In this document: positions 1-64,000 of the stretch, one piece after another
Layout of the letters: each line of letters opens with the position of its first letter
How positions within the stretch are numbered: the stretch's first letter is position 1
Assembly (NCBI GenBank): GCA_963702025.1
Contig: OY969699.1
Coordinates: 1,216,001-1,280,000, forward strand
Direction: 5' to 3'
Origin: an uncultured bacterium
GTDB taxonomy: Bacteria; Babelota; Babeliae; Babelales; Vermiphilaceae
DNA: 64,000 nt
The notes under the pieces: model-generated
Told to the model about the DNA's origin: nothing
The model's input: only the letters and a program-made list of their open reading frames with translations
The model's database searches: none
Position numbers and translations under genes: made by a program

Positions 1-120
1 ACTAAAAAAATAAGGATCTTTTGTGGACCAAATACACCGTGCGAGCAGAACAACAAAATTACTCTATTTAGAAAATTTCAGTCCAATGCCGGCAACTTAA
101 ACATTAGAAAATTCATTTTT

Positions 121-428
121 AATCGCCTTCCAGGCGGTGGCCAAAGGGTGTTAAATCTGAACACCCTTTGGAATCCCCAGACCAAGGCTGCGCCTTTGGA
201 TCCCTCATTTCGTGCCAATTCGCGACCTCGCGCTTCGCGCTCCAATCGCTCAGTGGCACTTGTCTGAATTTACTTATTAAACTAAAAATCAGCAGAAAAA
301 TCCGTTCATGGTGAGTGCCGCCTGCAGCGCAGCGTATCGAACCATAAAAAAGTTTCTAAGTTAGAAACAAAATGTTCGTAAGCAAAAATAACTGAGCCCG
401 CTCGGGCGCTTTCGCGACCGGCTTGCCT
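121..428 (-). repeat. Copy A of a ~300-bp structured repeat (inverted relative to copy B at ~8590-8925)
   Basis: 121-285 matches the reverse complement of 8761-8925 with 3 mismatches in 165 nt; looser similarity continues to ~428; multiple internal hairpins. Confidence 0.9.
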
Positions 429-502
429 TTAGTCCCGAGCGAAGTCGAGGGGCCCGTTGCGGGCTCTACGTACATTTAATGTATGAAACGTTGAGATCTG
501 AT

Positions 503-716
503 TGCGATATATGTATGAACCGACGCAGCTCCCGAAGGGAGATGAGTTGGTGAGTTTATCGCATGGGGATTCTAAAGGGCTCCCCCTTTAGTGTGTGGTG
601 GCCTGGAGGGGTTCACAAGAATCCCTCCAGTTTAAAATAATTTTGCGAAAACATTCCCGCGTTTTATATCTTTGGTGACAGGGAGCGTGGGGGTATTTTC
701 AAGAATACCACCACGT
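503..716. repeat. Hairpin-rich non-coding tract including a diverged GGGGATT-CYAAAGGG...CCCTTTRG...GCCTGGAGGG module (565-630)
   Basis: Hairpins GCGATA/TATCGC, CTCCC-GAA-GGGAG, CTAAAGGG/CCCTTTAG, CTGGAGGG/CCCTCCAG, CGTGG-GGTATT/AATACC-CCACG. Confidence 0.6.
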
Positions 717-815
717 TTATCGCACGCACGTGAGCAATCTCCGTGACATCAAACATATGACAATCAGAAAACTAAAGCAAAATGGACCGAATGTTCGCGT
801 GGCTTACGCGGTTGA

Positions 816-1700
816 TTAAGAATCAAAGCTATTAGTATTTTGTACGTTCGTTGTAAATTGCCCTTTCAATTGAGAAGCATCTTCATTCGAATTACTTTCT
901 TCAAAGTAATCAGGCAACTCTGAATTTTCAGGACTTATTGAGTTTGTTATTTCTTCTTTTTCGCTACAATGCGGTATCACTTGAGCTACTTGTACAGCTT
1001 TCTCATTGTCATTTGGTTGCGGTGATTTTTTCTCAATAAAAATACTACAGTATTTTTTTAAATCTTTATGCTGCTCAATAAACTGAGCTATAACACCAGC
1101 ATCATTATAGACAATAATATTTTCGCAATTATATTTGCTCGCTTGATTGGTCATATTATATGAACCGTTAATTAACAATTTCCCTTTGCCGATTTCTTTA
1201 TCAAAAAATATCATAAATTTATGATGCATTTTTTGCATAGCATTCGATGGTTCACGTCTTTTATTTTGAATTAAGACCTGGATTCCCGCTTGAGAAAGTT
1301 TGTTTAAGGTATTTGCATCTTGTTGTCCCGCTTCCCTATCAACAATCAGTAAATCATCTTTAGGCGATGTTTTATAGATATCTGCTTTCATAATGGCATT
1401 AATATCATTGCGAGCGCGCGCTTTTTCAAATTCTTGAATATATTTTCTTCCCGCCCACCATGATGTTAAATTATCAGCATTAATACGATAATAAGCAGCC
1501 CAAATTGGCCCTTCTTCAGTCACCATCAAATTTTTGATCGCATCTTCAATGTGGGGAGTAAAATAAGCCTTTGGGTAGACAATTAACTCTTTTTTTTCTT
1601 GCTTTTCTTCGATCTTCTGTTTCTTTTGTGCGCTTTGCTCCATAGCAAAAACAGAAGCACACTGTGCCGCCAAAAGAGTTATGAAAAGTAATTTTTTCAT
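816..1700 (-). CDS. Secreted phospholipase D superfamily protein (single HKD, Nuc/Zucchini-like)
   Basis: MHHKFMIFFD...LINGSYNMT...NCEN motif; N-terminal signal peptide ending SVFA-ME. Confidence 0.8.
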   Translation of the reverse strand: MKKLLFITLLAAQCASVFAMEQSAQKKQKIEEKQEKKELIVYPKAYFTPHIEDAIKNLMVTEEGPIWAAYYRINADNLTSWWAGRKYIQEFEKARARNDINAIMKADIYKTSPKDDLLIVDREAGQQDANTLNKLSQAGIQVLIQNKRREPSNAMQKMHHKFMIFFDKEIGKGKLLINGSYNMTNQASKYNCENIIVYNDAGVIAQFIEQHKDLKKYCSIFIEKKSPQPNDNEKAVQVAQVIPHCSEKEEITNSISPENSELPDYFEESNSNEDASQLKGQFTTNVQNTNSFDS

Positions 1701-1717
1701 GATATTTTCTCCATTTT

Positions 1718-3250
1718 TTAGTCGTTATTAAAATTCTTTGCAGAGCTTTTTAACTTTACTACTTTGTCATTCTGAGAAACTTTTTTTCTCAGCTCTTCTT
1801 TGCGTTCTTTTGCCTTGTTTTTAGCGATTTCATGTTTTCTATATTTTCCCGCAATTATTTCTTTTTGCTCTTTTGATAGATTCATATATTCTTTTGCTTT
1901 TCTTCGCTCTTCTTTGGTCGCATTGCCCACAATGTCTTTTATTTTATTAAATTCGTCAGCTCTCATTCGCTTTCTTGCTCTCGAGTTTGATTTTTTTTCA
2001 AGCAACAGCATGTAATACTTCATTATGCATGCAACGTTATCCAAACTTACGTTCGACTCATTTGTATTTTCTTTTATTTCTGACAATTCAATTTTGCCAG
2101 ATGACTTCTGTTCTTTTTTCATTTTAGACTTAGATTCAGTTAAATCAGAACCATGCAAAGGATTAAAAAATCTGTGATAGCAACAACTATCAGCAAAGAA
2201 GATCTCAAAGGTTCCGTAAATTATTTTACCTTTTATTACCATAGATCCTGGCAATAATACTTTTGTTTCATTTTTATTTGTTTCGAAGAACCCGTATTTT
2301 TTTGCATAGTCATCAATTCTTAATGGGAATGCATGAAAAGGTATCGCATATTTTGCTGTAGTAAATCTATGATTATTCGGGTCGCGATAGCCGCCCTCTT
2401 GCAAATTTATCTCAGGATTTTTATACCACTTACTGATAGTCTGCGTAGTCGATTCATACCAAAATGCAGGCATTGACTCGTCCTTAACTTGGTAAAGATA
2501 TATCGATGTATTATTTCTTTTATCGACAACTTCAAAAACTCTTTTAATATTAGTAAGCTCTTTTTTCAGTTGATCGCCGAGAGCGTAGGGATGCAATACA
2601 TCATTAACAAATAAATCTTTTTCATATTCTGTAAATTCATACTTTTGAGCTATTTGTTCTTTTTTAATAGTGAGATGCTCCGTATTTAGATTTAAACTCT
2701 CAATTCCTATTATAAAGTTTTGTATGGATAAACGAACTAGCCTGATAGTTTCCTTCACATTATTTGCAAGATTTTCATTTATATGGACAGATGGTTTCAA
2801 TAATTCCACTAGCCGTGCATGTTCCTTTAGATATTTAATGAACACGGTATCAATGTACTGTGTCGATTTATCTAAATCAGTAATGGTATTTTTCTCAACG
2901 TTGCATATCTTTTCGATAATGTTATCTATTAAGCCAAGTCGAAAACTTTCTTGCGATAGCTGTGCCTGAAAAAGAGCTAAATTACAAAGAATTTGATTTT
3001 TATCTTCACACGATGCAAAATTCTCTTTTGCTATTTTTGTTTCAATTTTTTGTACTTTTTTATTAAGAGCCTGAACTTCATCGAGAGCCTTAAGATGGAT
3101 GATGGCTATTTCAGAGAAGATTTGACGCAACTCTGCTTTGGTGGTCTTTCGTTCTGATATTTCTAATGCGTTGTTCGGGTTAGGTATTTCCATTGCTTGA
3201 GCCATGAAGGGAAGCATACCTGCTACAATAAGAATTCTATAATTAAACAT
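1718..3250 (-). CDS. Secreted protein with HxF...GxFE...YHRxF toxin-like domain and Lys-rich tail
   Basis: Signal peptide AQA-ME; FHAFP...LLPGSMVIKGKIIYGTFEIFFADSCCYHRFFNP; start chosen at the Met after the GGAG RBS. Confidence 0.65.
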   Translation of the reverse strand: MFNYRILIVAGMLPFMAQAMEIPNPNNALEISERKTTKAELRQIFSEIAIIHLKALDEVQALNKKVQKIETKIAKENFASCEDKNQILCNLALFQAQLSQESFRLGLIDNIIEKICNVEKNTITDLDKSTQYIDTVFIKYLKEHARLVELLKPSVHINENLANNVKETIRLVRLSIQNFIIGIESLNLNTEHLTIKKEQIAQKYEFTEYEKDLFVNDVLHPYALGDQLKKELTNIKRVFEVVDKRNNTSIYLYQVKDESMPAFWYESTTQTISKWYKNPEINLQEGGYRDPNNHRFTTAKYAIPFHAFPLRIDDYAKKYGFFETNKNETKVLLPGSMVIKGKIIYGTFEIFFADSCCYHRFFNPLHGSDLTESKSKMKKEQKSSGKIELSEIKENTNESNVSLDNVACIMKYYMLLLEKKSNSRARKRMRADEFNKIKDIVGNATKEERRKAKEYMNLSKEQKEIIAGKYRKHEIAKNKAKERKEELRKKVSQNDKVVKLKSSAKNFNND

Positions 3251-3296
3251 GTTTTTCTCCACTTTTGATCTAATATTTTGACCTATACTTATAAGC

Positions 3297-3390
3297 TTAG
3301 CCCAAATACACTTATTGTCAAATAGAAATTAATAATGTACTTCTACCCTGTTTTGCCTCTTTAGCCCCCCAAATTAGCCCATTTTAGCCC
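3297..3390. promoter_or_regulatory. Four TTAGCCC direct repeats in a divergent intergenic region
   Basis: TTAGCCC at 3297, 3361, 3374, 3384, upstream of a TTGCAA...TATGCT promoter-like pair. Confidence 0.4.
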
Positions 3391-3454
3391 ATTTAAATAA
3401 TTTCTACTTGCAATTAGTAACGCCTATGCTATGCTATGGTTTATGGAGGATTTT

Positions 3455-5287
3455 ATGAAATTATTCAAATTACTATCAATTTTTACGTTTATTACTGTTA
3501 TTTCTCATAACGCCCAAGGAATGGAGGCCCAAAAGCCTACAGCGTCAGGGTATACGTCACAATTTATCCCGCCTAACCAATCAGCTAAGGATGTGCTTCG
3601 TAATGGGCAAATTTTAGGCACAAATGAAGAGCCCCAACAAATGATCGAACGCGTAGTGAATGCTATTGCTTCAATAGATAAAGATCTGAACCTTAAAAAT
3701 ATGCTTTCAACTACTGAATTTGCTCAGCAATTGGGCATACTTATGGATGAGCATGCGATAGTATTAAGCACCCCAATTTTAACCAATGCGGGCAACTCTG
3801 AAAATAGACCCCTTTCTGCCTGCGTGATGCCCCCTGTCAATTTAAGAGACGATTTAAAGAAAATTAAACCAATAGTAGATAAGTACCATCAAGATGGTAT
3901 GGGTACCGGGTATAATTTATCAGATGCTCTTGATCCGATTGAAACCCTTACATCCCTTAATAAGGTTGCAGTAGAAGGCGCGCAAAGTAAAAAAGAAAAG
4001 CGTCCAGTTGGCAATATGGCAATTCTGGATGTTGATTCTCCTGATATTGAAAAATTTGTCATGGCAAAAGTAGGAGCAGATGATCGGGGGGAGGACTGGA
4101 AATTTAACATTTCAGTAAATATTAATGATGCATTTATGGATGCAGTTGAAAACAATCGCGAATTTACGCTCAAAAATAGTACCAAGATTTCAGCCAAAGA
4201 ACTGTTTAAAAAAATGGCATATGCGGCACACCAATGCGGTGACCCTGGCCTTATTTCCCTTGAACGATTAAATGCCGATAATCCAACACCAAGTGTCGGC
4301 GAATACAAATGTACCGCTCCCTGCGCGGAAGTTGGATTGGCACCCGGCGAAACATGTGTGTTTGGTTATATTAACTTAGCTAAATTAGTAACCAATGATG
4401 CGCAACCTTCAGTGAATTTTGATCGATTAAAAACTGTTGTCACCTTGCTCACGCGCGCACTCGACGATATTCTGGAAATAAGCATTCAACGATATTCTAT
4501 CGAAGAAAGCAAAACAGTAATGCAAGCCAAAAGAAAAATTGGTCTCGGAATTTGTGGATTTGCTGACATGCTTATGGCGCTCAACATTCCTTATGATTCA
4601 GACCAAGCGCGCAATCTTTTACAAGATATTCTTAATTTTATAAGTTATCATTCAAAAGAAGCTTCTTTTGAATTAGCCAAAACTCGCGGATCCTTTACCG
4701 CAATCGGCGATAGTAAATTTATGGATGAATCATTTATAATGAACAAATATGGCAGCCTTAAAACGCCCCATGTTTCACGCGAACAATGGCAATCATTGGC
4801 CAAAAAAATCAAGGAAACCAAATTGCTCCGCAATGCAACAACAAGTGCTTTACCGCCCACTGGCAGAAGTGCGATGGTTATTGGCGCTTCAACAGGAATT
4901 GAGCCGGTATTTAGCCTTAATTCTTCAGATGGCATACATCCATTGTTGTACACATTCTTAAAAAAGTATTCTCTGCATGAAAATACCGCGATCGTTGATG
5001 AAATTAACAAAACCGGTTACGCACCACAAACAATTAAAGCAATGAATCCTTCTTTTGTAACGGCTACTGAAATAGCGCCAAAAGATCATCTTGCTATGGT
5101 TATTGCTGCGCAGAAAGCTATCGATGAATCAATATCAAAAACAATCAACTTACCGGAACAAACAACGCCGGAGCAAATCGAAGAGATTTACAAGAATGCC
5201 TATGCACAAGGATTAAAAGGAATGTCCGTGTTTAGAAATAATTCACGTTCCTTTCAACCTAAGAAATTGACGGATGAAAAAAAATAA
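3455..5287 (+). CDS. Class II (NrdJ-like) ribonucleotide reductase homolog, non-canonical, with signal peptide
   Basis: STPILTNAG, LSAC, NMAIL, FNISV, GDPGL, TAPCAE, ETCVFGYINL, RKIGLGICG, PPTG, GIEP, DESISKTINLP, GLKG-FR motifs; no YY dyad; GGAGG RBS before ATG 3455. Confidence 0.85.
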   Translation: MKLFKLLSIFTFITVISHNAQGMEAQKPTASGYTSQFIPPNQSAKDVLRNGQILGTNEEPQQMIERVVNAIASIDKDLNLKNMLSTTEFAQQLGILMDEHAIVLSTPILTNAGNSENRPLSACVMPPVNLRDDLKKIKPIVDKYHQDGMGTGYNLSDALDPIETLTSLNKVAVEGAQSKKEKRPVGNMAILDVDSPDIEKFVMAKVGADDRGEDWKFNISVNINDAFMDAVENNREFTLKNSTKISAKELFKKMAYAAHQCGDPGLISLERLNADNPTPSVGEYKCTAPCAEVGLAPGETCVFGYINLAKLVTNDAQPSVNFDRLKTVVTLLTRALDDILEISIQRYSIEESKTVMQAKRKIGLGICGFADMLMALNIPYDSDQARNLLQDILNFISYHSKEASFELAKTRGSFTAIGDSKFMDESFIMNKYGSLKTPHVSREQWQSLAKKIKETKLLRNATTSALPPTGRSAMVIGASTGIEPVFSLNSSDGIHPLLYTFLKKYSLHENTAIVDEINKTGYAPQTIKAMNPSFVTATEIAPKDHLAMVIAAQKAIDESISKTINLPEQTTPEQIEEIYKNAYAQGLKGMSVFRNNSRSFQPKKLTDEKK

Positions 5288-5310
5288 TAACCAAACTCTA
5301 AAGATCGAAT

Positions 5311-5775
5311 ATGATGAACACCGATATTTTTGCAGCACAGCTTATTAAAACCGCGCTGGAGGATGGCATACAAAAGCTCTCCGTTGGCGCGGCTTTTCTT
5401 CATGAAGGCAAATTGCTCATTCTTAAGCGGTCCGCTCATGATTTTATGCCAAACATATATGAACTCCCGGGAGGCGCGCTAGAGAAAGATGAATCTTTGC
5501 TCCAAGCCCTGGAACGAGAATTGCTCGAAGAAACAAATTGCTCCATCGATAAAGTTATCGGCTATATTGGCCATATAGATTTTCTCTCATCATCGGGATT
5601 GCGCACCCGACGATTTAATTTCTTAATTCAACCGAAATTACCACTATCAGTTCAATTAACCGAACATGACGATTATCAATGGATTATCCCCTCAGCTGCA
5701 GTCAACTACCAGATTACGTCAAAAACACGCACAATGATTGCTCACGTGCAGAAGAATGATATTCATCGATTTTGA
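5311..5775 (+). CDS. NUDIX hydrolase
   Basis: Nudix box PGGALEKDESLLQALERELLEETN; 23 bp downstream of the RNR homolog. Confidence 0.9.
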   Translation: MMNTDIFAAQLIKTALEDGIQKLSVGAAFLHEGKLLILKRSAHDFMPNIYELPGGALEKDESLLQALERELLEETNCSIDKVIGYIGHIDFLSSSGLRTRRFNFLIQPKLPLSVQLTEHDDYQWIIPSAAVNYQITSKTRTMIAHVQKNDIHRF

Positions 5776-5852
5776 CCTATTCTCTAGTTAATTAATGCAA
5801 TTTGCAATTTATTAATTTTCTGCTATCTTGGGTTTATATGGAGGAATTTACG

Positions 5853-7442
5853 ATGAAAAACAGATATTTTTTATACCTGAGCCTTTTGCTTTGCATTTCA
5901 CTCATAGATGCGATGGAGCTTCCTGAAAAAGTTACCCAAGAACAGGTTCAATCATCAGAAAAAATAAGCGTAATAAATCCTGTTGTCATAGAGCCGGAAT
6001 TTGGTAAAAACTATGATTACTCCTCAATACTCAACCCTGACTGTGATCTCCCTGAAGCTGAATATAAGCGACGCCTAAAAATCTTCAAAAATTATTTATT
6101 TGACTACCTTGAAGGAATGGAACGAACTGACATGCATTCAGGGTCGGCTCTTGATTTTATACAAACCTATCTGTACTTGATCTCCATAATCAAAGAAAGC
6201 GCCGAATCCCTCCCACTCTATAATAAGCAACCGATAGTAGACTTTATTCCCGAAAAAGCACTTTCTCGCAACTATAAAAAAATCAAAATTCCTGCTGGGT
6301 ATATTACAATAGGAACGTCAGTAAAAAAACAAGGAAATGAGGTTTCCATTAGTCCTCAAACTCCGGTATATGTTATTACCGATCCTGATGCAGAAAGTAT
6401 GTGTCTTTTATTTAGCGAACTGAACGCAAAAAAATTAAACCCGCTCCAAAAAACATCATTAATAGTCGGACTTTGGCAACAACAAGGGTTAAGTGAGCAG
6501 GCAACCCGCGTTATGCACTGTTATGTGTATGGCATTGCCAAACGTTTGTTAAATGATCTGGTTAACACCGCACAAGAAAAGAAAAAAATTGCGCTCGAAA
6601 GTCCGGAAAACAAAACGGTGAGATACTGCATTTTTAATTGTCCCCACCTTTTAAAGCTAACCGCATTACAAGAACGTTTGTTACGATCCCCGCAAGATTT
6701 TCTTGGCACCCTGCCCGATGATACGGTAGGTTTTATTGCAACCGTGTTACCAACATTCATTGATTTGCACAACTATGCGGCAAAATTACCGGATCTGTGC
6801 AAAGAATATGCCACAATATATGATCGCATCAAGCAAGAACTCAAAGCATTTAAAAAGAAAAATAAAGAAAAAACAGAAAAAGTTAAACCGGCAGAAATAC
6901 CGGCAATTAAGCCTGTGCCGGCAGCAATGGTAGAAAAGCCATTGCCCGCAAAAATTACCTATTCCAAACGAGTAACCCAATGGTTTAAAGATGGCTTTAT
7001 AAAAAAGAAAAAAAATCGAGAAATTAATTATCATACCTTATTACCAATGATCGCTGATCGTATTCTGATTCAGCATGGTCAAATCTCTGACTATCTCAAT
7101 AAAAGCTACAAAGGCGAAATTGATACGCTGTATCGTATTGCTGGCAAAATTGAATATGAGGATAAAGCAAAAGATGAAACCTATTGCGTATTTAATATCT
7201 GCATAGATCAACAAGATATCTGTTATCACCGCGAGTGCAAAAAATGCACTTGGGAAAAATTAGCAGAAACATTAAAAAATGAGATTTTCATTGAAGATGA
7301 TGCAGCGCATGAAGCAGACGATGTGGCCATTGTGGAACAACCGGAACAAAAAGCAGCCATTCTCAAAGAGACAAATGCCTATGCGGTAATTTATAATCCG
7401 ATGCACAAGTGTAAAATTACGTTGTATAAAAAACAGATATAA
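5853..7442 (+). CDS. Secreted protein with C-terminal H...YHR toxin-like domain
   Basis: Signal peptide IDA-ME; YSKRVTQWF...YHTLL..AD...YRIAGKIEY...VFNICIDQQDICYHRE; GGAGG RBS. Confidence 0.6.
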   Translation: MKNRYFLYLSLLLCISLIDAMELPEKVTQEQVQSSEKISVINPVVIEPEFGKNYDYSSILNPDCDLPEAEYKRRLKIFKNYLFDYLEGMERTDMHSGSALDFIQTYLYLISIIKESAESLPLYNKQPIVDFIPEKALSRNYKKIKIPAGYITIGTSVKKQGNEVSISPQTPVYVITDPDAESMCLLFSELNAKKLNPLQKTSLIVGLWQQQGLSEQATRVMHCYVYGIAKRLLNDLVNTAQEKKKIALESPENKTVRYCIFNCPHLLKLTALQERLLRSPQDFLGTLPDDTVGFIATVLPTFIDLHNYAAKLPDLCKEYATIYDRIKQELKAFKKKNKEKTEKVKPAEIPAIKPVPAAMVEKPLPAKITYSKRVTQWFKDGFIKKKKNREINYHTLLPMIADRILIQHGQISDYLNKSYKGEIDTLYRIAGKIEYEDKAKDETYCVFNICIDQQDICYHRECKKCTWEKLAETLKNEIFIEDDAAHEADDVAIVEQPEQKAAILKETNAYAVIYNPMHKCKITLYKKQI

Positions 7443-7460
7443 TCGAACTCAACCACACTC

Positions 7461-8285
7461 TCACTTCTGATCCACGGGGCAATAATAGGCGGATCTACCG
7501 GCGATCGTAACTTTTTTTAGCTTATGTTTGGCATTTTTTGGGCAAAGCATGTCGGTGTGCCGATGCGCCTGCAAGTAGGAAGATTTAAATTCAGAGGCTT
7601 CCTGCGGCGACCAATGTTGTGATGTGCCAATATCTTTATTTTTAATCCGCACTTTAATTGCGTAGCTTAACACCGCGCGCATCTGCCGATACATCTTTTG
7701 AATCACTTGGGGCGATAAATCTTTAACACTGTGGTGCGGATCAATGTCTGCTTGAAACAATATTTCATCCGAATATTCGTTACCGATTCCGGCAATTACC
7801 GTTTGATCCATTAAAAACGCTTTAACATTTTTCTTCTTATTTTTCTCAACAAGAGCTTCAAATACAGACAAAGAAAGTTGTAACGGATCAGGGCCCATTT
7901 CTTTGAGAGCCTTAATATCATCAAGTGAATCTACCAGCCAAATTCTGCCAAACTTTCTAACCGAACAATAATGGAGATCCTCTTTTGCAAATGAAAAATC
8001 GACGCAGGAAAAACGTACCGTTTCACCTGGCTTGCCCAGCACTAAAAATCCGGTGAGGCCAAAATGCATAACCAATTTTTCTTTGGATGAGGTGGTCACA
8101 ATAAGATATTTACCCATGCGCGCGGCTGCAGTAAATGAAACACCCGTGAGACTTTTTTTAAATTGCGCAGAACTTATTTTTTCCAGCAAACGGCCGCATG
8201 AAACCGTTACATCGGTTACCTTTTTATTAAGGCAATGGGTGGCAACATAGTGGGTAAATGCTTCGACTTCCGGTAGTTCTGGCAT
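7461..8285 (-). CDS. Fpg/Nei family DNA glycosylase (MutM-like)
   Basis: N-terminal PELPEVE, GKYL, MHFGLTG, H2TH motif LMDQ..IAGIGNEYSDEIL, C-terminal GRSAYYCP. Confidence 0.9.
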   Translation of the reverse strand: MPELPEVEAFTHYVATHCLNKKVTDVTVSCGRLLEKISSAQFKKSLTGVSFTAAARMGKYLIVTTSSKEKLVMHFGLTGFLVLGKPGETVRFSCVDFSFAKEDLHYCSVRKFGRIWLVDSLDDIKALKEMGPDPLQLSLSVFEALVEKNKKKNVKAFLMDQTVIAGIGNEYSDEILFQADIDPHHSVKDLSPQVIQKMYRQMRAVLSYAIKVRIKNKDIGTSQHWSPQEASEFKSSYLQAHRHTDMLCPKNAKHKLKKVTIAGRSAYYCPVDQK

Positions 8286-8441
8286 ATTCATCCTTTATTT
8301 ACATTTCTTGCAGCGGTGTGCATTTGAAAAATTAACACGCATCTATACCCTAATAAGCATGATTGATTAATGTCAATAAGTTACATATGGGGCAATGTAA
8401 AATTTCTTGAGTAGTCATTTATTACACATGGTGAGTGAGAG

Positions 8442-8636
8442 CCCTTCGATAAACTCGGGAGTAAATACAAGCATCAGCCACACTCCGTTCGTGCTGACCC
8501 TTCGGCAAACTCAGGAGTAAACGCCCAGCCTGCCCGCCGAAGCTTTAGCGAAGGCTGGGTCGAAGCATTTTTTATCAGAATTATATTTTATTTGGCCTAG
8601 CCGGTCGGCGGAGTTTATCCTGAGCTTGTCGAAGGG
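8442..8636. repeat. Cluster of REP-like palindromes
   Basis: CCCTTCGATAAACTCGGGAGTAAA (8442), CCCTTCGGCAAACTCAGGAGTAAA (8498), CCTGCCCGCCGAAGCTTTAGCGAAGGCTGGG (~8529), inverted TCCTGAGCTTGTCGAAGGG (~8618). Confidence 0.8.
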
Positions 8637-8962
8637 CGCCCGAGCGGGCTCCTGTTATTTTTTCTCTTTAACTTAATTGTGCTAACTCAGAAAGTTTTTT
8701 CATGTTCAATAAACTATGCTGCGCGCACCGCTCAGTATGAACGGATTTTTCTGCTAGTTCTTAGTTTAATAAGTAAATTCAGACAAGTGCCACTGAGCGA
8801 TTGGAGCGCGAAGCGCGAGGTCGCGAATTGGCACGAAATGAGGGATCCAAAGGCGCAGCCTTGGTCTGGGGATTCCAAAGGGTATTCAGATTTAATACCC
8901 TTTGGCCACCGCCTGGAGGGCGATTAATAAATAATATTCCTACCGCTGGCCGCGTAGGCCAA
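8590..8962 (+). repeat. Copy B of the structured repeat, candidate ncRNA or MITE-like element
   Basis: Near-identity to 121-285 in reverse; ends pair (TTTGGCCTAgcCGGTCGGCGG with CCGCTGGCCGcgTAGGCCAAA) using two G-U pairs. Confidence 0.75.
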
Positions 8963-9034
8963 ATTAAAAATAAATTTCTTAATGCTATAATTTGCGAGCA
9001 AGCAAAATTCGAGGAATTAAACCTGCAGAGTTTT

Positions 9035-9460
9035 TTAAACAATCGCTAATACTTTATCCGATTGTATTCTTGAAACACACGTTTCAATAATTTTTTTATG
9101 CGGTTCAAATATAGTTTCAGGTAATTGCGCCATATCAAAAAAACACCATTCTTCACATAAATCCGGTTCCATCGTTGCTATGGTGCCGGTAAATTTATGA
9201 AGCAAAAAAGACATGTGCAGATAATGCCGCTGCTCGGCAATACTATCAATAACGCTCAGCAATGTGAATTCTAACCCCTCGATACCCAATTCTTCTTTTA
9301 ATTCTCGTTTTGCGCACTCTATAAGCGTTTCTCCATATTCTAAGTGCCCACCGGGCAGGGCCCATGTTCCGGCGCCGTAGCAATTCTTTCTTTTGCCCAA
9401 TAATAAAGCGTTATCTTTGACGATAAATATCTCACAGCCTATTTTTATTATGTTGTTCAT
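9035..9460 (-). CDS. NUDIX hydrolase (MutT/NUDT15-like)
   Basis: WALPGGHLEYGETLIECAKRELKEELG; EPDLCEEW motif. Confidence 0.9.
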   Translation of the reverse strand: MNNIIKIGCEIFIVKDNALLLGKRKNCYGAGTWALPGGHLEYGETLIECAKRELKEELGIEGLEFTLLSVIDSIAEQRHYLHMSFLLHKFTGTIATMEPDLCEEWCFFDMAQLPETIFEPHKKIIETCVSRIQSDKVLAIV

Positions 9461-9547
9461 AAGTATTCACTTATTGATTAGAATAAGAAACAAATAAGGG
9501 ATGGCTAAGAGGCCATCCCCATTCATTATTGTTACATTCAAAATTAG

Positions 9548-10408
9548 TTATAACGAGCAACTACCATTTTCACAAGAACTCTTTTGCCCCTTTTCACGAT
9601 GCTCTTTAAAAACAGCATCAATCTTTTCAAAATTCTCACTCAACATCTTAAAGCGCATTACCATAGCGGCCGGATATTCAGCAAGATCAACTTCTTGAGG
9701 ATTACCGGGAAATACGCATTTGGTAGAAGCACCATTTTTCAACAAGAATTTCACCAACTCCGTAACTTCAATCCCGCTGGCCCCAAGCATAATGATTGCC
9801 AATCCAAGCGGTGTAAACCCTTGCGCAGATACCGCGTTAATATCAGCGCCGGCATCAATCAAACGTTGTAAAGCATCAAGCTCGGCCATACTTTGAACTG
9901 ATTGGATCAGTTTATCATTGAGTGTCTTTTGATCGAGAGAACGTAAATCTTTGGGCATGCTCAATGCTTGGGTGATGCGTTCCATTAGTGTTTCTTTTGT
10001 TTGTTGCCCAATTATTTTTTCAATTAAGGTGCCCGCACTAAAAATACCAATGGTCGGAATTGACATGATCTTACATTCTTGGGCAAACTCCTTGCACTCA
10101 TCAATGTTCACTGTCGCAAAAGTATATTTACCTTTGAGCTCGTCAGCAATCTCTTCAAATATCGGCTTCATCACTTTGCAAGGGCCGCACCATTCAGCAT
10201 AGAAATCAACAATCAGAATATTGGGTATGTTTTGAACAATTGTTTTAATGTTAGCAGGAGTAAGTTGTGTTACACTCGAATTTCTTTTTGGTTCCATAGG
10301 TTCAGCCTCCTTGGCAAGTGATGATTTTTGGCTATTTGTTTTAGCATTAAAAATAGAGATTGGAATTATAAGCACTAAAAGTATTGCAACTAAGAATAGT
10401 TTATTCAT
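9548..10408 (-). CDS. Thioredoxin-ankyrin fusion with N-terminal signal/anchor and C-terminal CENGSC tail
   Basis: VDFYAEWCGPCK, SIPT; LIDAGADINA...GFTPL ankyrin; GAGGGG RBS before ATG 10408. Confidence 0.85.
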   Translation of the reverse strand: MNKLFLVAILLVLIIPISIFNAKTNSQKSSLAKEAEPMEPKRNSSVTQLTPANIKTIVQNIPNILIVDFYAEWCGPCKVMKPIFEEIADELKGKYTFATVNIDECKEFAQECKIMSIPTIGIFSAGTLIEKIIGQQTKETLMERITQALSMPKDLRSLDQKTLNDKLIQSVQSMAELDALQRLIDAGADINAVSAQGFTPLGLAIIMLGASGIEVTELVKFLLKNGASTKCVFPGNPQEVDLAEYPAAMVMRFKMLSENFEKIDAVFKEHREKGQKSSCENGSCSL

Positions 10409-10520
10409 GATATCCCCCTCAGGAATTGGCGTTTTAAAAAGTATTTTATTTCTTTGTAAAAGCACATTTAGGCAAGTATACGCCCTTTTTTGCATTATTC
10501 AACGATCAAAAATGCTTTTA

Positions 10521-11738
10521 TTACTCTACAAAAGTGATCGCCTGCCCAATTTTATCAGCGCGCCCGGTACGGCCAATACGATGAATATAATCTTCATGAG
10601 TTTGTGGCAAATCGTAGTTGATCACATGCGAAACATCATCAATATCAATCCCGCGGGCGACCACGTCAGTAGCCAAAAGAATACGAACTCTATCATTTTT
10701 AAATGAGGCCAAAGCCCTGCTGCGCTGCGCCTGAGATTTATCACCATGAATGGTAGCAACCTCAAATCCCCGTTCGTTTAACATGCGTGCCAATTTATCA
10801 ACAGCACGCCGCGTGCGTAAAAAGATAATAACTTTTTTAAATTCCGGCTTAATCAGTAAATCATGCAGGAGATCAACTTTATTTTTCAAGCCGATCTTGA
10901 TCACTGTTTGATTTACATTTTCTGCCGTCTGACGCGTTTTAACACTGATAATCACCGGATTACGCAAAAAGCCGGACATAACCTCTTTAAGTGATGGCGG
11001 AATAGTGGCTGAGAAGAATAATGAGTGCCGTTTTTGCGGCAACTTACTAATAATGTATTTAATATCATTAATAAAGCCCATATCCACCATGGTGTCCACT
11101 TCATCAAGCACAATCGCATTGTATTTATGCAGGAGCAAAATTTTATCTTGTTCCAGATCCAATAATCTGCCCGGGGTGCCGATAACAAATTGCGGATGAT
11201 GAGAAAGATCTCTAATTTGGTGCATAATATTGAGCCCGCCAATGCATAATGCGGAACTGAGTCCGGTTTTGTGTGCAAAACTTTTAAACTCACCCTGAAT
11301 TTGGCTGGCCAGTTCACGCGTTGGGGTAACAATCAATACTCGATCCGTTTTTTTGGTGAGCACATCATTGATCAACGGAATTAAAAAAGCTGCAGTTTTA
11401 CCCGTGCCGGTATTTGCTGATGCGATAACATCCTTGCCTTGCAACAAAAGTGGAATCACCTGATCTTGAATCGGCGTTGGCGTGAGATACCCTTTATGGG
11501 CAATATTCTGTTTAATCTGATCTTCAATCAAAAAATCAGCAAAGGTGTTTTTGGGGATATAGGCATTGGCTACCACCTGCTCTTCAACCTTTTTCATGAA
11601 CATTGAAGGATCGAATTTTTTAATTACTCTCTTGGATTGTCCGCGCCCCTTGCCTCCCGGCTTATGTGAACCTGAACGCCATGATCCGGACTTATTGCCA
11701 AACCCTTTTGGCCCTTTTTTACTACGATTGAATGTCAT
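10521..11738 (-). CDS. DEAD-box RNA helicase
   Basis: Q motif PTPIQ, TGTGKT, PTRELA, TPGR, LDEVD, SAT, ARGID, HRIGRTGR. Confidence 0.95.
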   Translation of the reverse strand: MTFNRSKKGPKGFGNKSGSWRSGSHKPGGKGRGQSKRVIKKFDPSMFMKKVEEQVVANAYIPKNTFADFLIEDQIKQNIAHKGYLTPTPIQDQVIPLLLQGKDVIASANTGTGKTAAFLIPLINDVLTKKTDRVLIVTPTRELASQIQGEFKSFAHKTGLSSALCIGGLNIMHQIRDLSHHPQFVIGTPGRLLDLEQDKILLLHKYNAIVLDEVDTMVDMGFINDIKYIISKLPQKRHSLFFSATIPPSLKEVMSGFLRNPVIISVKTRQTAENVNQTVIKIGLKNKVDLLHDLLIKPEFKKVIIFLRTRRAVDKLARMLNERGFEVATIHGDKSQAQRSRALASFKNDRVRILLATDVVARGIDIDDVSHVINYDLPQTHEDYIHRIGRTGRADKIGQAITFVE

Positions 11739-11896
11739 GGAATATAACCTTCATTAAGGAATTAGCTGTTTTTGATTGAATACTATCAGTATGACCTATT
11801 TAGGCCCAACCAGCAATAAAAGGCTTAAAATGGCCCTAATTTGGTCAAAATACCCTTTTAGGGTCCTTTTTGCCCAAAAAGAGCTTAATTTCCCGC

Positions 11897-11924
11897 TTGA
11901 CATTCGCCTCATATTAATTACAAT
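11897..11924 (+). promoter_or_regulatory. Sigma70-type promoter for the effector array
   Basis: TTGACA-16 nt-TACAAT, preceded by a tract of alternating A/T runs and CCC/GGC motifs (11800-11895). Confidence 0.55.
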
Positions 11925-11964
11925 TAGAATATAGTTAAAAATTAAACCTAAAATGGGGTATTCA

Positions 11965-12528
11965 ATGAAAACTAAGCTCATATTCTGTCTCAGCGGGCTC
12001 ATGCTTGCAGGCAATGCTTTGCCTATGGAAAAGGCGCATGTTTTTTACAACTATAATGAAAGTGACGAAACGCTCAAAACATATCAAAGGCTTACAACAC
12101 ATCTGAGCGGACAGGAAACAGCCAATTCATATTTACAGCGTCTGCCAAATGACCTTTTAGAAATGGTGCAAACGTATCTACCTGAGAAAAAAGAAAGTGA
12201 CAAATTAGGAGCTTATTTAAAGATACTGAATCCTTTAAATCCTGAAAATAGAAATGCCTGTACAGCATCAATCTTTTATTCTTTAATCGGGCCAGCAGTC
12301 GCGTGGTATAATTTCATGTCGAGTAGAAATTCTTCGCAAGGTCGGTTGCAACCAACTAGCTTTTTATGTAGTCAAGCAATAGCAAACACTGGAATTTTAA
12401 TCTACCTTGTAGGGACATTAAACTTAAATCGAGAAATTCAAGGTTTGGTGTTTTTATTAGGGGCTTTGTATAACATACGCCACCATACTATAAATTTAGA
12501 AAAAGCCGCCCTCGGCTTGAATAAATGA
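11965..12528 (+). CDS. Secreted/membrane protein with F-box-like motif
   Basis: Signal peptide ALP-ME; YLQRLPNDLLEMVQTYL; hydrophobic C-terminal segments. Confidence 0.55.
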   Translation: MKTKLIFCLSGLMLAGNALPMEKAHVFYNYNESDETLKTYQRLTTHLSGQETANSYLQRLPNDLLEMVQTYLPEKKESDKLGAYLKILNPLNPENRNACTASIFYSLIGPAVAWYNFMSSRNSSQGRLQPTSFLCSQAIANTGILIYLVGTLNLNREIQGLVFLLGALYNIRHHTINLEKAALGLNK

Positions 12529-12545
12529 GGGCACAATGGAGAAAA
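12508..12545 (+). repeat. 38-bp gene-junction direct repeat, copy 1
   Basis: GCCCTCGGCTTGAATAAATGAGGGCACAATGGAGAAAA; 3 mismatches to 13523-13560. Confidence 0.85.
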
Positions 12546-12550
12546 CTAAT

Positions 12551-13540
12551 ATGATTACCAAAGAAAATATGAAAATAGTAAAGCAAGGTGGATTACTTTT
12601 ATTGCTCTTGCGCGCATTTTCAATGCACAGCATGATAATCGATCTTTCACATGTGAAAATAGAAAAGAGAGAAGATTGTGTCGCAGAAGAACCTCAGCAA
12701 AGAAATGATCCCAAAGGCAAAAAAGTCGGCAATTTTTACATTAGTGGTCACTGCATTACTAGATTAAGCCAGCGTAACGTTAGCCAAGAAGAAGCATCAT
12801 GGGTCGCAGGTCACGGGAATCGCCATATTACTGCAAAAGGTCAAAAGCTATGTGTCGATGTTAATAAAAAGATCGGTGTCATTCTCGATGATAAAACCAA
12901 TACAATTATCACTGTATTTATCAATATGGATCAAGAAGCTCTTGATCACTGGTTAGATATGACAAATAAAAAGAAAAAATCAGCAACAAGAAGCACGGAA
13001 CAGATAAAAACCGAGGATTGGATGAAAAAGCATGTTGGTGCCAATTCATCAACTCCAAATATCAAAATAGCTGAACATCAAGATGGAAAAACTATTGGAA
13101 AATATTTTTATTCCAATATCGCATTACAACGAATGCTCGAAAGAAAAATAACCCCTCAACAAGCAGCAATGATTATTAACTATGATAATCACTATAAAAC
13201 CTATAGCGGCGCAGAATTATGCGTTAACGTAGGAAGTAAATACGCTGTGTTAATAAATCCAAAAACAAACAACGTCTTATCAGTATTCAGAGGAATAGAT
13301 CAACGTAAATTAGATGATTGGATTATACGCAAAGATGCCGCTATTAAAGCAAGACAAGATAAGAAACTTAAAAATATGAAATTAATAAATAAGATGGCGA
13401 AGAAAAAACTTGAGGGAGATTCAAATGAATCCTTCTCAGTCAACGTTGACCAAAATCTTCCTTTCAGAGAATATTTAGATTTAGAAGAAAAATTAGTAAA
13501 TAAAGGCAAAAAAATAAAACCTGCCCTCGGCTTGAATTAA
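12551..13540 (+). CDS. Secreted protein with two tandem DUF4258/RelE-colicin E5-like RNase-type domains
   Basis: ISGHCITRLSQRNVS...GVILDDKTNTIITVF and YSNIALQRMLERKIT...AVLINPKTNNVLSVF. Confidence 0.7.
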   Translation: MITKENMKIVKQGGLLLLLLRAFSMHSMIIDLSHVKIEKREDCVAEEPQQRNDPKGKKVGNFYISGHCITRLSQRNVSQEEASWVAGHGNRHITAKGQKLCVDVNKKIGVILDDKTNTIITVFINMDQEALDHWLDMTNKKKKSATRSTEQIKTEDWMKKHVGANSSTPNIKIAEHQDGKTIGKYFYSNIALQRMLERKITPQQAAMIINYDNHYKTYSGAELCVNVGSKYAVLINPKTNNVLSVFRGIDQRKLDDWIIRKDAAIKARQDKKLKNMKLINKMAKKKLEGDSNESFSVNVDQNLPFREYLDLEEKLVNKGKKIKPALGLN

Positions 13541-13560
13541 TGAGGACAAAATGGAGAAAA
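13523..13560 (+). repeat. 38-bp gene-junction direct repeat, copy 2
   Basis: GCCCTCGGCTTGAATTAATGAGGACAAAATGGAGAAAA. Confidence 0.85.
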
Positions 13561-13562
13561 TT

Positions 13563-14381
13563 ATGAAAAAGAATTTATTACTTATTACCGCTCTGGTTAG
13601 CGCTTTAGGCACCCCTGTATTGAGCATGGAAAAACCGGAACCCAATGTAGCAAATAAACCTGCCGCTAAGCCTAATGTTCGCATAAATTATATCGATGTT
13701 GATGAAACACCGATAACCAATCACGCAGGGAGCAACTTGCGTTATTATGGCGAATACCGCGCTCGCAAATTAGAAAATGGCATTGTGTCATTTCCGGTAA
13801 ATGCGTGTGATCCGCTACCATTGAACACATTTGGTAATAAAATTAGATATTTTTTTCTTTCAGCAACGGGAGGAAATAATCTTGTTCCAGGAGCACCTGT
13901 CAAAGTAGATGACCCTACTCTCACCAACATTGTTGTAGTGCGAGGAAAAAATGAAATATTTGGGCAACGAATTGAAGCATACCTTGGATACAATAACAAT
14001 GATTTTAAAACTAAGGGCAAAAATAAAATTTGCGTTGCAAAATTACTTGCATTAAATACGAAAGACACCCGATATGCTTTAACAATACCCTACTTTTTCC
14101 AACCGGCAATAGGATGTTTAAATCTGATGGAACTAACACGAGAAATAAAAAATCATTTAGAAAACATTAAAGACTGGGATTGGAAAAGCCCTGAATTTAG
14201 AAAAGTTATGCATAAACTTTTAGGGAAAGAATGGACACTGTATGAATCTCCACATGATAACAACAACTGGTCATTTGGCAATGATGAAGCAGTAATAGCA
14301 AATGGTAAATTTCATACATACAAAGTTTATTGGACATTAGATCAAAACAAGCTAAAAGGTATCACTTACCAGAAAAAATAA
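13563..14381 (+). CDS. Secreted hypothetical protein
   Basis: Long ORF, GGAG RBS, signal peptide VLS-ME. Confidence 0.7.
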   Translation: MKKNLLLITALVSALGTPVLSMEKPEPNVANKPAAKPNVRINYIDVDETPITNHAGSNLRYYGEYRARKLENGIVSFPVNACDPLPLNTFGNKIRYFFLSATGGNNLVPGAPVKVDDPTLTNIVVVRGKNEIFGQRIEAYLGYNNNDFKTKGKNKICVAKLLALNTKDTRYALTIPYFFQPAIGCLNLMELTREIKNHLENIKDWDWKSPEFRKVMHKLLGKEWTLYESPHDNNNWSFGNDEAVIANGKFHTYKVYWTLDQNKLKGITYQKK

Positions 14382-14405
14382 TTTTAAAAATATATGGAGA
14401 AAACT

Positions 14406-16211
14406 ATGAAAAAGAATTTATTATTTTGTATCAGTTTTATTGTAAGTTGCTCTGCATTTGCAATGCAGCTTCCTCGCGGAAAAAACCTAGATGAGCTTAT
14501 TTCACTGCCATTAAATCAGTTTGAAATGGAATTAAAAAATAATCATGCCCTACTCAATCAGCGCGACGATCAAGGTAAATCATTATTAGTCAAAGCAATA
14601 GAGCAAGAGAAAATCGCCCATATAAAAACTCTATTAACCACCGGCGCAAATCCGTGGATAAAAGACAAGAATAATGAATGTGCAGTGCATGCGATCGGCA
14701 AAGTGGGCAACCTTGAAATTGCCCGCCTTATTATACGAAAACATGCAGAAGATCCTAACTGGAAAGAGATCAATGCGCTTGGCGCAGGACAAAATCCATG
14801 TTCCTATGCAAATCAATATAAACATTATGGCTGCGCAACTTTTCTTTGGAATTATAATCGAAACAAAGATAAAAACCCTTTGTTTCAAGCATTGATGTAT
14901 GGGGATTTGCATACTTTAGATTCATTGCTCGACACAGAATCTAAGGTTAATGAGGAAGTATCAGCAGATTTTAATGTTTCATGTTTACCATTAGCTTGGG
15001 CTGTATACTTAGAAGATGAATCGCTGGTGGACTATTTGCTAAAAAAAGGAGCAAAAATATATCTCAAAGATTGCGGCATAAGTCCATGGCAATGTGCAGC
15101 ACATTCGCCGCGCATCAAAAAATTAATGCAAAAGTACGACAATAGTATGCAAATACGAGATGAGTTTTTCAAAGCAATAATAGAAGAAGACGTTGGCATT
15201 ATCAAGCATCATCTTAATAAAAATGGGGCAAAGTTGATTCCAATGTTACGATTCGAACAAAATAGTCCCTTACAAATCGCGATAATAGCCGGCAAAGTGA
15301 AAAGCCTCGATATTTTATGGAAAAGATTGCCCAAGTCGTTGTTTACAACCCAACAACATCAAGCACCTCTCTTGTTTCTTGCTTGCACACAGAACAAAAA
15401 AGAAATTATTCAGTACCTTGGAAATCTAAACGGATTAACAGGAATTAATCCCAAATTTGATTATTTAGCTGAATATTGGCCTTTCCGTTACTACATTTCT
15501 GACGACATTAAACAAGAAATATTCGCTCTGTTCAATAAATATGAAAAAGGTTTTTCTGAAAATAACCCTCAGGAATATATTACTCACGCAGCGCGCTATA
15601 GAAGAATAGAATTAATCAATAAAGCATTGGAATTAGGAGCAAACGTTAATGGGTATGGACTTAAAAAGGGTCTTACTGCTCTTCATTGGGCTTGCATTAA
15701 GGGAGATCCAAATGCAATTGCATATTTATTAAATAGAGGTGCGAATCCAAATATAACTGATGGTGAAAAAAAAAGAAGTTGTTTTCGCTTAATGTTGAGA
15801 ATGCATGAGACATCACTCAAAAAGAAAGGTGAACAATTATCAACAAGTGCATTATTACCTTGCTATTTTCTGCTAATATGCAGTGGTGCTAACCCTAAAA
15901 TTAAAGATATTTATGGCGATGACATTTTTGATTGGATTAAATGCCAAAAAATGACCGCTGTCGAAAAAGATTTAATTGTCGAAATTTTATGCTTAGACAG
16001 CACTTCAAAAAAACAATGTAGAGTTATTTTAACTAAAATCAAAGAATTTCAAGAAACAGAACACAAAAATGCTTTAAATGCTGGTGATGAAAGGAAAGCC
16101 ACTGCCATTAAGTCATGTTTTGTTGCTGAAAATAATCAATATATGAGTATGTTAATAGGAAAATCAAAGAATGATGCTTTCAAAGATATCTATGAAAAAT
16201 ATATTGATTAA
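14406..16211 (+). CDS. Secreted ankyrin repeat protein
   Basis: Signal peptide AFA-MQ; GKSLLVKA, GLTALHWAC...LLNRGANPN repeats. Confidence 0.9.
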   Translation: MKKNLLFCISFIVSCSAFAMQLPRGKNLDELISLPLNQFEMELKNNHALLNQRDDQGKSLLVKAIEQEKIAHIKTLLTTGANPWIKDKNNECAVHAIGKVGNLEIARLIIRKHAEDPNWKEINALGAGQNPCSYANQYKHYGCATFLWNYNRNKDKNPLFQALMYGDLHTLDSLLDTESKVNEEVSADFNVSCLPLAWAVYLEDESLVDYLLKKGAKIYLKDCGISPWQCAAHSPRIKKLMQKYDNSMQIRDEFFKAIIEEDVGIIKHHLNKNGAKLIPMLRFEQNSPLQIAIIAGKVKSLDILWKRLPKSLFTTQQHQAPLLFLACTQNKKEIIQYLGNLNGLTGINPKFDYLAEYWPFRYYISDDIKQEIFALFNKYEKGFSENNPQEYITHAARYRRIELINKALELGANVNGYGLKKGLTALHWACIKGDPNAIAYLLNRGANPNITDGEKKRSCFRLMLRMHETSLKKKGEQLSTSALLPCYFLLICSGANPKIKDIYGDDIFDWIKCQKMTAVEKDLIVEILCLDSTSKKQCRVILTKIKEFQETEHKNALNAGDERKATAIKSCFVAENNQYMSMLIGKSKNDAFKDIYEKYID

Positions 16212-16311
16212 TTAAATACGCATTTCATATCAATTGAAATCTTAAAACTATTGCATACCTACAGTAATCAATACTACTATTAAGGTAAAGTTTTTCTTTA
16301 AGGAGTATCCG

Positions 16312-17736
16312 ATGCTTTCTCTAAAAAAAATTCTACTATTTAGCTTTATTTTGATAAATCAGCAAAACCCTCTATATGCAATGGAACTTTCTGAGAAACC
16401 TTTCAAAACGGCATTAAGCGAAAATGATAGCGATCTTCTTAGCGCATTTTTAACTAATTATAGAAGTCGCAGTTTCTTCTCTTCAAGATCAACCCAAGAC
16501 CTGGAGAAAATAATATCTATTTCCTATGACATTCTGGATGATCCAAGAGAACTTGAAAACATTAGCGGCTATGCATTACCGATCATCTATAGCGAAATAT
16601 TAAATGAAATAATAGCAAACGCGACCTTAGAACTAGAAAAAAGAAATTCTAATGAAGCTGAGATAAAAAATATTTTACCCATATTAAAGCCAAGTGGCGG
16701 CGTTACACCCAAAAAAGAACCTCCTGCTCCCGTGCTAAAATCAAGCGGTGCTAAACCCAAACAAATAGCTCCTTCAGGGAGCAAAATTGCTCTCAAAAAA
16801 ATTATACAAGCAGAAATCAAGGGCGAAATCGACTATCTGAGTACACGCTCTAACTATACTTTAGAGAAAGCGATAGAACTAGTAAATGAAACTCTTAATA
16901 ATAATGCGGCATTCACCGCTCTTAAAAAAGAACTCGGCCTACCGAAAGAGCAATTAAGATCTGTTCTAGAAAGAATAAAACAAAAAGCCTCGATCGCATT
17001 ACGGCTCGCTCAAAATAAAGCCCAAATACCTTTGCAAGAAAAAAGAATTCCAGAAAAAATTCTAGCCACCGCACCAATAATACCTGCAATAGTCAAACAG
17101 GAAGAACCTGAAGAAGAAGTGCAAGCCAATCAATTATATATCGGACTCGATGTGAAAGAATTTAACAGTAACGGGCAACCTATTCGGTGGCAAGATTCAA
17201 TTGATGCGATGCAAGCTCAAATCAAAGATGCAGATTTTGTCCCAAATGATTATTTTCATATTACCATTGCATGGTATGAGGCAAAAAATCCATTAACACC
17301 GGAAATAATTGCACGGGTGGAACGCGCGCTTGCCAATGCATCACAAATATTAAAAATCGTATTTCCGCAAGGCGTTACCGGCATTGCACTGCTTGACAGT
17401 GCTGTTTTGTTGGGCAATAAAAACGCAACCGTAGCATTTAGAGTTGCCGAATCGGCTGATCTAAAAAAACTGCAAGATATCTTACTTAAGTTCCTCTCAT
17501 TTGAGAATATAGGAGACTTCAAATTTAATACGTTCGAAAAAGACACTCCAATTCATGTAACACTAGGCAAAATACGATCAAAATCGACACGGCAATATCA
17601 AAATGCTGCAGCAAACTTGCATGCCCCTGAAGGCGCTCGCGCATCGCAAAAGCAAAGTTTTACTATCAATACTTTCAGATTAACCTATTCTTTAGCCGGA
17701 CAAGCATGGCAGGAGAAAATGTCATATAAATTTTAA
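16312..17736 (+). CDS. Secreted protein with C-terminal 2H phosphoesterase domain
   Basis: Two HxT motifs (FHITI, IHVTL) about 100 aa apart; signal peptide LYA-ME. Confidence 0.75.
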   Translation: MLSLKKILLFSFILINQQNPLYAMELSEKPFKTALSENDSDLLSAFLTNYRSRSFFSSRSTQDLEKIISISYDILDDPRELENISGYALPIIYSEILNEIIANATLELEKRNSNEAEIKNILPILKPSGGVTPKKEPPAPVLKSSGAKPKQIAPSGSKIALKKIIQAEIKGEIDYLSTRSNYTLEKAIELVNETLNNNAAFTALKKELGLPKEQLRSVLERIKQKASIALRLAQNKAQIPLQEKRIPEKILATAPIIPAIVKQEEPEEEVQANQLYIGLDVKEFNSNGQPIRWQDSIDAMQAQIKDADFVPNDYFHITIAWYEAKNPLTPEIIARVERALANASQILKIVFPQGVTGIALLDSAVLLGNKNATVAFRVAESADLKKLQDILLKFLSFENIGDFKFNTFEKDTPIHVTLGKIRSKSTRQYQNAAANLHAPEGARASQKQSFTINTFRLTYSLAGQAWQEKMSYKF

Positions 17737-17840
17737 GGAACTAATTCTTTTCAAAAAAATATAAAATCATATACTTTTGATCTACGGGTAGGATGAAACA
17801 ATTTAAAAATATTTACACCACAAGCAGAAAGGCCTATGCC

Positions 17841-19484
17841 ATGCAATTTTTAACCATACTTCCTTTAACACTACTTTGTTCCGCACTTCTTCTTCCGGCA
17901 ATGGAAATCCCAAACAAAAAACCATCATCAAAAAAACCAGAAAGCAACCCTCTCCTTATGATGATGCTTATTGGGGAAGGTAGACCTCATGATGCATTAC
18001 TTCTTAAAGCAATGGATTCTGATGATCCAAAAGAAGCGTACGGGATTCTTGACGGGTTAACCGAACTTAATTCAAATGAAAAATGGCACGCGGGAGCCCT
18101 AATATATAAGGGCCAAATGCTTGCAAAAGGTGAAGGTGTAAAGCAAGACAGAAATGCAGCACTTGATTGTTATCTAGCTTGTTATAAAAAGCACCGTGAT
18201 CCAATGGCATTGCTTACCATTGGCAATCACTATGAAGAAGAATCAAAAACAGCTGATGAATTTGAAAAAGCAGCCGGCTATTTCAAAAAAGCGTTCGCAA
18301 ACGGCACTGGTGATCCCATGGCAGGCTATCGTTATGCGCGCCTTATCTATAATGAAAATATCAAACCGGAACATGAAGAGGTAACGGATATACTCAAGTA
18401 TGCGGCTCCCGCTGTAGTCAACTCTATAACAGAGGCCCTCTATTTATTTGCTTCAACATTGCTCGATAATAATCATGATTCATTTGCTGAACTTGGCTTA
18501 CCAGCATTTTTACAAGCAGCCAAGCAAGGTGATGCCTTTTCTGCCCTGCAATTGGGAATTTTTTACAAAAATGGTTTATATGTACCAAAAGATAAAGAAT
18601 TTGCGCAAGCTATCTTTAATAAAGCATTAGCCACGGAAGATACCCCACTCAACATGACAGCAAAAGCATACATGTACAAACATGGGTTAGGGGTTGCAAA
18701 AGATACCGTTAAAGCAAAAAAACTTCTTGATGAGGCACGTCCATCACTGGATGCAAATCAGAGCTTTATTGATAATCTTTTTTGCAGCGAAGATGATAAG
18801 CTGACTGCGATTTCTGATCCAGCAATGCTACGCACCCAACCAATAGCTGCACAAGAGGTAAATCAACCCGTTCTGCCCAAACCGACTCAAATTGTGGAAT
18901 CCAAAGAACCAACAGATCTTAAGATTGAAAAACCGGTTCAAAAGAATGATGAAAAAAAGGATGCACTCATTGTTCCCATAAAAAAAGAGATCTCTCATAA
19001 AACTCTACTCGATAAATGCAATGAGCTTTCGCTTAAGCAAGATGGCAGCTCATTGGAAATCGATATAAAAAATAACAAAATCTTTGTTCATGATCCACAA
19101 TATAAGAATGAATTTATTGTTCCATTTGAAGAGGCTGAATTTCAACACAATGCAAATATTGTTCAATTTATGTACGACAAACGAATAAAAGCATGGTTTA
19201 CCAAAACGTTAAAAAAACTAAAGGCTGATCCTGAGATTCGATGGAAAATCAGCACCCACCGGTTTGGCAAAGCAGTTGACTATCTTATGCAATTGGTTGG
19301 CCTAAAAAATCCTTTTGTTGGTAAGAAAAAAGATAATGATCGTTTATTGCATGAAGCTGAATCGATAACGCAAAAAAATCGAGGCCATTTTGAATATACC
19401 TTTAGAAAACAAGGCGCAAATGCAATTCTTTACCATCGCCATTATCGACCTTATAAAGCTGAACCTAAAGAAAAACCAAAATAA
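17841..19484 (+). CDS. Secreted Sel1-repeat protein with C-terminal HxF...FE...YHR domain
   Basis: GEGVKQD..AA, LGIFYKNGLYVPKD, MYKHGLGVAKD Sel1 repeats; YDKRIKAWF...HRFGKAVD...GHFEYTF...YHRHYRP. Confidence 0.8.
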   Translation: MQFLTILPLTLLCSALLLPAMEIPNKKPSSKKPESNPLLMMMLIGEGRPHDALLLKAMDSDDPKEAYGILDGLTELNSNEKWHAGALIYKGQMLAKGEGVKQDRNAALDCYLACYKKHRDPMALLTIGNHYEEESKTADEFEKAAGYFKKAFANGTGDPMAGYRYARLIYNENIKPEHEEVTDILKYAAPAVVNSITEALYLFASTLLDNNHDSFAELGLPAFLQAAKQGDAFSALQLGIFYKNGLYVPKDKEFAQAIFNKALATEDTPLNMTAKAYMYKHGLGVAKDTVKAKKLLDEARPSLDANQSFIDNLFCSEDDKLTAISDPAMLRTQPIAAQEVNQPVLPKPTQIVESKEPTDLKIEKPVQKNDEKKDALIVPIKKEISHKTLLDKCNELSLKQDGSSLEIDIKNNKIFVHDPQYKNEFIVPFEEAEFQHNANIVQFMYDKRIKAWFTKTLKKLKADPEIRWKISTHRFGKAVDYLMQLVGLKNPFVGKKKDNDRLLHEAESITQKNRGHFEYTFRKQGANAILYHRHYRPYKAEPKEKPK

Positions 19485-19549
19485 AACATACCGCCAAGAT
19501 TGGATCTAATTACTTCGAATCAATTTAATTGTTGTTTTTAGGAAACACT

Positions 19550-20074
19550 ATGAAACTATATCATGCATATTCATTTGCCTTGTGCGCTTTCTTCACTGCA
19601 ACTGCCATGCAAAAACCAACCTCTTCTCTTGAGTTACTAAATGCCACTAAATATAACGATATGGAAACGGCTAAAAAACTGATAGAAGCAGGAACTGAAG
19701 TAAATGAACAATCCCACCGTGGCGAAACGCCTCTCTTTTATGCAGTCAGCAACCTCAATCTGCCGATAGTTAAACTATTGCTCGAAAAAAAAGCTAATCC
19801 GAATATCCAAACGAGCAATGAATGCGGCTATAATGGCATGACACCTTTGATGTTAGGCGCAGCGCGAGCTATCAAAGAAAATTTTTCTACGGTAAAGGAA
19901 ATTATCCAATCACTTTTAGAAGCAAACGCTGATCAAACCGTACATGATAGCCTTTATCGTTTAGCATCCTTTCATGTATGCATCAACTTCAATATTAGCG
20001 AAGCACAACAAGATGAACTGCTTACTTTATGTGCTAATAATGATCTAAAAAAGCGCAAAGAACAAAAACCGTAA
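19550..20074 (+). CDS. Secreted ankyrin repeat protein
   Basis: GETPLFYAV...LLEKKANPN; GMTPLM; signal peptide ATA-MQ. Confidence 0.9.
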   Translation: MKLYHAYSFALCAFFTATAMQKPTSSLELLNATKYNDMETAKKLIEAGTEVNEQSHRGETPLFYAVSNLNLPIVKLLLEKKANPNIQTSNECGYNGMTPLMLGAARAIKENFSTVKEIIQSLLEANADQTVHDSLYRLASFHVCINFNISEAQQDELLTLCANNDLKKRKEQKP

Positions 20075-20243
20075 CTCTCTCGGACAAACTAAAATAATTT
20101 TCTAGCTATTCAATGGAGCCACAAAGAGAGCAAACGAAACTAAAAAGAATTTTTTAAAAAAAAATAGAAAAACACTATACTTTTGATCAATCACTTACCT
20201 GAAATCATAAAAAAATAGTTACGAATGTATGTTAGGGATCATT

Positions 20244-22232
20244 ATGAAGTATGTACTACTTTCTATTTCATTTCTTTTTTCATCATTTCTTGTCGCCATG
20301 GAGATGCCGCCACATAAAGAAAATGCGGATGCAGAAAAAAATAATGATCTGTTACTACGCGCAAGCGTACGCGGCCATGGCAATGTGCATGAATTGCAAC
20401 AGGCCATCGCGCACGGCGCCGACGTTAACACCTACCTTCACACCACGTGCCAGCATGGCAAACCGCACAACATTGCTCTTTTACTCGCGCTTGGCGCCGA
20501 CCCTAATACCATCGATCCGGACACCCTCTTAACACCCCTACAACGGCTTTGCGTAAGCCATGACAAAAAAATAATAAATACTGCGGAATTATTGCCCTGC
20601 TCATTTTTGCTCGCAGCAGCCGGCGCAGAACCGGAGATAACCTGCTATGATTCAACTGTTTTTGACTGGGCAATGATGCGTCCGTTTGCAATTTCTACCA
20701 AACAACTTCTGCAACGAGTCTTTGATGCCTATATACCCTCTGAATCAAAGAGCATAGAAATCGTAAAAGATATTTATCATTTTCAAATAAAAGAATTACA
20801 AGAATGCAAAAATAACATTAATGATCCGGACATTGCCTTAAGAGCGTTCCGCATTAACGCATGTTTGGTCGGGTACTATAAAAAATCGCCGGTTGATTTT
20901 ATCACCGGCCAATTTTGTTGCGATCCAATCTACTTGCAACATGTACCGTCACCAAAAATAGATATTTCAGAATCTTTAGTTGGCAAAAATATGACACAAA
21001 AAGATTTAAAGCAGGAATTAAGAACTCACACTCACAAACTGAATCTCCCCAATCAGCATGGCACAACGTTACTTATGGAAGCGGTGCAAGCAAATGATTC
21101 ACAACGAGTACAAACACTCATTAATTCCGGCGCCGATATATATGCAGTAGACAATGAAGAGCAAACAGCCTTGGATATTGCTGCAAAAAAAGGATCATTG
21201 GAAACCATTCGCATTCTGCTCAAAGAATATGATGCACATAAAAAAATTCAACGGCACATGCCACAGATTCCGGCCCACCTGCATCCTGCAATCGTCAATA
21301 TTCTACAAAAGCCTACCGAGATTGCCGCGCGCAATCAGCATCCTGGTTGCTCACAACTTATTTTTAATTATAACAAATCCACCGATCCATTCTTTATGGC
21401 CCTACTCATGAATGATGCAAAAAAACTTGAAGAAATTTTTACCGAACAGCCCGAAAAAATTAAACAACCGCTCATCCTGCCCCGCTTGCCGGCAGTCACC
21501 CCTCTTGAATGGGCACAACTCATCGAAGATAAAGAGTTAATAACCTACTTACAAAAAAAAGGTGCGCAACCGGTGACCAAAAAATTTCAAGATGCATTGA
21601 GTGACAGCGTGCGTCATAACAATTTCAAAATACTCAAAAGTGCATTACGCGCCGGCGCGTTAATTAATGGCTATGATTCTAAAGGGAACACCGCGCTGTT
21701 GTGGGCATGCAGTGTCGGCAAGCCGGAAGTTATTTCTTTGCTGATTCGCAAAGGAGCCGATTTGAATATTGATGATCGCGATAAACATCGTTGCGGCTTG
21801 CGCTGGCTCTTGCGCATGCATGATAGATCCCAAAAAAAGAATGGCCGTCAATTTACCACGAGTGAATTTTTGCCGCGACTGTTTTTACTTATCGATGGCG
21901 GCGCCGATACTAAAATAGTTGATGATCACGGCGAAAATATCCATGATTGGATCCTCAAACAAGGTTTTAGCGATGATGAATTTAGTTTAGTAACTAATAT
22001 TGTCTTTATGCACGAGAAGCGGCCCGAATCGCAAGAACTGTTCCGCGAATTACTCTTACATGCAATATATAACTTTCAAAATGAAGAACTCGAAAAGGCC
22101 CGCGCCGAGAAAGATCTTCTCAAGGCCAAAAATATTGAAAACGCCTTAGTTGGGGTTGAAGGGTATCGCGGAAAGGTATTTTTTGACAAAATGTACAAAA
22201 AAAAGCCTGTCCAAAGTGGTCAGGGGCAATAG
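20244..22232 (+). CDS. Secreted ankyrin repeat protein, paralog of 14406-16211
   Basis: GTTLLMEAV, QTALDIAA, GNTALLWAC; shared LRMH..S.KK.G.Q..TS..LP module. Confidence 0.9.
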   Translation: MKYVLLSISFLFSSFLVAMEMPPHKENADAEKNNDLLLRASVRGHGNVHELQQAIAHGADVNTYLHTTCQHGKPHNIALLLALGADPNTIDPDTLLTPLQRLCVSHDKKIINTAELLPCSFLLAAAGAEPEITCYDSTVFDWAMMRPFAISTKQLLQRVFDAYIPSESKSIEIVKDIYHFQIKELQECKNNINDPDIALRAFRINACLVGYYKKSPVDFITGQFCCDPIYLQHVPSPKIDISESLVGKNMTQKDLKQELRTHTHKLNLPNQHGTTLLMEAVQANDSQRVQTLINSGADIYAVDNEEQTALDIAAKKGSLETIRILLKEYDAHKKIQRHMPQIPAHLHPAIVNILQKPTEIAARNQHPGCSQLIFNYNKSTDPFFMALLMNDAKKLEEIFTEQPEKIKQPLILPRLPAVTPLEWAQLIEDKELITYLQKKGAQPVTKKFQDALSDSVRHNNFKILKSALRAGALINGYDSKGNTALLWACSVGKPEVISLLIRKGADLNIDDRDKHRCGLRWLLRMHDRSQKKNGRQFTTSEFLPRLFLLIDGGADTKIVDDHGENIHDWILKQGFSDDEFSLVTNIVFMHEKRPESQELFRELLLHAIYNFQNEELEKARAEKDLLKAKNIENALVGVEGYRGKVFFDKMYKKKPVQSGQGQ

Positions 22233-22236
22233 ATAA

Positions 22237-22319
22237 TTGCAAGAACTTTGCCTCAAAGGTATAAAATATGCACTTTTATGCAAAAGGGCTTTGACTTTCC
22301 TCCTTATTTCTTTTACAAT
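22237..22319 (+). promoter_or_regulatory. Tandem sigma70 promoters for the tRNA cluster
   Basis: TTGCAA-17-TATAAA (22237-22265) and TTGACT-17-TACAAT (22291-22319). Confidence 0.7.
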
Positions 22320-22337
22320 TTTTGAGTCTGAAATTAG

Positions 22338-22414
22338 GGGCGGTTAGCTCAGTTGGTTAGAGCATCAGTCTTACAAACTGGGGGTCGCAGGTTCGAATCC
22401 TGCACCGCCCACCA
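22338..22414 (+). tRNA. tRNA-Val(TAC)
   Basis: GGGCGGT/ACCGCCC acceptor stem, CT-TAC-AA loop, GGTTCGAATCC, encoded CCA. Confidence 0.97.
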
Positions 22415-22556
22415 GTCTACGCTTATCCGGGGCTTCCGCCTCGGCAAGCTACGCCTGGCTGCGCCAGCACTTGAGGCAGAACCTATAAAATTGAAATATA
22501 AATGCTGTAGAAATTCGGCAGCCTGCCCGCCATAGCTCGTAGAGCGACGGCTGGGT
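22415..22556. repeat. REP-like tRNA trailer element
   Basis: GTCTACGCTT...GCTACGCCTGGCTGCGCCAGCACTT and CCTGCCCGCCATAGCTCGTAGAGCGACGGCTGGG. Confidence 0.7.
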
Positions 22557-22589
22557 AGCTGTTTAAAGCGAAGACGGATGAAATATTAT

Positions 22590-22665
22590 TCCTCGGTAGC
22601 TCAGTTGGTAGAGCAAACGACTGTTAATCGTTGGGTCGCAGGTTCGAGTCCTGCCCGAGGAGCCA
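22590..22665 (+). tRNA. tRNA-Asn(GTT)
   Basis: TCCTCGG/CCGAGGA acceptor stem, CT-GTT-AA loop, GGTTCGAGTCC, CCA. Confidence 0.97.
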
Positions 22666-22842
22666 TTCTACGCCAAGTCCCTCGAAAGGGCTCGGGAGTA
22701 AACACGTCCTTCCGCTCATCCTGAGTAGAAAACGTAGTTTTCATATCGAAGGACGCCTGGCTTCGCCATCACTAAAGGAAATAACATAAAGCTTAAGAGA
22801 TGTGCGAAAAAACTTGTCCGCCCAAGCTCGTAAGAGCGTAGA
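22666..22842. repeat. REP-like tRNA trailer element with nested REP modules
   Basis: TCTACGC...CGCCTGGCTTCGCCATCACT interrupted by CCCTCGAAAGGGCTCGGGAGTAAA and CCGCTCATCCTGAG...TCGAAGGA; closes with GAGCGTAGA. Confidence 0.7.
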
Positions 22843-22859
22843 AAAAACCCTAAAAATTA

Positions 22860-22936
22860 GGGGCTGTAGCTCAGTTGGTTAGAGCGTCCGCCTGTCACGC
22901 GGAAGGTCGTGGGATCGAGGCCCATCAGCCCCGCCA
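22860..22936 (+). tRNA. tRNA-Asp(GTC), integration target, atypical T-loop
   Basis: GGGGCTG/CAGCCCC acceptor stem, CT-GTC-AC loop, T-arm GTGGG-ATCGAGG-CCCAT, CCA. Confidence 0.9.
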
Positions 22937-24382
22937 TTGTTGACGATCCGAACAATTTAGGATCAGATCAAATGGCTTAGCAGCGTCCCAGAGCAGCTTA
23001 TCATCTTCTAGTCTCAAGTTCTGAAGTACAAGCTTGATTAATTGCCGTTTTTCCTCAACTTCAGAACCGATAAATAATTCATAAGCGCGGTTAACCAGAT
23101 CCAGAACATGTTTTGAAGTTAAATAATAGTTATCTTCAGCTTCTTGTAATTTCTCAAGACGGATACTAATATCGGTCACTTGATCGCGTAGTGAAGTGTA
23201 AAATTTGTCATACTCGCTGTCAGTAATTCTCCCTTTGAGTTTATCAAGGTAAAGATTATCCATCATCTTAGTGGTGGTTTTTTGTTCGGAAGTGAGCCTA
23301 TCAAACTCTCTATTGTGAAATTCCACCTTATCCTGATGAACTGCATTAAGCGTTTCTATAATTTCCAAAATAATATCTTCAGGCATCTGGATATTTTTAA
23401 ATACTTTGCCTAATTGCTCAGTAATTGCTTCTTCTCGCAGCCATTTTGCCCCATGCTTGCCATTATATTGCGTGCAATGGTAATAGATATTGCCTTTGTG
23501 CTTCTCAGGCGTTATAGCCAATCCGCAATGGGCGCATCGAATAAGGCCCCGATATACATATGGTTTGCCGGCGAACTTGAATGGTTTTTTATTGTAACTT
23601 GCTTTCACTTGTTGTACCTGCTCAAAAAGGGTTTGAGAAATAATGGTTGGATAGCGATGGGGGTATGATTTACCTTTTACAATCATGATCCCATAAAAGA
23701 AATGATTATTAAGCATCTTCCAAAGATAGCCCTTGGCCCAATCCAACCTATAATCTTTTTTTACTTTTGCACGAAGCAAATCCATGGAATAAGCACCGGT
23801 GGCATAAAGCTCATATAATTTTCTCACAATATGCGCTTCATATTCATCCACAATGATATCGGTATTGCCAGCTGCGTTGGTGATATTCTTATAGCCATAA
23901 GGAGCCATTGCCGGCCATTCTCCTTTGCGGAGCTTCTGTTCAAGCGCGCGCTTCACGTTATCGCTAATAGCATCGGAATAATATTTGGCCAGCCCAAGGC
24001 TGATGCTAAATTGGAATTTTTCTACCGCAGAAATGCGGCTAGTAATAATCTGCCCATCAGAAACAAAATGCAATTCTATTTCATCGCTTAATGCTCGTTC
24101 ATAAAGAACGGAGATACGTTTATCAAATACATTGCGTGAAAGGCGATCCACTTTATCACAGCAAACAGCAGTCTTTTCTGTTTGGGCTAAAATGATATCG
24201 ATAATGCGATCAAATTCAGAACGATCATTGGTATAGGCGCTTTCATCAAAACTGCAAACTTGTTGAATTTCAAAGCCTTTGCTTTCGCAATATCTTTCAA
24301 GCCGTGCTACTTGTGCGGGCAATGAGTTGCCTGCTTCTCGTTGTTCTTCTGTGCTTACTCGTGCGATGAGAATTGCTTTCAT
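22925..24382 (-). CDS. Large serine recombinase (integrase)
   Basis: ARVST.EQ, DKVDRLSRN catalytic domain; APYGY recombinase domain; CAHCG...YYHC zinc ribbon; stop codon inside tRNA-Asp. Confidence 0.95.
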   Translation of the reverse strand: MKAILIARVSTEEQREAGNSLPAQVARLERYCESKGFEIQQVCSFDESAYTNDRSEFDRIIDIILAQTEKTAVCCDKVDRLSRNVFDKRISVLYERALSDEIELHFVSDGQIITSRISAVEKFQFSISLGLAKYYSDAISDNVKRALEQKLRKGEWPAMAPYGYKNITNAAGNTDIIVDEYEAHIVRKLYELYATGAYSMDLLRAKVKKDYRLDWAKGYLWKMLNNHFFYGIMIVKGKSYPHRYPTIISQTLFEQVQQVKASYNKKPFKFAGKPYVYRGLIRCAHCGLAITPEKHKGNIYYHCTQYNGKHGAKWLREEAITEQLGKVFKNIQMPEDIILEIIETLNAVHQDKVEFHNREFDRLTSEQKTTTKMMDNLYLDKLKGRITDSEYDKFYTSLRDQVTDISIRLEKLQEAEDNYYLTSKHVLDLVNRAYELFIGSEVEEKRQLIKLVLQNLRLEDDKLLWDAAKPFDLILNCSDRQQWRG

Positions 24383-24622
24383 ATTATGCTCTTGCTAAGG
24401 GGTTTAATTTTGAATCCTTAGCAGTTTAATCGCAAAGCAAAATATTTCTAGATTACGAACCAATAAACGATTATTTCATTGGTGATCACTTCGTACCAAT
24501 CCACGGAATCCTAAAAAGTATGCGAAGGCTAAAGAATAAAGAAAATTCTGACTCTACTGCGAAGATGAAAAATCCATAAAAGGAAAGAGGGTTTTTATTT
24601 CTTGTTTCATATAATTCCAGAA

Positions 24623-25861
24623 TTATTTTAGCCGAAATTTAATTTCGATTTCATTTTTATTGGCGATAGCTTCTACTAATTTGATTGATTTACCTTTGAG
24701 ATATTTATCAAAAAAATTTACCAATAAAGCCCTTGTAATTCTAATTGCTTCTTCATGAGTTATTTTGCCCGGTTCTTTTGCCTGCGTAATAAGATTCCAA
24801 TCACTAAAAGACATATGATCCGCATTTTTCAAAACGATATGATATACATCATTGGTGAGATTCTCATAAAGTTTGGCAATGCGCTCTTGGTTATCCTTTA
24901 TTACCTTGTTGTAATAATCTTCGTTCGGATGTCCGGCCGGAACGCTAAATGGCTTGCCAAAAAGAAACATAAACGGCTTATTAAAGCCAATATCTTGATT
25001 CTCACCAAAAAGCGGGCCTTCGATATCTACTCCGGCTCTACAGCGTGGATCAATCCGGCACAAAGAAACTGCTGCAGCACCACCAAATGAATGGCCCATA
25101 ATGCCAATATGCTCAAGATCAAGCTTATTGGTGAATCTATTCTTTGGATCTTGTTGATTAATTAATGCAAGCTGATCCATAACAAATTGTAGATCCTTTA
25201 CCCAGATGATTATTTCATGATTATGGGCTTTTTCGAGCTCTTCTTTGTTTTGAACAAATTCTGCCCACTGGGTAGAGCCTCTGATAATTCTGCCATCAGG
25301 AAATTCAACTGGTTCGGAAATATACGTATGATCAAGTGCCGCTACAATATAACCATGGCTGGCCAGTTCTTCAAATAAGTTTGTGGAAAGATAATGAGGG
25401 CCACCAAATCCGGGCGAAAAAAGAATGATCGGGTATTTGGATTGTTTATCACTTACAGGAGCATTAAGATATGCGTGTGTAATAACATCAGCATCAATAT
25501 AGCCGCTGCCGCCAAATAAAAATGGCTCTTTCTTTGCAAGTTCTTCTTGTATGTGAGCTTTTAACTGGGAAGAAATGTACGGAGCTTGAATTTCATTTCC
25601 TTGAAGATTTGCAGGATACCATAGATGTAGCATTAGTTCACGAAAATGATGTTTAGGATCTTGTGAATAAACTTCTTTGCGTGATGTATCAATTAAATGA
25701 TATCTTATCGTTCCAATAGCATAGGTGCCGATCGGTTTTGGCAACTTAACGGCAAATGGTTTATGATTACTCATTTTTTGTCCAACAATAACAATACCTA
25801 GGAGCAAAAAGCTAGTTAAAACTATTTTGTTTTTTAAAAAATATATCTTTATTCTTTCCAA
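24623..25861 (-). CDS. Alpha/beta hydrolase (PAF-acetylhydrolase-like)
   Basis: LFSPGFG, ELASHGYIV, GHSFGG nucleophile elbow, HMSFSD. Confidence 0.85.
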   Translation of the reverse strand: MERIKIYFLKNKIVLTSFLLLGIVIVGQKMSNHKPFAVKLPKPIGTYAIGTIRYHLIDTSRKEVYSQDPKHHFRELMLHLWYPANLQGNEIQAPYISSQLKAHIQEELAKKEPFLFGGSGYIDADVITHAYLNAPVSDKQSKYPIILFSPGFGGPHYLSTNLFEELASHGYIVAALDHTYISEPVEFPDGRIIRGSTQWAEFVQNKEELEKAHNHEIIIWVKDLQFVMDQLALINQQDPKNRFTNKLDLEHIGIMGHSFGGAAAVSLCRIDPRCRAGVDIEGPLFGENQDIGFNKPFMFLFGKPFSVPAGHPNEDYYNKVIKDNQERIAKLYENLTNDVYHIVLKNADHMSFSDWNLITQAKEPGKITHEEAIRITRALLVNFFDKYLKGKSIKLVEAIANKNEIEIKFRLK

Positions 25862-26648
25862 TAATAATCACCGAAGTAAAAAGTAAAATTAACCACAGAA
25901 TAAACCAGGTAAATGGTTTAATGTGAAAAACATTAAGACATAAATCATAAATACTATGAAAAAGTATAGCGCTTAAAATACTGCGATTATTTTTTACGTA
26001 TAACCAATTGGTTATGATGGTTATTAGGAATAAGCCAGTAAAATAAATAAATGTCTGAAATAATCCCAAATCCCAAATTTCTTTTTGCAAACCCCCATTA
26101 TGAATGAAGAATAAAGGAACATGCCATAAACCCCATATGGCACCAAACATTAAGGATGTTTTTATTAAATTAAACTTATCTCTTAAGCTATCAATGCAAT
26201 ATCCGCGCCATCCTATTTCTTCAAAAGGCCCAATGAGAAATATCACCAATAAAAGCATCAAAAAATTTTTTCCTTGTAAAAGGAGATCGTTTGATTGAGT
26301 TATAAAAGAAATTTGATTTGCCGGTTGTCCGAAAAATAAGGATATAATTATTGCAAGTACAATGAGAGATGGGAATAATAACAAAATAATAGGAATAAAT
26401 TTTCTTTTAATACTGTCAGGTCGTAATCTTTGAAAAAAATCATTCCATAACTCTTTATTTCTCGATTTAATTAACATTATTATCGTAGCGAGTGCCGGAC
26501 CACTTAAACCAACAAGAACTAAAGGCAATAAAAGATAGTGCATTGATGGTTGCCAACTTGCATAAATAGCAAAAAACCAAGGTAACCAACTCAGAAAAAA
26601 AGTTATTAAAAAGAAATTTAATGGTTCATATGTATATGTTTTTAACAT
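25812..26648 (-). CDS. CPBP/CAAX family intramembrane protease
   Basis: EEIGWRGY, WGLWH, AILFH; multiple TM helices. Confidence 0.9.
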   Translation of the reverse strand: MLKTYTYEPLNFFLITFFLSWLPWFFAIYASWQPSMHYLLLPLVLVGLSGPALATIIMLIKSRNKELWNDFFQRLRPDSIKRKFIPIILLLFPSLIVLAIIISLFFGQPANQISFITQSNDLLLQGKNFLMLLLVIFLIGPFEEIGWRGYCIDSLRDKFNLIKTSLMFGAIWGLWHVPLFFIHNGGLQKEIWDLGLFQTFIYFTGLFLITIITNWLYVKNNRSILSAILFHSIYDLCLNVFHIKPFTWFILWLILLFTSVIIIGKNKDIFFKKQNSFN

Positions 26649-26715
26649 GAGTGACTCTTTAATTATAAAGAAAACTTATTTAATAAAAAATTAATACTTA
26701 AAAATAACATTAAAG

Positions 26716-27465
26716 TTAATTATCTTGTAACGTTTTAGAATTAGCAATCATATATTCTGAATTCACCCAATAACCATCCATTACATGTTTAAATCCCCAT
26801 TGGCTGTAAAGATCTAATACGTCTTTATTAGTCACTCGAGAATGAACAATAATGCGCTGGACATCAGGTATGATTTTAAAAATTGAGCTCATAAGAATTT
26901 TGCGCAATTCGTTTCGTTGAACTTCAGAAACCATGCCAACCATTCCAGCTTTAATTGTTCCTACTGGATACTCCGGATTTGTTAAGAATTGAATAAATCC
27001 CAATAACTTTCCGTGTGCATCACAAGCGGTCACCAAATAATGAATCTCACCCTGAGCACTAAATCTGCTAAAATCTGTGGTTAAAAAAAATTGATTGAAA
27101 ATCGCAGTAATCTTTTCCTTCACATCGTTCCAATCAATACTCTTTTCTTGGAATAATGGCGAAAGTGACTTTAAGAAATGATCCTGAGGAATCGCTTCTG
27201 GATGAATCTGAGCAAAATTAAATTCTTGGTTAGCATACGCTTGAATTAATATGTTGCTCACATCTTGAATGCTCTGAGTCAATTGAGGTGATGTACCTTC
27301 AACTTTTTGAAAGGTTAAATGGATTTCTTGGCCATTATTATCATGAGTTACAAAACTATTCATGGTATTTTCTCGTTTATTATAAAGTTCATTGGAATGT
27401 GTTGCATATGTAACAAAAAATAGAGCTATGCCCATTAAGCACCATGCTAAGGGCATTTTATCCAA
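26716..27465 (-). CDS. Putative GNAT-fold protein
   Basis: GKLLGF, N..VLDLYSQWGF motif; start codon uncertain. Confidence 0.55.
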   Translation of the reverse strand: MDKMPLAWCLMGIALFFVTYATHSNELYNKRENTMNSFVTHDNNGQEIHLTFQKVEGTSPQLTQSIQDVSNILIQAYANQEFNFAQIHPEAIPQDHFLKSLSPLFQEKSIDWNDVKEKITAIFNQFFLTTDFSRFSAQGEIHYLVTACDAHGKLLGFIQFLTNPEYPVGTIKAGMVGMVSEVQRNELRKILMSSIFKIIPDVQRIIVHSRVTNKDVLDLYSQWGFKHVMDGYWVNSEYMIANSKTLQDN

Positions 27466-27690
27466 TTTAAAAGTATATATATCCTAAAATTAGGGAAATA
27501 AGGCTCTAAGCCTAAATATTGTTTAATAAGATATGTCTATGCCTTAAAAGGCTGATAAGACATTAAAAAGAAGAAGAAACTTTCATAAAAACGCCCCCGG
27601 ATACTATCCACAGAAAGGAGACCAAAAAACAAATAACATTTTAATAATAAGCTAAATAGCTATTAAATCAAGGTTGCCTTGCAAGAATAA

Positions 27691-28806
27691 CTAATATATC
27701 TGCAAGGTTTTAAACTTCAATATATGCTCTCTAATTATTCCCAAAGGCTTTTGAATCCCTGGAAGCTTTATATCTTTTGCTTCCCCCATAAGCCGAGTCC
27801 AATCCCTTTGATTCCGCTTTGATAGCATGCCCCTTAATTCCCGGATATTAATAATTTCCATGGCTTTTGATAATCCATACATCTGCAATATCCTTTTGGA
27901 ACCAAGTTCAGGATTATTGAATATTAAATCAGCAAGTAGGGCTTTATCATTGGCAGCCTTATAATCAAGCAAGGGTGGCCTTTTGCTTTCCAGCTCATCA
28001 ATGTAATGCAAAAGAATTTTCTTTGCATTGGCAGCCTTAAAAAGGCTTTTAAAAGATAAATCTGATTTGATGCTGAGCTTATTAAAGAGCTGTTTAATTT
28101 TCTGCTGTTTATTCAAGCGCACTTCCATGCGCAATATTTCTAATTTATTTTTTCTTTTTGCAACCCGGGGAAAGAGATTCAATTGCAATGCACTATCTTT
28201 TTCAATTGCACGCTTATCGCTTTGTTTTGCTTTTTTAAGATCCTTAATTTTATCATAAAATACCACTTCATATGAATTGCAGTGCCATTTATAGCTATGC
28301 CCTTCATTACGATAATCCGTTTGATTTACATCAAGGGAAAGCTTGATATTCGCTTCTTTGATCTTATTAATATAGTGATAGGGCGTTGAGCCATCCGTGA
28401 GGGCAATATTTTTAGAGTAATGAATTGCTGATATGGGTGCTTGCGCAAGAACATCGGGAGCAACAATAACCCCCATTTGATTTAAAATAGATGAGAGCTT
28501 AGAGAGCAGAGGCTGCAGATCTTTCCCTTTTAGCTCTTCAAAATTATTGCCATAAAAGAGCTTAGGCAATGATAGCTCAATTCTGAGTACTATTTCTTTT
28601 GGATTCCGTATATTGGTTCGTAATGTGAGCCGTGGCTTATATATTCCTGCAAGCAACTCTTTCTTGGTAGGATTCTGCTTTGATTGAATTCCGTGAACGG
28701 CACTTGATCTATTATTTGTAATCCATCGTGCGGATGGTAAAAATTTATCTGGATCAGTAATTTGGAATAAATCTTGGCTGAGGAGTAATACTACTGTATC
28801 GATCAT
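27691..28806 (-). CDS. Rolling-circle replication initiator-like protein (phage gpII/CRI, Rep_trans-related)
   Basis: MIDT start, IELSLPKLFYGNN, VFYDKIKDL, ILRMEVRL motifs. Confidence 0.7.
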   Translation of the reverse strand: MIDTVVLLLSQDLFQITDPDKFLPSARWITNNRSSAVHGIQSKQNPTKKELLAGIYKPRLTLRTNIRNPKEIVLRIELSLPKLFYGNNFEELKGKDLQPLLSKLSSILNQMGVIVAPDVLAQAPISAIHYSKNIALTDGSTPYHYINKIKEANIKLSLDVNQTDYRNEGHSYKWHCNSYEVVFYDKIKDLKKAKQSDKRAIEKDSALQLNLFPRVAKRKNKLEILRMEVRLNKQQKIKQLFNKLSIKSDLSFKSLFKAANAKKILLHYIDELESKRPPLLDYKAANDKALLADLIFNNPELGSKRILQMYGLSKAMEIINIRELRGMLSKRNQRDWTRLMGEAKDIKLPGIQKPLGIIREHILKFKTLQIY

Positions 28807-29131
28807 ATGCTTTACCAATGCTGCAAATTTTAAAGTAATTAAATATGCATGATAAAGTATCGATAATTAAAAGCAAGCATGTCCGGCGAAGCCTTGGCGA
28901 AGAGGGAAGGGGCCCGCATTTTTGCGAGCCTTCTTTATAGGTTTTTTCTAAATCTATTTTCTTTGTCTTTTTTGATCGAGTTCTTGTTGTAACAGTATAT
29001 TCTTCTGGATTGATTCGCTTATTAATTTGCACAAGCAATCCAACGAATGCTGCGAACTTCTTACGATCATCACAATTTAATATAGCGCTTATAGGCAAGC
29101 GAGATACCGCTCTATTCTTCTTTGATATCAT
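28754..29131 (-). CDS. Small basic hypothetical protein with in-frame REP-like insertion
   Basis: GAG-containing RBS-like sequence upstream; SSPRLRRT encoded by the palindrome at ~28878-28908. Confidence 0.45.
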   Translation of the reverse strand: MISKKNRAVSRLPISAILNCDDRKKFAAFVGLLVQINKRINPEEYTVTTRTRSKKTKKIDLEKTYKEGSQKCGPLPSSPRLRRTCLLLIIDTLSCIFNYFKICSIGKAYDRYSSITPQPRFIPNY

Positions 29132-29408
29132 ATAACTCTCGATTCTATGCGAGTATGATCATGCTGATTAATTTATCAACATTGGAAATAAGTAAATTAC
29201 GATTGTTATGGATTGAGCTTATTTGCTCTCAGTTGCTAAGCAGAGATCATTCTGCCCGTTGAGCAAATGCCAGCTTGGTGATGAGATCAGATATTGTAAT
29301 CTGATAAATTTGATATAGTTCATTGCTTTACCCTCAGTTGTATAGGTGCGCTTCAAAATACATTGAGGGTAATAATAGATGGGATTATAGTGAATTGCAA
29401 GAATTTAC

Positions 29409-30272
29409 TCACTTTTTTAATTTTGAGAGTTCTTTCTCACAGACATGTTTCAATTCAGGAAGAAAGCATCCATATAAATATTGAGCAGCTGTGGCATGAA
29501 TTCTTTCGAGATTATCGGATAGGCATACTATTGTGCCTCCCAAGGAAATATATGGAATATTATTTTGTAAGCATAACCTCCAAAAAACTGCTCCCGATGC
29601 TCCATAAACTAATAGATTTTTGGGATTCGGAAGTTTCCAGTAATGGACTTTGGATTTTTGATTATAAGCTAAACGTTCACCACCACCAATAAAGGACTCT
29701 GCTAGCATTATCTTATCTATAATTTCATTTGCCCCTCGATAAAAACCTGAGATAACTGAAACCTCTGGTGCAGCTAAATCTCTTTCTTGATTTTCATCTA
29801 AGTCGTAAAATTTTGAATTATTAATCAATTTATGATCTGCAATATTTTCCCCAAACCCAATACAAATAAAACCAAGATCCGGATCAAACCTACCGGAAGA
29901 CCGGATTCCATCTCTATGAGCTTGAGCATAAAAAAATGGAAAATTGGCTAAACAACCAACAACAAAATCTTTTATAAGTTTTGATAAAATTATAAATTGA
30001 CGGCCTTTATCATCAACAATAATAGATTTACAAAGTGATTGAACATTAGGATCTGAATCATCTAATACATGCTTTGCGGTCAAAATACCATATACTTTGA
30101 CAATTTTATCTTCTATTAAGGTATCAAATTTGATAAAAGTACCGGATGCGATAGGAAATTCTAAATTTGTGCCTAGTGAAACTTGATACAATGCCATATG
30201 TTCATTAAGAATTTCTGATAATTGATTTAATGAAAAGGGGGATTCTGATTGCATAAATATCTCATTAATCAT
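29409..30272 (-). CDS. Trypsin-like serine protease domain protein
   Basis: ASGTF, ILTAKHV (His), PDLGF (Asp), GASG (Ser). Confidence 0.6.
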   Translation of the reverse strand: MINEIFMQSESPFSLNQLSEILNEHMALYQVSLGTNLEFPIASGTFIKFDTLIEDKIVKVYGILTAKHVLDDSDPNVQSLCKSIIVDDKGRQFIILSKLIKDFVVGCLANFPFFYAQAHRDGIRSSGRFDPDLGFICIGFGENIADHKLINNSKFYDLDENQERDLAAPEVSVISGFYRGANEIIDKIMLAESFIGGGERLAYNQKSKVHYWKLPNPKNLLVYGASGAVFWRLCLQNNIPYISLGGTIVCLSDNLERIHATAAQYLYGCFLPELKHVCEKELSKLKK

Positions 30273-30303
30273 TAATTAAGTAGGCTATACTATCAATATA
30301 TAC

Positions 30304-30414
30304 TTAGGCTTTGATTAATTCAATGCGGAAAGAAGAAAACACCGTTTGTATATGGCTTAATGATATAGTAAACTTAATTTCTCCGTTCCTGAATGCGTCA
30401 ACTAAGCACCGCCA
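30304..30414 (-). other. Right att site and displaced 3' end of the recombinase gene (34 codons)
   Basis: Reverse strand reads WR-CLVDAFRNGEIKFTISLSHIQTVFSSFRIELIKA-stop in frame with the recombinase across the CCGCCA core. Confidence 0.75.
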
Positions 30415-30470
30415 GTCTACGCTTCAGAACTGAAGCTTCGCCTGGCTGTCGCCATCACTTATGGAAATAA
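30415..30470. repeat. REP-like tRNA trailer element (displaced from tRNA-Asp)
   Basis: GTCTACGCTT...GCTTCGCCTGGCTGTCGCCATCACTT..GGAAATAA matches the trailers at 22415 and 22666-22783. Confidence 0.75.
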
Positions 30471-30525
30471 TTTAATCATCAAGCTTAAAATAAAAATTGG
30501 CTCGCCTCCTTGTTGCAAGCAGTGT

Positions 30526-30600
30526 CCGCACTATCGTCCAATTGGTAGAATCTTCCACTTGATGTAAGAGATGGGAGTTCGAATCTTCCTGGGAGCGGCA
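30526..30600 (+). pseudogene. Degenerate tRNA-like sequence
   Basis: D-arm-like TCGTCCAATTGGTAG and T-arm GGGAG-TTCGAAT-CTTCC; acceptor and anticodon stems broken, no CCA. Confidence 0.55.
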
Positions 30601-30795
30601 CGCATATGTTCTATAAAAAAACGAACCGCTAACTTTTCTTTTTTCGTTCTTGTTTGTTAATTTTTTGTTTTTTCCAATTCAGCCTCAATTTCTTCTAATC
30701 ATAAACGGCTGAAAGATGGCAGGCATTTTTGCATGTTTTTGCATGTTAGTTTATAGTTAATATGAGTCATATATTATTTACTAGACGGGAATATT

Positions 30796-31782
30796 ATGAA
30801 AAAAGTTAGGTTATTAGTTTTAGTTATGCTTGGTTTTGCTCAGGTTAGTGGCACAGCAGCAGATTATCCAAAAATGTCGGCAAATGAATTAAATGAAGCT
30901 CTTATTATAGCTGTAAAAAAAGGTTCTTCAGACGACGTGCAAAAGCTAGTAAGATCAGGGGCTAATGTTAATCAAAAAATTACTTACACCAAGTCTAATT
31001 ATGATGATTATGATTCTGATATTACTTGTACACTTCTAGAGTATGCTGCCAAAAATGGTTATGTAGATATTGTAAAGGAGCTTATACAGAAGCTTAAAAA
31101 TGATGATATCAATACAGCTCTTATTTTAGCCGCAGAAGAAGGCCATGCAAATGTGGTAAGAGAGCTTGTACAAGCAAAACCTAAAGTTGATGTTATCAAT
31201 ACAGCTTTAATTTCTTCTGCAAGAAACTTTCCGGGTATTACTACAAATCCTTCATCGGGTCGACGTGATCGTACAGCTCTCAAAGATTATTTAAATGTAA
31301 TAAAAGAGCTTATAAAAGCAGGCGCTAATGTTAATCATGCAAACGAGTATGGAAATACAGCTCTTATTGAAATTATAGAATGTTCTCTTTATACAGAAGC
31401 ACAGAAGAATAATAGAGTAGAAATTATACAAGCTCTTTTAAAAGCAAAAGCCAATGTTAATCATGCTAACAAATTAAGTGATACAGCTCTTATACGAGCT
31501 ATACAAAAACATGATTTTGATGCTGTGCAAATTCTTTTAAAAACTCCGGGAATTAACGTTAACTATGCTGATAAAAACGGGAATACGGCTCTTATAATTG
31601 CTTTACAATGTATAGAATATACATATGTTGCTGGTAACAATGAACAATACAATAATTGCTTAAATAGCCAAAAGATTTTAGAAATACTTTTACAAACTCC
31701 AGGAATTAATCCCCATCATGTTAATAAAAATGGTGATACAGCTATTATGTTGTTTGAGAAACTAAAATCAAGAGTAGCCTAA
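30796..31782 (+). CDS. Secreted ankyrin repeat protein
   Basis: GANVN, GNTALI repeats; signal peptide. Confidence 0.9.
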   Translation: MKKVRLLVLVMLGFAQVSGTAADYPKMSANELNEALIIAVKKGSSDDVQKLVRSGANVNQKITYTKSNYDDYDSDITCTLLEYAAKNGYVDIVKELIQKLKNDDINTALILAAEEGHANVVRELVQAKPKVDVINTALISSARNFPGITTNPSSGRRDRTALKDYLNVIKELIKAGANVNHANEYGNTALIEIIECSLYTEAQKNNRVEIIQALLKAKANVNHANKLSDTALIRAIQKHDFDAVQILLKTPGINVNYADKNGNTALIIALQCIEYTYVAGNNEQYNNCLNSQKILEILLQTPGINPHHVNKNGDTAIMLFEKLKSRVA

Positions 31783-31934
31783 AGGCCACCGCTAGCCCTT
31801 TTTTAATGCATTCCAATGAAAAAAACAACTAAGAATTATGAAGTAAGTTAAGGAATTTGTTATTTTTGCAGTGTAAAAAATCTTGACACTAGTGAAAACG
31901 AAATATTAAATTTCAGGAAAAGAAAGGCTCAAGA

Positions 31935-32582
31935 ATGAAATTTAATAATCGTGATACTGCTGTTGTTGTAATCGATCCACAAAATGATTTTCTCAACCAG
32001 AAGGGTACGAGTTGGGGCTTGGTTGGCGCCAGCGTTACCAAGAATGGTATTATCGGGAACTTAGAGCGGCTTTTCAAGTCCGCAAAAGCGAAAGACTACC
32101 AGGTGCTCATCTCACCCCATTATTTCTATCCCACCGATGGCGACTGGAAGATCAATGGCCCGCTGGAAGCGGTAGAGTTGAAAACACATACCTTCGCGCG
32201 GACCGGACCACTCGATTTAACCGGATTTACAAATTCAGGCGCAGACTGGCTAGACCGTTTTAAGCCATACATCAACGATGGCAAGACAATTGTTGTTAGC
32301 CCACACAAGGTGTTTGGCCCGCAGACCAATGACCTCGTTTTACAGCTACGCAAGAGAGGAATCGGCAAGATCATTCTGGGCGGAATGTTGGCGAACATGT
32401 GCGTTGAATCCCATTTGCGCGAGTTCCTTGAGCAAGGGTTCGAAGTTGCCGTTGTAAAAGATGCAATCGCTGGGCCCATTCATCCGGAATGGGGCAATGG
32501 CTATGAGGCGGCGCTGATCAACTACCACTTTCTGGCGCATGCGGTGCTATCGACTGAAGAAGCAGTTGCACGCATGGCATAA
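31935..32582 (+). CDS. Isochorismatase-family cysteine hydrolase
   Basis: VVIDPQNDF, PHK, GMLANMCVES, VVKDA. Confidence 0.9.
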   Translation: MKFNNRDTAVVVIDPQNDFLNQKGTSWGLVGASVTKNGIIGNLERLFKSAKAKDYQVLISPHYFYPTDGDWKINGPLEAVELKTHTFARTGPLDLTGFTNSGADWLDRFKPYINDGKTIVVSPHKVFGPQTNDLVLQLRKRGIGKIILGGMLANMCVESHLREFLEQGFEVAVVKDAIAGPIHPEWGNGYEAALINYHFLAHAVLSTEEAVARMA

Positions 32583-32606
32583 TCTCCCTCTACACTCAAG
32601 TGCGTA

Positions 32607-33602
32607 TCATACTTTTTGCTTTTTTTTAGATGGTTCTAGATCTTGTGCTCTACCAGCTATGTGATGAATAATTTTGAAAATAAGCAATTTTGCATTATCT
32701 GAGAGGTTAAACTGATCGGGGCTATTTTCTGTCCATGAACTCTTGGGAAAATGCTGAACAAGTCTATCATTAAAGAGAATATTCATTTGTTCGCGTGCAA
32801 GATTAAATATTAATTTTTTTTCAATTGCGTGAACATTGTTGTTACTCAAATCACATACATAGGAATACCTGGCATCTTTTATATGTATTGATTTAGAAGT
32901 AAGCGCCTGCTCCTTCATATGAAATACATGATACCCTACGCTATTTTGTAAACTTTTTTCTTCAACCCCTTCTTTGCGCGCGATAGCATTGAGAATATAA
33001 ACAAATGAGGCAAACCCCCGTGCAGAACTAATAAAATCAGCAAAAATAGTTTTTTGTGATTTTATACTATGGCGTTCTATAATCGTTTTTGGGTCCAGTT
33101 GTAACGATTTTAGATACTCTGTATATGATGCGATCTCCTTTTCTGTAGGAATATTCTTGGTAGATGCTACAAATTCCTTTCTTTGATCATGTATACCAAC
33201 CTCATCCAGAAATTTGCCGGAGAATGCAAGATACCGATACTCAGTTTTACTATTTTTCGTTAATTCATTGAGAAGCTGGGCAGCTTTAATTATGTATGCC
33301 GGAGATTGCCCCACTGAAACAATAACATTTCCCGTATAACGGTGATTTATTTCTTCAGAAACAGCAATAAGTGTATCTCTATTTTTTGTATCACTTAAAG
33401 CATGATTCTCGCCATCCATCGGTTTATTAAGTGCAACATTAAACCGATCATTAAAATGTGCAATGGTCTTTTCAGGACATGCACCATATTCTTGTATTGA
33501 AAGAGGCGGTTGGGAGGCTATCAAAGTGTTACTAATAAAAAAAAGTATGAAGAAAAAGCTCTCAACTTTTTGTAAATTCATGACGGAAATAATTTCTTTC
33601 AT
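32607..33602 (-). CDS. Secreted hypothetical protein
   Basis: Long ORF, N-terminal hydrophobic stretch, C-terminal PSKKKQKV basic tail. Confidence 0.65.
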   Translation of the reverse strand: MKEIISVMNLQKVESFFFILFFISNTLIASQPPLSIQEYGACPEKTIAHFNDRFNVALNKPMDGENHALSDTKNRDTLIAVSEEINHRYTGNVIVSVGQSPAYIIKAAQLLNELTKNSKTEYRYLAFSGKFLDEVGIHDQRKEFVASTKNIPTEKEIASYTEYLKSLQLDPKTIIERHSIKSQKTIFADFISSARGFASFVYILNAIARKEGVEEKSLQNSVGYHVFHMKEQALTSKSIHIKDARYSYVCDLSNNNVHAIEKKLIFNLAREQMNILFNDRLVQHFPKSSWTENSPDQFNLSDNAKLLIFKIIHHIAGRAQDLEPSKKKQKV

Positions 33603-33805
33603 AAGATTGTCCCTATAGATGAATAATTAAAAGTGAATTTGCAATTCATTTAACTATAAGTTTAATTGTTTTCAAATCAATATCTATGAAGAACATTCAA
33701 AAAACATTTTTATGTTTATCTAGATTTGCTTAGATTTTGATTGCTTCCCCCAATCCGCATTACGTATGCTTTTTACATCTACTACAAAAATATATTAGGG
33801 GAACT

Positions 33806-35161
33806 ATGAAAATAACTTTTTTGGGTGCTACGCAAGAAGTCACCGGATCAAAATACCTTGTCGAACAAGACACTACAAAACTATTAGTTGATTGCGGGTT
33901 GTTTCAAGGGAGCTATAAAACCACTCAGCGTAATTGGCATGAATTTCTGGTAAATCCTGCAAGTATTAATGCGGTCGTTTTAACTCATGCGCACATTGAT
34001 CATACCGGTTATATCCCCTTATTAGTAAAAAATGGTTTTAAAGGTCCTATTTATTGTTCTCAAGCAACGTTTGAGTTGTGCCAAATCTTATTAATCGATA
34101 ATGGCAATTTACAAGAAGAAGCAACAAAGCGATATAATGAGCGCAAAGATGTTAACAATCCGGTAGAGCAACCGCTTTATACGAGTGCCGATGCACAGTA
34201 TTCATTACGTTTTTTTCACGTTATTGATTATGAAAAGCCCTTAAGTATCGGCACACTTACTATCTCCTTAATTCGTTGTAGCCACATCCTGGGTTCAGCA
34301 TTTGTTGTGGTATCAGATGGAAAAAAAACGCTCAGCTTTTCAGGGGATCTTGGCAGTCCTAAGCAGTTGATAATGAAATCTCCCGATTATCTCGAGAAGA
34401 CCGATTATTTAGTTCTTGAATCAACGTATGGCGATAGGCTGCATGCAGAGGGTGATCCAATTGCTATGCTGGGACAACTGATAAATAAAACTGTTGAACG
34501 TGGCGGCGTAATTTTAATACCGGCCTTTGCGGTGGGCAGAACGCAAACAGTTTTGTATTGCTTGTATCAGCTAAAACAAAAAAAGAGTATTCCTGATATT
34601 CCCATTTTTTTAGATAGCCCGATGGCCATTAGTGTTACGCAACTTTTTTGCAAATTTAAAGAGGATTACACCCTGCCTGTTTCTTTATGTAAAGAGATAT
34701 TAGGTATTGCTACCTCAACACCCACGGTAGAAGATTCAAAACGTTTGGATAAGCTTACCGGTCCTGCAATCATTGTTGCCGGAAGTGGCATGGTGGATGG
34801 CGGCCGCATGATGCATCACATACCAACGTATATTTCCGATCCTAAAAACACGGTCATACTTGTCGGTTATCAGGGCGAGGGAACCACCGGACGTGATTTA
34901 GTTAATGGCACTAAGGAACTGCATCTATTTGGCCAAAACTATGAAGTTCATGCAAAAATAAAAATGATAGATCTTTTTTCAGCGCATGCTGATTACAACG
35001 AAATTTTAGAATGGCTCTCTCATCTTGAGCAGGCTCCTAAAAAAATATTTCTCACGCATGGAGAACTTGCAGCAGCACAATCGTTAAAAAAGAAAATAGA
35101 GGATCGCTTTGGCTGGTCGGTAGTTATTCCAAAGTATCAAGAATCTTTTGATTTGAATTGA
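33806..35161 (+). CDS. Metallo-beta-lactamase/beta-CASP ribonuclease
   Basis: THAHIDH, DCG, HILGS, SGDLG, ESTYG, FSAHAD, THGE. Confidence 0.95.
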   Translation: MKITFLGATQEVTGSKYLVEQDTTKLLVDCGLFQGSYKTTQRNWHEFLVNPASINAVVLTHAHIDHTGYIPLLVKNGFKGPIYCSQATFELCQILLIDNGNLQEEATKRYNERKDVNNPVEQPLYTSADAQYSLRFFHVIDYEKPLSIGTLTISLIRCSHILGSAFVVVSDGKKTLSFSGDLGSPKQLIMKSPDYLEKTDYLVLESTYGDRLHAEGDPIAMLGQLINKTVERGGVILIPAFAVGRTQTVLYCLYQLKQKKSIPDIPIFLDSPMAISVTQLFCKFKEDYTLPVSLCKEILGIATSTPTVEDSKRLDKLTGPAIIVAGSGMVDGGRMMHHIPTYISDPKNTVILVGYQGEGTTGRDLVNGTKELHLFGQNYEVHAKIKMIDLFSAHADYNEILEWLSHLEQAPKKIFLTHGELAAAQSLKKKIEDRFGWSVVIPKYQESFDLN

Positions 35162-35229
35162 TTAAGCAACGCTCTAAAACCCAGTTTTTTGAGTCAAAAA
35201 AACATATTGAAGTATCGGCCTAGTTCTCA

Positions 35230-36363
35230 TTACCATTGTTTTTCATCTTTTTTAGATTCTGCTTGTTCTAAGTCAAGAATTTTTTTCTTAAGTTTTTCAG
35301 CTATGTCAAGGGTATCCATACCAGATTTTTTTTGATCAGCATTTTTGAAAAAAGGAATTGCTTGCTGGAAGTATGCCAAAGCCTTGTTTTTGTCTTGTGA
35401 AACGCCATGGCCAAATTCGTATAATTGGCCGAGTATATATTGTGCATAAGCTTTATAAACTGCTTCTTCTTTTGAATGAGTAACAAGTTCAAAATAATAT
35501 TTTCCTCTCTCAAAATCTTTATTTCTCAAAAACCACAAGCCTATATGAGTTCTCGATTGAGCTAGAAAATCATCCCTTGTATCGCTGGGGGAGATGCCAC
35601 GCTCTTTCATTGAGGCTATGGCCTCAGGCGATGGCTTTTCTAAATAATTAGTGGTAAAGAAGGATACCAATTCAATGGGGGATATTTCTTTATTGGGCAC
35701 AATGACACTAAAATTTTTTTCGCCTGGATGCAAATAATAATAGAATAAGCTTTTTATTTCCTGGCGATTCAGTGGATTTTCAAGTTTTTTTATGAGCGGA
35801 GCTTGAGCTGCTTCAAGAGCCATTAAAAGATCCTGATTAAGTGGCAATGTCTCTTGTATCTCAGCCTCATCAAGGCCAATATCTTGTAGCATTGCAATTA
35901 ATTGCTGTCGTGCTTGGTTCACGGGTTGGCCAACTGCTTGAGCTGCTGGAACCGGTTGATTTACATGAGATATGGGTAGAGCGTTATAATCTTTTTTAAT
36001 AATTCGAGTTGCAATTTCTAAATCGGGAATTGCGGTGCCAAAAAGAAATTTGTTTAATGGTTTTGCATGAACATAATGCCTTACAGTTTTGCCATTTACC
36101 TCAGTCTCCATCCCACCTAATATATAGCCTGCGTTGTTCTCTTTTTGTTCTTCAATTAATTCAGTAAATGATGCATGATCGATAGGATCTTCACTATCTA
36201 AGTCAAATTCTTCTAGATTTTCATTTATTGGTATATATGCAATATTTTTTTTCTTCAAAGCATTGTGCTCTTGTGGATTTAGGCTTTCCATTGCTGTGAC
36301 GATTTTTACAGTAGGCAAGACTGATAATAATAATAAGAAAAGACAAAATCGTGATCGTTGCAT
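35230..36363 (-). CDS. Secreted protein with U-box-like N-terminal region and Sel1 repeat
   Basis: Signal peptide VTA-ME; EDPI...HY...L..F...NPLNRQEI; AQYILGQLYEFGHGVSQDKNKALAYF. Confidence 0.7.
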   Translation of the reverse strand: MQRSRFCLFLLLLSVLPTVKIVTAMESLNPQEHNALKKKNIAYIPINENLEEFDLDSEDPIDHASFTELIEEQKENNAGYILGGMETEVNGKTVRHYVHAKPLNKFLFGTAIPDLEIATRIIKKDYNALPISHVNQPVPAAQAVGQPVNQARQQLIAMLQDIGLDEAEIQETLPLNQDLLMALEAAQAPLIKKLENPLNRQEIKSLFYYYLHPGEKNFSVIVPNKEISPIELVSFFTTNYLEKPSPEAIASMKERGISPSDTRDDFLAQSRTHIGLWFLRNKDFERGKYYFELVTHSKEEAVYKAYAQYILGQLYEFGHGVSQDKNKALAYFQQAIPFFKNADQKKSGMDTLDIAEKLKKKILDLEQAESKKDEKQW

Positions 36364-36507
36364 AGTTGCAATCCTTTCAATTAAAACTAAAGATAATAAC
36401 CGTTTGATATACAGGACTATTTTCTCATAAGACAAAAAACATAATTTAGAAAGATATTATATATAAGACAAGGTTAAATAACAATATAAGCCAGCATTTG
36501 AATCAGA

Positions 36508-37293
36508 CTAGTCTTGAAATAAATGATGCAAATACCGCTCGGGATTATCCAAGAAACGTTTGGTGATTTGATAGTGATCGGTATCGGTGTACGCGTTTCT
36601 TTGGATCGCATCACCGTCGCATGAATAGATTGTCGCCTCGGGATATGCTAACAATATTGGCGAATGCGTGGCGATAATAAATTGCGCATCAGGATTCTTG
36701 CATATTTCATGAATAATAACCAGTAATGAGAGCTGCCGTTGTGGCGAAAGCGCCGCTTCCGGTTCGTCGAATATAAAGAAACCGCCATACCCTAAACGGG
36801 TTTTAAAGAATGATAAAAAGCTTTCCCCATGAGATTGTTCATGCAGTGATTTGCCGCCGTATGAATCGTAAATAGCTGCGTCAAATTGCGCAATAGAATC
36901 AATATAATTAGCAACATTATAAAAACTTTCTGCTCTAAAAAAATAGCCGTTGCGTGGTTTCATTCGCCAAGAAAGCGTTAATTGATCGGCAAACTGCTGC
37001 GTGCCAGTATAATGCTCTTCTTGTGATGTCTTAAAATTAATGTTTTTGCTGCCGCCTTCGGCGCCAAATCCTGCTTTATTGGCAATAGCCTCTAAAAGTG
37101 TCGATTTTCCCGAACCATTTTCACCAATAAAAAAAGTAACTTGCGTAGGAAATTCAACCTCTTTTAAATTCTGAATGATCGGTAAAGAAAATGGATATTG
37201 AGTAAAATCAATTGCATCCGCAAAACTGATTTTAACTTTGTCTAAGAGTGGGCCGTCGAGAGTGGGAGTTGATTTTTTTGCTCTATTCTTCAT
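36508..37293 (-). CDS. Stand-alone ABC-type ATPase (AAA_21-like)
   Basis: GENGSGKS, QSHGE signature, FDEPEAALSP, ATHSP. Confidence 0.9.
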   Translation of the reverse strand: MKNRAKKSTPTLDGPLLDKVKISFADAIDFTQYPFSLPIIQNLKEVEFPTQVTFFIGENGSGKSTLLEAIANKAGFGAEGGSKNINFKTSQEEHYTGTQQFADQLTLSWRMKPRNGYFFRAESFYNVANYIDSIAQFDAAIYDSYGGKSLHEQSHGESFLSFFKTRLGYGGFFIFDEPEAALSPQRQLSLLVIIHEICKNPDAQFIIATHSPILLAYPEATIYSCDGDAIQRNAYTDTDHYQITKRFLDNPERYLHHLFQD

Positions 37294-37450
37294 AGAAAAA
37301 GTATAACAAGAATTCTTCTTTGGATACAGTGAGTCTTCTTTGATGCTATTAATGGCACCTTTGTATGGCTCCCCCCCTTTACTTTTCTCTTTATTCCCTG
37401 TATTCTCAATAATATTACAAATAGAGTTAAATAATATAGGAGATACTCTC

Positions 37451-38155
37451 ATGAAAAAGATCATATTGGCAATTGCCTTACTTCCCTTTTACCCGGCCCA
37501 TCTTCAAGGATGCCAGCCCCCTGCTGACGCCCTTGTTAGCCTGGGAAGGGACTGTCAGATTGCCTATCAGATGAAAATTAATGGATTTCGTAAAGAAGCC
37601 CTACCCTTTGATCAACTTTTAACCTCCTGCGATTCCCTTTCGAATATGCTTTCAGAACGCCTTGAAGGATTCCTGGAACCATCAAATTTCGCACTCATCA
37701 CTAAGGGGAACCCGGCTGTTAATGGAGGAAATTATGTTCTTGATGAAAAATATAAGAGCTATCTTATTCATGATTTTAAACTCAATAAAGAATACATGGA
37801 TGATTTTAACCGCATTAAAGAGGCCTATCAGCGTCGCATCAAACGATTATTGGAAATAATCGATAAAAGTGCTCATCCTCTTTTTATTAGAAAAGAAGCA
37901 TCCAAAGAACAAGCATTAGCAATCCATAAGATATTGACTACGTTGCGAAATAATAAGCCTTTTACGCTCGCGGTTTTAGACACTACGCCGGAAATAAAAG
38001 AAGATTGGAACTTAAAAGAACACGGTATTCGTAACTTCTATTTGCGCCAACCTGAACCCTATGAATGGACCGGGGACAACAATGCATGGAAAGAAATATT
38101 TACTTCATTAGGATTGTCTTTACCGTCGAAAGAAAACAGTACCACTGAAAAATAA
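37451..38155 (+). CDS. Putative papain-like cysteine peptidase (DUF1796-like)
   Basis: VSLGRDC...A...PFD, HDF, Y.RRI.R motifs; signal peptide. Confidence 0.75.
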   Translation: MKKIILAIALLPFYPAHLQGCQPPADALVSLGRDCQIAYQMKINGFRKEALPFDQLLTSCDSLSNMLSERLEGFLEPSNFALITKGNPAVNGGNYVLDEKYKSYLIHDFKLNKEYMDDFNRIKEAYQRRIKRLLEIIDKSAHPLFIRKEASKEQALAIHKILTTLRNNKPFTLAVLDTTPEIKEDWNLKEHGIRNFYLRQPEPYEWTGDNNAWKEIFTSLGLSLPSKENSTTEK

Positions 38156-38265
38156 TTAATTTAAAAACATTCGTCACATATCTTCATTGACAGCAACTAT
38201 CTTTCGTGTAGTCTTTTCCAAAACTAAATTACACAAACGTCGCTCAAAGCCATTAGGGGACATTC

Positions 38266-40107
38266 ATGAAAGTTGTTCGATTCATTGCAGTCATTATAGC
38301 ATGCTTTTTTTGCCTGCCGGTTATGGGCATGGCAAGAGAATTGACCAGAGGCGATGCTTTAAACACTGCAATACATATAATGGCCCTGCAAAAAATTCAC
38401 CAAGAAGGTTTGGTTGCCGGCACACCGGTAAAAACGGCAACTGGGCACAAACCAATCGAACTAATCAAGCTGCATGACCTAATCATCGGCACCGACCTTA
38501 ACGGGAAAAATTATGAACGAACCGTTCGGGCCGTTGAAAAAAGGCAGGTGTGCGAATATGTCAAAATTTCCATAGGTGACCAACTTATTTGCGTTGCGCC
38601 CGATCAAAAATTTTATTGTCCGCAAGAAAAAGCATGGATCGCGGCAAAAGATCTCACCACTTCGCATGTCTTGCTTACCGGAGATCCGGCACATTCTCGC
38701 CTTAAATCTATTGAAAAGGTAAGGGAATCGGCAGAAGTATACACTCTCACGGTTGATGGACACAATCTTTATATAACACCTTATAATGTTTTGGTGCATA
38801 ATGCGTGCCTCGCGCTGCCGGCACTAGCCCAGATAACATTGGCAAGAATTATTCTTTTTCATCCCATAACGGCAACGATTGGCGAGAGAATTCCTTTAAA
38901 TATTTTTAACGCAAAAGTTTATAACGTATTACCAAACGTCATGAGTCCTGATGCGTTAAAACCGTTTGCCTCACTAACTCAGCAAGAAATAGATAATAAC
39001 TTATTGCAAGAAAGAACTTACTACCAAAACCGCAAATTTGAGCTCGCCCAACTCAAAGAGCAATTTATAAGAGTAAAAACTGACATTGAAGTAATTTCCC
39101 GGCAATTCCATCCATTGGGAAAAGCATTAACAGCTGGTCTTTTAAATCAAGTTATTACTGAAGCTCCTCTTTTGCCGCAACCTACCGCCCAGCAGGAATT
39201 ACAATTAAATGATACTCAAAAAAATGAACTCACCCAGTTGCGTGAGAAGGATCTAGAAATTCACGAAAAGCAGATTGAAGATCTTCAAATTGCCATTGGT
39301 GTTCATATCGATGAATTGGTGAGGCAATATAATGAAACAAATAAATATCTTGATGAAATTATTCCTCAATTCAATATGGTTAGTAGATCCTGGAACTACT
39401 CCCGAGACTTTTCACTCCAAACAGTTATAAACCACTATGAGATTGTATTAAATGCTGAACAGATCTATACCACTCTCCGTGAACAAATCAGCGAATTGAA
39501 ACTTATTATCCACCATTATAAAAATTCACCCAAAGCCCAAGTATTGAAAAACACCTCCAACATCAATGAACTTTTCTCGCTCGAGCAAACATTGACTGAT
39601 CAAGACAATAGCTATAAATACAACAAAGATGTTGTGATACCGGAAGTCCGATGCGTTTTAGAACAAAGTCTGTGCAATTATGGTGTTCACGTTACCCGCG
39701 CTAAAGAAAACATAATCGCAAATCTTAAAAACAAAAAAAATAATCGGCAAGCACAAGCGGTACGAGAGGCCCAAAATAAAAAAAGCACACAGCAATTTCC
39801 TAAGCAACCAAAAAAAGATGATAAAGAAGATGAGAAAAAGAAACATCCTAATGGCAAATATGATGGCGCAGAGTATCATCACCCAAATAGCAGAGGCAGA
39901 AAGAGTCCCGGGCCCAAGGATGGACAAAAAGCTTTGGATAATTCGGTAGAGATAACAAATTCATCATTTAGACGTATTGGCACCAGCGAAGGGGAAATAG
40001 TATTACTCCATAGGACAGCAGAAGGCATATATCATGGCTATGTAAGAAATTTAGCTGACCTTTCAGATCAAATGATACGCGCATTAAAAAATGCTAATTT
40101 AATATAA
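38266..40107 (+). CDS. Polymorphic toxin: signal peptide, Hint domain, helical linker, C-terminal putative RNase
   Basis: GLVAGTPV...VYTLTVDGHNLYI...VLVHN; C-terminus YH...KSPGPKDGQKALDNSV...RRIG...YHGYVR. Confidence 0.85.
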   Translation: MKVVRFIAVIIACFFCLPVMGMARELTRGDALNTAIHIMALQKIHQEGLVAGTPVKTATGHKPIELIKLHDLIIGTDLNGKNYERTVRAVEKRQVCEYVKISIGDQLICVAPDQKFYCPQEKAWIAAKDLTTSHVLLTGDPAHSRLKSIEKVRESAEVYTLTVDGHNLYITPYNVLVHNACLALPALAQITLARIILFHPITATIGERIPLNIFNAKVYNVLPNVMSPDALKPFASLTQQEIDNNLLQERTYYQNRKFELAQLKEQFIRVKTDIEVISRQFHPLGKALTAGLLNQVITEAPLLPQPTAQQELQLNDTQKNELTQLREKDLEIHEKQIEDLQIAIGVHIDELVRQYNETNKYLDEIIPQFNMVSRSWNYSRDFSLQTVINHYEIVLNAEQIYTTLREQISELKLIIHHYKNSPKAQVLKNTSNINELFSLEQTLTDQDNSYKYNKDVVIPEVRCVLEQSLCNYGVHVTRAKENIIANLKNKKNNRQAQAVREAQNKKSTQQFPKQPKKDDKEDEKKKHPNGKYDGAEYHHPNSRGRKSPGPKDGQKALDNSVEITNSSFRRIGTSEGEIVLLHRTAEGIYHGYVRNLADLSDQMIRALKNANLI

Positions 40108-40134
40108 ACTATTTCGATTTAGGATAAGATTTTC

Positions 40135-40704
40135 GTGAACAGTACTGACTTTGAATTCATTATTGATACAAAAAGTAGAATTACTATTTCTATACCGGAT
40201 GTACCGTTAAAAAATAATTATTACTATAAACCTATCAAAAAGCTTAATAAATTCGATGAAGCAACGGTCCAGCTAATAACCCTAAAAGAAAAATTAATTC
40301 TTCAAAAGGATATTCTTGATGATATTATTTTAGATTTAAGGGGATCCTTAAAAAAAGCACTATCAAATGAATTATTCTTACCCAATACTATTCAGCAATC
40401 GAATTGGGGCCTTGAGTTCAATCGATTACTTTATTATGACAATGAAATTAATTTGTCATATTTCTGGGTATGGTCATACACAAATAATATTCAAACTTTG
40501 CTTTATAATAGTCATAACAAAATATACCTTGAAATTGTTCCTACATGCCCAAATCTCGTGACTAACAAATCAAAACACACTGTTGATAAATTATTTAGAA
40601 GATTTATGAAAACCTATAAACCATATTTTGTTACTACTATTTCTCACGAAACAGCACAAAAATGGCTTGCACAATGTGAAGAAATAGTTAAAATTATTAC
40701 TTAA
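40135..40704 (+). CDS. Putative immunity protein
   Basis: Directly downstream of the toxin; LY...IYLEI.P...YKPY....IS.E.A.KWL motif. Confidence 0.55.
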   Translation: MNSTDFEFIIDTKSRITISIPDVPLKNNYYYKPIKKLNKFDEATVQLITLKEKLILQKDILDDIILDLRGSLKKALSNELFLPNTIQQSNWGLEFNRLLYYDNEINLSYFWVWSYTNNIQTLLYNSHNKIYLEIVPTCPNLVTNKSKHTVDKLFRRFMKTYKPYFVTTISHETAQKWLAQCEEIVKIIT

Positions 40705-40782
40705 ATTTAAAGTAAAAATTTAGTAAACTTTTTACAAATCACCATACTAGCATATTAACACTATTACAAAAGCGAGTGCATC

Positions 40783-41853
40783 ATGTACAAAAAATCCTTT
40801 TTTCTTTTATCAACAACAGCTGCATTGTTCGCTGAACAACAAGCCCCGCATCAGTTACCACAATTACCAATGTTGCAGCAGCTTGCATCACGAGCGGTAC
40901 ACCAATCAGCCGTTGCAACACAGGGTAATCAATTTCCCGAGGATATGCGTAAAGTTGTTCTTGAGGCCGCGCCATCCGAAATTAAAAAGCTCCTTAACGT
41001 AGTAAAAAATCGAGAATTCCCCGAACATCTCAAGCCGCGCAGAATTCTCTTGCATGGCCCTGCCGGTTGCGGCAAAACAACCTTGGCGCAAGTATTTGCG
41101 CAAGAAGCAGACATGCCATGCATATTTGTCCATTCGGCCTTACTGGGTAATGAATATCAAAACTCGGTTGCTTCAAATCTCCTGCGCCTACTTGAACCGC
41201 ACCTGAATGGGCCATGCGTAATCGTATTCGATGAGATAGAGATTCTTTTAAAAAAATCAAAAGACAATAAAGAAGATACCTCAATACAAATGATAAACAT
41301 ATTGGACCTGCTCGGCAGACGCCCCAACGTTCTTGTAATCGGTACCACCAATAATTTACAAGACATTGAAAAACCACTACAATCCCGCTTTGCAGCTGAC
41401 GCTATTGGCATGAAACTCGATCATTCTTTTGAACTGCGAAAAAAAATATTTCTAGCCCATGTTAAAAATGTACAATACAGTATTCCCGATACGTATTTCA
41501 ACAGCTTATTAAACTCAACCAAACATTTCTCCATCCGTGACATAGAAAGCTTAATCCGCTGGGCCTCAATGATTGCCTTTAATCGAAACTCAAAAATAGT
41601 CTCCCCCGAAGATTTTCAAGAGGCAATTAAACGTGTTGAAGAAGGTAGGAAAGCGTTCAGTAATGAAAGGGGCTGGAAAGACGCCGGTATTGATGTCGCT
41701 AAATGGACGGGAAAAGAAATAGCTGGCACAGTCGTTGGTGGATTAGCCACCACTGCACTTTACAAAATAATTCCTCAAAAACTACGTGAAAAAATTTCTT
41801 CCGTAACCGTTAATGTTGTAGTTACTGCTGCAAAGAAATCTCTTGGAAAATAA
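40783..41853 (+). CDS. AAA+ ATPase with signal-like N-terminus
   Basis: LLHGPAGCGKT, IVFDEIE, GTTN, LQSRF, SIRDI. Confidence 0.9.
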   Translation: MYKKSFFLLSTTAALFAEQQAPHQLPQLPMLQQLASRAVHQSAVATQGNQFPEDMRKVVLEAAPSEIKKLLNVVKNREFPEHLKPRRILLHGPAGCGKTTLAQVFAQEADMPCIFVHSALLGNEYQNSVASNLLRLLEPHLNGPCVIVFDEIEILLKKSKDNKEDTSIQMINILDLLGRRPNVLVIGTTNNLQDIEKPLQSRFAADAIGMKLDHSFELRKKIFLAHVKNVQYSIPDTYFNSLLNSTKHFSIRDIESLIRWASMIAFNRNSKIVSPEDFQEAIKRVEEGRKAFSNERGWKDAGIDVAKWTGKEIAGTVVGGLATTALYKIIPQKLREKISSVTVNVVVTAAKKSLGK

Positions 41854-41878
41854 CAATAACTAAGCCGAAAGAAAGAAC

Positions 41879-42259
41879 ATGAATAATATAAAAAAAGCAA
41901 TGCTTCTTGCCACCCTGTGTTTGTTTGGAAAAAACTATTCTGCAGAATCTGTCCCTGAACGGAAAGCAATAAAAGTTGCAATGAAAATTACAAAAATACA
42001 ACAAAAAATATCAAGAAATGAGCTTATCAGAAAATTTATATTGGGAGGCTGGGGCTTCTGGGGATTACAATTTATTAAAGCCGGAATATACCGAAATGAT
42101 CCTTCAAATTTTTTAGGTGAATTTGCAGGGGCTTATGCAGTATTTACCTATCTTGTAATAAAATATCTTTCAGAAGAAGACGCATTCCTTAATGAAAAAT
42201 GCAAAGTTCTTTTGAAAGACATTCCGGCAGAAATGCTTATTGATAATACCGTTGCATAA
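41879..42259 (+). CDS. Hypothetical membrane protein
   Basis: Signal peptide plus two hydrophobic segments; co-oriented. Confidence 0.55.
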   Translation: MNNIKKAMLLATLCLFGKNYSAESVPERKAIKVAMKITKIQQKISRNELIRKFILGGWGFWGLQFIKAGIYRNDPSNFLGEFAGAYAVFTYLVIKYLSEEDAFLNEKCKVLLKDIPAEMLIDNTVA

Positions 42260-42288
42260 TGAAACGAAAACACTATCAGGAAACAAAC

Positions 42289-43068
42289 ATGAAAATTATT
42301 CGATTCAATATACTATTATTCTTGCAGGTATTATTTATACAAACAATCTGCTTCTCTCAAGAAGAATCAATGATAAAACAGCCAAGAAAACCTTTTAAAA
42401 AACTTAAAGAACTAATGCCTACGGGCAGTTCGCCTGATTTTTCCCAAAAAAATAATGTGGTACTCGATTTCGAAAAGAATGTTCTTGTTTTGCCTATTTA
42501 TGATGAAGAAAAATTAGTAATTGAATCACCGGAAATTTTTAATAATACTCTCTGCTGCATGGAAGGGTCAATTAAGTTCATCGTAAAGAACCAAGAATTG
42601 TTACTAAGTAAAGATGCTATTTATCATGACAATGAAAGATTTCGCGTCGCACTCTCGCGAGCCCTTTATCAAAATTATCAATTACACGCATCAATTAATG
42701 AAGATATTGGCTTTTTGTATAATGAACAACTGCAAAACAGACCTGGTCTTGCGTATGAAAAAGATAAGGATGGCAATCATTGGGTAGGATATAATAACCT
42801 CCTATGGGCTAATGATTCAGCAGCTTGGCTCTATACTGACAAAGATGGTTCTATTATTTTAGAAATTACCCCTGTTTACCCGGGCAGATATGATGATATT
42901 CTTGTTGATAACAATAAGTCTATTCCCTACGACGCTTGGATACAAACGTATAAGCCGTATTGTATTATAAAATTACCAAGAGAAATTGCCAGAAAATGGC
43001 TCTGGGCAACAGACACTCTTCATAGAAAAATCGAAGAAAATATAAAAAAATTTACCGGCAGAAAATAA
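42289..43068 (+). CDS. Secreted paralog of 40135-40704
   Basis: WLYTDKDGSIILEITPVYP...YKPYCIIKLPREIARKWL. Confidence 0.65.
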   Translation: MKIIRFNILLFLQVLFIQTICFSQEESMIKQPRKPFKKLKELMPTGSSPDFSQKNNVVLDFEKNVLVLPIYDEEKLVIESPEIFNNTLCCMEGSIKFIVKNQELLLSKDAIYHDNERFRVALSRALYQNYQLHASINEDIGFLYNEQLQNRPGLAYEKDKDGNHWVGYNNLLWANDSAAWLYTDKDGSIILEITPVYPGRYDDILVDNNKSIPYDAWIQTYKPYCIIKLPREIARKWLWATDTLHRKIEENIKKFTGRK

Positions 43069-43133
43069 GCACTTTTTCAACAGATTGAAATGATTTACGC
43101 TGGATAAAAAAAGTATTCTCTTGAGGGACACTC

Positions 43134-44051
43134 ATGACACTAATCGGCACACTTAAAAATATTGGCTACATAGCACTTTTTATAGTGCTACTACCATTGA
43201 TTCCGTTATTTATAAATTCAGTACAGAAACTCTATAACAGGTATCTTGATCCGCGTGCGCACGTGGCCGTGTTACCCATTAATGGTGTTTTGTATGATTC
43301 AGGCTATTACATAAAAAATCTCCACCATTTTTTTAAGGATCCCGGCATCAAAGCTATCTTATTAAAAATGGAATGCAATGGCAGCGCTTCGGGAACCGGT
43401 CAGGCGATTTTTAATGAAATCATGACACTCAAAAAAATCTACCCAAAACCGGTGGTTGCGTTGATAGAAAATTGCTGCGCGTCAGGCGGCTATTATATTG
43501 CCAGCGGTGCCGATTATATTATCGCTTCACCCATGGCATTGGTTGGCAGCATCGGCGTCACCTTTTCACCATTCTTTCAACTGCGGTTCAAAGAGTTTGT
43601 GGAACAGTATAAAATTAAAACGGTGCCCATGGCGGCCGGTGATTATAAAAATACCACTAATCCCTTGGTAGATATGACCCCGGAGCAAAAACAGATGTTG
43701 CAAGATGCCCTTGATGATGATTATGTGCAATTTACCACCGATGTTGCCGCAGCACGAAATCTAGATATAGCCAAATCTCCCGAGTGGGCAAATGGCAAAA
43801 TATTTAGCGGTGTCCGCGCGCATAAACTTGGCTTGGTGGATCAACTGGGTTCCAGTTCACAGGCACTCGCATTTATTAAGGAAAAAATAGGCACCTCAGA
43901 CATCAAATGGGTTCATGCACCGTCAAAATTCAACATCTGGAACATCTTAAATGGTGGATCGGATGAGACAGAAGAGTCGCTTTTTTCTTCTTGTATTAAC
44001 CAAATTTGCACAACGGTGGAAAATAGATATAGTAAGTGCGTTGTACAGTAA
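43134..44051 (+). CDS. sppA: Signal peptide peptidase A (S49)
   Basis: KPVVA, CASGGYYIA, VGSIGV, GDYK, GLVDQLG. Confidence 0.9.
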   Translation: MTLIGTLKNIGYIALFIVLLPLIPLFINSVQKLYNRYLDPRAHVAVLPINGVLYDSGYYIKNLHHFFKDPGIKAILLKMECNGSASGTGQAIFNEIMTLKKIYPKPVVALIENCCASGGYYIASGADYIIASPMALVGSIGVTFSPFFQLRFKEFVEQYKIKTVPMAAGDYKNTTNPLVDMTPEQKQMLQDALDDDYVQFTTDVAAARNLDIAKSPEWANGKIFSGVRAHKLGLVDQLGSSSQALAFIKEKIGTSDIKWVHAPSKFNIWNILNGGSDETEESLFSSCINQICTTVENRYSKCVVQ

Positions 44052-44072
44052 TACTAAGAATAGGGAAAATGA

Positions 44073-44786
44073 ATGCAATACAAAAAAATATATTCACTCA
44101 TACTGAGTCTTGTAACAGTTAGTGCCACGCCTTCATTTGCCGGCGTGGTGGTTCTTGCTGAAGTGCCGGAAGCCACCAAGCAATTACTCGCTAAAGCTCA
44201 AGCACTAGTGCAGGAGCATCTTAAAGCAATAAACAACCAAGCAAAAGAAGAATATCTTTTTGAGCAAGGGAGCTACTCTCCCCACATGACGCTTGCCTAT
44301 GTTTCTGATAAAGAACTTACTATGTTGCAATTAGAAGAGGCTGAACCCAAACTCGGTGAACATTTAGCAGAGCTTGCTCGTGCTACCGATCTCATTAATA
44401 TGGCCGAGGGCATTAAAGAATCCCATCTAGTTGTGTGGCCTGGCAAGAATGAAAGTACTTATGAAGGAAATAAATACAAAAATTATGCAATTCTTGTTAT
44501 CAAAATGAAGCCTTCAGCGCAACTACTCCAGTTAGTAGAAAATATTGATATAACATTAGAAAAACATCCTACTGCTCTAAAACGTGAGTTTCCTTTTAGC
44601 CCGCATGTTACGGTAGGCTGGCTCTATGATAAGAAAGATATTACGCCAACGCCATTCGTTGAAACGGTTAAGCCAGCATTAGAAAAATTGATTGCTGAGT
44701 TTAAATCTGAACAACCATTCACCATTGACTCATTTAAGCTTTCAACGCATGATAAAAAGCAGGTGCTTTATTCATTAAAAAAATGA
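44073..44786 (+). CDS. Secreted 2H phosphoesterase
   Basis: PHMTL and PHVTV motifs; signal peptide. Confidence 0.8.
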   Translation: MQYKKIYSLILSLVTVSATPSFAGVVVLAEVPEATKQLLAKAQALVQEHLKAINNQAKEEYLFEQGSYSPHMTLAYVSDKELTMLQLEEAEPKLGEHLAELARATDLINMAEGIKESHLVVWPGKNESTYEGNKYKNYAILVIKMKPSAQLLQLVENIDITLEKHPTALKREFPFSPHVTVGWLYDKKDITPTPFVETVKPALEKLIAEFKSEQPFTIDSFKLSTHDKKQVLYSLKK

Positions 44787-44812
44787 ACAATCAGATGGCA
44801 CAGTAATTACGA

Positions 44813-45613
44813 TCACGTTTTTTGTACCACATAGCAATATGAGAGAGCCCTTAAATCAACCAAGGGCTCTATTTCTATTTCATGAAAAAGATCTTTGGTA
44901 GTAAATGATTTAATTTTACCAAGCCCAAAACCACGGGGAAAAATTAAGCCATCGCCACTGGAGATTACCATTTCTCCCACTTCCGGCTGGCTCAAATGGC
45001 TCACATGCAAAAGTTGCGCCATCCATTCTTGATTGGTGCCATTGTAAATCCCGCTTGCTTTGCTGCGCGTGCAATAAGCGGCAACTTTGCATGATTGATC
45101 GCTGACCAAAATCACTTTGCTATAATAGGGATATACTTCGGCTACTCTGCCAATTAAGCAATCTTTTACAATCACCACCATATCTTTTTCTATGCCCGCT
45201 TTGGCGCCACGATCAATCAAGAAAAAATGTGATTGCTCTGAAAAATTTTTTACCAAAATTTGTGCGAGCGTTGACTGAGAAAAATCATACCGTTTTTTAT
45301 ACTCCACGATTTCTTGCACGTCTTGCTCAAAATTAATGAGGCTTGATAATTCAATAGTTTGGGCAAGTGCCGCATCCCGCTCTTCTTGCAAGGCGGCAAT
45401 TTTTTGTTCCAGTTCGCTCATGCTTCTTCGTGTTGCCGCAAAATTTTTAATCGGTGTGGCAACATAGTGCTGCGCCAAGAGCGCCGGATAGGCAAGATAA
45501 GAAAAATAATAATTACAATAGTTGTTCGAAGAGACAAAAAACCAATAAGAAAATACTATTACCAGTCCACTGGCAACGCCCGTTACTAACCTTTTTTTCT
45601 GCTTTTTATTCAC
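44813..45613 (-). CDS. mreC: Rod shape-determining protein MreC
   Basis: N-terminal TM, coiled coil, IDRGAKAGI, LIGRV, SSGDGLIFPRG. Confidence 0.9.
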   Translation of the reverse strand: MNKKQKKRLVTGVASGLVIVFSYWFFVSSNNYCNYYFSYLAYPALLAQHYVATPIKNFAATRRSMSELEQKIAALQEERDAALAQTIELSSLINFEQDVQEIVEYKKRYDFSQSTLAQILVKNFSEQSHFFLIDRGAKAGIEKDMVVIVKDCLIGRVAEVYPYYSKVILVSDQSCKVAAYCTRSKASGIYNGTNQEWMAQLLHVSHLSQPEVGEMVISSGDGLIFPRGFGLGKIKSFTTKDLFHEIEIEPLVDLRALSYCYVVQKT

Positions 45614-46577
45614 CTGAATTTCCTATCATTGCGGCAAATGTTTCTTTAACCTGATCAATCGAAGTCGAGGTTACCAATTTTTGGCGCAAAACAGAAGCAT
45701 CGGGCAAACCACGGATATAAAATGGTATGTGCTTGCGAAAAACAAACAATCCATGGGGGCCATAATAGGCTAAAAGATTTTCTAAATGTTTGATCGCATA
45801 CTGCATAATCTGCACCATGCTCACTTGGTAGGCTACTCCTTGTGAATGGGCGCGCAACTCGTGCAATTTCCAGGGCTTGCCCCAAATACCGCGGCCAATT
45901 AAAAACCCGTCAACGCCCGTTTGTTCATAGACCATCTTGGCAGTAGCCCAGTTTACCACCCCGCCCGATACAATCACCGGAATCGAGACCACTTTTTTAA
46001 CCTCGCCAACCAAGGCATAATCGGGCCGTCCTTCAAATTTTTGCGATTGCAAGCGAGGATGAATCGCCAATGCATCAGCGCCGCAATCCTGAATCAATTG
46101 AGCAACTTCCAGCGCATTCTGGCACTTGAATCCTGCCCTAATTTTAACGGTAAAAGGAATGGGCACCTGCTTGCGAAATTCTTTGAGGATAAGAGTTAAT
46201 CGCGGAAGATCCGCCATGAGGGCCGAGCCTGACCCGGAACCAATAACGTTGCTTGCCGGGCAGCCAACATTGAGATCGATCATATCAACCCCGCGCGCGA
46301 GTACCTTGGCAACAGCAGGCTCAATAAAATCTATTTTGTTGGCAGCAAATTGAAAATTGAGCGGCCGCTCCAATTGCGCAAATTCCAGCGCTTTGATGCC
46401 CCCTTTTTCATTTGCTACGCAGCCAGTATGGCGCATCTCTGAATAGAGCAACTCATCCGTGGAAAAATCCCTGACCAGTTTACGAAAAGGAGAATCAGTG
46501 ATCCCATCAAGTGGACCACCAATAAAACGGGGAAAGGCAAGATTGCCTATTTTTATTTTTTCATGCCAATAATTCAT
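45606..46577 (-). CDS. tRNA-dihydrouridine synthase (DusB-like)
   Basis: PLDGITD, DLNVGCP, GSALM, TVKIRAG, IGRG. Confidence 0.92.
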   Translation of the reverse strand: MNYWHEKIKIGNLAFPRFIGGPLDGITDSPFRKLVRDFSTDELLYSEMRHTGCVANEKGGIKALEFAQLERPLNFQFAANKIDFIEPAVAKVLARGVDMIDLNVGCPASNVIGSGSGSALMADLPRLTLILKEFRKQVPIPFTVKIRAGFKCQNALEVAQLIQDCGADALAIHPRLQSQKFEGRPDYALVGEVKKVVSIPVIVSGGVVNWATAKMVYEQTGVDGFLIGRGIWGKPWKLHELRAHSQGVAYQVSMVQIMQYAIKHLENLLAYYGPHGLFVFRKHIPFYIRGLPDASVLRQKLVTSTSIDQVKETFAAMIGNSGE

Positions 46578-46745
46578 ATAGTTTTGATAGAAAAAGGGTA
46601 AAAAGAGTACTATTATGCAGTATAACAAGAAAAATCAGAATCGCTAGATTTTGAGGCGTTTGACAAACAAATCCACTCTAGTACCATGAAAATACACATA
46701 ATTATTTACGGTAACATGTTTAATTCTTACAATCTGGAGGCTCTT

Positions 46746-47195
46746 ATGAACCGTTTTTTATATACTCCTGTTCTTTCACTTATTTTACTGTTTGCAACAA
46801 TTGGCGCAAAACCAAGCGATAGCAAAGATTGGTTTTCTTATGCTGAAACCGATTTAAAAGCCGCAGCAATGTTAGCTGATGCGCACATAATCGGTTATGC
46901 ACTGTATCATATTGAGCAAGCAACTGAAAAAGCCTTAAAGGCGTATTTGGTAGCAACGAACACTACGTTTGCGCTCACCCATGATCTTGTTCCGCTCCTA
47001 TCAAGTTGCGCAAGAAATGATGCTGATTTTGGCCAATTTAGTACCGATATCCGGGAAATTAATCCCTATTCAACCAAAAGCAGATATCCCAATAAATCCT
47101 ATGTAGAACCGAGCATCAGCCAAGTGAAGGAACTCATTGCGCGAGCTGCAAGCTTACTGCGTTGCATCGCGGAAAAAATTGGGTCAGTAAATTAA
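46746..47195 (+). CDS. Solo HEPN domain protein with signal peptide
   Basis: W...A..DL, EQATEKALKAYL, THDL, SRYP; GGAGG RBS; TTGACA-16-TACCAT at 46660-46687. Confidence 0.8.
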   Translation: MNRFLYTPVLSLILLFATIGAKPSDSKDWFSYAETDLKAAAMLADAHIIGYALYHIEQATEKALKAYLVATNTTFALTHDLVPLLSSCARNDADFGQFSTDIREINPYSTKSRYPNKSYVEPSISQVKELIARAASLLRCIAEKIGSVN

Positions 47196-48094
47196 AACCG
47201 ATAACATGCTTTTAATGTCGGGCCATTGCGATCAAAGCCGAGCCCGATATTCACCTCTTCGGCCAAATTTGCATCGATCACTTTATTGGCAGCAATACCA
47301 TAAAGCGCACCAAGGCCGGCACCGGCAATCAATTGTGAAAAATAGTGCCGATTACAATTAAGAAATATAATGCCAACCGATGCGGCAAAGAAGGTTAACG
47401 GAACGGCATATTTAGCGCCAAACCTCATGCCATACAACGTTGCAATGTAGGCGGCTTGCGCCATATGGCCTGAGGGGAAGCCACCCATTGATTGTTTATG
47501 CTCATGGCAAAAATCTTCATGCCAGGGGCGCCGACAAAAATCGGCATCAAATTTTTTTATAAGATCTTTGCCATAGACCACAAACGGAATGCCCAGGAGC
47601 AACATCCATGCCGCTTCTTGCCATTCCGGGTCACTGGAAAGAAAAAGTTGCGACCCAAATATCACAATGGGAGCTCCAACCGCAAATTGTGCCAGATCAT
47701 GGCACCATCTTGGCATTTGATTAATATTTTTATGGTTTCGGTGCGAAAAAAAATGGCATTGAAGAGGATCATCGGCAAGCCGGGCACACAAATAAACGGG
47801 CAAAGTGCTCGCAATCACAATAAAACTTTCGGTTGAAATTAGGTTGAGATTGAGCCGAATGGCATCTCTGAACGCATTGGCAACAATATTAAAACCACGA
47901 TGAAGCGTTGGGCACGGACTGCAAAAGATTCTTTTTGGTCGATCACAAGAATCACAAAACCGGTAGCCAAAATCCTTAAGACATTCAGTAGTCGGTGTAT
48001 CTGCGATCGCTTTTGTGACAATGGAAGGTGCAGCCTGAATAATAGCATTAGTGAAAAAGATCACACTCACCAGTAGAATACCATGAATACGCAT
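47192..48094 (-). CDS. PAP2 family phosphatase
   Basis: K......RRP, FPSGH, RHY motifs; TM helices. Confidence 0.85.
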   Translation of the reverse strand: MRIHGILLVSVIFFTNAIIQAAPSIVTKAIADTPTTECLKDFGYRFCDSCDRPKRIFCSPCPTLHRGFNIVANAFRDAIRLNLNLISTESFIVIASTLPVYLCARLADDPLQCHFFSHRNHKNINQMPRWCHDLAQFAVGAPIVIFGSQLFLSSDPEWQEAAWMLLLGIPFVVYGKDLIKKFDADFCRRPWHEDFCHEHKQSMGGFPSGHMAQAAYIATLYGMRFGAKYAVPLTFFAASVGIIFLNCNRHYFSQLIAGAGLGALYGIAANKVIDANLAEEVNIGLGFDRNGPTLKACYRF

Positions 48095-48236
48095 ACGGTG
48101 TATCCTTATAGCCACTCGCCCCCTTATTATCCTTCCCCCATTAGGGTACTTCATCATCGGCAGATAGCTCAACGATACTGAAATTTTTTATAAAAAAACA
48201 GTGGGGCCAGCGTGAATGGGGACATTCAATAACAAT

Positions 48237-48938
48237 CTACTGTTGCCAAAATAGTACCGTGCCATAAATATATTCATACTGCTGGGCAATAGTATAGTGC
48301 CAACCATCGGTAGCATTGCCATCACCATCAGCAATACGCGCACGCAAATAGTTAAGATAGTCTTTTATTATGTCAGTTTTTTTCGTCGAACATAATAAGC
48401 GAACAACTGCCAAATCAGCCTCTTTTTCTTGTTCTCTAATGTAGGGCTTTAGTGCATAAGTGAGCAATCCGTAAGAAAACAAAGAAGTAGCAGCAAGAGA
48501 GCCAATAGATGAATCAAGCACATTTTTGCTCAGATAATAGATTGTACAAACTGCCGGTATCAACGTGGCGCAAAGCCCAAGAGCTTTGGCATGATGATGA
48601 AGCGCAACGTGAGCCGCTTCGTGATACAAAAGCCAATAACGGATCGTTTCATTTTCTTGTTCGAGCAGTTCCTCATTCAACCAAATGCCAAACAGCGTAA
48701 AAGAATAGAGCTGCGCCCCAATAAGTTTTTGCGCCATCGAGTTCATCTTTTTTATAGAGACTTTTTCAAAATCCGTATAGCCAAATTCTTGCAATGCTTG
48801 TTGTATAATTTTTTGATACTGCTCGCGCGCATTTTGAGTACCAAATAGTGGCGCATAAATGGCAGATCCGGCATTAAGATTGAGGGCTAAACATGGTAAT
48901 GTCAAAAAAAAAGAAAGTGTGAACAAATGTACTTTCAT
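48237..48938 (-). CDS. M48-like zinc metalloprotease
   Basis: HEAAH and EKEAD motifs flanking TM segments. Confidence 0.75.
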   Translation of the reverse strand: MKVHLFTLSFFLTLPCLALNLNAGSAIYAPLFGTQNAREQYQKIIQQALQEFGYTDFEKVSIKKMNSMAQKLIGAQLYSFTLFGIWLNEELLEQENETIRYWLLYHEAAHVALHHHAKALGLCATLIPAVCTIYYLSKNVLDSSIGSLAATSLFSYGLLTYALKPYIREQEKEADLAVVRLLCSTKKTDIIKDYLNYLRARIADGDGNATDGWHYTIAQQYEYIYGTVLFWQQ

Positions 48939-48960
48939 AAAAAAACCTTTATATACTGTT

Positions 48961-49713
48961 TTATATCTCATGTTCCTTACCAATGCAAAGCAAGATTTTC
49001 GCTCTCAGCTCTTCGGGTAAATTCTTCCATTCTTCTTTTTTTGTATGCTTGGCAACAACTTTTGATGCAAGATCAACTAAAGGCAGAGGAGGCTTAAACA
49101 ATTTTTTAAAATCTGATTCAATATCTTGGGGCAAAAGATACTCTTCATCAACGAGCCAATAACTTACCTGAGCATCCTGCATGTTGTGAATACAAGGACG
49201 AGATAAATCAAAAAGCATAGTTAATTCTTCTTTGTGTGTCCCATAAATATAGGTATTGGATGAAAAATGACGCACCGGCAAATGAGATAACATACGATGC
49301 AATAAATCTTTTTGGGTTATTTTTACCCTCTGATCGAGATCAATTTTTTTATTGAGAACCCGTTGCAACAATTCTTCTACCGCCTTACGAGCTTCCGGTG
49401 TTTTTCTTTGTGCAACCTCTAACACTAATCGCATAAAAAGTTTGGCAGTGCATGAAAAAAAAGAATATGAACTGTCATCGAGCGATTCTGTCTCATTAAA
49501 AGGGCAAAGCAATTTATACGTGTAACAAATTGGCTTCCCATTAGACTGAACAGCCACCCACTCAGGAACTATGCATGATGCTTCTAAATACCCAAATTTA
49601 TCGGGACAACATACATATTTTTTATACTCAAATTGTAGTGCATTTTTATAATTTTGGTCCATGCCAATAACGGAAGTGGTTGCCAAAAGAAAGAAGAAAT
49701 AGCTGATCTTCAT
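48961..49713 (-). CDS. Secreted paralog 3 with C-terminal BC/SOCS-box-like motif
   Basis: CCPDKFG, ITQKDL.HR, PCIH, PLVDLASKVVAKH...LPEEL. Confidence 0.7.
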   Translation of the reverse strand: MKISYFFFLLATTSVIGMDQNYKNALQFEYKKYVCCPDKFGYLEASCIVPEWVAVQSNGKPICYTYKLLCPFNETESLDDSSYSFFSCTAKLFMRLVLEVAQRKTPEARKAVEELLQRVLNKKIDLDQRVKITQKDLLHRMLSHLPVRHFSSNTYIYGTHKEELTMLFDLSRPCIHNMQDAQVSYWLVDEEYLLPQDIESDFKKLFKPPLPLVDLASKVVAKHTKKEEWKNLPEELRAKILLCIGKEHEI

Positions 49714-50456
49714 ATTTGTTTAGGCCCCTTCAGTTGTAAATTTTTTAATCGTTCTTTAAGTTCTTGCGGCAAAAATTCACATTCATCTTCAGTTTTGTGT
49801 GAGGCAACGCACTTCAAAGTTAAATCCACCAGCGAGGGAACTTGTTTAAAGAGTTTTTTATAATTAAGTTCAGTTTCTTCTTTAACAAAGCTTAATTTCT
49901 CCGCATAAGCAAGCAGATATTCGATTTTGAATTTTTTGATGGCATGAATACAAGGCTCCGCGCAAAAAAAACATATAAACCCGTGGCTAGAACAATAGGT
50001 AAACTTGCGACCGCTCTCAAATTCTTTACCGGAAATATTAAGATGCGAAATGAGCCGATAAACTAAATCTTTGTGCGTTATCCACGCTTCATCTTGGTCA
50101 AGAATAATTTTTTTAGCAGCAACTTTATCCATTATTTCTTTAAATGATTTGCCCGCTTGAGGGGTTTTTATACGAGCAACTTCAGAAACTAGAAGCTTAA
50201 TATCGGTAGATTTACATGAAACAGTATATGATTCGTCATTAAAATCAGCTGAGTCAAACCCGCACATATATGTCTTAATAGGCGGTTTATTGAGAAATAT
50301 AAAATCGTAATTCTGAACTTCTAAATAACCAAATTCATTAGGACAACAGGTGTATTTTCTGATTATTTGCAGCTCTAGCAATGATTGTTGCCTTTCCATA
50401 CCTGCAAGAAAAATGGGTAGAACAAGAGATACAATAATGCTGAATCTACCATACAT
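49710..50456 (-). CDS. Secreted paralog 2 with C-terminal BC/SOCS-box-like motif
   Basis: CCPNEFG, ITHKDL.YR, PCIH, PSLVDLTLKCVASH...LPQEL. Confidence 0.7.
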   Translation of the reverse strand: MYGRFSIIVSLVLPIFLAGMERQQSLLELQIIRKYTCCPNEFGYLEVQNYDFIFLNKPPIKTYMCGFDSADFNDESYTVSCKSTDIKLLVSEVARIKTPQAGKSFKEIMDKVAAKKIILDQDEAWITHKDLVYRLISHLNISGKEFESGRKFTYCSSHGFICFFCAEPCIHAIKKFKIEYLLAYAEKLSFVKEETELNYKKLFKQVPSLVDLTLKCVASHKTEDECEFLPQELKERLKNLQLKGPKQI

Positions 50457-50459
50457 ATA

Positions 50460-51161
50460 TTAATCCTGGTGCAAGAATTCTTTTAATCTCTCTGTAAGTT
50501 CTTCTGGCAAAATTTTCATTGCCGCCTCCTTTTTATGCTTTGCAACAACGGGTAATGCAAGATCAACTAGCGAAGGAATCTGACTATTGAGCAGCTTATT
50601 GAAACCTTTTGTAATATTCGAGGTATCCATAATGTTTTGTCTCCAGTAGTAGTCATAAAAACAATCAAATTCTACCGTTCTTGTTGCGTGGATACACGGC
50701 TTAAAACTTACCAATACTCTGTTTCCATTTATAGAAAGACAATAATAACCTCGATTCCCAAGATTTTGCCAATTCCATTCAATAGTAGGAAGAAGCCTAT
50801 GCACGAGATCCTTATGGGTGATTTTTGTATCCGGAAGAGTAAGATTAATCTTTTTTTGATGAATTTTACCGAGCACTTTTTGCACTCTTTCTTGGGTTGC
50901 TGTATCTGTTTCATGGGCATTATGCATAATCATGTGCATAAGTAGAGTTGGATCAACTGAGACACAATAGTTTATATCATCACAGTTTGTTGTTTCTGTG
51001 GCCGAACAAAGATATGAGGGCAAATAACTATATTCTGCTAATGGTATTAAGCTTCCAAATTTATCACCACAGCAAAGCCATTTTTTATGCTCGAATTTTG
51101 TTTCATCCATGCATGCAAGGGAAGCAAACACAAAAAGAAGTAAGCAGCTTCTCAAATACAT
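50460..51161 (-). CDS. Secreted paralog 1 with C-terminal BC/SOCS-box-like motif
   Basis: CCGDKFG, ITHKDL.HR, PCIH, PSLVDLALPVVAKH...LPEEL. Confidence 0.7.
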   Translation of the reverse strand: MYLRSCLLLFVFASLACMDETKFEHKKWLCCGDKFGSLIPLAEYSYLPSYLCSATETTNCDDINYCVSVDPTLLMHMIMHNAHETDTATQERVQKVLGKIHQKKINLTLPDTKITHKDLVHRLLPTIEWNWQNLGNRGYYCLSINGNRVLVSFKPCIHATRTVEFDCFYDYYWRQNIMDTSNITKGFNKLLNSQIPSLVDLALPVVAKHKKEAAMKILPEELTERLKEFLHQD

Positions 51162-51165
51162 GCCA

Positions 51166-52611
51166 CTAATACCCTTTTGGGTGCATTGTATGCCAAGAAT
51201 TTTGCTGTTCATACGCATACGCTATTTTAAACATTAGCTCTTCACCCAAATGCGGTGCGATAATTTGAAAACCGATCGGCAAGCCGGATTTAGAAAATCC
51301 ACCCGGAATAGATACTGCCGCATTGCCTGCTAAGTTTGCCGAGCAGGTAAAATAATCTTGCAGATCCATTTGCAATTTATCAACATCAAAAGCGCCAAAT
51401 TTAAAGGCCGGCGTTGGTGAGGTTGGCATCAAAAGCACCGTAACATCTTTAAAAGTATCCACAAATGCTTGGCGCATAACTGCTTGCACTTGCTTTGCCT
51501 TTTTATAATAGGCATCCGCATGGCCGGCAGAAAGCACATAGTTACCGATCATGATACGGCTTTTCACTTCAGCGCCAAAACCATCATGGCGCGTATTGGC
51601 ATACATTTTTTCAAGTGTTTTTGCGTCTTTGGCGCGCAAGCCATAGCGCACGCCATCGAAGCGGCCCAAATTTGATGCCGCTTCGGCACGGCTCACAATA
51701 AAATAAACAGCCGTGGCATAATCAAGCACCGGAATTTTTATTTTTTTAATCGTGGCGCCTAATTTTTCATAGACTTGTATTGCCTGCTCAATGGCCGCGA
51801 TTACTTCAGGATCCATGCCCTCAGCATACAATGCATTTTCAACGATACCGATGGTGCAATTTGGGGGGAGTTTACCATCCAATGTTTTGGTGTAATTTTT
51901 TTTCTCCACGGTCAAACTGGAAGAATCTTTAGGATCATGACCGGCGATAGCAGATAATACTAGCGCATTATCGTACACGGTTCGGGTACAAATACCAATT
52001 TGATCAAGTGAAGAACCATAGGCAACCAGCCCGTAACGGGATACCAGACCATAGGTTGGCTTGCTGCCAACAATATTGCAAAATGCAGCCGGCTGGCGCA
52101 CCGAACCACCCGTTTCTGAACCGAGCGCCCATGGTACCAAGCCCGCGGCAACCGCCGCAGCCGAACCACCACTCGAACCACCGGGTACGCGTGAGTGGTC
52201 CCATGGATTTTTTGTCTTTTGATATGCTGAAGTTTCAGTTGAACTTCCCATGGCAAATTCATCACAATTAGCGCGCCCGATCAACAGAGCGCCCTGCTCT
52301 TTGAGCCGCAGGGTGGCAGTGGCATCGAAGGTTGATTCAAAACCCTCTAAAATTTTAGAGGAACAAGAAACTTTGCGATCCTTTTGGCAAATATTATCTT
52401 TCAAAAGTCCGGGGATTCCTGCAAGCGCGCCATCGGTTTTGCTCACCGCAACTACCGAGTCTTTCTCAAAGATCTCAAGCGCCGAACCCAAATCGGGATC
52501 ATATTTTTTAAAACGTGCAACAGAATGCTCGAGCAGCTCTTGAGCGGTAATTTCATTAGTATCTAGTTTCGTGCGCAATTCTTTGATTGACGCAAAGGAT
52601 AAATTGTTCAT
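51166..52611 (-). CDS. gatA: Asp/Glu-tRNA amidotransferase subunit A
   Basis: KDNI, DEFAMGSS, PGGSSGGS, GSETGGSVRQPA, DGVRYG. Confidence 0.97.
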   Translation of the reverse strand: MNNLSFASIKELRTKLDTNEITAQELLEHSVARFKKYDPDLGSALEIFEKDSVVAVSKTDGALAGIPGLLKDNICQKDRKVSCSSKILEGFESTFDATATLRLKEQGALLIGRANCDEFAMGSSTETSAYQKTKNPWDHSRVPGGSSGGSAAAVAAGLVPWALGSETGGSVRQPAAFCNIVGSKPTYGLVSRYGLVAYGSSLDQIGICTRTVYDNALVLSAIAGHDPKDSSSLTVEKKNYTKTLDGKLPPNCTIGIVENALYAEGMDPEVIAAIEQAIQVYEKLGATIKKIKIPVLDYATAVYFIVSRAEAASNLGRFDGVRYGLRAKDAKTLEKMYANTRHDGFGAEVKSRIMIGNYVLSAGHADAYYKKAKQVQAVMRQAFVDTFKDVTVLLMPTSPTPAFKFGAFDVDKLQMDLQDYFTCSANLAGNAAVSIPGGFSKSGLPIGFQIIAPHLGEELMFKIAYAYEQQNSWHTMHPKGY

Positions 52612-52636
52612 ATAAGCCTATAATAATTTCCAGTAT

Positions 52637-52721
52637 CGCGCTCGAATGGTTCGACAAGCTCACCACGAGCGGGTTACTTTTCTAGTCCGCTCATCCTGAG
52701 CTTGTCGAAGGAAATGAGCGA
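52637..52721. repeat. Inverted REP-like pair in the gatC-gatA spacer
   Basis: GGTTCGACAAGCTCACCACGAGCGG ... CCGCTCATCCTGAGCTTGTCGAAGG. Confidence 0.85.
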
Positions 52722-52741
52722 TTTTACATTGCTTTAATATT

Positions 52742-53026
52742 CTATTCATGTTCCAAAATTGCCGGTACCACAAAATAATCTTCTTCAATATCGGGTGCTT
52801 CTTGTTTAATGCGGGCATCATCATAGGGAATCACCACATCTTCACGAAACACATTCACATTCTGGGGAAGCGGCGGTTGAGCGCCAGTAGCCACCTCATT
52901 AACCCGAGCAGCATAAGCGAGCACCGATTCTAAATGCTTCATGAGCGGTTCAATTTCATCCTCATGAATGGTTATGCGCGACATGTGCGCAATTTTGAGT
53001 ACTTCTTCTTTGGTAATAATAGCCAT
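52742..53026 (-). CDS. gatC: Asp/Glu-tRNA amidotransferase subunit C
   Basis: ITKEEVLKIAHMSRI, NVFRED, YFVVPAIL; upstream of gatA. Confidence 0.93.
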   Translation of the reverse strand: MAIITKEEVLKIAHMSRITIHEDEIEPLMKHLESVLAYAARVNEVATGAQPPLPQNVNVFREDVVIPYDDARIKQEAPDIEEDYFVVPAILEHE

Positions 53027-53036
53027 ATTTTTTCCC

Positions 53037-54437
53037 CTACAATTCTTGTTGTTGCCACTTTGATCCGCGCAACCGCCTGATATACACAATACTCATCAAT
53101 CCATTGCCTATATAAAACGAACCATAAATTAATAAAAATTTCAGTCCAAGATCACGCATCGGGAGCTCTGCTATAAAGAATGAAACCGGCACAAAATAGC
53201 CAATACACACTGCCAAACGGGTCCACATAACCACTTTAACATCGCCAACACCCCGAAGCGCGCCGGATAATATCAATTGTATCAGATCGAAGAAAACCAG
53301 TACACTCAAAATAGGAAAAATACGCGTAGTAAGATCGGTAAAATCCCCACTTTTATCAAAAATCCTCATGAGTGTTTGGGGATATAATGAAAAGAGCGCC
53401 AGGATGGAAAATACCATTATCGATGCCAAAAATACCACCTTTTTTATGTTACTTTTTATCCCTGCCCAATTATGAATACCATGATCATTACTCACCAAAA
53501 AGGTGATAATCTGGGCAAGCGCGATTGCGGGTAAAAAGGCAAACCGCTCTAAATCTTTGATAGCGCAAAAGCTGGCCGTGGAACAGGTGCCCATGGTATT
53601 TATCATTTTATTGAGCCAGATATAGGCAAATGCGAGCGTAGCTTTATCAATAGCAACCGGCCAAATTATAAAAAAAAGCTCTTTTACATACGAAAGTTTG
53701 GTAATGCCAGAAAAAAGGTCAATGCTAAAATGCCGGTATTCTTTATTACAGAGCACAAAACAGGCAGCGGCAATACTCATGCATATGCTTTGTATCACTG
53801 AGGCCCAGGCGGATCCATTAAAACCAATCTCGCCAAATCCAAAGTGGCCGAATAATAAACTATAGTCAAAAAAAACAAATACAAGCGCACCAATAAGAAA
53901 GACATACATGGGAATCCGCGTATTCTTAATAGCGCGTAAAAACCCGATAAATGCTAAATAAACAAAGGTAAAGAAAATACCGATCGCGCGCAATCGCCAA
54001 AAGGGTATGCCCAGCGCCACAATTTCCGGGCTCGCATTGAGCCACACCAATGTATTTTCTGCCCTAAAATATAATATCAAAGCAAAAATGAACCCAAAGA
54101 AAATGGTGATCCAAAACGTATCTTTAAATATCTTTCCCGCCTTTTTAAAGTCCTGCAAACCATTATAATTACCCACGAGAATCACTGCGCCAATAGAAAA
54201 TGCCTCAGCAATTTTAAACAGCATATGAAGCGTGTTATTAATAGTTCCCTGGGCCGCGTAGGCAGGAGTTGATTTTAAAAAACTAATAAAATAGGAATCG
54301 ATCCAAAATGGTAATGCAAAGATTACAAACGAAGTAATAAATTCCGGCAAAAAATAACGGATAATACGCCAGTAACTCACTCCATGATGCGTATCAACAA
54401 TACCGGCAAAATAACTTGCCAAGAGCCCTTGTTTCAT
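53037..54437 (-). CDS. MATE family transporter
   Basis: About 12 TM segments, LRAIKNTRIPM, GALRGVGD, G..GSAWAS. Confidence 0.85.
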   Translation of the reverse strand: MKQGLLASYFAGIVDTHHGVSYWRIIRYFLPEFITSFVIFALPFWIDSYFISFLKSTPAYAAQGTINNTLHMLFKIAEAFSIGAVILVGNYNGLQDFKKAGKIFKDTFWITIFFGFIFALILYFRAENTLVWLNASPEIVALGIPFWRLRAIGIFFTFVYLAFIGFLRAIKNTRIPMYVFLIGALVFVFFDYSLLFGHFGFGEIGFNGSAWASVIQSICMSIAAACFVLCNKEYRHFSIDLFSGITKLSYVKELFFIIWPVAIDKATLAFAYIWLNKMINTMGTCSTASFCAIKDLERFAFLPAIALAQIITFLVSNDHGIHNWAGIKSNIKKVVFLASIMVFSILALFSLYPQTLMRIFDKSGDFTDLTTRIFPILSVLVFFDLIQLILSGALRGVGDVKVVMWTRLAVCIGYFVPVSFFIAELPMRDLGLKFLLIYGSFYIGNGLMSIVYIRRLRGSKWQQQEL

Positions 54438-54517
54438 AATATCCCTCTTTCTCTTTCAATGTTGAGACCTGCGATAAAAATCCCCATCTCTGTCGCCAGG
54501 TATAAACCAACAAATTT

Positions 54518-55159
54518 TTAATGTCGAGCAAAAAAAATTAATCTTCTTTTTTTGCTCTTAACCATATAGTCAACTTCGCGCTCAAAAAATGGCTCCTCCT
54601 GTTTGGTTATCTGCCATTCAGCCGAGGCCCAATAGACCAGTTGCCGATTATTATAGGGGCAACTTGGCTTAAACATGCGCATCAATTCATCAGTGTGCAA
54701 TGAGGCGCGGGAAACAAAAAGTTCAACCGGCTCATAAGTTTTGCGCAAAAAAGTTCGCCAATCCATATCCCACACTTGGCTATTTTCCAATTTAAGTTCC
54801 TCAAAGACCATGTTCAAAAATGCAATTTTTTTCTTGTTAACCTCAATAAGAATCAAGCTAAGATGCGGAAACAGAATTTTAAGCGGAATACCCGGAAAAC
54901 CTGCCCCGCTTCCCACATCGGCAATCAGAGAAAGTTTGTTAAAATCAATGAAATTACTTATCACCAATGAATCCTGAAAATGGTAGGCAATAATACCTGC
55001 CGGATCCTTGATGGCGGTTAAATTAAACAGTTCACTATGTTCTTGAACCAGGGCCAGATAGCGCGCAAATTGATCAATTTGCGTTGCATTAAGACTATAT
55101 TTTTTTACCAATTGATCCCAAACTGCCAGCTGCATAAACTCAAAAGGCATTGTATTCAC
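54518..55159 (-). CDS. rsmG: 16S rRNA m7G527 methyltransferase
   Basis: FNLTAI, HFQDS, DVGSGAGFPGIPL, VSRA. Confidence 0.93.
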   Translation of the reverse strand: MNTMPFEFMQLAVWDQLVKKYSLNATQIDQFARYLALVQEHSELFNLTAIKDPAGIIAYHFQDSLVISNFIDFNKLSLIADVGSGAGFPGIPLKILFPHLSLILIEVNKKKIAFLNMVFEELKLENSQVWDMDWRTFLRKTYEPVELFVSRASLHTDELMRMFKPSCPYNNRQLVYWASAEWQITKQEEPFFEREVDYMVKSKKRRLIFFARH

Positions 55160-55238
55160 GGGAAAACTCCAAAACCATAGATTTTATTTTTTCATTTTTG
55201 TTAGGGTGTTAATGGTATCTAACTATTAAGAGAGAATT

Positions 55239-55946
55239 ATGAGAATATATAGTATCGCGTCATTTCTCCTTATTTTAGCACTTATTTTCAATAATCTCCA
55301 TGCGGATCAGCTCATAACGATCTACCTCAAACCATACCCCGTAGTTTCTCAAGCAGAAGCATCTAAAAAAATTGGCAACAAACTCCATCGCCCGGGTAAA
55401 ATAGCTTCAAACAGATCAAAACACAGCTTTCGGCCACCCGTATCTGGTATGTTTGCCACCTATGGCGGATTTTTAACCATATCAGATTTTGATGGAGAAA
55501 TAGCATTTCCGCGCAAAACAACACGCCCTTTTTTATATCTGATAATAACCGAACGCATGACCCCGATTGTAATGTCGGGCAATACATTGGCCTACTGGGA
55601 ACGTAATGAGGATGCGCCAGTTGCCTATTATGCAATGGAACAAAAATTTGATCCGGATTCAAGAGCCTTTTATTGGGATGTTACGCAAGAACCGATACCA
55701 GCCGATACAAAAATACCACTTGAATCCATGGTTATTTTTGCCGACCCAAAATATGTCTATGTACCCCTTGGCGTAAGCATTACAAGGCAAAGCCCACACT
55801 TATTGCTCCCGGATATTTATATTAAAAACGGCATCAATTTGACCGCAAATGCATTATATATAACAAACCTTGCCCATTATTTTGGTGGCATATTACCGCT
55901 CTTTAAAAAAGAAAAACTCGGCTTTCAAAGACATTTGACATATTAA
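55239..55946 (+). CDS. Secreted hypothetical protein
   Basis: Long ORF with signal peptide LHA. Confidence 0.7.
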   Translation: MRIYSIASFLLILALIFNNLHADQLITIYLKPYPVVSQAEASKKIGNKLHRPGKIASNRSKHSFRPPVSGMFATYGGFLTISDFDGEIAFPRKTTRPFLYLIITERMTPIVMSGNTLAYWERNEDAPVAYYAMEQKFDPDSRAFYWDVTQEPIPADTKIPLESMVIFADPKYVYVPLGVSITRQSPHLLLPDIYIKNGINLTANALYITNLAHYFGGILPLFKKEKLGFQRHLTY

Positions 55947-56055
55947 CAAAAGAAATTAAATATAATTAGTACACGCAAGCAAAACCATAGCAACGCTGTG
56001 CTAAAATTTCCAAATATCGGGACCTTGTTGTATATCGTAAAAGGAAAAAAAGAAG

Positions 56056-56679
56056 ATGAAACTTCAAATATCATTTGATGTCACTGATCTGGATAACGCT
56101 ATCGATCTTGCCAAACTAGTAGCAGATCACTGCGATATTCTGGAAATAGGCACACTTTTGATTTATAAAAATGGCGTTGCGGCTGTTGAGCGTTTTCGAG
56201 AAACATTTCCTAAAAAAACACTTCTTGCTGATACCAAAATTATTGACCGTGGCAAAGAAGCGGTAGCCACCATGGCGAGTGCCGGCGCAGACTGGATTAC
56301 CGTAATGGCAGGAACCGGCAAAGAAGTTATTCATTCGGCATCCACCATGGCCCACCAACGCAATGTAAAAGTAATGCTCGATTTGGTTGATTCGGGGTCA
56401 CCGGGCCAATCGGCTCTCGATGCTAAAAATTTGGGCGCTGATGCATTATTGTTTCATCAAGCATATGATGAAAAAGATGCGCTTATTTTGCTTGATAAAT
56501 GGGAAATGGTTCGCGGTAACACCCCGCTGCCTATTTTTGTTTCGGCAAAAATTACTCGAACCACTATTTTGAATATTCTCAATATCAAACCGGACGGCAT
56601 AGTGGTTGGCAAAAGCATCACCGATGCGGATGATCCGGCGCAAGAAGCTGCTTTCTATTATCAATTGAGTAATGAATAA
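56056..56679 (+). CDS. Hexulose-6-phosphate synthase/OMP-decarboxylase-fold protein
   Basis: MKLQISFD, EIGT, ADTKIIDRG, GADWITV. Confidence 0.85.
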   Translation: MKLQISFDVTDLDNAIDLAKLVADHCDILEIGTLLIYKNGVAAVERFRETFPKKTLLADTKIIDRGKEAVATMASAGADWITVMAGTGKEVIHSASTMAHQRNVKVMLDLVDSGSPGQSALDAKNLGADALLFHQAYDEKDALILLDKWEMVRGNTPLPIFVSAKITRTTILNILNIKPDGIVVGKSITDADDPAQEAAFYYQLSNE

Positions 56680-56758
56680 AATATTTTTTTGACAATTGCT
56701 CTTTTTTAATACTAATATGTCAGCAGTTATCTATTATTCAATTCCAAAAAGGAGCTTT

Positions 56759-57358
56759 ATGAAATTACACGCAACATTTACCTTAGCACTCTTACTCTCA
56801 ATAGCACCTCAGTTTGGCTATGCGGTAAAAAGTGATCTTGACTACTGCCAGTCGGAAGAATATAGCTACCGGCTTTCGCTCGATGGTCTTAAATTAACCT
56901 CTGATGATAATCAAGCATTCGTGGTGTTACTCTCCAATAAAATTTTGATCCCCGATAACTGGAATGGTAAATTCGGACTAAAAGATCGCATTACCAAAGA
57001 GGTTATTAAAAATCGTTTTAATGCCCACGTTGCTCACGATTCACTCAACCTCGATGTAGAAGTTCCGGCAGGACAACTTTCCATCATTTCTAATGATGAA
57101 GCGCTTGAAGTTCTTTACTATGTGGCACAAGATTTGATCGAAAGAAAATCGGCCGGCGATGTTCTTAAAGATGCAGGCAAAGTATACGTCACCGAAAAAA
57201 TAGTTGCCGCTGCACTTTGGCTTCTTTCCAATAGCAATGTGGAAGCATTGTTACCGGATGCAATAACCAGAGATCGCGTGTATCAATTCTTACGCACTGA
57301 AATTGCACGATACGGCGCTGAAAATTTTATCGCGCGAATAAATAATAGCGTTAAGTAA
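56759..57358 (+). CDS. Secreted hypothetical protein
   Basis: AAGGAG RBS; signal peptide GYA. Confidence 0.7.
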   Translation: MKLHATFTLALLLSIAPQFGYAVKSDLDYCQSEEYSYRLSLDGLKLTSDDNQAFVVLLSNKILIPDNWNGKFGLKDRITKEVIKNRFNAHVAHDSLNLDVEVPAGQLSIISNDEALEVLYYVAQDLIERKSAGDVLKDAGKVYVTEKIVAAALWLLSNSNVEALLPDAITRDRVYQFLRTEIARYGAENFIARINNSVK

Positions 57359-57375
57359 TCTACAGATTTTTTACC

Positions 57376-57410
57376 AGAGAGAGACAGTTTCATCTGTCTC
57401 TCTCTTTTTT
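57376..57410 (+). terminator. Rho-independent terminator between convergent genes
   Basis: AGAGAGAGACAG-TTTCAT-CTGTCTCTCTCT followed by a T-run. Confidence 0.85.
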
Positions 57411-59001
57411 ATTGTGATTCATAAAAGAACAAAACCGGCGTTTGCTTGCGATCCGAGCCATATCCTTGTTGGGCTATTTTTGCCATTTCTTGTAAAGAAA
57501 CTGCACTAATAGCAGTATCATTACAAAAATACCAAGAATTCCCTACACGCACATATGAAGTATAATGGCCACCTTGCGGATCACCGGCATGGATAACCAC
57601 TCCCTTGAGCCGATATTTTGGTAATGATTTATCAGAAAATGGGTTTATGTTCATATTTTCTAGTTCAAATGAAATTGGTATTCCTTTTTTAATAAATATT
57701 TTATTTTCGGGATTATATATTTTGCGGCGTAAGCTAATAATAAAATATTTGCCCGTTCTTTCTAACTGGCTTAACTTTTTAATTGTTTGTATCCCAGACC
57801 CAATCGTTGTAGATTCAAAAAAACCTTCCATACAATTAATTAATGTTTTATCAGTTTCATCTATCGGCAAAGAAAGAATAGTTTCTTGCGTAATTTTTGG
57901 GCGACGATTAACAAATTGCAGTATGTCAGGATTTTGATTTGCAACATACACAAGACCGGGATATCTTTTCTCGAGCGCCGACAATGTTGGACACTCTTTG
58001 ATCAGTTGGCTAATCTTCAAAGAACCAAGCGCAGGATTATTTTGTAATACGTCATACAATTCGGGATAAAAATTCCCAATATCCCTTATCGTGGTGTTTT
58101 CTAACCCACGAATAACCGTCGATTTTACAGAAAAAGTAACAAGAGAAGCAATTGTATCAACATTCTTGATTGAAACAAAATCGGATTTAGCATCCGCTCC
58201 GATTAGACCGGTAAGAAGCAGCTGCACAAATTCCGCCGCATCTTGGGGTGTTCCTTGGCTTTCTCCCATCATTTTCCAGCCCTGAACACAAAATTCGAGC
58301 GGATTCACCTCCGCTTCTTGCGACGTCTTAAGTTTTTGTATAAGTTTTATATAGCTCTGCGCAATGGTATTTGGCCGATAGGATTCAGCATTTTGCACCA
58401 ACATATCCGTTAAACGATCCAGTCCAAACAAGCATTGAATGGCCGCGTTCATAAAACAACGATTGCCGGTTTTAGGATTTCGCTGCTCAAAATTAACCAA
58501 TCCGTGCGGCTCGCCCGGGATTGCTTTTGTAATGTTTGGAGTTTTTGGAATTGCCGGAAGTGGTCGAGCAAGAACTTTTGGCGCAACAGGGGTTACTGGT
58601 CGCGCTACCGGTTTTTGTATTGTAGCTTGAACTTTATCTATTAATTGTCCCAATACAATATTTGCAAACTGCTCTAAAGAGATAGTGCCATAGATCTTGC
58701 TGGTAATATTTTCTTTTTTATACTCAGGCTTTAATGCGAATTCTTTAATTGTTTGCAATTTTTCAAGAAGACCAGGCAAATTCCCCGAGGGCCTATTCAG
58801 CTCTTTTTGCGCCTCAACCAAAAAATCTTTTACTAACGTTATTCCGGGAGATCGCGCTGAAGATATATCTTCAATCACATTTTCCAAATGATCATTGATA
58901 CGACCGTATTCAGAAAGCACTTCCATTGAAACAACAGTCATCATCGATAAAACAAGTATCTGCACTATCACATGATTAATTTTTTTTGCATCACGTGTCA
59001 T
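57409..59001 (-). CDS. Ubiquitin-specific protease (C19/USP) with signal peptide
   Basis: GLVN...GNRCFMNAAIQCL Cys box, QDAAEF, VIHAG...GGHYTSY...WYFCND His box. Confidence 0.92.
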   Translation of the reverse strand: MTRDAKKINHVIVQILVLSMMTVVSMEVLSEYGRINDHLENVIEDISSARSPGITLVKDFLVEAQKELNRPSGNLPGLLEKLQTIKEFALKPEYKKENITSKIYGTISLEQFANIVLGQLIDKVQATIQKPVARPVTPVAPKVLARPLPAIPKTPNITKAIPGEPHGLVNFEQRNPKTGNRCFMNAAIQCLFGLDRLTDMLVQNAESYRPNTIAQSYIKLIQKLKTSQEAEVNPLEFCVQGWKMMGESQGTPQDAAEFVQLLLTGLIGADAKSDFVSIKNVDTIASLVTFSVKSTVIRGLENTTIRDIGNFYPELYDVLQNNPALGSLKISQLIKECPTLSALEKRYPGLVYVANQNPDILQFVNRRPKITQETILSLPIDETDKTLINCMEGFFESTTIGSGIQTIKKLSQLERTGKYFIISLRRKIYNPENKIFIKKGIPISFELENMNINPFSDKSLPKYRLKGVVIHAGDPQGGHYTSYVRVGNSWYFCNDTAISAVSLQEMAKIAQQGYGSDRKQTPVLFFYESQ

Positions 59002-59075
59002 TATTTCTCCTTTCTTTACCCGCGCATAATAAAAAATATAGGTAATTGCGTGGCTCATTAACAAGAGAAATATTT

Positions 59076-59861
59076 TTAAAATGTAGAGTTAACGCGTTCA
59101 CGAAAGACGGTTAACAACGTGCCATGCCCATTCTCTGATGCCATTTGGATTGGTGTTACCCCAGCAAAATCTTCATCTTTCGGGCAAGCGCCCTGTTCCA
59201 CTAAGAACTGAGCAATTTCAGAATGGCCTTCTTCATAGATTTTTTTATCTTCAAAGGGCCAATAATAATCTTGAGCTGTGAGATAGTGCAAGGCGGTCCA
59301 ACCTTTAATAGTATCTTTAGCGCAAGGATCAACACCTTTTTCTAATAAAGTAAGAGCCACGCAAGGACACAAACGTCTAATGTTTGCCATGAGCATGGTC
59401 CTGCCACAAATGTCGTTGATCGCTGCCGACGCCCCGGCGGCCAATAACAGCATGGCCATTTGGTTATCCGGCTTTGAAAGAACTTTAAAGAGTAGATTGA
59501 CACCATTCCCGTCTGTCTGATCAAGCAAAATTGCTGCGCTGAGCGGATCTAATTCTTTAAGCATCTCTTTTGTCGCACGCACTTGTCCGGTACGAGCAAT
59601 CTGACAAAGATGAGCATGTGCATCTTTATACTGCATTTTTTTTATGCCATCCATTTTTGCCAAATGCGCTATCAACACAGCATGTTTAGATCTATCAGCA
59701 TTGAGTGTAAAAAAGCGAGCATCAATGTATTTGGTTGAAAAGGATCGGCCAACCGGTCCCTTTTTGAAGGATCCTGATGGAAACATTCTTTTAAGGCAAA
59801 ACATGCCATGGCTAGCATTTATTGAAAAAAATATGAAAAATATGGTTGCAAAAATCTTCAT
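59076..59861 (-). CDS. Secreted ankyrin protein with presequence-like segment
   Basis: GWTALHYL, GVTPIQMA; signal peptide SHG-MF followed by an acid-free R/K/S-rich stretch. Confidence 0.85.
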   Translation of the reverse strand: MKIFATIFFIFFSINASHGMFCLKRMFPSGSFKKGPVGRSFSTKYIDARFFTLNADRSKHAVLIAHLAKMDGIKKMQYKDAHAHLCQIARTGQVRATKEMLKELDPLSAAILLDQTDGNGVNLLFKVLSKPDNQMAMLLLAAGASAAINDICGRTMLMANIRRLCPCVALTLLEKGVDPCAKDTIKGWTALHYLTAQDYYWPFEDKKIYEEGHSEIAQFLVEQGACPKDEDFAGVTPIQMASENGHGTLLTVFRERVNSTF

Positions 59862-59926
59862 AAAAATATCCTCGAAAGTGTCATTAATATTTTATAAAGA
59901 TCTTCAAATTGTAGCGTACTGTCAAC

Positions 59927-62134
59927 CTATTTCTCTTTTTTAGATCTTTTGATTACCTCTTGTATTTCCTCTTGCTCAGTCGGCTGCATAATTTCTTCCT
60001 CCTCCGGTTCGGCAAGCGTTATTTCTTCCTCTTCTTCTTGTTTTTTCTTACGCTTTAACTGTGGCGCCGGTTTTGCTTCGGGTTTTATTGAAGCTGCAAC
60101 AGCCGGTTGTGGTGGCAGCACAATACCTGCATTTTTTTGAATCTCATCTAGAATTTCAGCAAGCGAAGATACTTGAGGAATAAAACAATTATATATCTCA
60201 CTTTGCTTCTCCGTCGCGGTGGGAATACTCAAAACAATATGATTGCTATCGAGTATTGCAAAATGTTTAACCAAAGTTGGTTGCCATTCTTTTACTTTTT
60301 TCATTAGCTTGATATTAACAAGTGCCAAAAACAGTTCCTGAGCATTTGAAGAATGTCTTATATAGTGATAATCTGCTATCAAAAAATCATGGGTTAATGG
60401 TTGCAATTTCGACCCGCTAAGAGTATATAGGTTCGGACCTCTTATATTAACAAAATCATGCAGTGTTGCATGAGCATAATCCAAAACATTCAGATCAAAA
60501 AACTGTATCCCATTATAAAAATGCCAATTGAAGCCGCCGGGAACTATAGCTGTTCTATATTCATATGCAAACATAAAGTGACTCGGATCAATTTTAGTGA
60601 TACGTAATTTTGAAAAGAGGAGTTCTTCTTTTGAATTAAAAGGTAATTTCCACGAATATAATTTCTTTCCTGCCACATCCCACAGCTCAAGCTCTCCGGG
60701 ATTAGTTTTGCGGCTGACGAGAATATGATTTTCATCCACCACACATTGCGCAAAAATTTTAGTAGGGTTTTTTAACCTTGTTATTTGTCCGGCTTTCGAT
60801 AAGTCCAAAATATCTATACTTTCACCGGCCCTTATTAAAAGCTGCGTTTCACTTAAAGCCTGAAGACCCTCAATGCTCGATAATTTTAAGACTTCATTGA
60901 ACACTATCTTTTTATCAAATAAATCCCAAATGATGAGTCTCTTTCCTGATCGCTTATGCAATACCGCATATCGTTTACCAAGGGGATCCAATTGCCATTC
61001 ACTACTATAATACCGGACACTTGGATCTTTATACGAACCAATTTTACTAACTCGCCCGGACATTCCATCAATAGTACTTATCTCTAACGACCCTCCGCCC
61101 AAGTGAACAATTAATCCAACCCGTCCATCTGTTAAAGAAAACAGGTCATGTTCTTGCGAAATGGTTGTTATTAACTTTTTGAATAAGGGAGATTCATCCA
61201 GTGCGTCAAAGCGCTCTTTGATTTTCTGGGCCACTGAAGATAATTCCGGAGATAACAGCAGGGTTCTAAAATTTGGTTGCTCACGCAGAATTTCGGCAAT
61301 GTTTGCAGTGATGAATTTGATGATTTTATCAGTAATACGCTCTAAATACATTTTATTGATTTCAAGAATCTTTGCCGCAGGATCATGCATTATTTGCACA
61401 AGCCATTCTAGGGCCTTTGCGCAATTTTTTGGCGTAAGATCAACATGCTGCAAATAAACGAGCTGTGACCGAATGGAAAGTCCGGCTTGCGTTAGATTTT
61501 TGAATATTTCCGGATCAGTGAAATCCAATTGCTCAGCCGCAATGCGCCCAAGCGGCTGTTCAAGGTAGAAAATGCCCCACAGCGATGCATGGTTAAATAA
61601 CGGTAATAGATAATCACCAATATTTGGCAACCCTTCGATAATTTTTTGCAAGGCCAGAATTTGCTGTCCTGCTTTTTTTCCCGCCCAATCCTTCACTTGC
61701 GCAACGATTTTTGCTTTTTCTTGCGCTTCAACCGCCTCCTGGCCCGCCGGCATTACAATGTTTGACCATTTCTCATGCATTGTTTTTTTATACTGCTTTT
61801 CTTCTTCATTCGCCAGTTCTTGCAATTTCACCATCTTTTCAAACATAGTTTTAAAATAAGCAAGCGCCTCACCATTCAGATCATCAATAACAATCGTGCC
61901 GGTGCGCCCTTCTTTAAATTGCGGATTAAATTTTTCGAACAATCCCGGCGCATATTTTTGAATGAGCGCTTTACTGATTTCAACCGATTTGCCATCAGTT
62001 CCCTCCAAAATAAAATTACCCTGCAATACCGGCACGGCAACAGGTTGGGCCAGCGGTGCGGGAATCGACGGCTGACTTGAATACAGAAAAGCAGATAACA
62101 AAATAAAAACAAAAAAAATCGATCTATTTTTCAT
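59927..62134 (-). CDS. Secreted BTB/Skp1-like plus WD40-like beta-propeller protein
   Basis: FILEGTDGKSVEISK.....FKEG.TGTIVIDDLNGEAL; LIIWDL, LELWDV strands; acidic/basic tail. Confidence 0.7.
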   Translation of the reverse strand: MKNRSIFFVFILLSAFLYSSQPSIPAPLAQPVAVPVLQGNFILEGTDGKSVEISKALIQKYAPGLFEKFNPQFKEGRTGTIVIDDLNGEALAYFKTMFEKMVKLQELANEEEKQYKKTMHEKWSNIVMPAGQEAVEAQEKAKIVAQVKDWAGKKAGQQILALQKIIEGLPNIGDYLLPLFNHASLWGIFYLEQPLGRIAAEQLDFTDPEIFKNLTQAGLSIRSQLVYLQHVDLTPKNCAKALEWLVQIMHDPAAKILEINKMYLERITDKIIKFITANIAEILREQPNFRTLLLSPELSSVAQKIKERFDALDESPLFKKLITTISQEHDLFSLTDGRVGLIVHLGGGSLEISTIDGMSGRVSKIGSYKDPSVRYYSSEWQLDPLGKRYAVLHKRSGKRLIIWDLFDKKIVFNEVLKLSSIEGLQALSETQLLIRAGESIDILDLSKAGQITRLKNPTKIFAQCVVDENHILVSRKTNPGELELWDVAGKKLYSWKLPFNSKEELLFSKLRITKIDPSHFMFAYEYRTAIVPGGFNWHFYNGIQFFDLNVLDYAHATLHDFVNIRGPNLYTLSGSKLQPLTHDFLIADYHYIRHSSNAQELFLALVNIKLMKKVKEWQPTLVKHFAILDSNHIVLSIPTATEKQSEIYNCFIPQVSSLAEILDEIQKNAGIVLPPQPAVAASIKPEAKPAPQLKRKKKQEEEEEITLAEPEEEEIMQPTEQEEIQEVIKRSKKEK

Positions 62135-62214
62135 GATAATCCCCTTTAAGAACTATCATTACTCTAATACACCGATTTTTTTAAAAGCAATAATCAATCT
62201 TTATTGCATATGCT

Positions 62215-62634
62215 TCATTTGTTCAATGCCTTGCTGGCATCGCTGGCAGCGCTATCTCTCACGGCATGTTTTGCATACAATTCCGCAGTTTTCTTATTTT
62301 CGTCACATCCGGCGTTACCAACTGCCTCCATTACATCTTCATATACTCTCCAAGATGGATAGCCTCTATCAAATCTTCTGTCAGCAAAATTAATATGCTT
62401 TATAGCATTTTCAATGTTGCCATGGCATTCTTTTCTATCTCTGCATTGATAAGGGCATTTTGTGTTGGGAAAACTGCTAGAACTTGCCGTAAACCGTTTA
62501 TGCAAGAGTATTGAGCTTAATTTCAATGACAAGTTAGGATATTTTTTTTGCAAAGTGTTCCACGGCGGTGCCAAATGTACCATCCCAAATGCTGATGAAC
62601 TAAAGAGAGCAAGATATAACAAAGAAACTTTCAT
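62215..62634 (-). CDS. Small secreted hypothetical protein
   Basis: AAGGA RBS; signal peptide AFG-MV. Confidence 0.6.
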   Translation of the reverse strand: MKVSLLYLALFSSSAFGMVHLAPPWNTLQKKYPNLSLKLSSILLHKRFTASSSSFPNTKCPYQCRDRKECHGNIENAIKHINFADRRFDRGYPSWRVYEDVMEAVGNAGCDENKKTAELYAKHAVRDSAASDASKALNK

Positions 62635-62772
62635 GATTACTATTCCTTACTGTATGTTATAAAAATATTTCTTCAAAAAATGCTTTTCAAGATATTGTAA
62701 TAAACTTGATAGCAAGTTTAAAGAAAAATAATTTTATTAAAAGATAGTTTGAGCAACATTTTTCGATTCCTC

Positions 62773-64000
62773 TTACCGCTTAACAAACTGATCTTTATAC
62801 AGGTGCTCAATTTCTGAAATCGTAGTAGCCTCTGTGGCACTTTTATCAGTGCGATAGCCCATAAAGCGGGGGAACCGTAATGCAAATCCTTGCCTGCTTT
62901 CGGTGCGCGCGGCGCTGTGCAAAGGAGAAATAGTAATTTCATCTGCACGGATGCGGCAGACTATCTGCGGATCAACCCATACATCCGGATATAATTCCTT
63001 AACGCAGATTACATTTTTGGGCTGTTCTTTAACTTTTATCGCGTCGCATTTATACTTTAATTCTTTCCAGTCTTCGTCTTTTAATCCGGTGCCAATTTTT
63101 GCAATTGTTTCAAACCGATCCTCTTTTTTATGGTAAACTCCAACCAAAAATGCACCGACGCCAAAATGTACCCGTTTCCCTTCGCCTGCATAATAGCCAA
63201 GAATCACACAATCAATAGTATCTTCTAAATGCCCCTCTTCTTGGCGCTTTAATTTGATCCAATTAAAATTCCGTTTACCCGGCTGATAAACCGCATCGGT
63301 CCGTTTTACCACTAATCCTTCAAGCCCGGAAGCAATATTATCATTAAAATAATCTTCAAGCTCTTTGGCAGTATTCACTTTTTTTTCTTCAATGATACGA
63401 ATTAAAGGATTATTAAGATCAAATACCTGCCGCAATAGTTTGCGCCGTTCTTCATGCGTATTGGCCATAACCTCTTTGCCATTTAAATACATAATATCGA
63501 AAATAAATACTTGGAGGGGAAAATCCTTGATCGCTTCTTCAATGTCATGCTTACGTTTACGCTTGACCGTTTCTTGAAACTTAGAAAAACTACCGGTATT
63601 GGGATCATAGACTATCGCCTCCCCTTCGCAAATAATGCTTTTAACATCCAGTTTTTCAAACGCGGCTGTTAAATCGGGAAACATAGCAGACATATCCTGC
63701 AAATTACGAGAATAAAAATGGATCACCGGCTTTGGTTTTGTGTTATCAACGTGGATTTGTAAACGAAAGCCATCCAGCTTGGCCTGCGCTTGGCATGGGC
63801 CGATTTTTTCAATAATGGCAGCAGCAGTGGGCAACCGCTCTGCAGCCGCCGGCAAAATAGGAATGCCAACTTGCGCATGAACCTTTTCAATTTTTTGTAT
63901 GCCATGCTCTTTAAGATCTTGCGCGATTAAGCCAATATCGGCACATCTATTATACGCATCTTCAATTATACCACGCAGCGATTTATCACCCGCCTCCATC
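62773..64000 (-). CDS. ATP-dependent DNA ligase (5' part outside the window)
   Basis: KLDGFR adenylation motif, CEGE, FDIM, EGLVVK, WIKLK, ALRFPRF. Confidence 0.95.
   Translation of the reverse strand, partial: MEAGDKSLRGIIEDAYNRCADIGLIAQDLKEHGIQKIEKVHAQVGIPILPAAAERLPTAAAIIEKIGPCQAQAKLDGFRLQIHVDNTKPKPVIHFYSRNLQDMSAMFPDLTAAFEKLDVKSIICEGEAIVYDPNTGSFSKFQETVKRKRKHDIEEAIKDFPLQVFIFDIMYLNGKEVMANTHEERRKLLRQVFDLNNPLIRIIEEKKVNTAKELEDYFNDNIASGLEGLVVKRTDAVYQPGKRNFNWIKLKRQEEGHLEDTIDCVILGYYAGEGKRVHFGVGAFLVGVYHKKEDRFETIAKIGTGLKDEDWKELKYKCDAIKVKEQPKNVICVKELYPDVWVDPQIVCRIRADEITISPLHSAARTESRQGFALRFPRFMGYRTDKSATEATTISEIEHLYKDQFVKR

Follow-up and report, generated by a model that had tools for sequence, protein, structure and literature searches.

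The ribonucleotide reductase (RNR) homologue P0001, encoded within a 64,000-nucleotide stretch of Babelota DNA that was analysed as a whole (the window), belongs to a clade of class II (NrdJ)-derived proteins which have lost both the finger-loop Asn and the specificity-effector site of canonical enzymes. This clade is real and conserved and, apparently, undescribed. We see about an even chance that its members act as unregulated B12 radical enzymes that make an abnormal nucleotide for biological conflict, with the NUDIX hydrolase encoded downstream of P0001 erasing or processing the product. P0001 would then be an accessory NrdJ-derived thiyl-radical enzyme of a mobile nucleotide-conflict cassette.

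The source genome, a single contig of 1.6 Mb, is 95% complete. The following features were assigned at the locus:

3445..3449, + strand: ribosome-binding site GGAGG, 5 nt upstream of ATG 3455
3455..5287, + strand: open reading frame of the RNR homologue P0001, 610 aa, Asn-less class II (NrdJ-like)
3455..3520, + strand: Sec-type leader ending in AQG/ME, recognized from the sequence, the structure model and a crude rule; putatively cleaved and exported
3767..3775, + strand: apical phosphate loop S-T-P, diphosphate type (PNSP in T. maritima; available part of PMC8365446)
3821..3823, + strand: Cys123, first redox Cys
3908..3937, + strand: collapsed loop 1 with loss of the specificity-effector site, from the alignment of variant and canonical proteins
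4001..4015, + strand: end of loop 2, RPVGN, with Arg183 kept
4313..4330, + strand: finger loop TAPCAE with Ala288 in place of Asn, Pro289, radical Cys290 and Glu292
4355..4369, + strand: Cys301, second redox Cys, with clade-specific Phe303 and Tyr305 (103, 105 and 102 of 106 variants)
4553..4555, + strand: extra clade-specific Cys367, Met in canonical NrdJ (90/106 variants)
4853..4870, + strand: distal phosphate loop PPTGRS, with Pro467 and Arg471 clade-specific in the alignment
5216..5236, + strand: last barrel strand KGMSVFR of class II type without YY dyad, followed by a short Cys-less tail
5311..5775, + strand: leaderless MutT-like NUDIX hydrolase P0002, 154 aa (PF00293 above its cut-off, E 3e-12)
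about 5473-5538, + strand: Nudix box, intact by inspection of the sequence; Asn replaces its last Gly

The start at ATG 3455 was preferred over the in-frame ATG 3431 because of the position of the GGAGG motif. A signal peptide had been claimed for the RNR homologue in a sequence-only reading of this DNA, and a putative one is indeed seen: the translated N-terminus, MKLFKLLSIFTFITVISHNAQG-ME, satisfies a crude and loose signal-peptide rule and shows the lineage motif [AGSC]M[EDQ], and residues 1-24 have low confidence in the structure model. Contigs of two DNA runs, possibly from the source sample, show 0 differences over the leader and the finger loop and across the junction between the RNR and NUDIX genes. 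Two RNA runs contained an identical 151-base piece at low depth, which is no evidence for expression. No Rfam family was found in window positions 1-12000.

P0001 exceeded the cut-off of the model for adenosylcobalamin-dependent NrdJ (TIGR02504) only marginally, with 406.6 bits compared with 399.95. Its structure model (pLDDT 93.9) contains the 10-stranded RNR barrel with the finger-loop Cys. By sequence as well as by fold, the closest solved relative is NrdJ from Thermotoga maritima (PDB 1XJE, 3O0O), a dimeric adenosylcobalamin-dependent class II reductase of nucleoside diphosphates, with Z 41.5, rmsd 2.2, 538 aligned residues and 28% identity; the C-terminal region can be aligned as well. 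The two proteins have in common the fold, the radical Cys, the Glu, the redox Cys pair, the Pro following the Asn position, the diphosphate-type apical loop and the class II last strand. They differ in the replacement of Asn by Ala, the loss of loop 1 with the effector Asp-Ser, the altered loop 2, beta-F and distal phosphate loop, and the shorter hairpin. P0001 furthermore lacks the C-terminal Cys domain, carries a leader, is accessory and patchily distributed, and has hydrolase and kinase partners.

Because P0001 derives from class II, it is ordinary that an ATP cone and a YY dyad are missing. The sequence-only reading had listed the absence of an ATP cone, a YY dyad and a C-terminal Cys pair; all three are absent, the first two as is usual in class II. 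The missing dyad and cone therefore do not speak for a "rewired" enzyme. Among the variants, the class II marker Pro at position 438 (Pro289) occurs in 105/106, and the YY-dyad positions are occupied by T/S/A followed by V/I/L/F/M. The N-C-E-C signature (E. coli N437, C439, E441 and C462, according to the accessible text of 10.1101/2021.01.20.427478) is not matched by P0001, which has Ala at the Asn position. P0001 is an NrdJ-type radical enzyme in likeness that fails two defining features, a variant rather than a member. A search of the ESM Atlas with the RNR homologue returned generic RNR clusters only.

Residues were compared in an alignment of 106 full-length variants, picked for lacking the Asn, and 18 canonical NrdJ matches. 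As had been read from the sequence, TAPCAE of P0001 (4313-4330) aligns with TNPCGE of T. maritima NrdJ, and the radical Cys, the Glu and both redox Cys (C123, C301) are kept. Among the variants, Cys123, the equivalent of E. coli C225, is retained in 104, Pro289 in 105, Cys290 in 106, Glu292 in 105, Cys301 in 103 and Arg183 in 103. The claimed collapse of the specificity loop was borne out: loop 1 has a median length of 10 residues in the variants and of 24 in canonical NrdJ, i.e. it is about 14 residues shorter, and its effector Asp-Ser is lost. Loop 2 reads RPVGN where canonical NrdJ has RRGAN, and its Arg is retained. Loss of the Asn is accompanied by seven pocket changes, namely Phe303 and Tyr305 (in place of the Leu and Ser of canonical NrdJ), Cys367, Pro467, Arg471, Glu558 and the spacing of loop 2. 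The apical loop S/G-T-P of the variants corresponds to the diphosphate type in the available part of PMC8365446. The beta-hairpin region tied to cofactor binding comprises 53 residues in the variants and 62 in canonical proteins, and this shortening by about 9 residues makes the use of B12 uncertain. Two-Cys C-terminal tails were present in 5/106 variants compared with 16/18 canonical proteins, and the TSCPD/NrdJb domain (PF12637) was not found in the 95% complete source genome.

Class O RNRs (Synechococcus phage S-CBP4), as far as described in the available sections of 10.1101/2022.04.23.489257, resemble P0001 in being short and class II-like and in lacking an ATP cone. Class O differs in three features: TTP is bound at a retained loop 1, the YY dyad is present, and a ferritin-like gene lies next to the RNR gene. 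None of these occurs in the P0001 locus, and no ferritin-like family was present among the neighbours recurring in at least 3 of 96 loci.

The altered finger loop is not confined to P0001. Homologues with the APCxE motif had been proposed as a check, and xAPC[AG]E was found in 119/119 top homologues. Among the best 150 representatives at 50% identity, the Asn position was occupied by Ala in 83, Ser in 7, Pro in 7, Val in 3 and Asn in 30, and no motif was recovered in 20. In a FastTree phylogeny, the variants were separate from canonical sequences, the single exception being P0176, whose placement is weak. Strain-specific decay with dN/dS near 1, which the sequence-only reading had raised against itself, was not what we observed: dN/dS was 0.08-0.23 in 14/16 pairs, the other two being saturated. 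The clade-wide motif together with these values points to a conserved clade and not to decay. Those members that bear a name belong to Babelota, Falkowbacteria, Clostridiales, Planctomycetota, Egibacteraceae, Amycolatopsis and Tistrella, and most metagenome contigs with the variant appear CPR-like. The distribution is sparse: 10/261 Babelota genomes and none of the 7 others in the source genus carry the gene, and in one actinobacterial order 1/201 sampled genomes matched at a strict threshold. In the cultured carrier Tistrella mobilis the gene resides on plasmid pTM3. One plasmid match, H2, is a canonical RNR. A phage origin was not substantiated. A single-protein viral scan was empty, an alignment scan yielded 48 loci with the variant motif in one (L087), the best match to a phage record had the canonical TNPCGE, and the sole yield of another viral scan was a distant RNR-like match in which the motif was absent.

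A separate canonical RNR, another check that had been suggested, exists in the source genome, where a class I nrdA is followed by nrdB apart from the RNR-homologue locus. All ten Babelota carriers possess another RNR (a second PF02867 gene in 6, class III NrdD in 4), and the Asn-less RNR is accessory in Babelota. It is accordingly not the sole RNR in the four carriers without another PF02867 gene, since NrdD occurs in all 4. NrdB (PF00268) was found in 0/4 of these NrdD-bearing carriers without NrdA; hence the radical in these four does not come from a class I beta subunit. The 69/261 Babelota genomes without PF02867 were not counted as RNR-free because class III NrdD can lie outside PF02867.

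The NUDIX gene begins 23 bp after the RNR stop codon (5311-5775), as had been stated. The Nudix box consensus is GX5EX7REUXEEXGU. P0002 resembles MutT-family NUDIX sanitisers in this box and in its best structure matches, the nearest solved structures being of the MutT and CTP pyrophosphohydrolase types. It differs from them in staying below every NCBIfam cut-off and in being coupled or, elsewhere, fused to an RNR homologue. With 12 NUDIX matches among the 1445 ORFs of the source genome, chance adjacency would be about 1%. For the conservation of the neighbourhood, 96 loci were considered, 93 of which had the gene; after subtraction of 9 duplicates and of 12 loci with less than 700 bp downstream, 72 were left. 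At a distance of up to about 3 kb, at least one recurring gene for nucleotide handling was seen in 63/72 variant loci and in 1/39 canonical loci, a contrast that is inflated because the variant loci themselves supplied the profiles and the canonical control consists mostly of related phages. As labelled by Pfam on representatives, the partners in the 72 loci were NUDIX (37), CYTH (24), dTMP-kinase-like (19), GreA-like (18), deoxyribosyltransferase/DNPH1-like (8), two P-loop kinase groups (6 and 7) and APH (4). The immediate downstream gene was NUDIX in 29 and CYTH in 20. The association with NUDIX, put forward as a check, is conserved and extends to fusions. The RNR homologue is fused to NUDIX in P0012, P0030 and L059, to HD in P0155, P0164 and L082, and to a kinase in P0142; the HD partner is SAMHD1-like. 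Nine loci were partnerless, two of them with an HD fusion followed by kinases and five being leader-bearing VAPCGE Babelota copies. The GreA-like partners share an HDN motif and score under all GreA cut-offs; a plasmid search for them gave ordinary GreA-level matches only. On pTM3, the gene order is NUDIX, RNR homologue, PfkB kinase and TIR-domain protein, the TIR match being weak. PADLOC provided no match for P0001 and matched 4/29 neighbours, all by candidate or generic models; VakA, the PADLOC name matched by a kinase partner, was not found in the literature searched.

A role in conflict is favoured because the radical residues are kept, the effector site is lost, and erasers and kinases are interchangeable. 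Retention of these residues speaks for genuine radical redox chemistry on a nucleoside diphosphate, loss of the effector site speaks against a balanced dNTP supply, and the exchange of partners suggests that the product needs special handling. In the proposed reaction, adenosylcobalamin would generate the Cys290 radical, which would abstract a ribose hydrogen of the nucleoside diphosphate. Glu292 and Cys123 would assist departure of the hydroxyl, Cys123 and Cys301 would reduce the intermediate, and an outside thiol would reset the enzyme. Since there is no allosteric site and the pocket is changed, we propose that the product is a nucleotide foreign to the cell, either modified in its sugar or derived by deoxygenation from an unusual substrate. 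Such a product might damage a virus, a competitor or the host. NUDIX, elsewhere CYTH, HD or DNPH1-like proteins, would erase or process it, kinases would supply or activate it, and rescue of RNA polymerase by a GreA-like factor is conceivable. In Babelota, the leader-bearing enzyme could act in the protist host on host B12, and the leaderless NUDIX could protect the bacterium, which has nucleotide-carrier genes.

Several observations weaken this conflict reading. Ordinary 2'-reduction needs just the Cys/Glu/Cys-Cys set that is kept; for several partners the nearest families are deoxy-specific (SAMHD1-like HD, DNPH1-like, dTMP kinase), which fits ordinary dNDP products; PADLOC did not match P0001; and the five leader-bearing Babelota copies have no partner nearby. 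The main alternative, a serious one although less probable, is ordinary 2'-deoxygenation without allosteric control, whose bulk dNDPs would feed the parasite or, in concert with the hydrolases, unbalance and drain host or phage pools. Apart from the retained catalytic residues and the deoxy-type partners, it is supported by the narrowly passed TIGR02504 cut-off and by Met at the finger-loop Asn position of class III RNRs in the sources as far as available, which implies that the Asn is not universal; Tyr305 or another residue could stand in for it. Some class II enzymes also lack C-terminal Cys, and small thiols are possibly used instead, according to the accessible text on this point. Ordinary reduction does not readily explain why all 10 Babelota carriers already have an RNR, why the seven further pocket positions changed along with the Asn, or what GreA-like (18/72 loci) and TIR partners, superfluous for dNTP supply, contribute.

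A more specific form of the conflict reading, unlikely as a joint claim, is a viperin counterpart on the RNR fold, i.e. a B12 enzyme with a sugar-altered, polymerase-blocking product that small bacteria would deploy for defence, in cassettes that add kinases, erasers and a GreA-like rescue gene, and protist parasites as an exported effector dependent on cobalamin of the host. Viperins are linked to NMP kinases in the available part of 10.1101/2023.09.13.557418. The logic shared with the viperin and CMPK2-like NMP kinase pair is restricted to a nucleotide-acting radical enzyme, a patchy distribution and the NMP-kinase link; viperin is a radical-SAM enzyme of unrelated fold and cofactor, whereas P0001 has the RNR fold and is a candidate conflict enzyme without a PADLOC match. 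A 3'-deoxy product would require different sugar binding.

Whichever chemistry applies, the location of the enzyme needs separate consideration. The claim of an exported enzyme is plausible for P0001 in view of its leader and fails as a family property, as a leader was assigned by the crude rule to only 22/119 top homologues and is common throughout the phylum. Among Babelota copies, 9/11 from three families carry it. The rule is loose, with 850/1445 ORFs of the source genome passing it; in combination with the [AGSC]M[EDQ] motif as in P0001, at least 221/1445 do. As judged from the sequences, the leader is a Babelota lineage add-on and no trait of the enzyme family, and export of P0001 is plausible and would be normal for the lineage. 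The accessible text of PMC6561590 gives predicted signal peptides on 44% of CDS for a cultured relative and describes its replication wrapped by the host mitochondrion. Two well-supported Babelota groups stand apart in the trees. Two independent leader gains are not claimed, since one clade was not rejected by the AU test (p = 0.136). It is rather unlikely that the leader targets the periplasm only or is inconsequential, such that the host is never reached. The abundance of leaders in the source genome and in the cultured relative would fit this, as would the leaderless state of most homologues and of the neighbouring NUDIX. Retention in 9/11 Babelota copies speaks against it, as do the hydrophobic leaders that also begin the adjacent adenylate kinase in G194 and the kinases of two other loci. 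Moreover, neither a B12 adenosyltransferase (two families) nor a BtuC-type permease over the cut-off was found in the five carriers screened for each, which fits a reliance on cofactor from the host; in genomes of this kind, absence counts as soft evidence. The source genome contains three TLC nucleotide-carrier genes.

We regard as improbable an uncoupled radical lyase that destroys nucleotides to free base, pyrophosphate and furanone and needs no re-reducing tail. Asn (N437) mutants of E. coli R1 show uncoupled nucleotide breakdown, and the clade-wide loss of the Asn, the rarity of two-Cys tails and the missing TSCPD/NrdJb domain would agree with such a lyase. Decomposition products of this kind have been described for an inhibitor adduct in the available part of PMC11482829. 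Cys301, however, is required for reduction only and is kept in 103/106 variants, and without a persisting phosphorylated product it is harder to account for a NUDIX or CYTH partner. That P0001 is a decayed or catalytically dead copy is very improbable: a residue treated as essential is missing, validation pipelines discard such sequences (10.1101/2021.01.20.427478, in its available text) and one actinobacterial copy is split, but the low dN/dS, Cys290 in 106/106 variants and a clade spanning several phyla contradict decay.

Neither the Asn-less clade nor an exported RNR was described in the literature searched, which mostly excluded subscription papers; "Asn", "Nudix" and "signal peptide" do not occur in the accessible text of the Protein Science version of the RNR phylogeny paper. 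In the available parts of the RNR phylogeny papers, loop 1 is common to classes I, II and O, and poorly aligned sequences were dropped from the phylogeny; in one pipeline, sequences that lack N-C-E-C count as by-catch (10.1101/2021.01.20.427478). For these two reasons the clade may have been overlooked. A large clade under purifying selection without defining RNR features would, if the chemistry runs regardless, provide a direct test of the accepted mechanism, and the cultured carrier Tistrella mobilis (pTM3) makes the clade testable. If the fold has a second job in making conflict nucleotides, a new nucleotide analogue and a biocatalyst are possible. An exported RNR-type enzyme, if true, would represent a new route for an intracellular parasite onto host nucleotide pools.

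In the window, the region encoding the Asn-less RNR relative and its NUDIX neighbor is bracketed by two copies of a non-coding repeat. The following features were found within or near this region.

107-392: inverted copy of the repeat, 87% identical
816-1700, (-) strand: PLD-like protein with a leader
7461-8291, (-) strand: Fpg-type DNA glycosylase
8572-8982: non-coding repeat of ~410 bp, the ends of which are 40-nt terminal inverted repeats
9035-9460, (-) strand: second NUDIX gene, 3.3 kb downstream
9548-10495, (-) strand: thioredoxin-ankyrin protein with a hydrophobic leader at its likely start

Genome-wide, the repeat gave roughly 5 long matches and 18 short ones. It had no match in Rfam and is MITE-like. 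The source genome contains 12 NUDIX matches in total. The thioredoxin-ankyrin protein may act as a reductant in the compartment to which the enzyme is predicted to be exported.

Gene fusions and cassettes involving the enzyme were evident at other loci.

L082:850-5138 and L083:7935-13424: fusion of the enzyme with a SAMHD1-like HD domain
L087:194-13675: PfkB-enzyme-NUDIX cassette on a viral contig, behind a shortened terminase gene
L149:4-4235: actinobacterial copy, in the order divergent regulator-like gene, enzyme, NUDIX, and XRE-type gene

At both loci the HD fusion is followed by kinases (APH-type and adenylate) that carry hydrophobic leaders. The L087 cassette is placed between two repeats of one gene block, an arrangement that may represent either an insertion or an assembly repeat. 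The XRE/DUF5753 neighbors at locus L021 are similar to the XRE-type gene at L149. At L012, L013, L020, L035, L053, L073, and other loci, the partner belongs to a GreA-like subfamily with an HDN motif located at the tip of the coiled coil, the members of which score under the cut-offs for both GreA and GreB.

Four Babelota genomes (G229, G150, G140, and G157) harbor class III NrdD in place of NrdAB. Exactly the same four carry the leader-bearing VAPCGE subgroup of the enzyme without a NUDIX neighbor, and G157 has two copies of the enzyme. Among the canonical NrdJ proteins, P0149 (1351 aa) and P0151 (1600 aa) showed duplicated barrel matches, and in P0151 a Ham1 (ITPase-like) domain lies between them. 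Locus L148 (MW495066.1), deposited as a 274-kb Microcystis phage, looks like a bacterial chromosome; there, nrdZ is surrounded by icd, acnA, rpoD, and rny.

Five homologues of the enzyme (P0012, P0155, P0164, P0198, and P0240) possess N-terminal extensions rich in Arg, Lys, and Ser and poor in acidic residues. By composition, these extensions resemble mitochondrial presequences. Mitochondria are a place of AdoCbl use. The presequence-like extensions provide a lead that these homologues may be targeted to host mitochondria.

Follow-up and report, generated by a model that had tools for sequence, protein, structure and literature searches.

In the ssrA-specific genomic islands of Dehalococcoides, the 3' end of the integrase gene dsiB always overlaps attL and enters the antisense strand of the target gene, and McMurdie et al. 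(2011) suggested that DsiB reaches full function only when its gene is on the circle or has a neighbouring island placed ahead of it (PMC3146451). A follow-up assay of this 2011 speculation was not found in the literature searched. Mx8 also carries attP inside int, and the new 3' end alters the specificity of IntP without inactivation, which has been termed a 'molecular switch' (PMC6070905; PMC4383910). The archaeal 'suicidal' integrases of SSV1, pTN3 and pT26-2 are tyrosine enzymes with the att site inside the gene, in which integration severs the catalytic domain and leaves inactive pieces; a review of these enzymes regards recombinases that disrupt themselves as found exclusively in archaea, and describes chimeric genes that can arise by recombination between integrated copies of archaeal integrases (PMC8371274). 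Large serine integrases at tRNA 3' ends were not known according to the 2014 Islander database paper (PMC4383910), though there had been a report of a small serine recombinase using tRNA-Ser.

The 64,000-nt stretch of DNA analysed here (the window) contains a 7.5 kb mobile island inserted where a tRNA-Asp gene ends. It is an integrative island comprising a large serine integrase (Int), a Rep-like gene and variable cargo, and, as the original prediction held, its attP lies inside the integrase gene, with the att geometry and a circle frame of 518 aa (485 aa when integrated) both exact on recomputation.

Attachment sites and integrated form of the integrase

The features of the island and its borders, in window positions, are:

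22860..22936, + strand: tRNA-Asp(GTC), the integration target, with its terminal GCCA contributed by the element's side of the inferred crossover
22925..24382, - strand: large serine integrase, integrated form, 485 aa (Pfam Resolvase, Recombinase and Zn_ribbon_recom above cut-off)
22931..22936, + strand: attL core CCGCCA, with the inferred crossover dinucleotide CC (22931-22932) as the final two acceptor-stem bases
22939..22945, + strand: P' dyad arm GTTGACG, within the int coding sequence
24623..25861, - strand: alpha/beta hydrolase (PAF-AH_p_II), cargo
25812..26648, - strand: Rce1-like CAAX protease family member, cargo
26716..27465, - strand: possible GNAT acetyltransferase, cargo, a weak match (RimI, E 0.004, far under the cut-off)
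27691..28818, - strand: Rep-like gene, possible rolling-circle initiator, the sole other core gene (27 of 32 elements)
28754..29131, - strand: small ORF, candidate regulator or RDF, first ~45 residues kept in three related elements
29409..30272, - strand: 287-aa ORF of no family, cargo, starting 31 nt past the tail stop codon
30304..30408, - strand: detached 3' end of int (the tail), 34 codons plus stop
30396..30402, + strand: P dyad arm CGTCAAC, within the tail coding sequence
30409..30414, + strand: attR core CCGCCA; empty-site joint 22930-30409, one contig
30415..30457, + strand: host-side flank, a short hairpin-like repeat

The predicted boundaries of the element proved right, as the homology of relatives stops at the same attR, and the repeat type of the host-side flank lies directly 3' of tRNA-Asp in relatives without an int there (L087/L127, L094/L128). 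Both the shared CCGCCA and the CC-centred dyad were reproduced exactly, the identity block between the two element ends being 6 bp and the two arms forming a perfect 7-bp dyad, each arm 6 bp from CC. Among 12 core centres tried, the CC centre alone gave a 7-bp run, and only one of the ten CCGCCA copies in the window, that at 30409, has the 7-bp dyad. When 29 sites were reconstructed, this register again held the best dyad centre (complementarity 0.43 vs 0.13-0.33 for 13 other centres), and the crossover dinucleotide is shared with the Int end in 29 of 32 cases. Short att sites with dyad symmetry about a shared 2-bp crossover place the element with the serine integrases. The dyad score was dropped as a selector of attR, the correct attR ranking first in only some loci. 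Given the inferred crossover, the GCCA at the end of tRNA-Asp is supplied by the element, as had been proposed. A promoter scan stood at shuffle level (35 vs 33.4), and the promoter and terminator scan showed nothing specific at the junctions.

The final codons of the integrated ORF lie in the antisense of tRNA-Asp, and the codon of the invariant Trp483 is the antisense of CCA in the attL core. The N-terminal catalytic domain is of the resolvase type (PF00239, E 3.4e-20), with Ser10, D79, R80 and R83, the serine nucleophile and D-R-x-x-R motif, invariant in 47 sequences; a recombinase domain and zinc ribbon are also present (PF07508 and PF13408 above cut-off; Cys283, Cys286, Cys303 and His310 invariant), and long helices predicted at 335-439 in the homolog P0049 were counted as the coiled coil. 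Pro470-Phe471 are likewise invariant. Trp483 is kept in 117 of 119 aligned homologs, with no conservation past it in integrated forms, and in 51 of 66 related integrases the frame runs on into the antisense of a tRNA end, the targets being tRNA-Asp, Asn, Arg, Glu and Gln; large serine integrases routinely use tRNA 3' ends. Foldseek matched the fold to canonical large serine integrases (E 2.7e-16; VIA Z 13-14), and identity with SCCmec CcrA/CcrB/CcrC was rejected (NCBIfam equivalog 72 bits vs a cut-off of 700-900). Solved LSRs align to the integrase model only as far as residues 468-478, model residues 473-476 falling on 535-537 of 9dxh/9y66/9dxd (Z 13.5-14.0, rmsd 24-31 Å, 438-442 aligned). 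The original statement that integration truncates the enzyme is therefore overstated: a 34-residue tail is lost on insertion, but nothing of the catalytic, recombinase, zinc-ribbon or coiled-coil parts is missing from the short form, and the canonical enzyme is not cut.

The other core gene encodes a Rep-like protein that had no Pfam match; it matched phrog_702 (PHROG) at E 6e-4, and neighbouring Atlas clusters, in which 25-31% of members carry Phage_CRI, are a lead only.

Conservation and fusion of the detached tail

In the integrated state the tail has no in-frame ATG upstream and a stop lies three codons before the core. The 34-codon open frame of the circle, to which the original prediction had drawn attention, exists, but 6.2% of 20,000 shuffles stay open over the same length (P ~0.06), and it was rejected as stand-alone evidence; its significance comes from the homologs. 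A profile built from seven other loci, with the window excluded, scored the window tail at E 5.9e-18, and all 37 profile matches at E<1e-3 are on the Int strand. Of 32 loci with at least 11 kb of flank (window included), 23 have a homologous tail at the far end, upstream of Int, and the type-A tail was not found in seven (L020, L021, L037, L038, L045, L050, L066). The conserved tail that had been guessed as W..L.DAFR was thus borne out, the homolog alignment giving the consensus PLVDxFxN, with conservation in the first 28 residues and a C-terminus that differs in length and sequence.

Outside the att arm, in-frame pN/pS was 0.44 for 31 tails (a set chosen by protein profile) and 0.46 for the window plus six tails that occupy the same tRNA-Asp site in genomes of its family, moderate values from sequence pairs that are not independent, against 0.93-1.79 off frame, and stops numbered 0 in frame vs 12-80 in the other frames. 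Change at tail codons 10-30, outside the arm, is third-position-biased with zero stops, and identity drops to background past ~90-105 nt, where the frame ends. The tail is selected as protein. It persists in an Int-less remnant (G003). Searches of Pfam and solved-structure sequences gave no significant match to the tail, and a region search with the P0049 tail matched only P0049 itself.

Natural integrase-tail fusions are present as DNA in P0049, L036, L102/105/106, L104, L112, L117 and a tRNA-Arg array of the element's own genome, and the Int C-terminal profile matched 23 of the 150 tail-bearing proteins listed. The fused genes with readable context are tandem arrays, not circles, and several Int copies in such arrays are broken; tails of different families are joined in frame to the same Int type. 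A second island entering the same tRNA end would give the displaced integrase the newcomer's tail in frame. A circle junction of the element was not found in eight public runs, a weak test as these comprised contigs of related strains only, and 16 pattern matches in viral contigs included no Int relative. In the same genome, a type-B tail and the tRNA-Gln integrase lie 32.7 kb apart; with neither a core match nor a dyad, the two are at most a tentative pair.

The tail is predicted to form a helix-loop-helix (pLDDT 81-84) whose onset is 12 residues past Phe471. The first model (A3, seven full-length rows, a shallower alignment) gave the tail low confidence (pLDDT 40-49), and alignment A1, which misplaced tails, was left unfolded. 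Judging from the end points of high-rmsd alignments, Phe471 may map to about F532 of SPbeta Int, a directionality residue located at the RDF contact. RDFs bind the DBD2/coiled-coil junction, flanking F532 (PMC11722253; PMC11795197), an RDF fused at the C-terminus switches direction via intra-subunit contact (PMC5737554), and the extreme C-terminus of SprA has been reported as part of a directionality toggle (Abe, 2021).

Possible roles of the tail in direction control

How serine integrases set their direction is under active study, and their RDFs are difficult to identify. With the attachment site in the last int codons, the chromosomal copy encodes a complete, tail-less integrase, and the excised circle would encode the same enzyme with the conserved, predicted helix-loop-helix tail, which would likely shield the directionality-factor site and hold the enzyme in integration mode. 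A newly entered circle makes only the long form, which by this logic must therefore integrate, and a single integrated copy makes only the short form, which must therefore excise unless helped in trans. The reading that we prefer, and to which we give about an even chance, is that the long form integrates and resists excision and the short form excises, with the tail probably shielding the directionality-factor site.

A stronger version, possible in our view but rather doubtful, is a natural, self-toggling serine integrase that is rewritten by its own recombination and needs no separate RDF, integration being the task of the form with the tail and excision that of the form without it. Such an integrase would have moved among at least five tRNA types with the split kept in register (Trp codon as antisense CCA), tails would be exchanged between islands that stack at a single tRNA, and one gene would serve both directions by gaining or losing 34 residues. 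An RDF candidate conserved over all elements was not found. Against the preferred reading, too, an xis-like HTH gene (a label from reading of the sequence) in 14 Patescibacteria-type elements means that a separate RDF may exist there, and the only tethered module that has been assayed, an Int-RDF fusion, drives toward excision, opposite to the effect proposed for the tail.

It is also conceivable, though we would not expect it, that the tail sets activity or stability rather than direction, with the short form damped or the non-polar end of the tail serving as a degron. The long form would then be fully active and the short form would keep excision rare, as in the proposal that dsiB is 'fully functional' only on the circularized element (McMurdie et al.; PMC3146451), or a degron would limit integrase from multicopy circles. 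Tails do end non-polar, Ala being last in 8/32 and a charged residue in 2/32, compared with 6% and 33% of 1000 host ORFs, a rough comparison of related tails from several hosts, and Ala, Val or Ile is last in 38% of 140 library tails. Against this, what is conserved is the first 28 residues and not the variable C-terminus, the tail is predicted to be folded, and the short form stops where solved full-length LSRs stop. An ssrA-like degron was considered and rejected, the host tmRNA tag not having been identified and the tail ends varying.

Recruitment of a partner by the tail (the Rep-like protein, a host factor or transfer machinery), which would couple replication or hand-over of the circle to integration, with a separate RDF and both forms alike, seems unlikely. 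The core consists of Int, the tail and the Rep-like gene alone (27/32), the genes of the circle all run in one direction from int through tail and cargo to rep, and replication proteins serve as RDFs in other LSRs (PMC11795197), but the tail is kept in the 5/32 elements without a Rep match and in G003, and one Int type accepts tails of different families in frame. We think it quite improbable that the tail is a tethered RDF, such that the long form favours excision, blocks re-integration, locks the replicating circle out and flushes array neighbours, and integration needs tail removal. C-terminal Int-RDF fusions favour attL x attR (PMC5737554), the RDF of SPbeta has no more than 58 aa and acts via one helix, and the size and position of the tail are compatible with this; the long gene, however, is all that a naive host is given, so this form must integrate, and long-form junctions persist in chromosomal tandem arrays, though several Int copies there are broken. 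A neutral open frame held by DNA-level constraint on the att arm is hardly credible, for although the frame in the window alone has the ~6% chance given above and codons 2-9 overlap the arm, the coding signature of codons 10-30 lies beyond it and identity is lost where the frame stops.

Long and short versions of a single enzyme occur here as a natural matched pair whose att sites are exact, and if the tail does set direction in cis, the enzyme would offer a compact reversible integrase for genome engineering. Among the 120 nearest database proteins, 110 end no more than four residues from the conserved Trp or continue into tRNA antisense; recombinase-mining pipelines would therefore pick up the short form for cloning, with the risk of assaying the wrong isoform.

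Comparison with known systems

SPbeta SprA, Bxb1, phiC31 and LI/A118 share with the element's integrase the domain order, the fold and short att sites that cross over at a central 2 bp, whereas these enzymes have an att site that is not part of the gene and depend on a separate RDF for their direction; none of them aligns to the tail. TIGER 2020 may already cover the att-inside-int layout, and TndX is reportedly a precedent. With the SSV1 type the element shares an att site inside the gene, but this is a serine enzyme whose N-terminal catalytic domain stays, so the analogy to split tyrosine integrases in the original prediction is not the best one, since the archaeal split integrases lose that domain and Mx8 IntP and DsiB are better matches. 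As in Mx8, integration replaces the C-terminus and leaves the catalytic domain intact, at the level of sequence and model. Mx8 IntP is a phage tyrosine recombinase, as the Islander text implies, and differs from the element's integrase in chemistry and directionality control.

The layout thus has precedent in Mx8 and in the serine enzyme DsiB. Like DsiB, the element has a large serine recombinase, an int 3' end over attL and a stop codon outside the island. DsiB targets the tmRNA gene ssrA, whereas this integrase family uses tRNA 3' ends, and the Dehalococcoides islands carry a six-gene module with DsiA, ParB and Mom, whereas the ORFs of the element match a hydrolase, Rce1, the Rep-like family or nothing. 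A conserved tail, selection and a natural fusion were not found in the available text of the DsiB report (PMC3146451), and all three are present here.

Layout and boundaries of the island

The island (22925..30414) carries all of its genes on the minus strand, and three features define its ends:

22860-22936, tRNA-Asp(GTC), called by ARAGORN
22925-24382, minus strand, large serine recombinase ORF of 485 aa (short form), 3' end inside tRNA-Asp(GTC)
30304-30408, minus strand, tail of 34 codons plus stop

The ORF matches the Pfam families Resolvase, Recombinase and Zn_ribbon_recom, each above cut-off. The original prediction that the ends join at CCGCCA (22931 and 30409; the shared identity block is exactly 6 bp) to give a perfect 7-bp dyad centred on CC was reproduced in silico, and no rival was found among 12 centres tried or the window's 10 copies of CCGCCA. 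The joined ends also gave, as proposed, a 518-aa reading frame (long form) that ends in the tail. The 34 stop-free codons are real but not rare, as 6.2% of shuffles leave such a frame open, and outside support for the frame was therefore needed.

The predicted boundaries agree with those in relatives. DNA similarity to the right end ceases within 10 bp of attR in five genomes with varying cargo (G005, G006, G007, G017 and G003), and in G018 and G030 tRNA-Asp is followed directly by a hairpin-like flank similar to the window sequence past attR, with a relic further downstream in G018. The predicted empty site (22930 joined to 30409) occurs in one contig of public run X1, with a short side of only 24 bases. 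No circle junction was found in 8 public runs, whose contigs come from related strains and are uninformative either way. Short hairpin-like repeats with GCCA at the end are placed after tRNA ends at 22666-22790, which has many dispersed copies in the genome, and at 30415-30457. Runs X2 and X3 carry a 31-nt insertion resembling these repeats within the attP arm, at 30398. A 1.4-kb remnant at tRNA-Asp in G003 (L126, 90-1510) lacks an integrase and retains the tail and attR; its borders carry a longer direct repeat and the syntenic ankyrin gene comes next.

Integrase relatives, tRNA targets and cargo

Many of the named integrase relatives are Babeliales/Dependentiae and Patescibacteria MAGs. The integrase end was covered in 66 of 77 fetched loci, and 51 of these genes read into an antisense tRNA 3' end (ARAGORN: Asn 17, Asp 9, Arg 8, Glu 6, Gln 1; 10 by T-loop motif only), the other 15 mostly having a longer non-tRNA end or reaching the contig end. 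In ten loci (L011, L012, L016, L025, L033, L034, L051, L053, L070 and L074) the target tRNA has a T-loop at the integrase end yet gave no ARAGORN call without intron search; it is possibly an intron-containing tRNA-Asn. The codon of invariant Trp483 is the antisense of the tRNA CCA end, and this residue is present in 117 of 119 aligned proteins. Of the 120 closest proteins, 83 end no more than 4 residues from Trp483 and 27 continue in tRNA antisense (a pattern-based count); six have a second tail type, one the window's tail type and two other ends, and one was unaligned. A tree of 43 integrase C-terminal halves places the Asp/Glu/Arg/Gln users together, away from those of Asn (moderate support, 90/86). 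The crossover dinucleotide varies with the target tRNA while the register is constant.

A Rep-like gene, whose family placement is a lead only, is common to 27 of 32 elements. Upstream of it in the window, a non-coding stretch and small ORF (28754-29400) show 81-85% identity in close relatives and may be an origin or regulator; the ORF (28754-29131) is partly retained in three related elements. Fourteen tRNA-Asn-group elements share two small genes that, judged by eye from their sequences, resemble xis and SpoVG genes, neither of which was found in the window element. Ankyrin genes abound in the flanks and, together with the named integrase relatives, suggest a Babeliae host. An isochorismatase-family gene outside the island (31935-32582) has a GC content of 51% against a 37% background.

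Selection on the tail and natural fusions

The predicted conservation of the tail was borne out. Against a profile of 7 far-end tails located by DNA core matching, the window tail scored E 5.9e-18; matches at E<1e-3 occurred in 34 of the loci searched (77 plus the window), and all 37 lie on the integrase strand. Where the upstream flank reached 11 kb or more, 23 of 32 loci had the tail (window counted), and two of the nine negatives gained one once longer flanks were examined. The crossover dinucleotide equals that of the integrase end, in frame, in 29 of 32, and the pooled dyad centre coincides with that of the window. In codons 10-30, outside the att arm, 31 tails chosen with the protein profile (one more was dropped for register) showed pN/pS of 0.44 in frame vs 0.93 and 1.64 off frame, and 0 stops vs 50 and 80. 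A second set, the window plus six tails that same-family genomes carry at this tRNA-Asp site (5/6 also visible by plain DNA similarity), gave 0.46 vs 1.06 and 1.79, with identity dropping to background at the end of the frame. By these sequence comparisons the tail is a genuine coding feature under selection. In the integrated window it has an in-frame stop 3 codons upstream and no ATG, and therefore cannot be made.

Library-wide, 192 proteins matched the tail at E<=0.001; among the matches listed, it forms the C-terminus in 144 of 150 and is fused to an integrase, by profile, in 23 of 150. The natural fusion P0049 (516 aa) is 71% identical to the window protein, others occur in L036, L102/105/106, L104, L112 and L117, and fusions with readable context are tandem arrays. 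The window's genome itself holds one at C1:36.7-71.6 kb, in which two broken integrase copies are each continued, without a frame break, by the tail of the island that follows:

G000:C1:36,700-71,650 (outside the window), tandem array L129 at tRNA-Arg(TCT): first an island of 24 kb whose integrase is distant (31% identical), next the two broken close integrases fused to tails, and last two more tails

Additional tail copies within or downstream of elements in L077 (~10215-12300) and L048 (~5285), one beginning at a stop codon, suggest older stacked insertions. A second tail family with an LRxFxW motif (P0019, P0034, P0059, P0077, P0078; L020:11446, L038:11446) joins the same integrase type in frame and only barely matches the first profile. 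Another integrase (34% identical; G000:C1:986,541-988,004) reads into antisense tRNA-Gln, and a second-type tail lies 32.7 kb from it (~1,019,230 of C1), with no matching core or dyad there.

Structure, proposed mechanism and known systems

The predicted P0049 long form (63 alignment rows) had a mean pLDDT of 82.9 and 81-84 per block of the tail, with helices at 484-491 and 501-511 joined by an ordered linker; the tail was low-confidence in an earlier prediction with a shallower alignment. Alignments of the solved integrases LI, Bxb1, phiC31 and entries 9dxh/9y66/9dxd (presumably the SPbeta structures reported in PMC11722253) end at model residues 468-478, apart from one phiC31 row that extends to 500, which makes the short form, as modelled, the complete canonical integrase and the tail an add-on. 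End points of 473-476 vs 535-537 place SPbeta F532 at model ~469-473, bracketing invariant Phe471. In that study, residues of the recombination directionality factor (RDF) flank F532, which is linked to directionality (PMC11722253). That the tail would sit next to this site is an argument from position rather than docking, and rmsd values were high.

Since the long form is all that a newly arrived circle could encode, and the short form all that a lone integrated copy could, the former would integrate and the latter excise, unless helped in trans. We give about even weight to the reading that the selected, predicted-folded tail near the RDF hotspot shields that site or keeps the coiled coil in the integration path; that it sets direction alone is doubtful. 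A tail acting as a dial of activity or stability is possible, though rather unlikely, recruitment of a partner is improbable, and a tethered RDF quite improbable. A neutral tail is very hard to reconcile with the in-frame constraint and absence of stops.

The tRNA-targeting family and its tail were not described in the literature searched, including parts of PMC10083194, PMC12884075, PMC13626063 and PMC6002521, which does not establish absence from print. In Dehalococcoides ssrA islands, dsiB was described as always overlapping attL and proposed to reach full function only in the circular form or when it lies downstream of a neighbouring island (McMurdie et al., 2011; PMC3146451). DsiB is likewise a serine recombinase of the same layout, but targets tmRNA rather than tRNA, and the myxophage Mx8 IntP is an experimentally tested tyrosine analogue (PMC6070905, PMC4383910). 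The suggested analogy with split tyrosine integrases fits less well, as integration separates the catalytic domain from archaeal suicidal integrases (PMC8371274), whereas the window short form is modelled as complete. The window protein is a large serine integrase outside the DsiB and archaeal split families, resembling DsiB and Mx8 IntP in layout.
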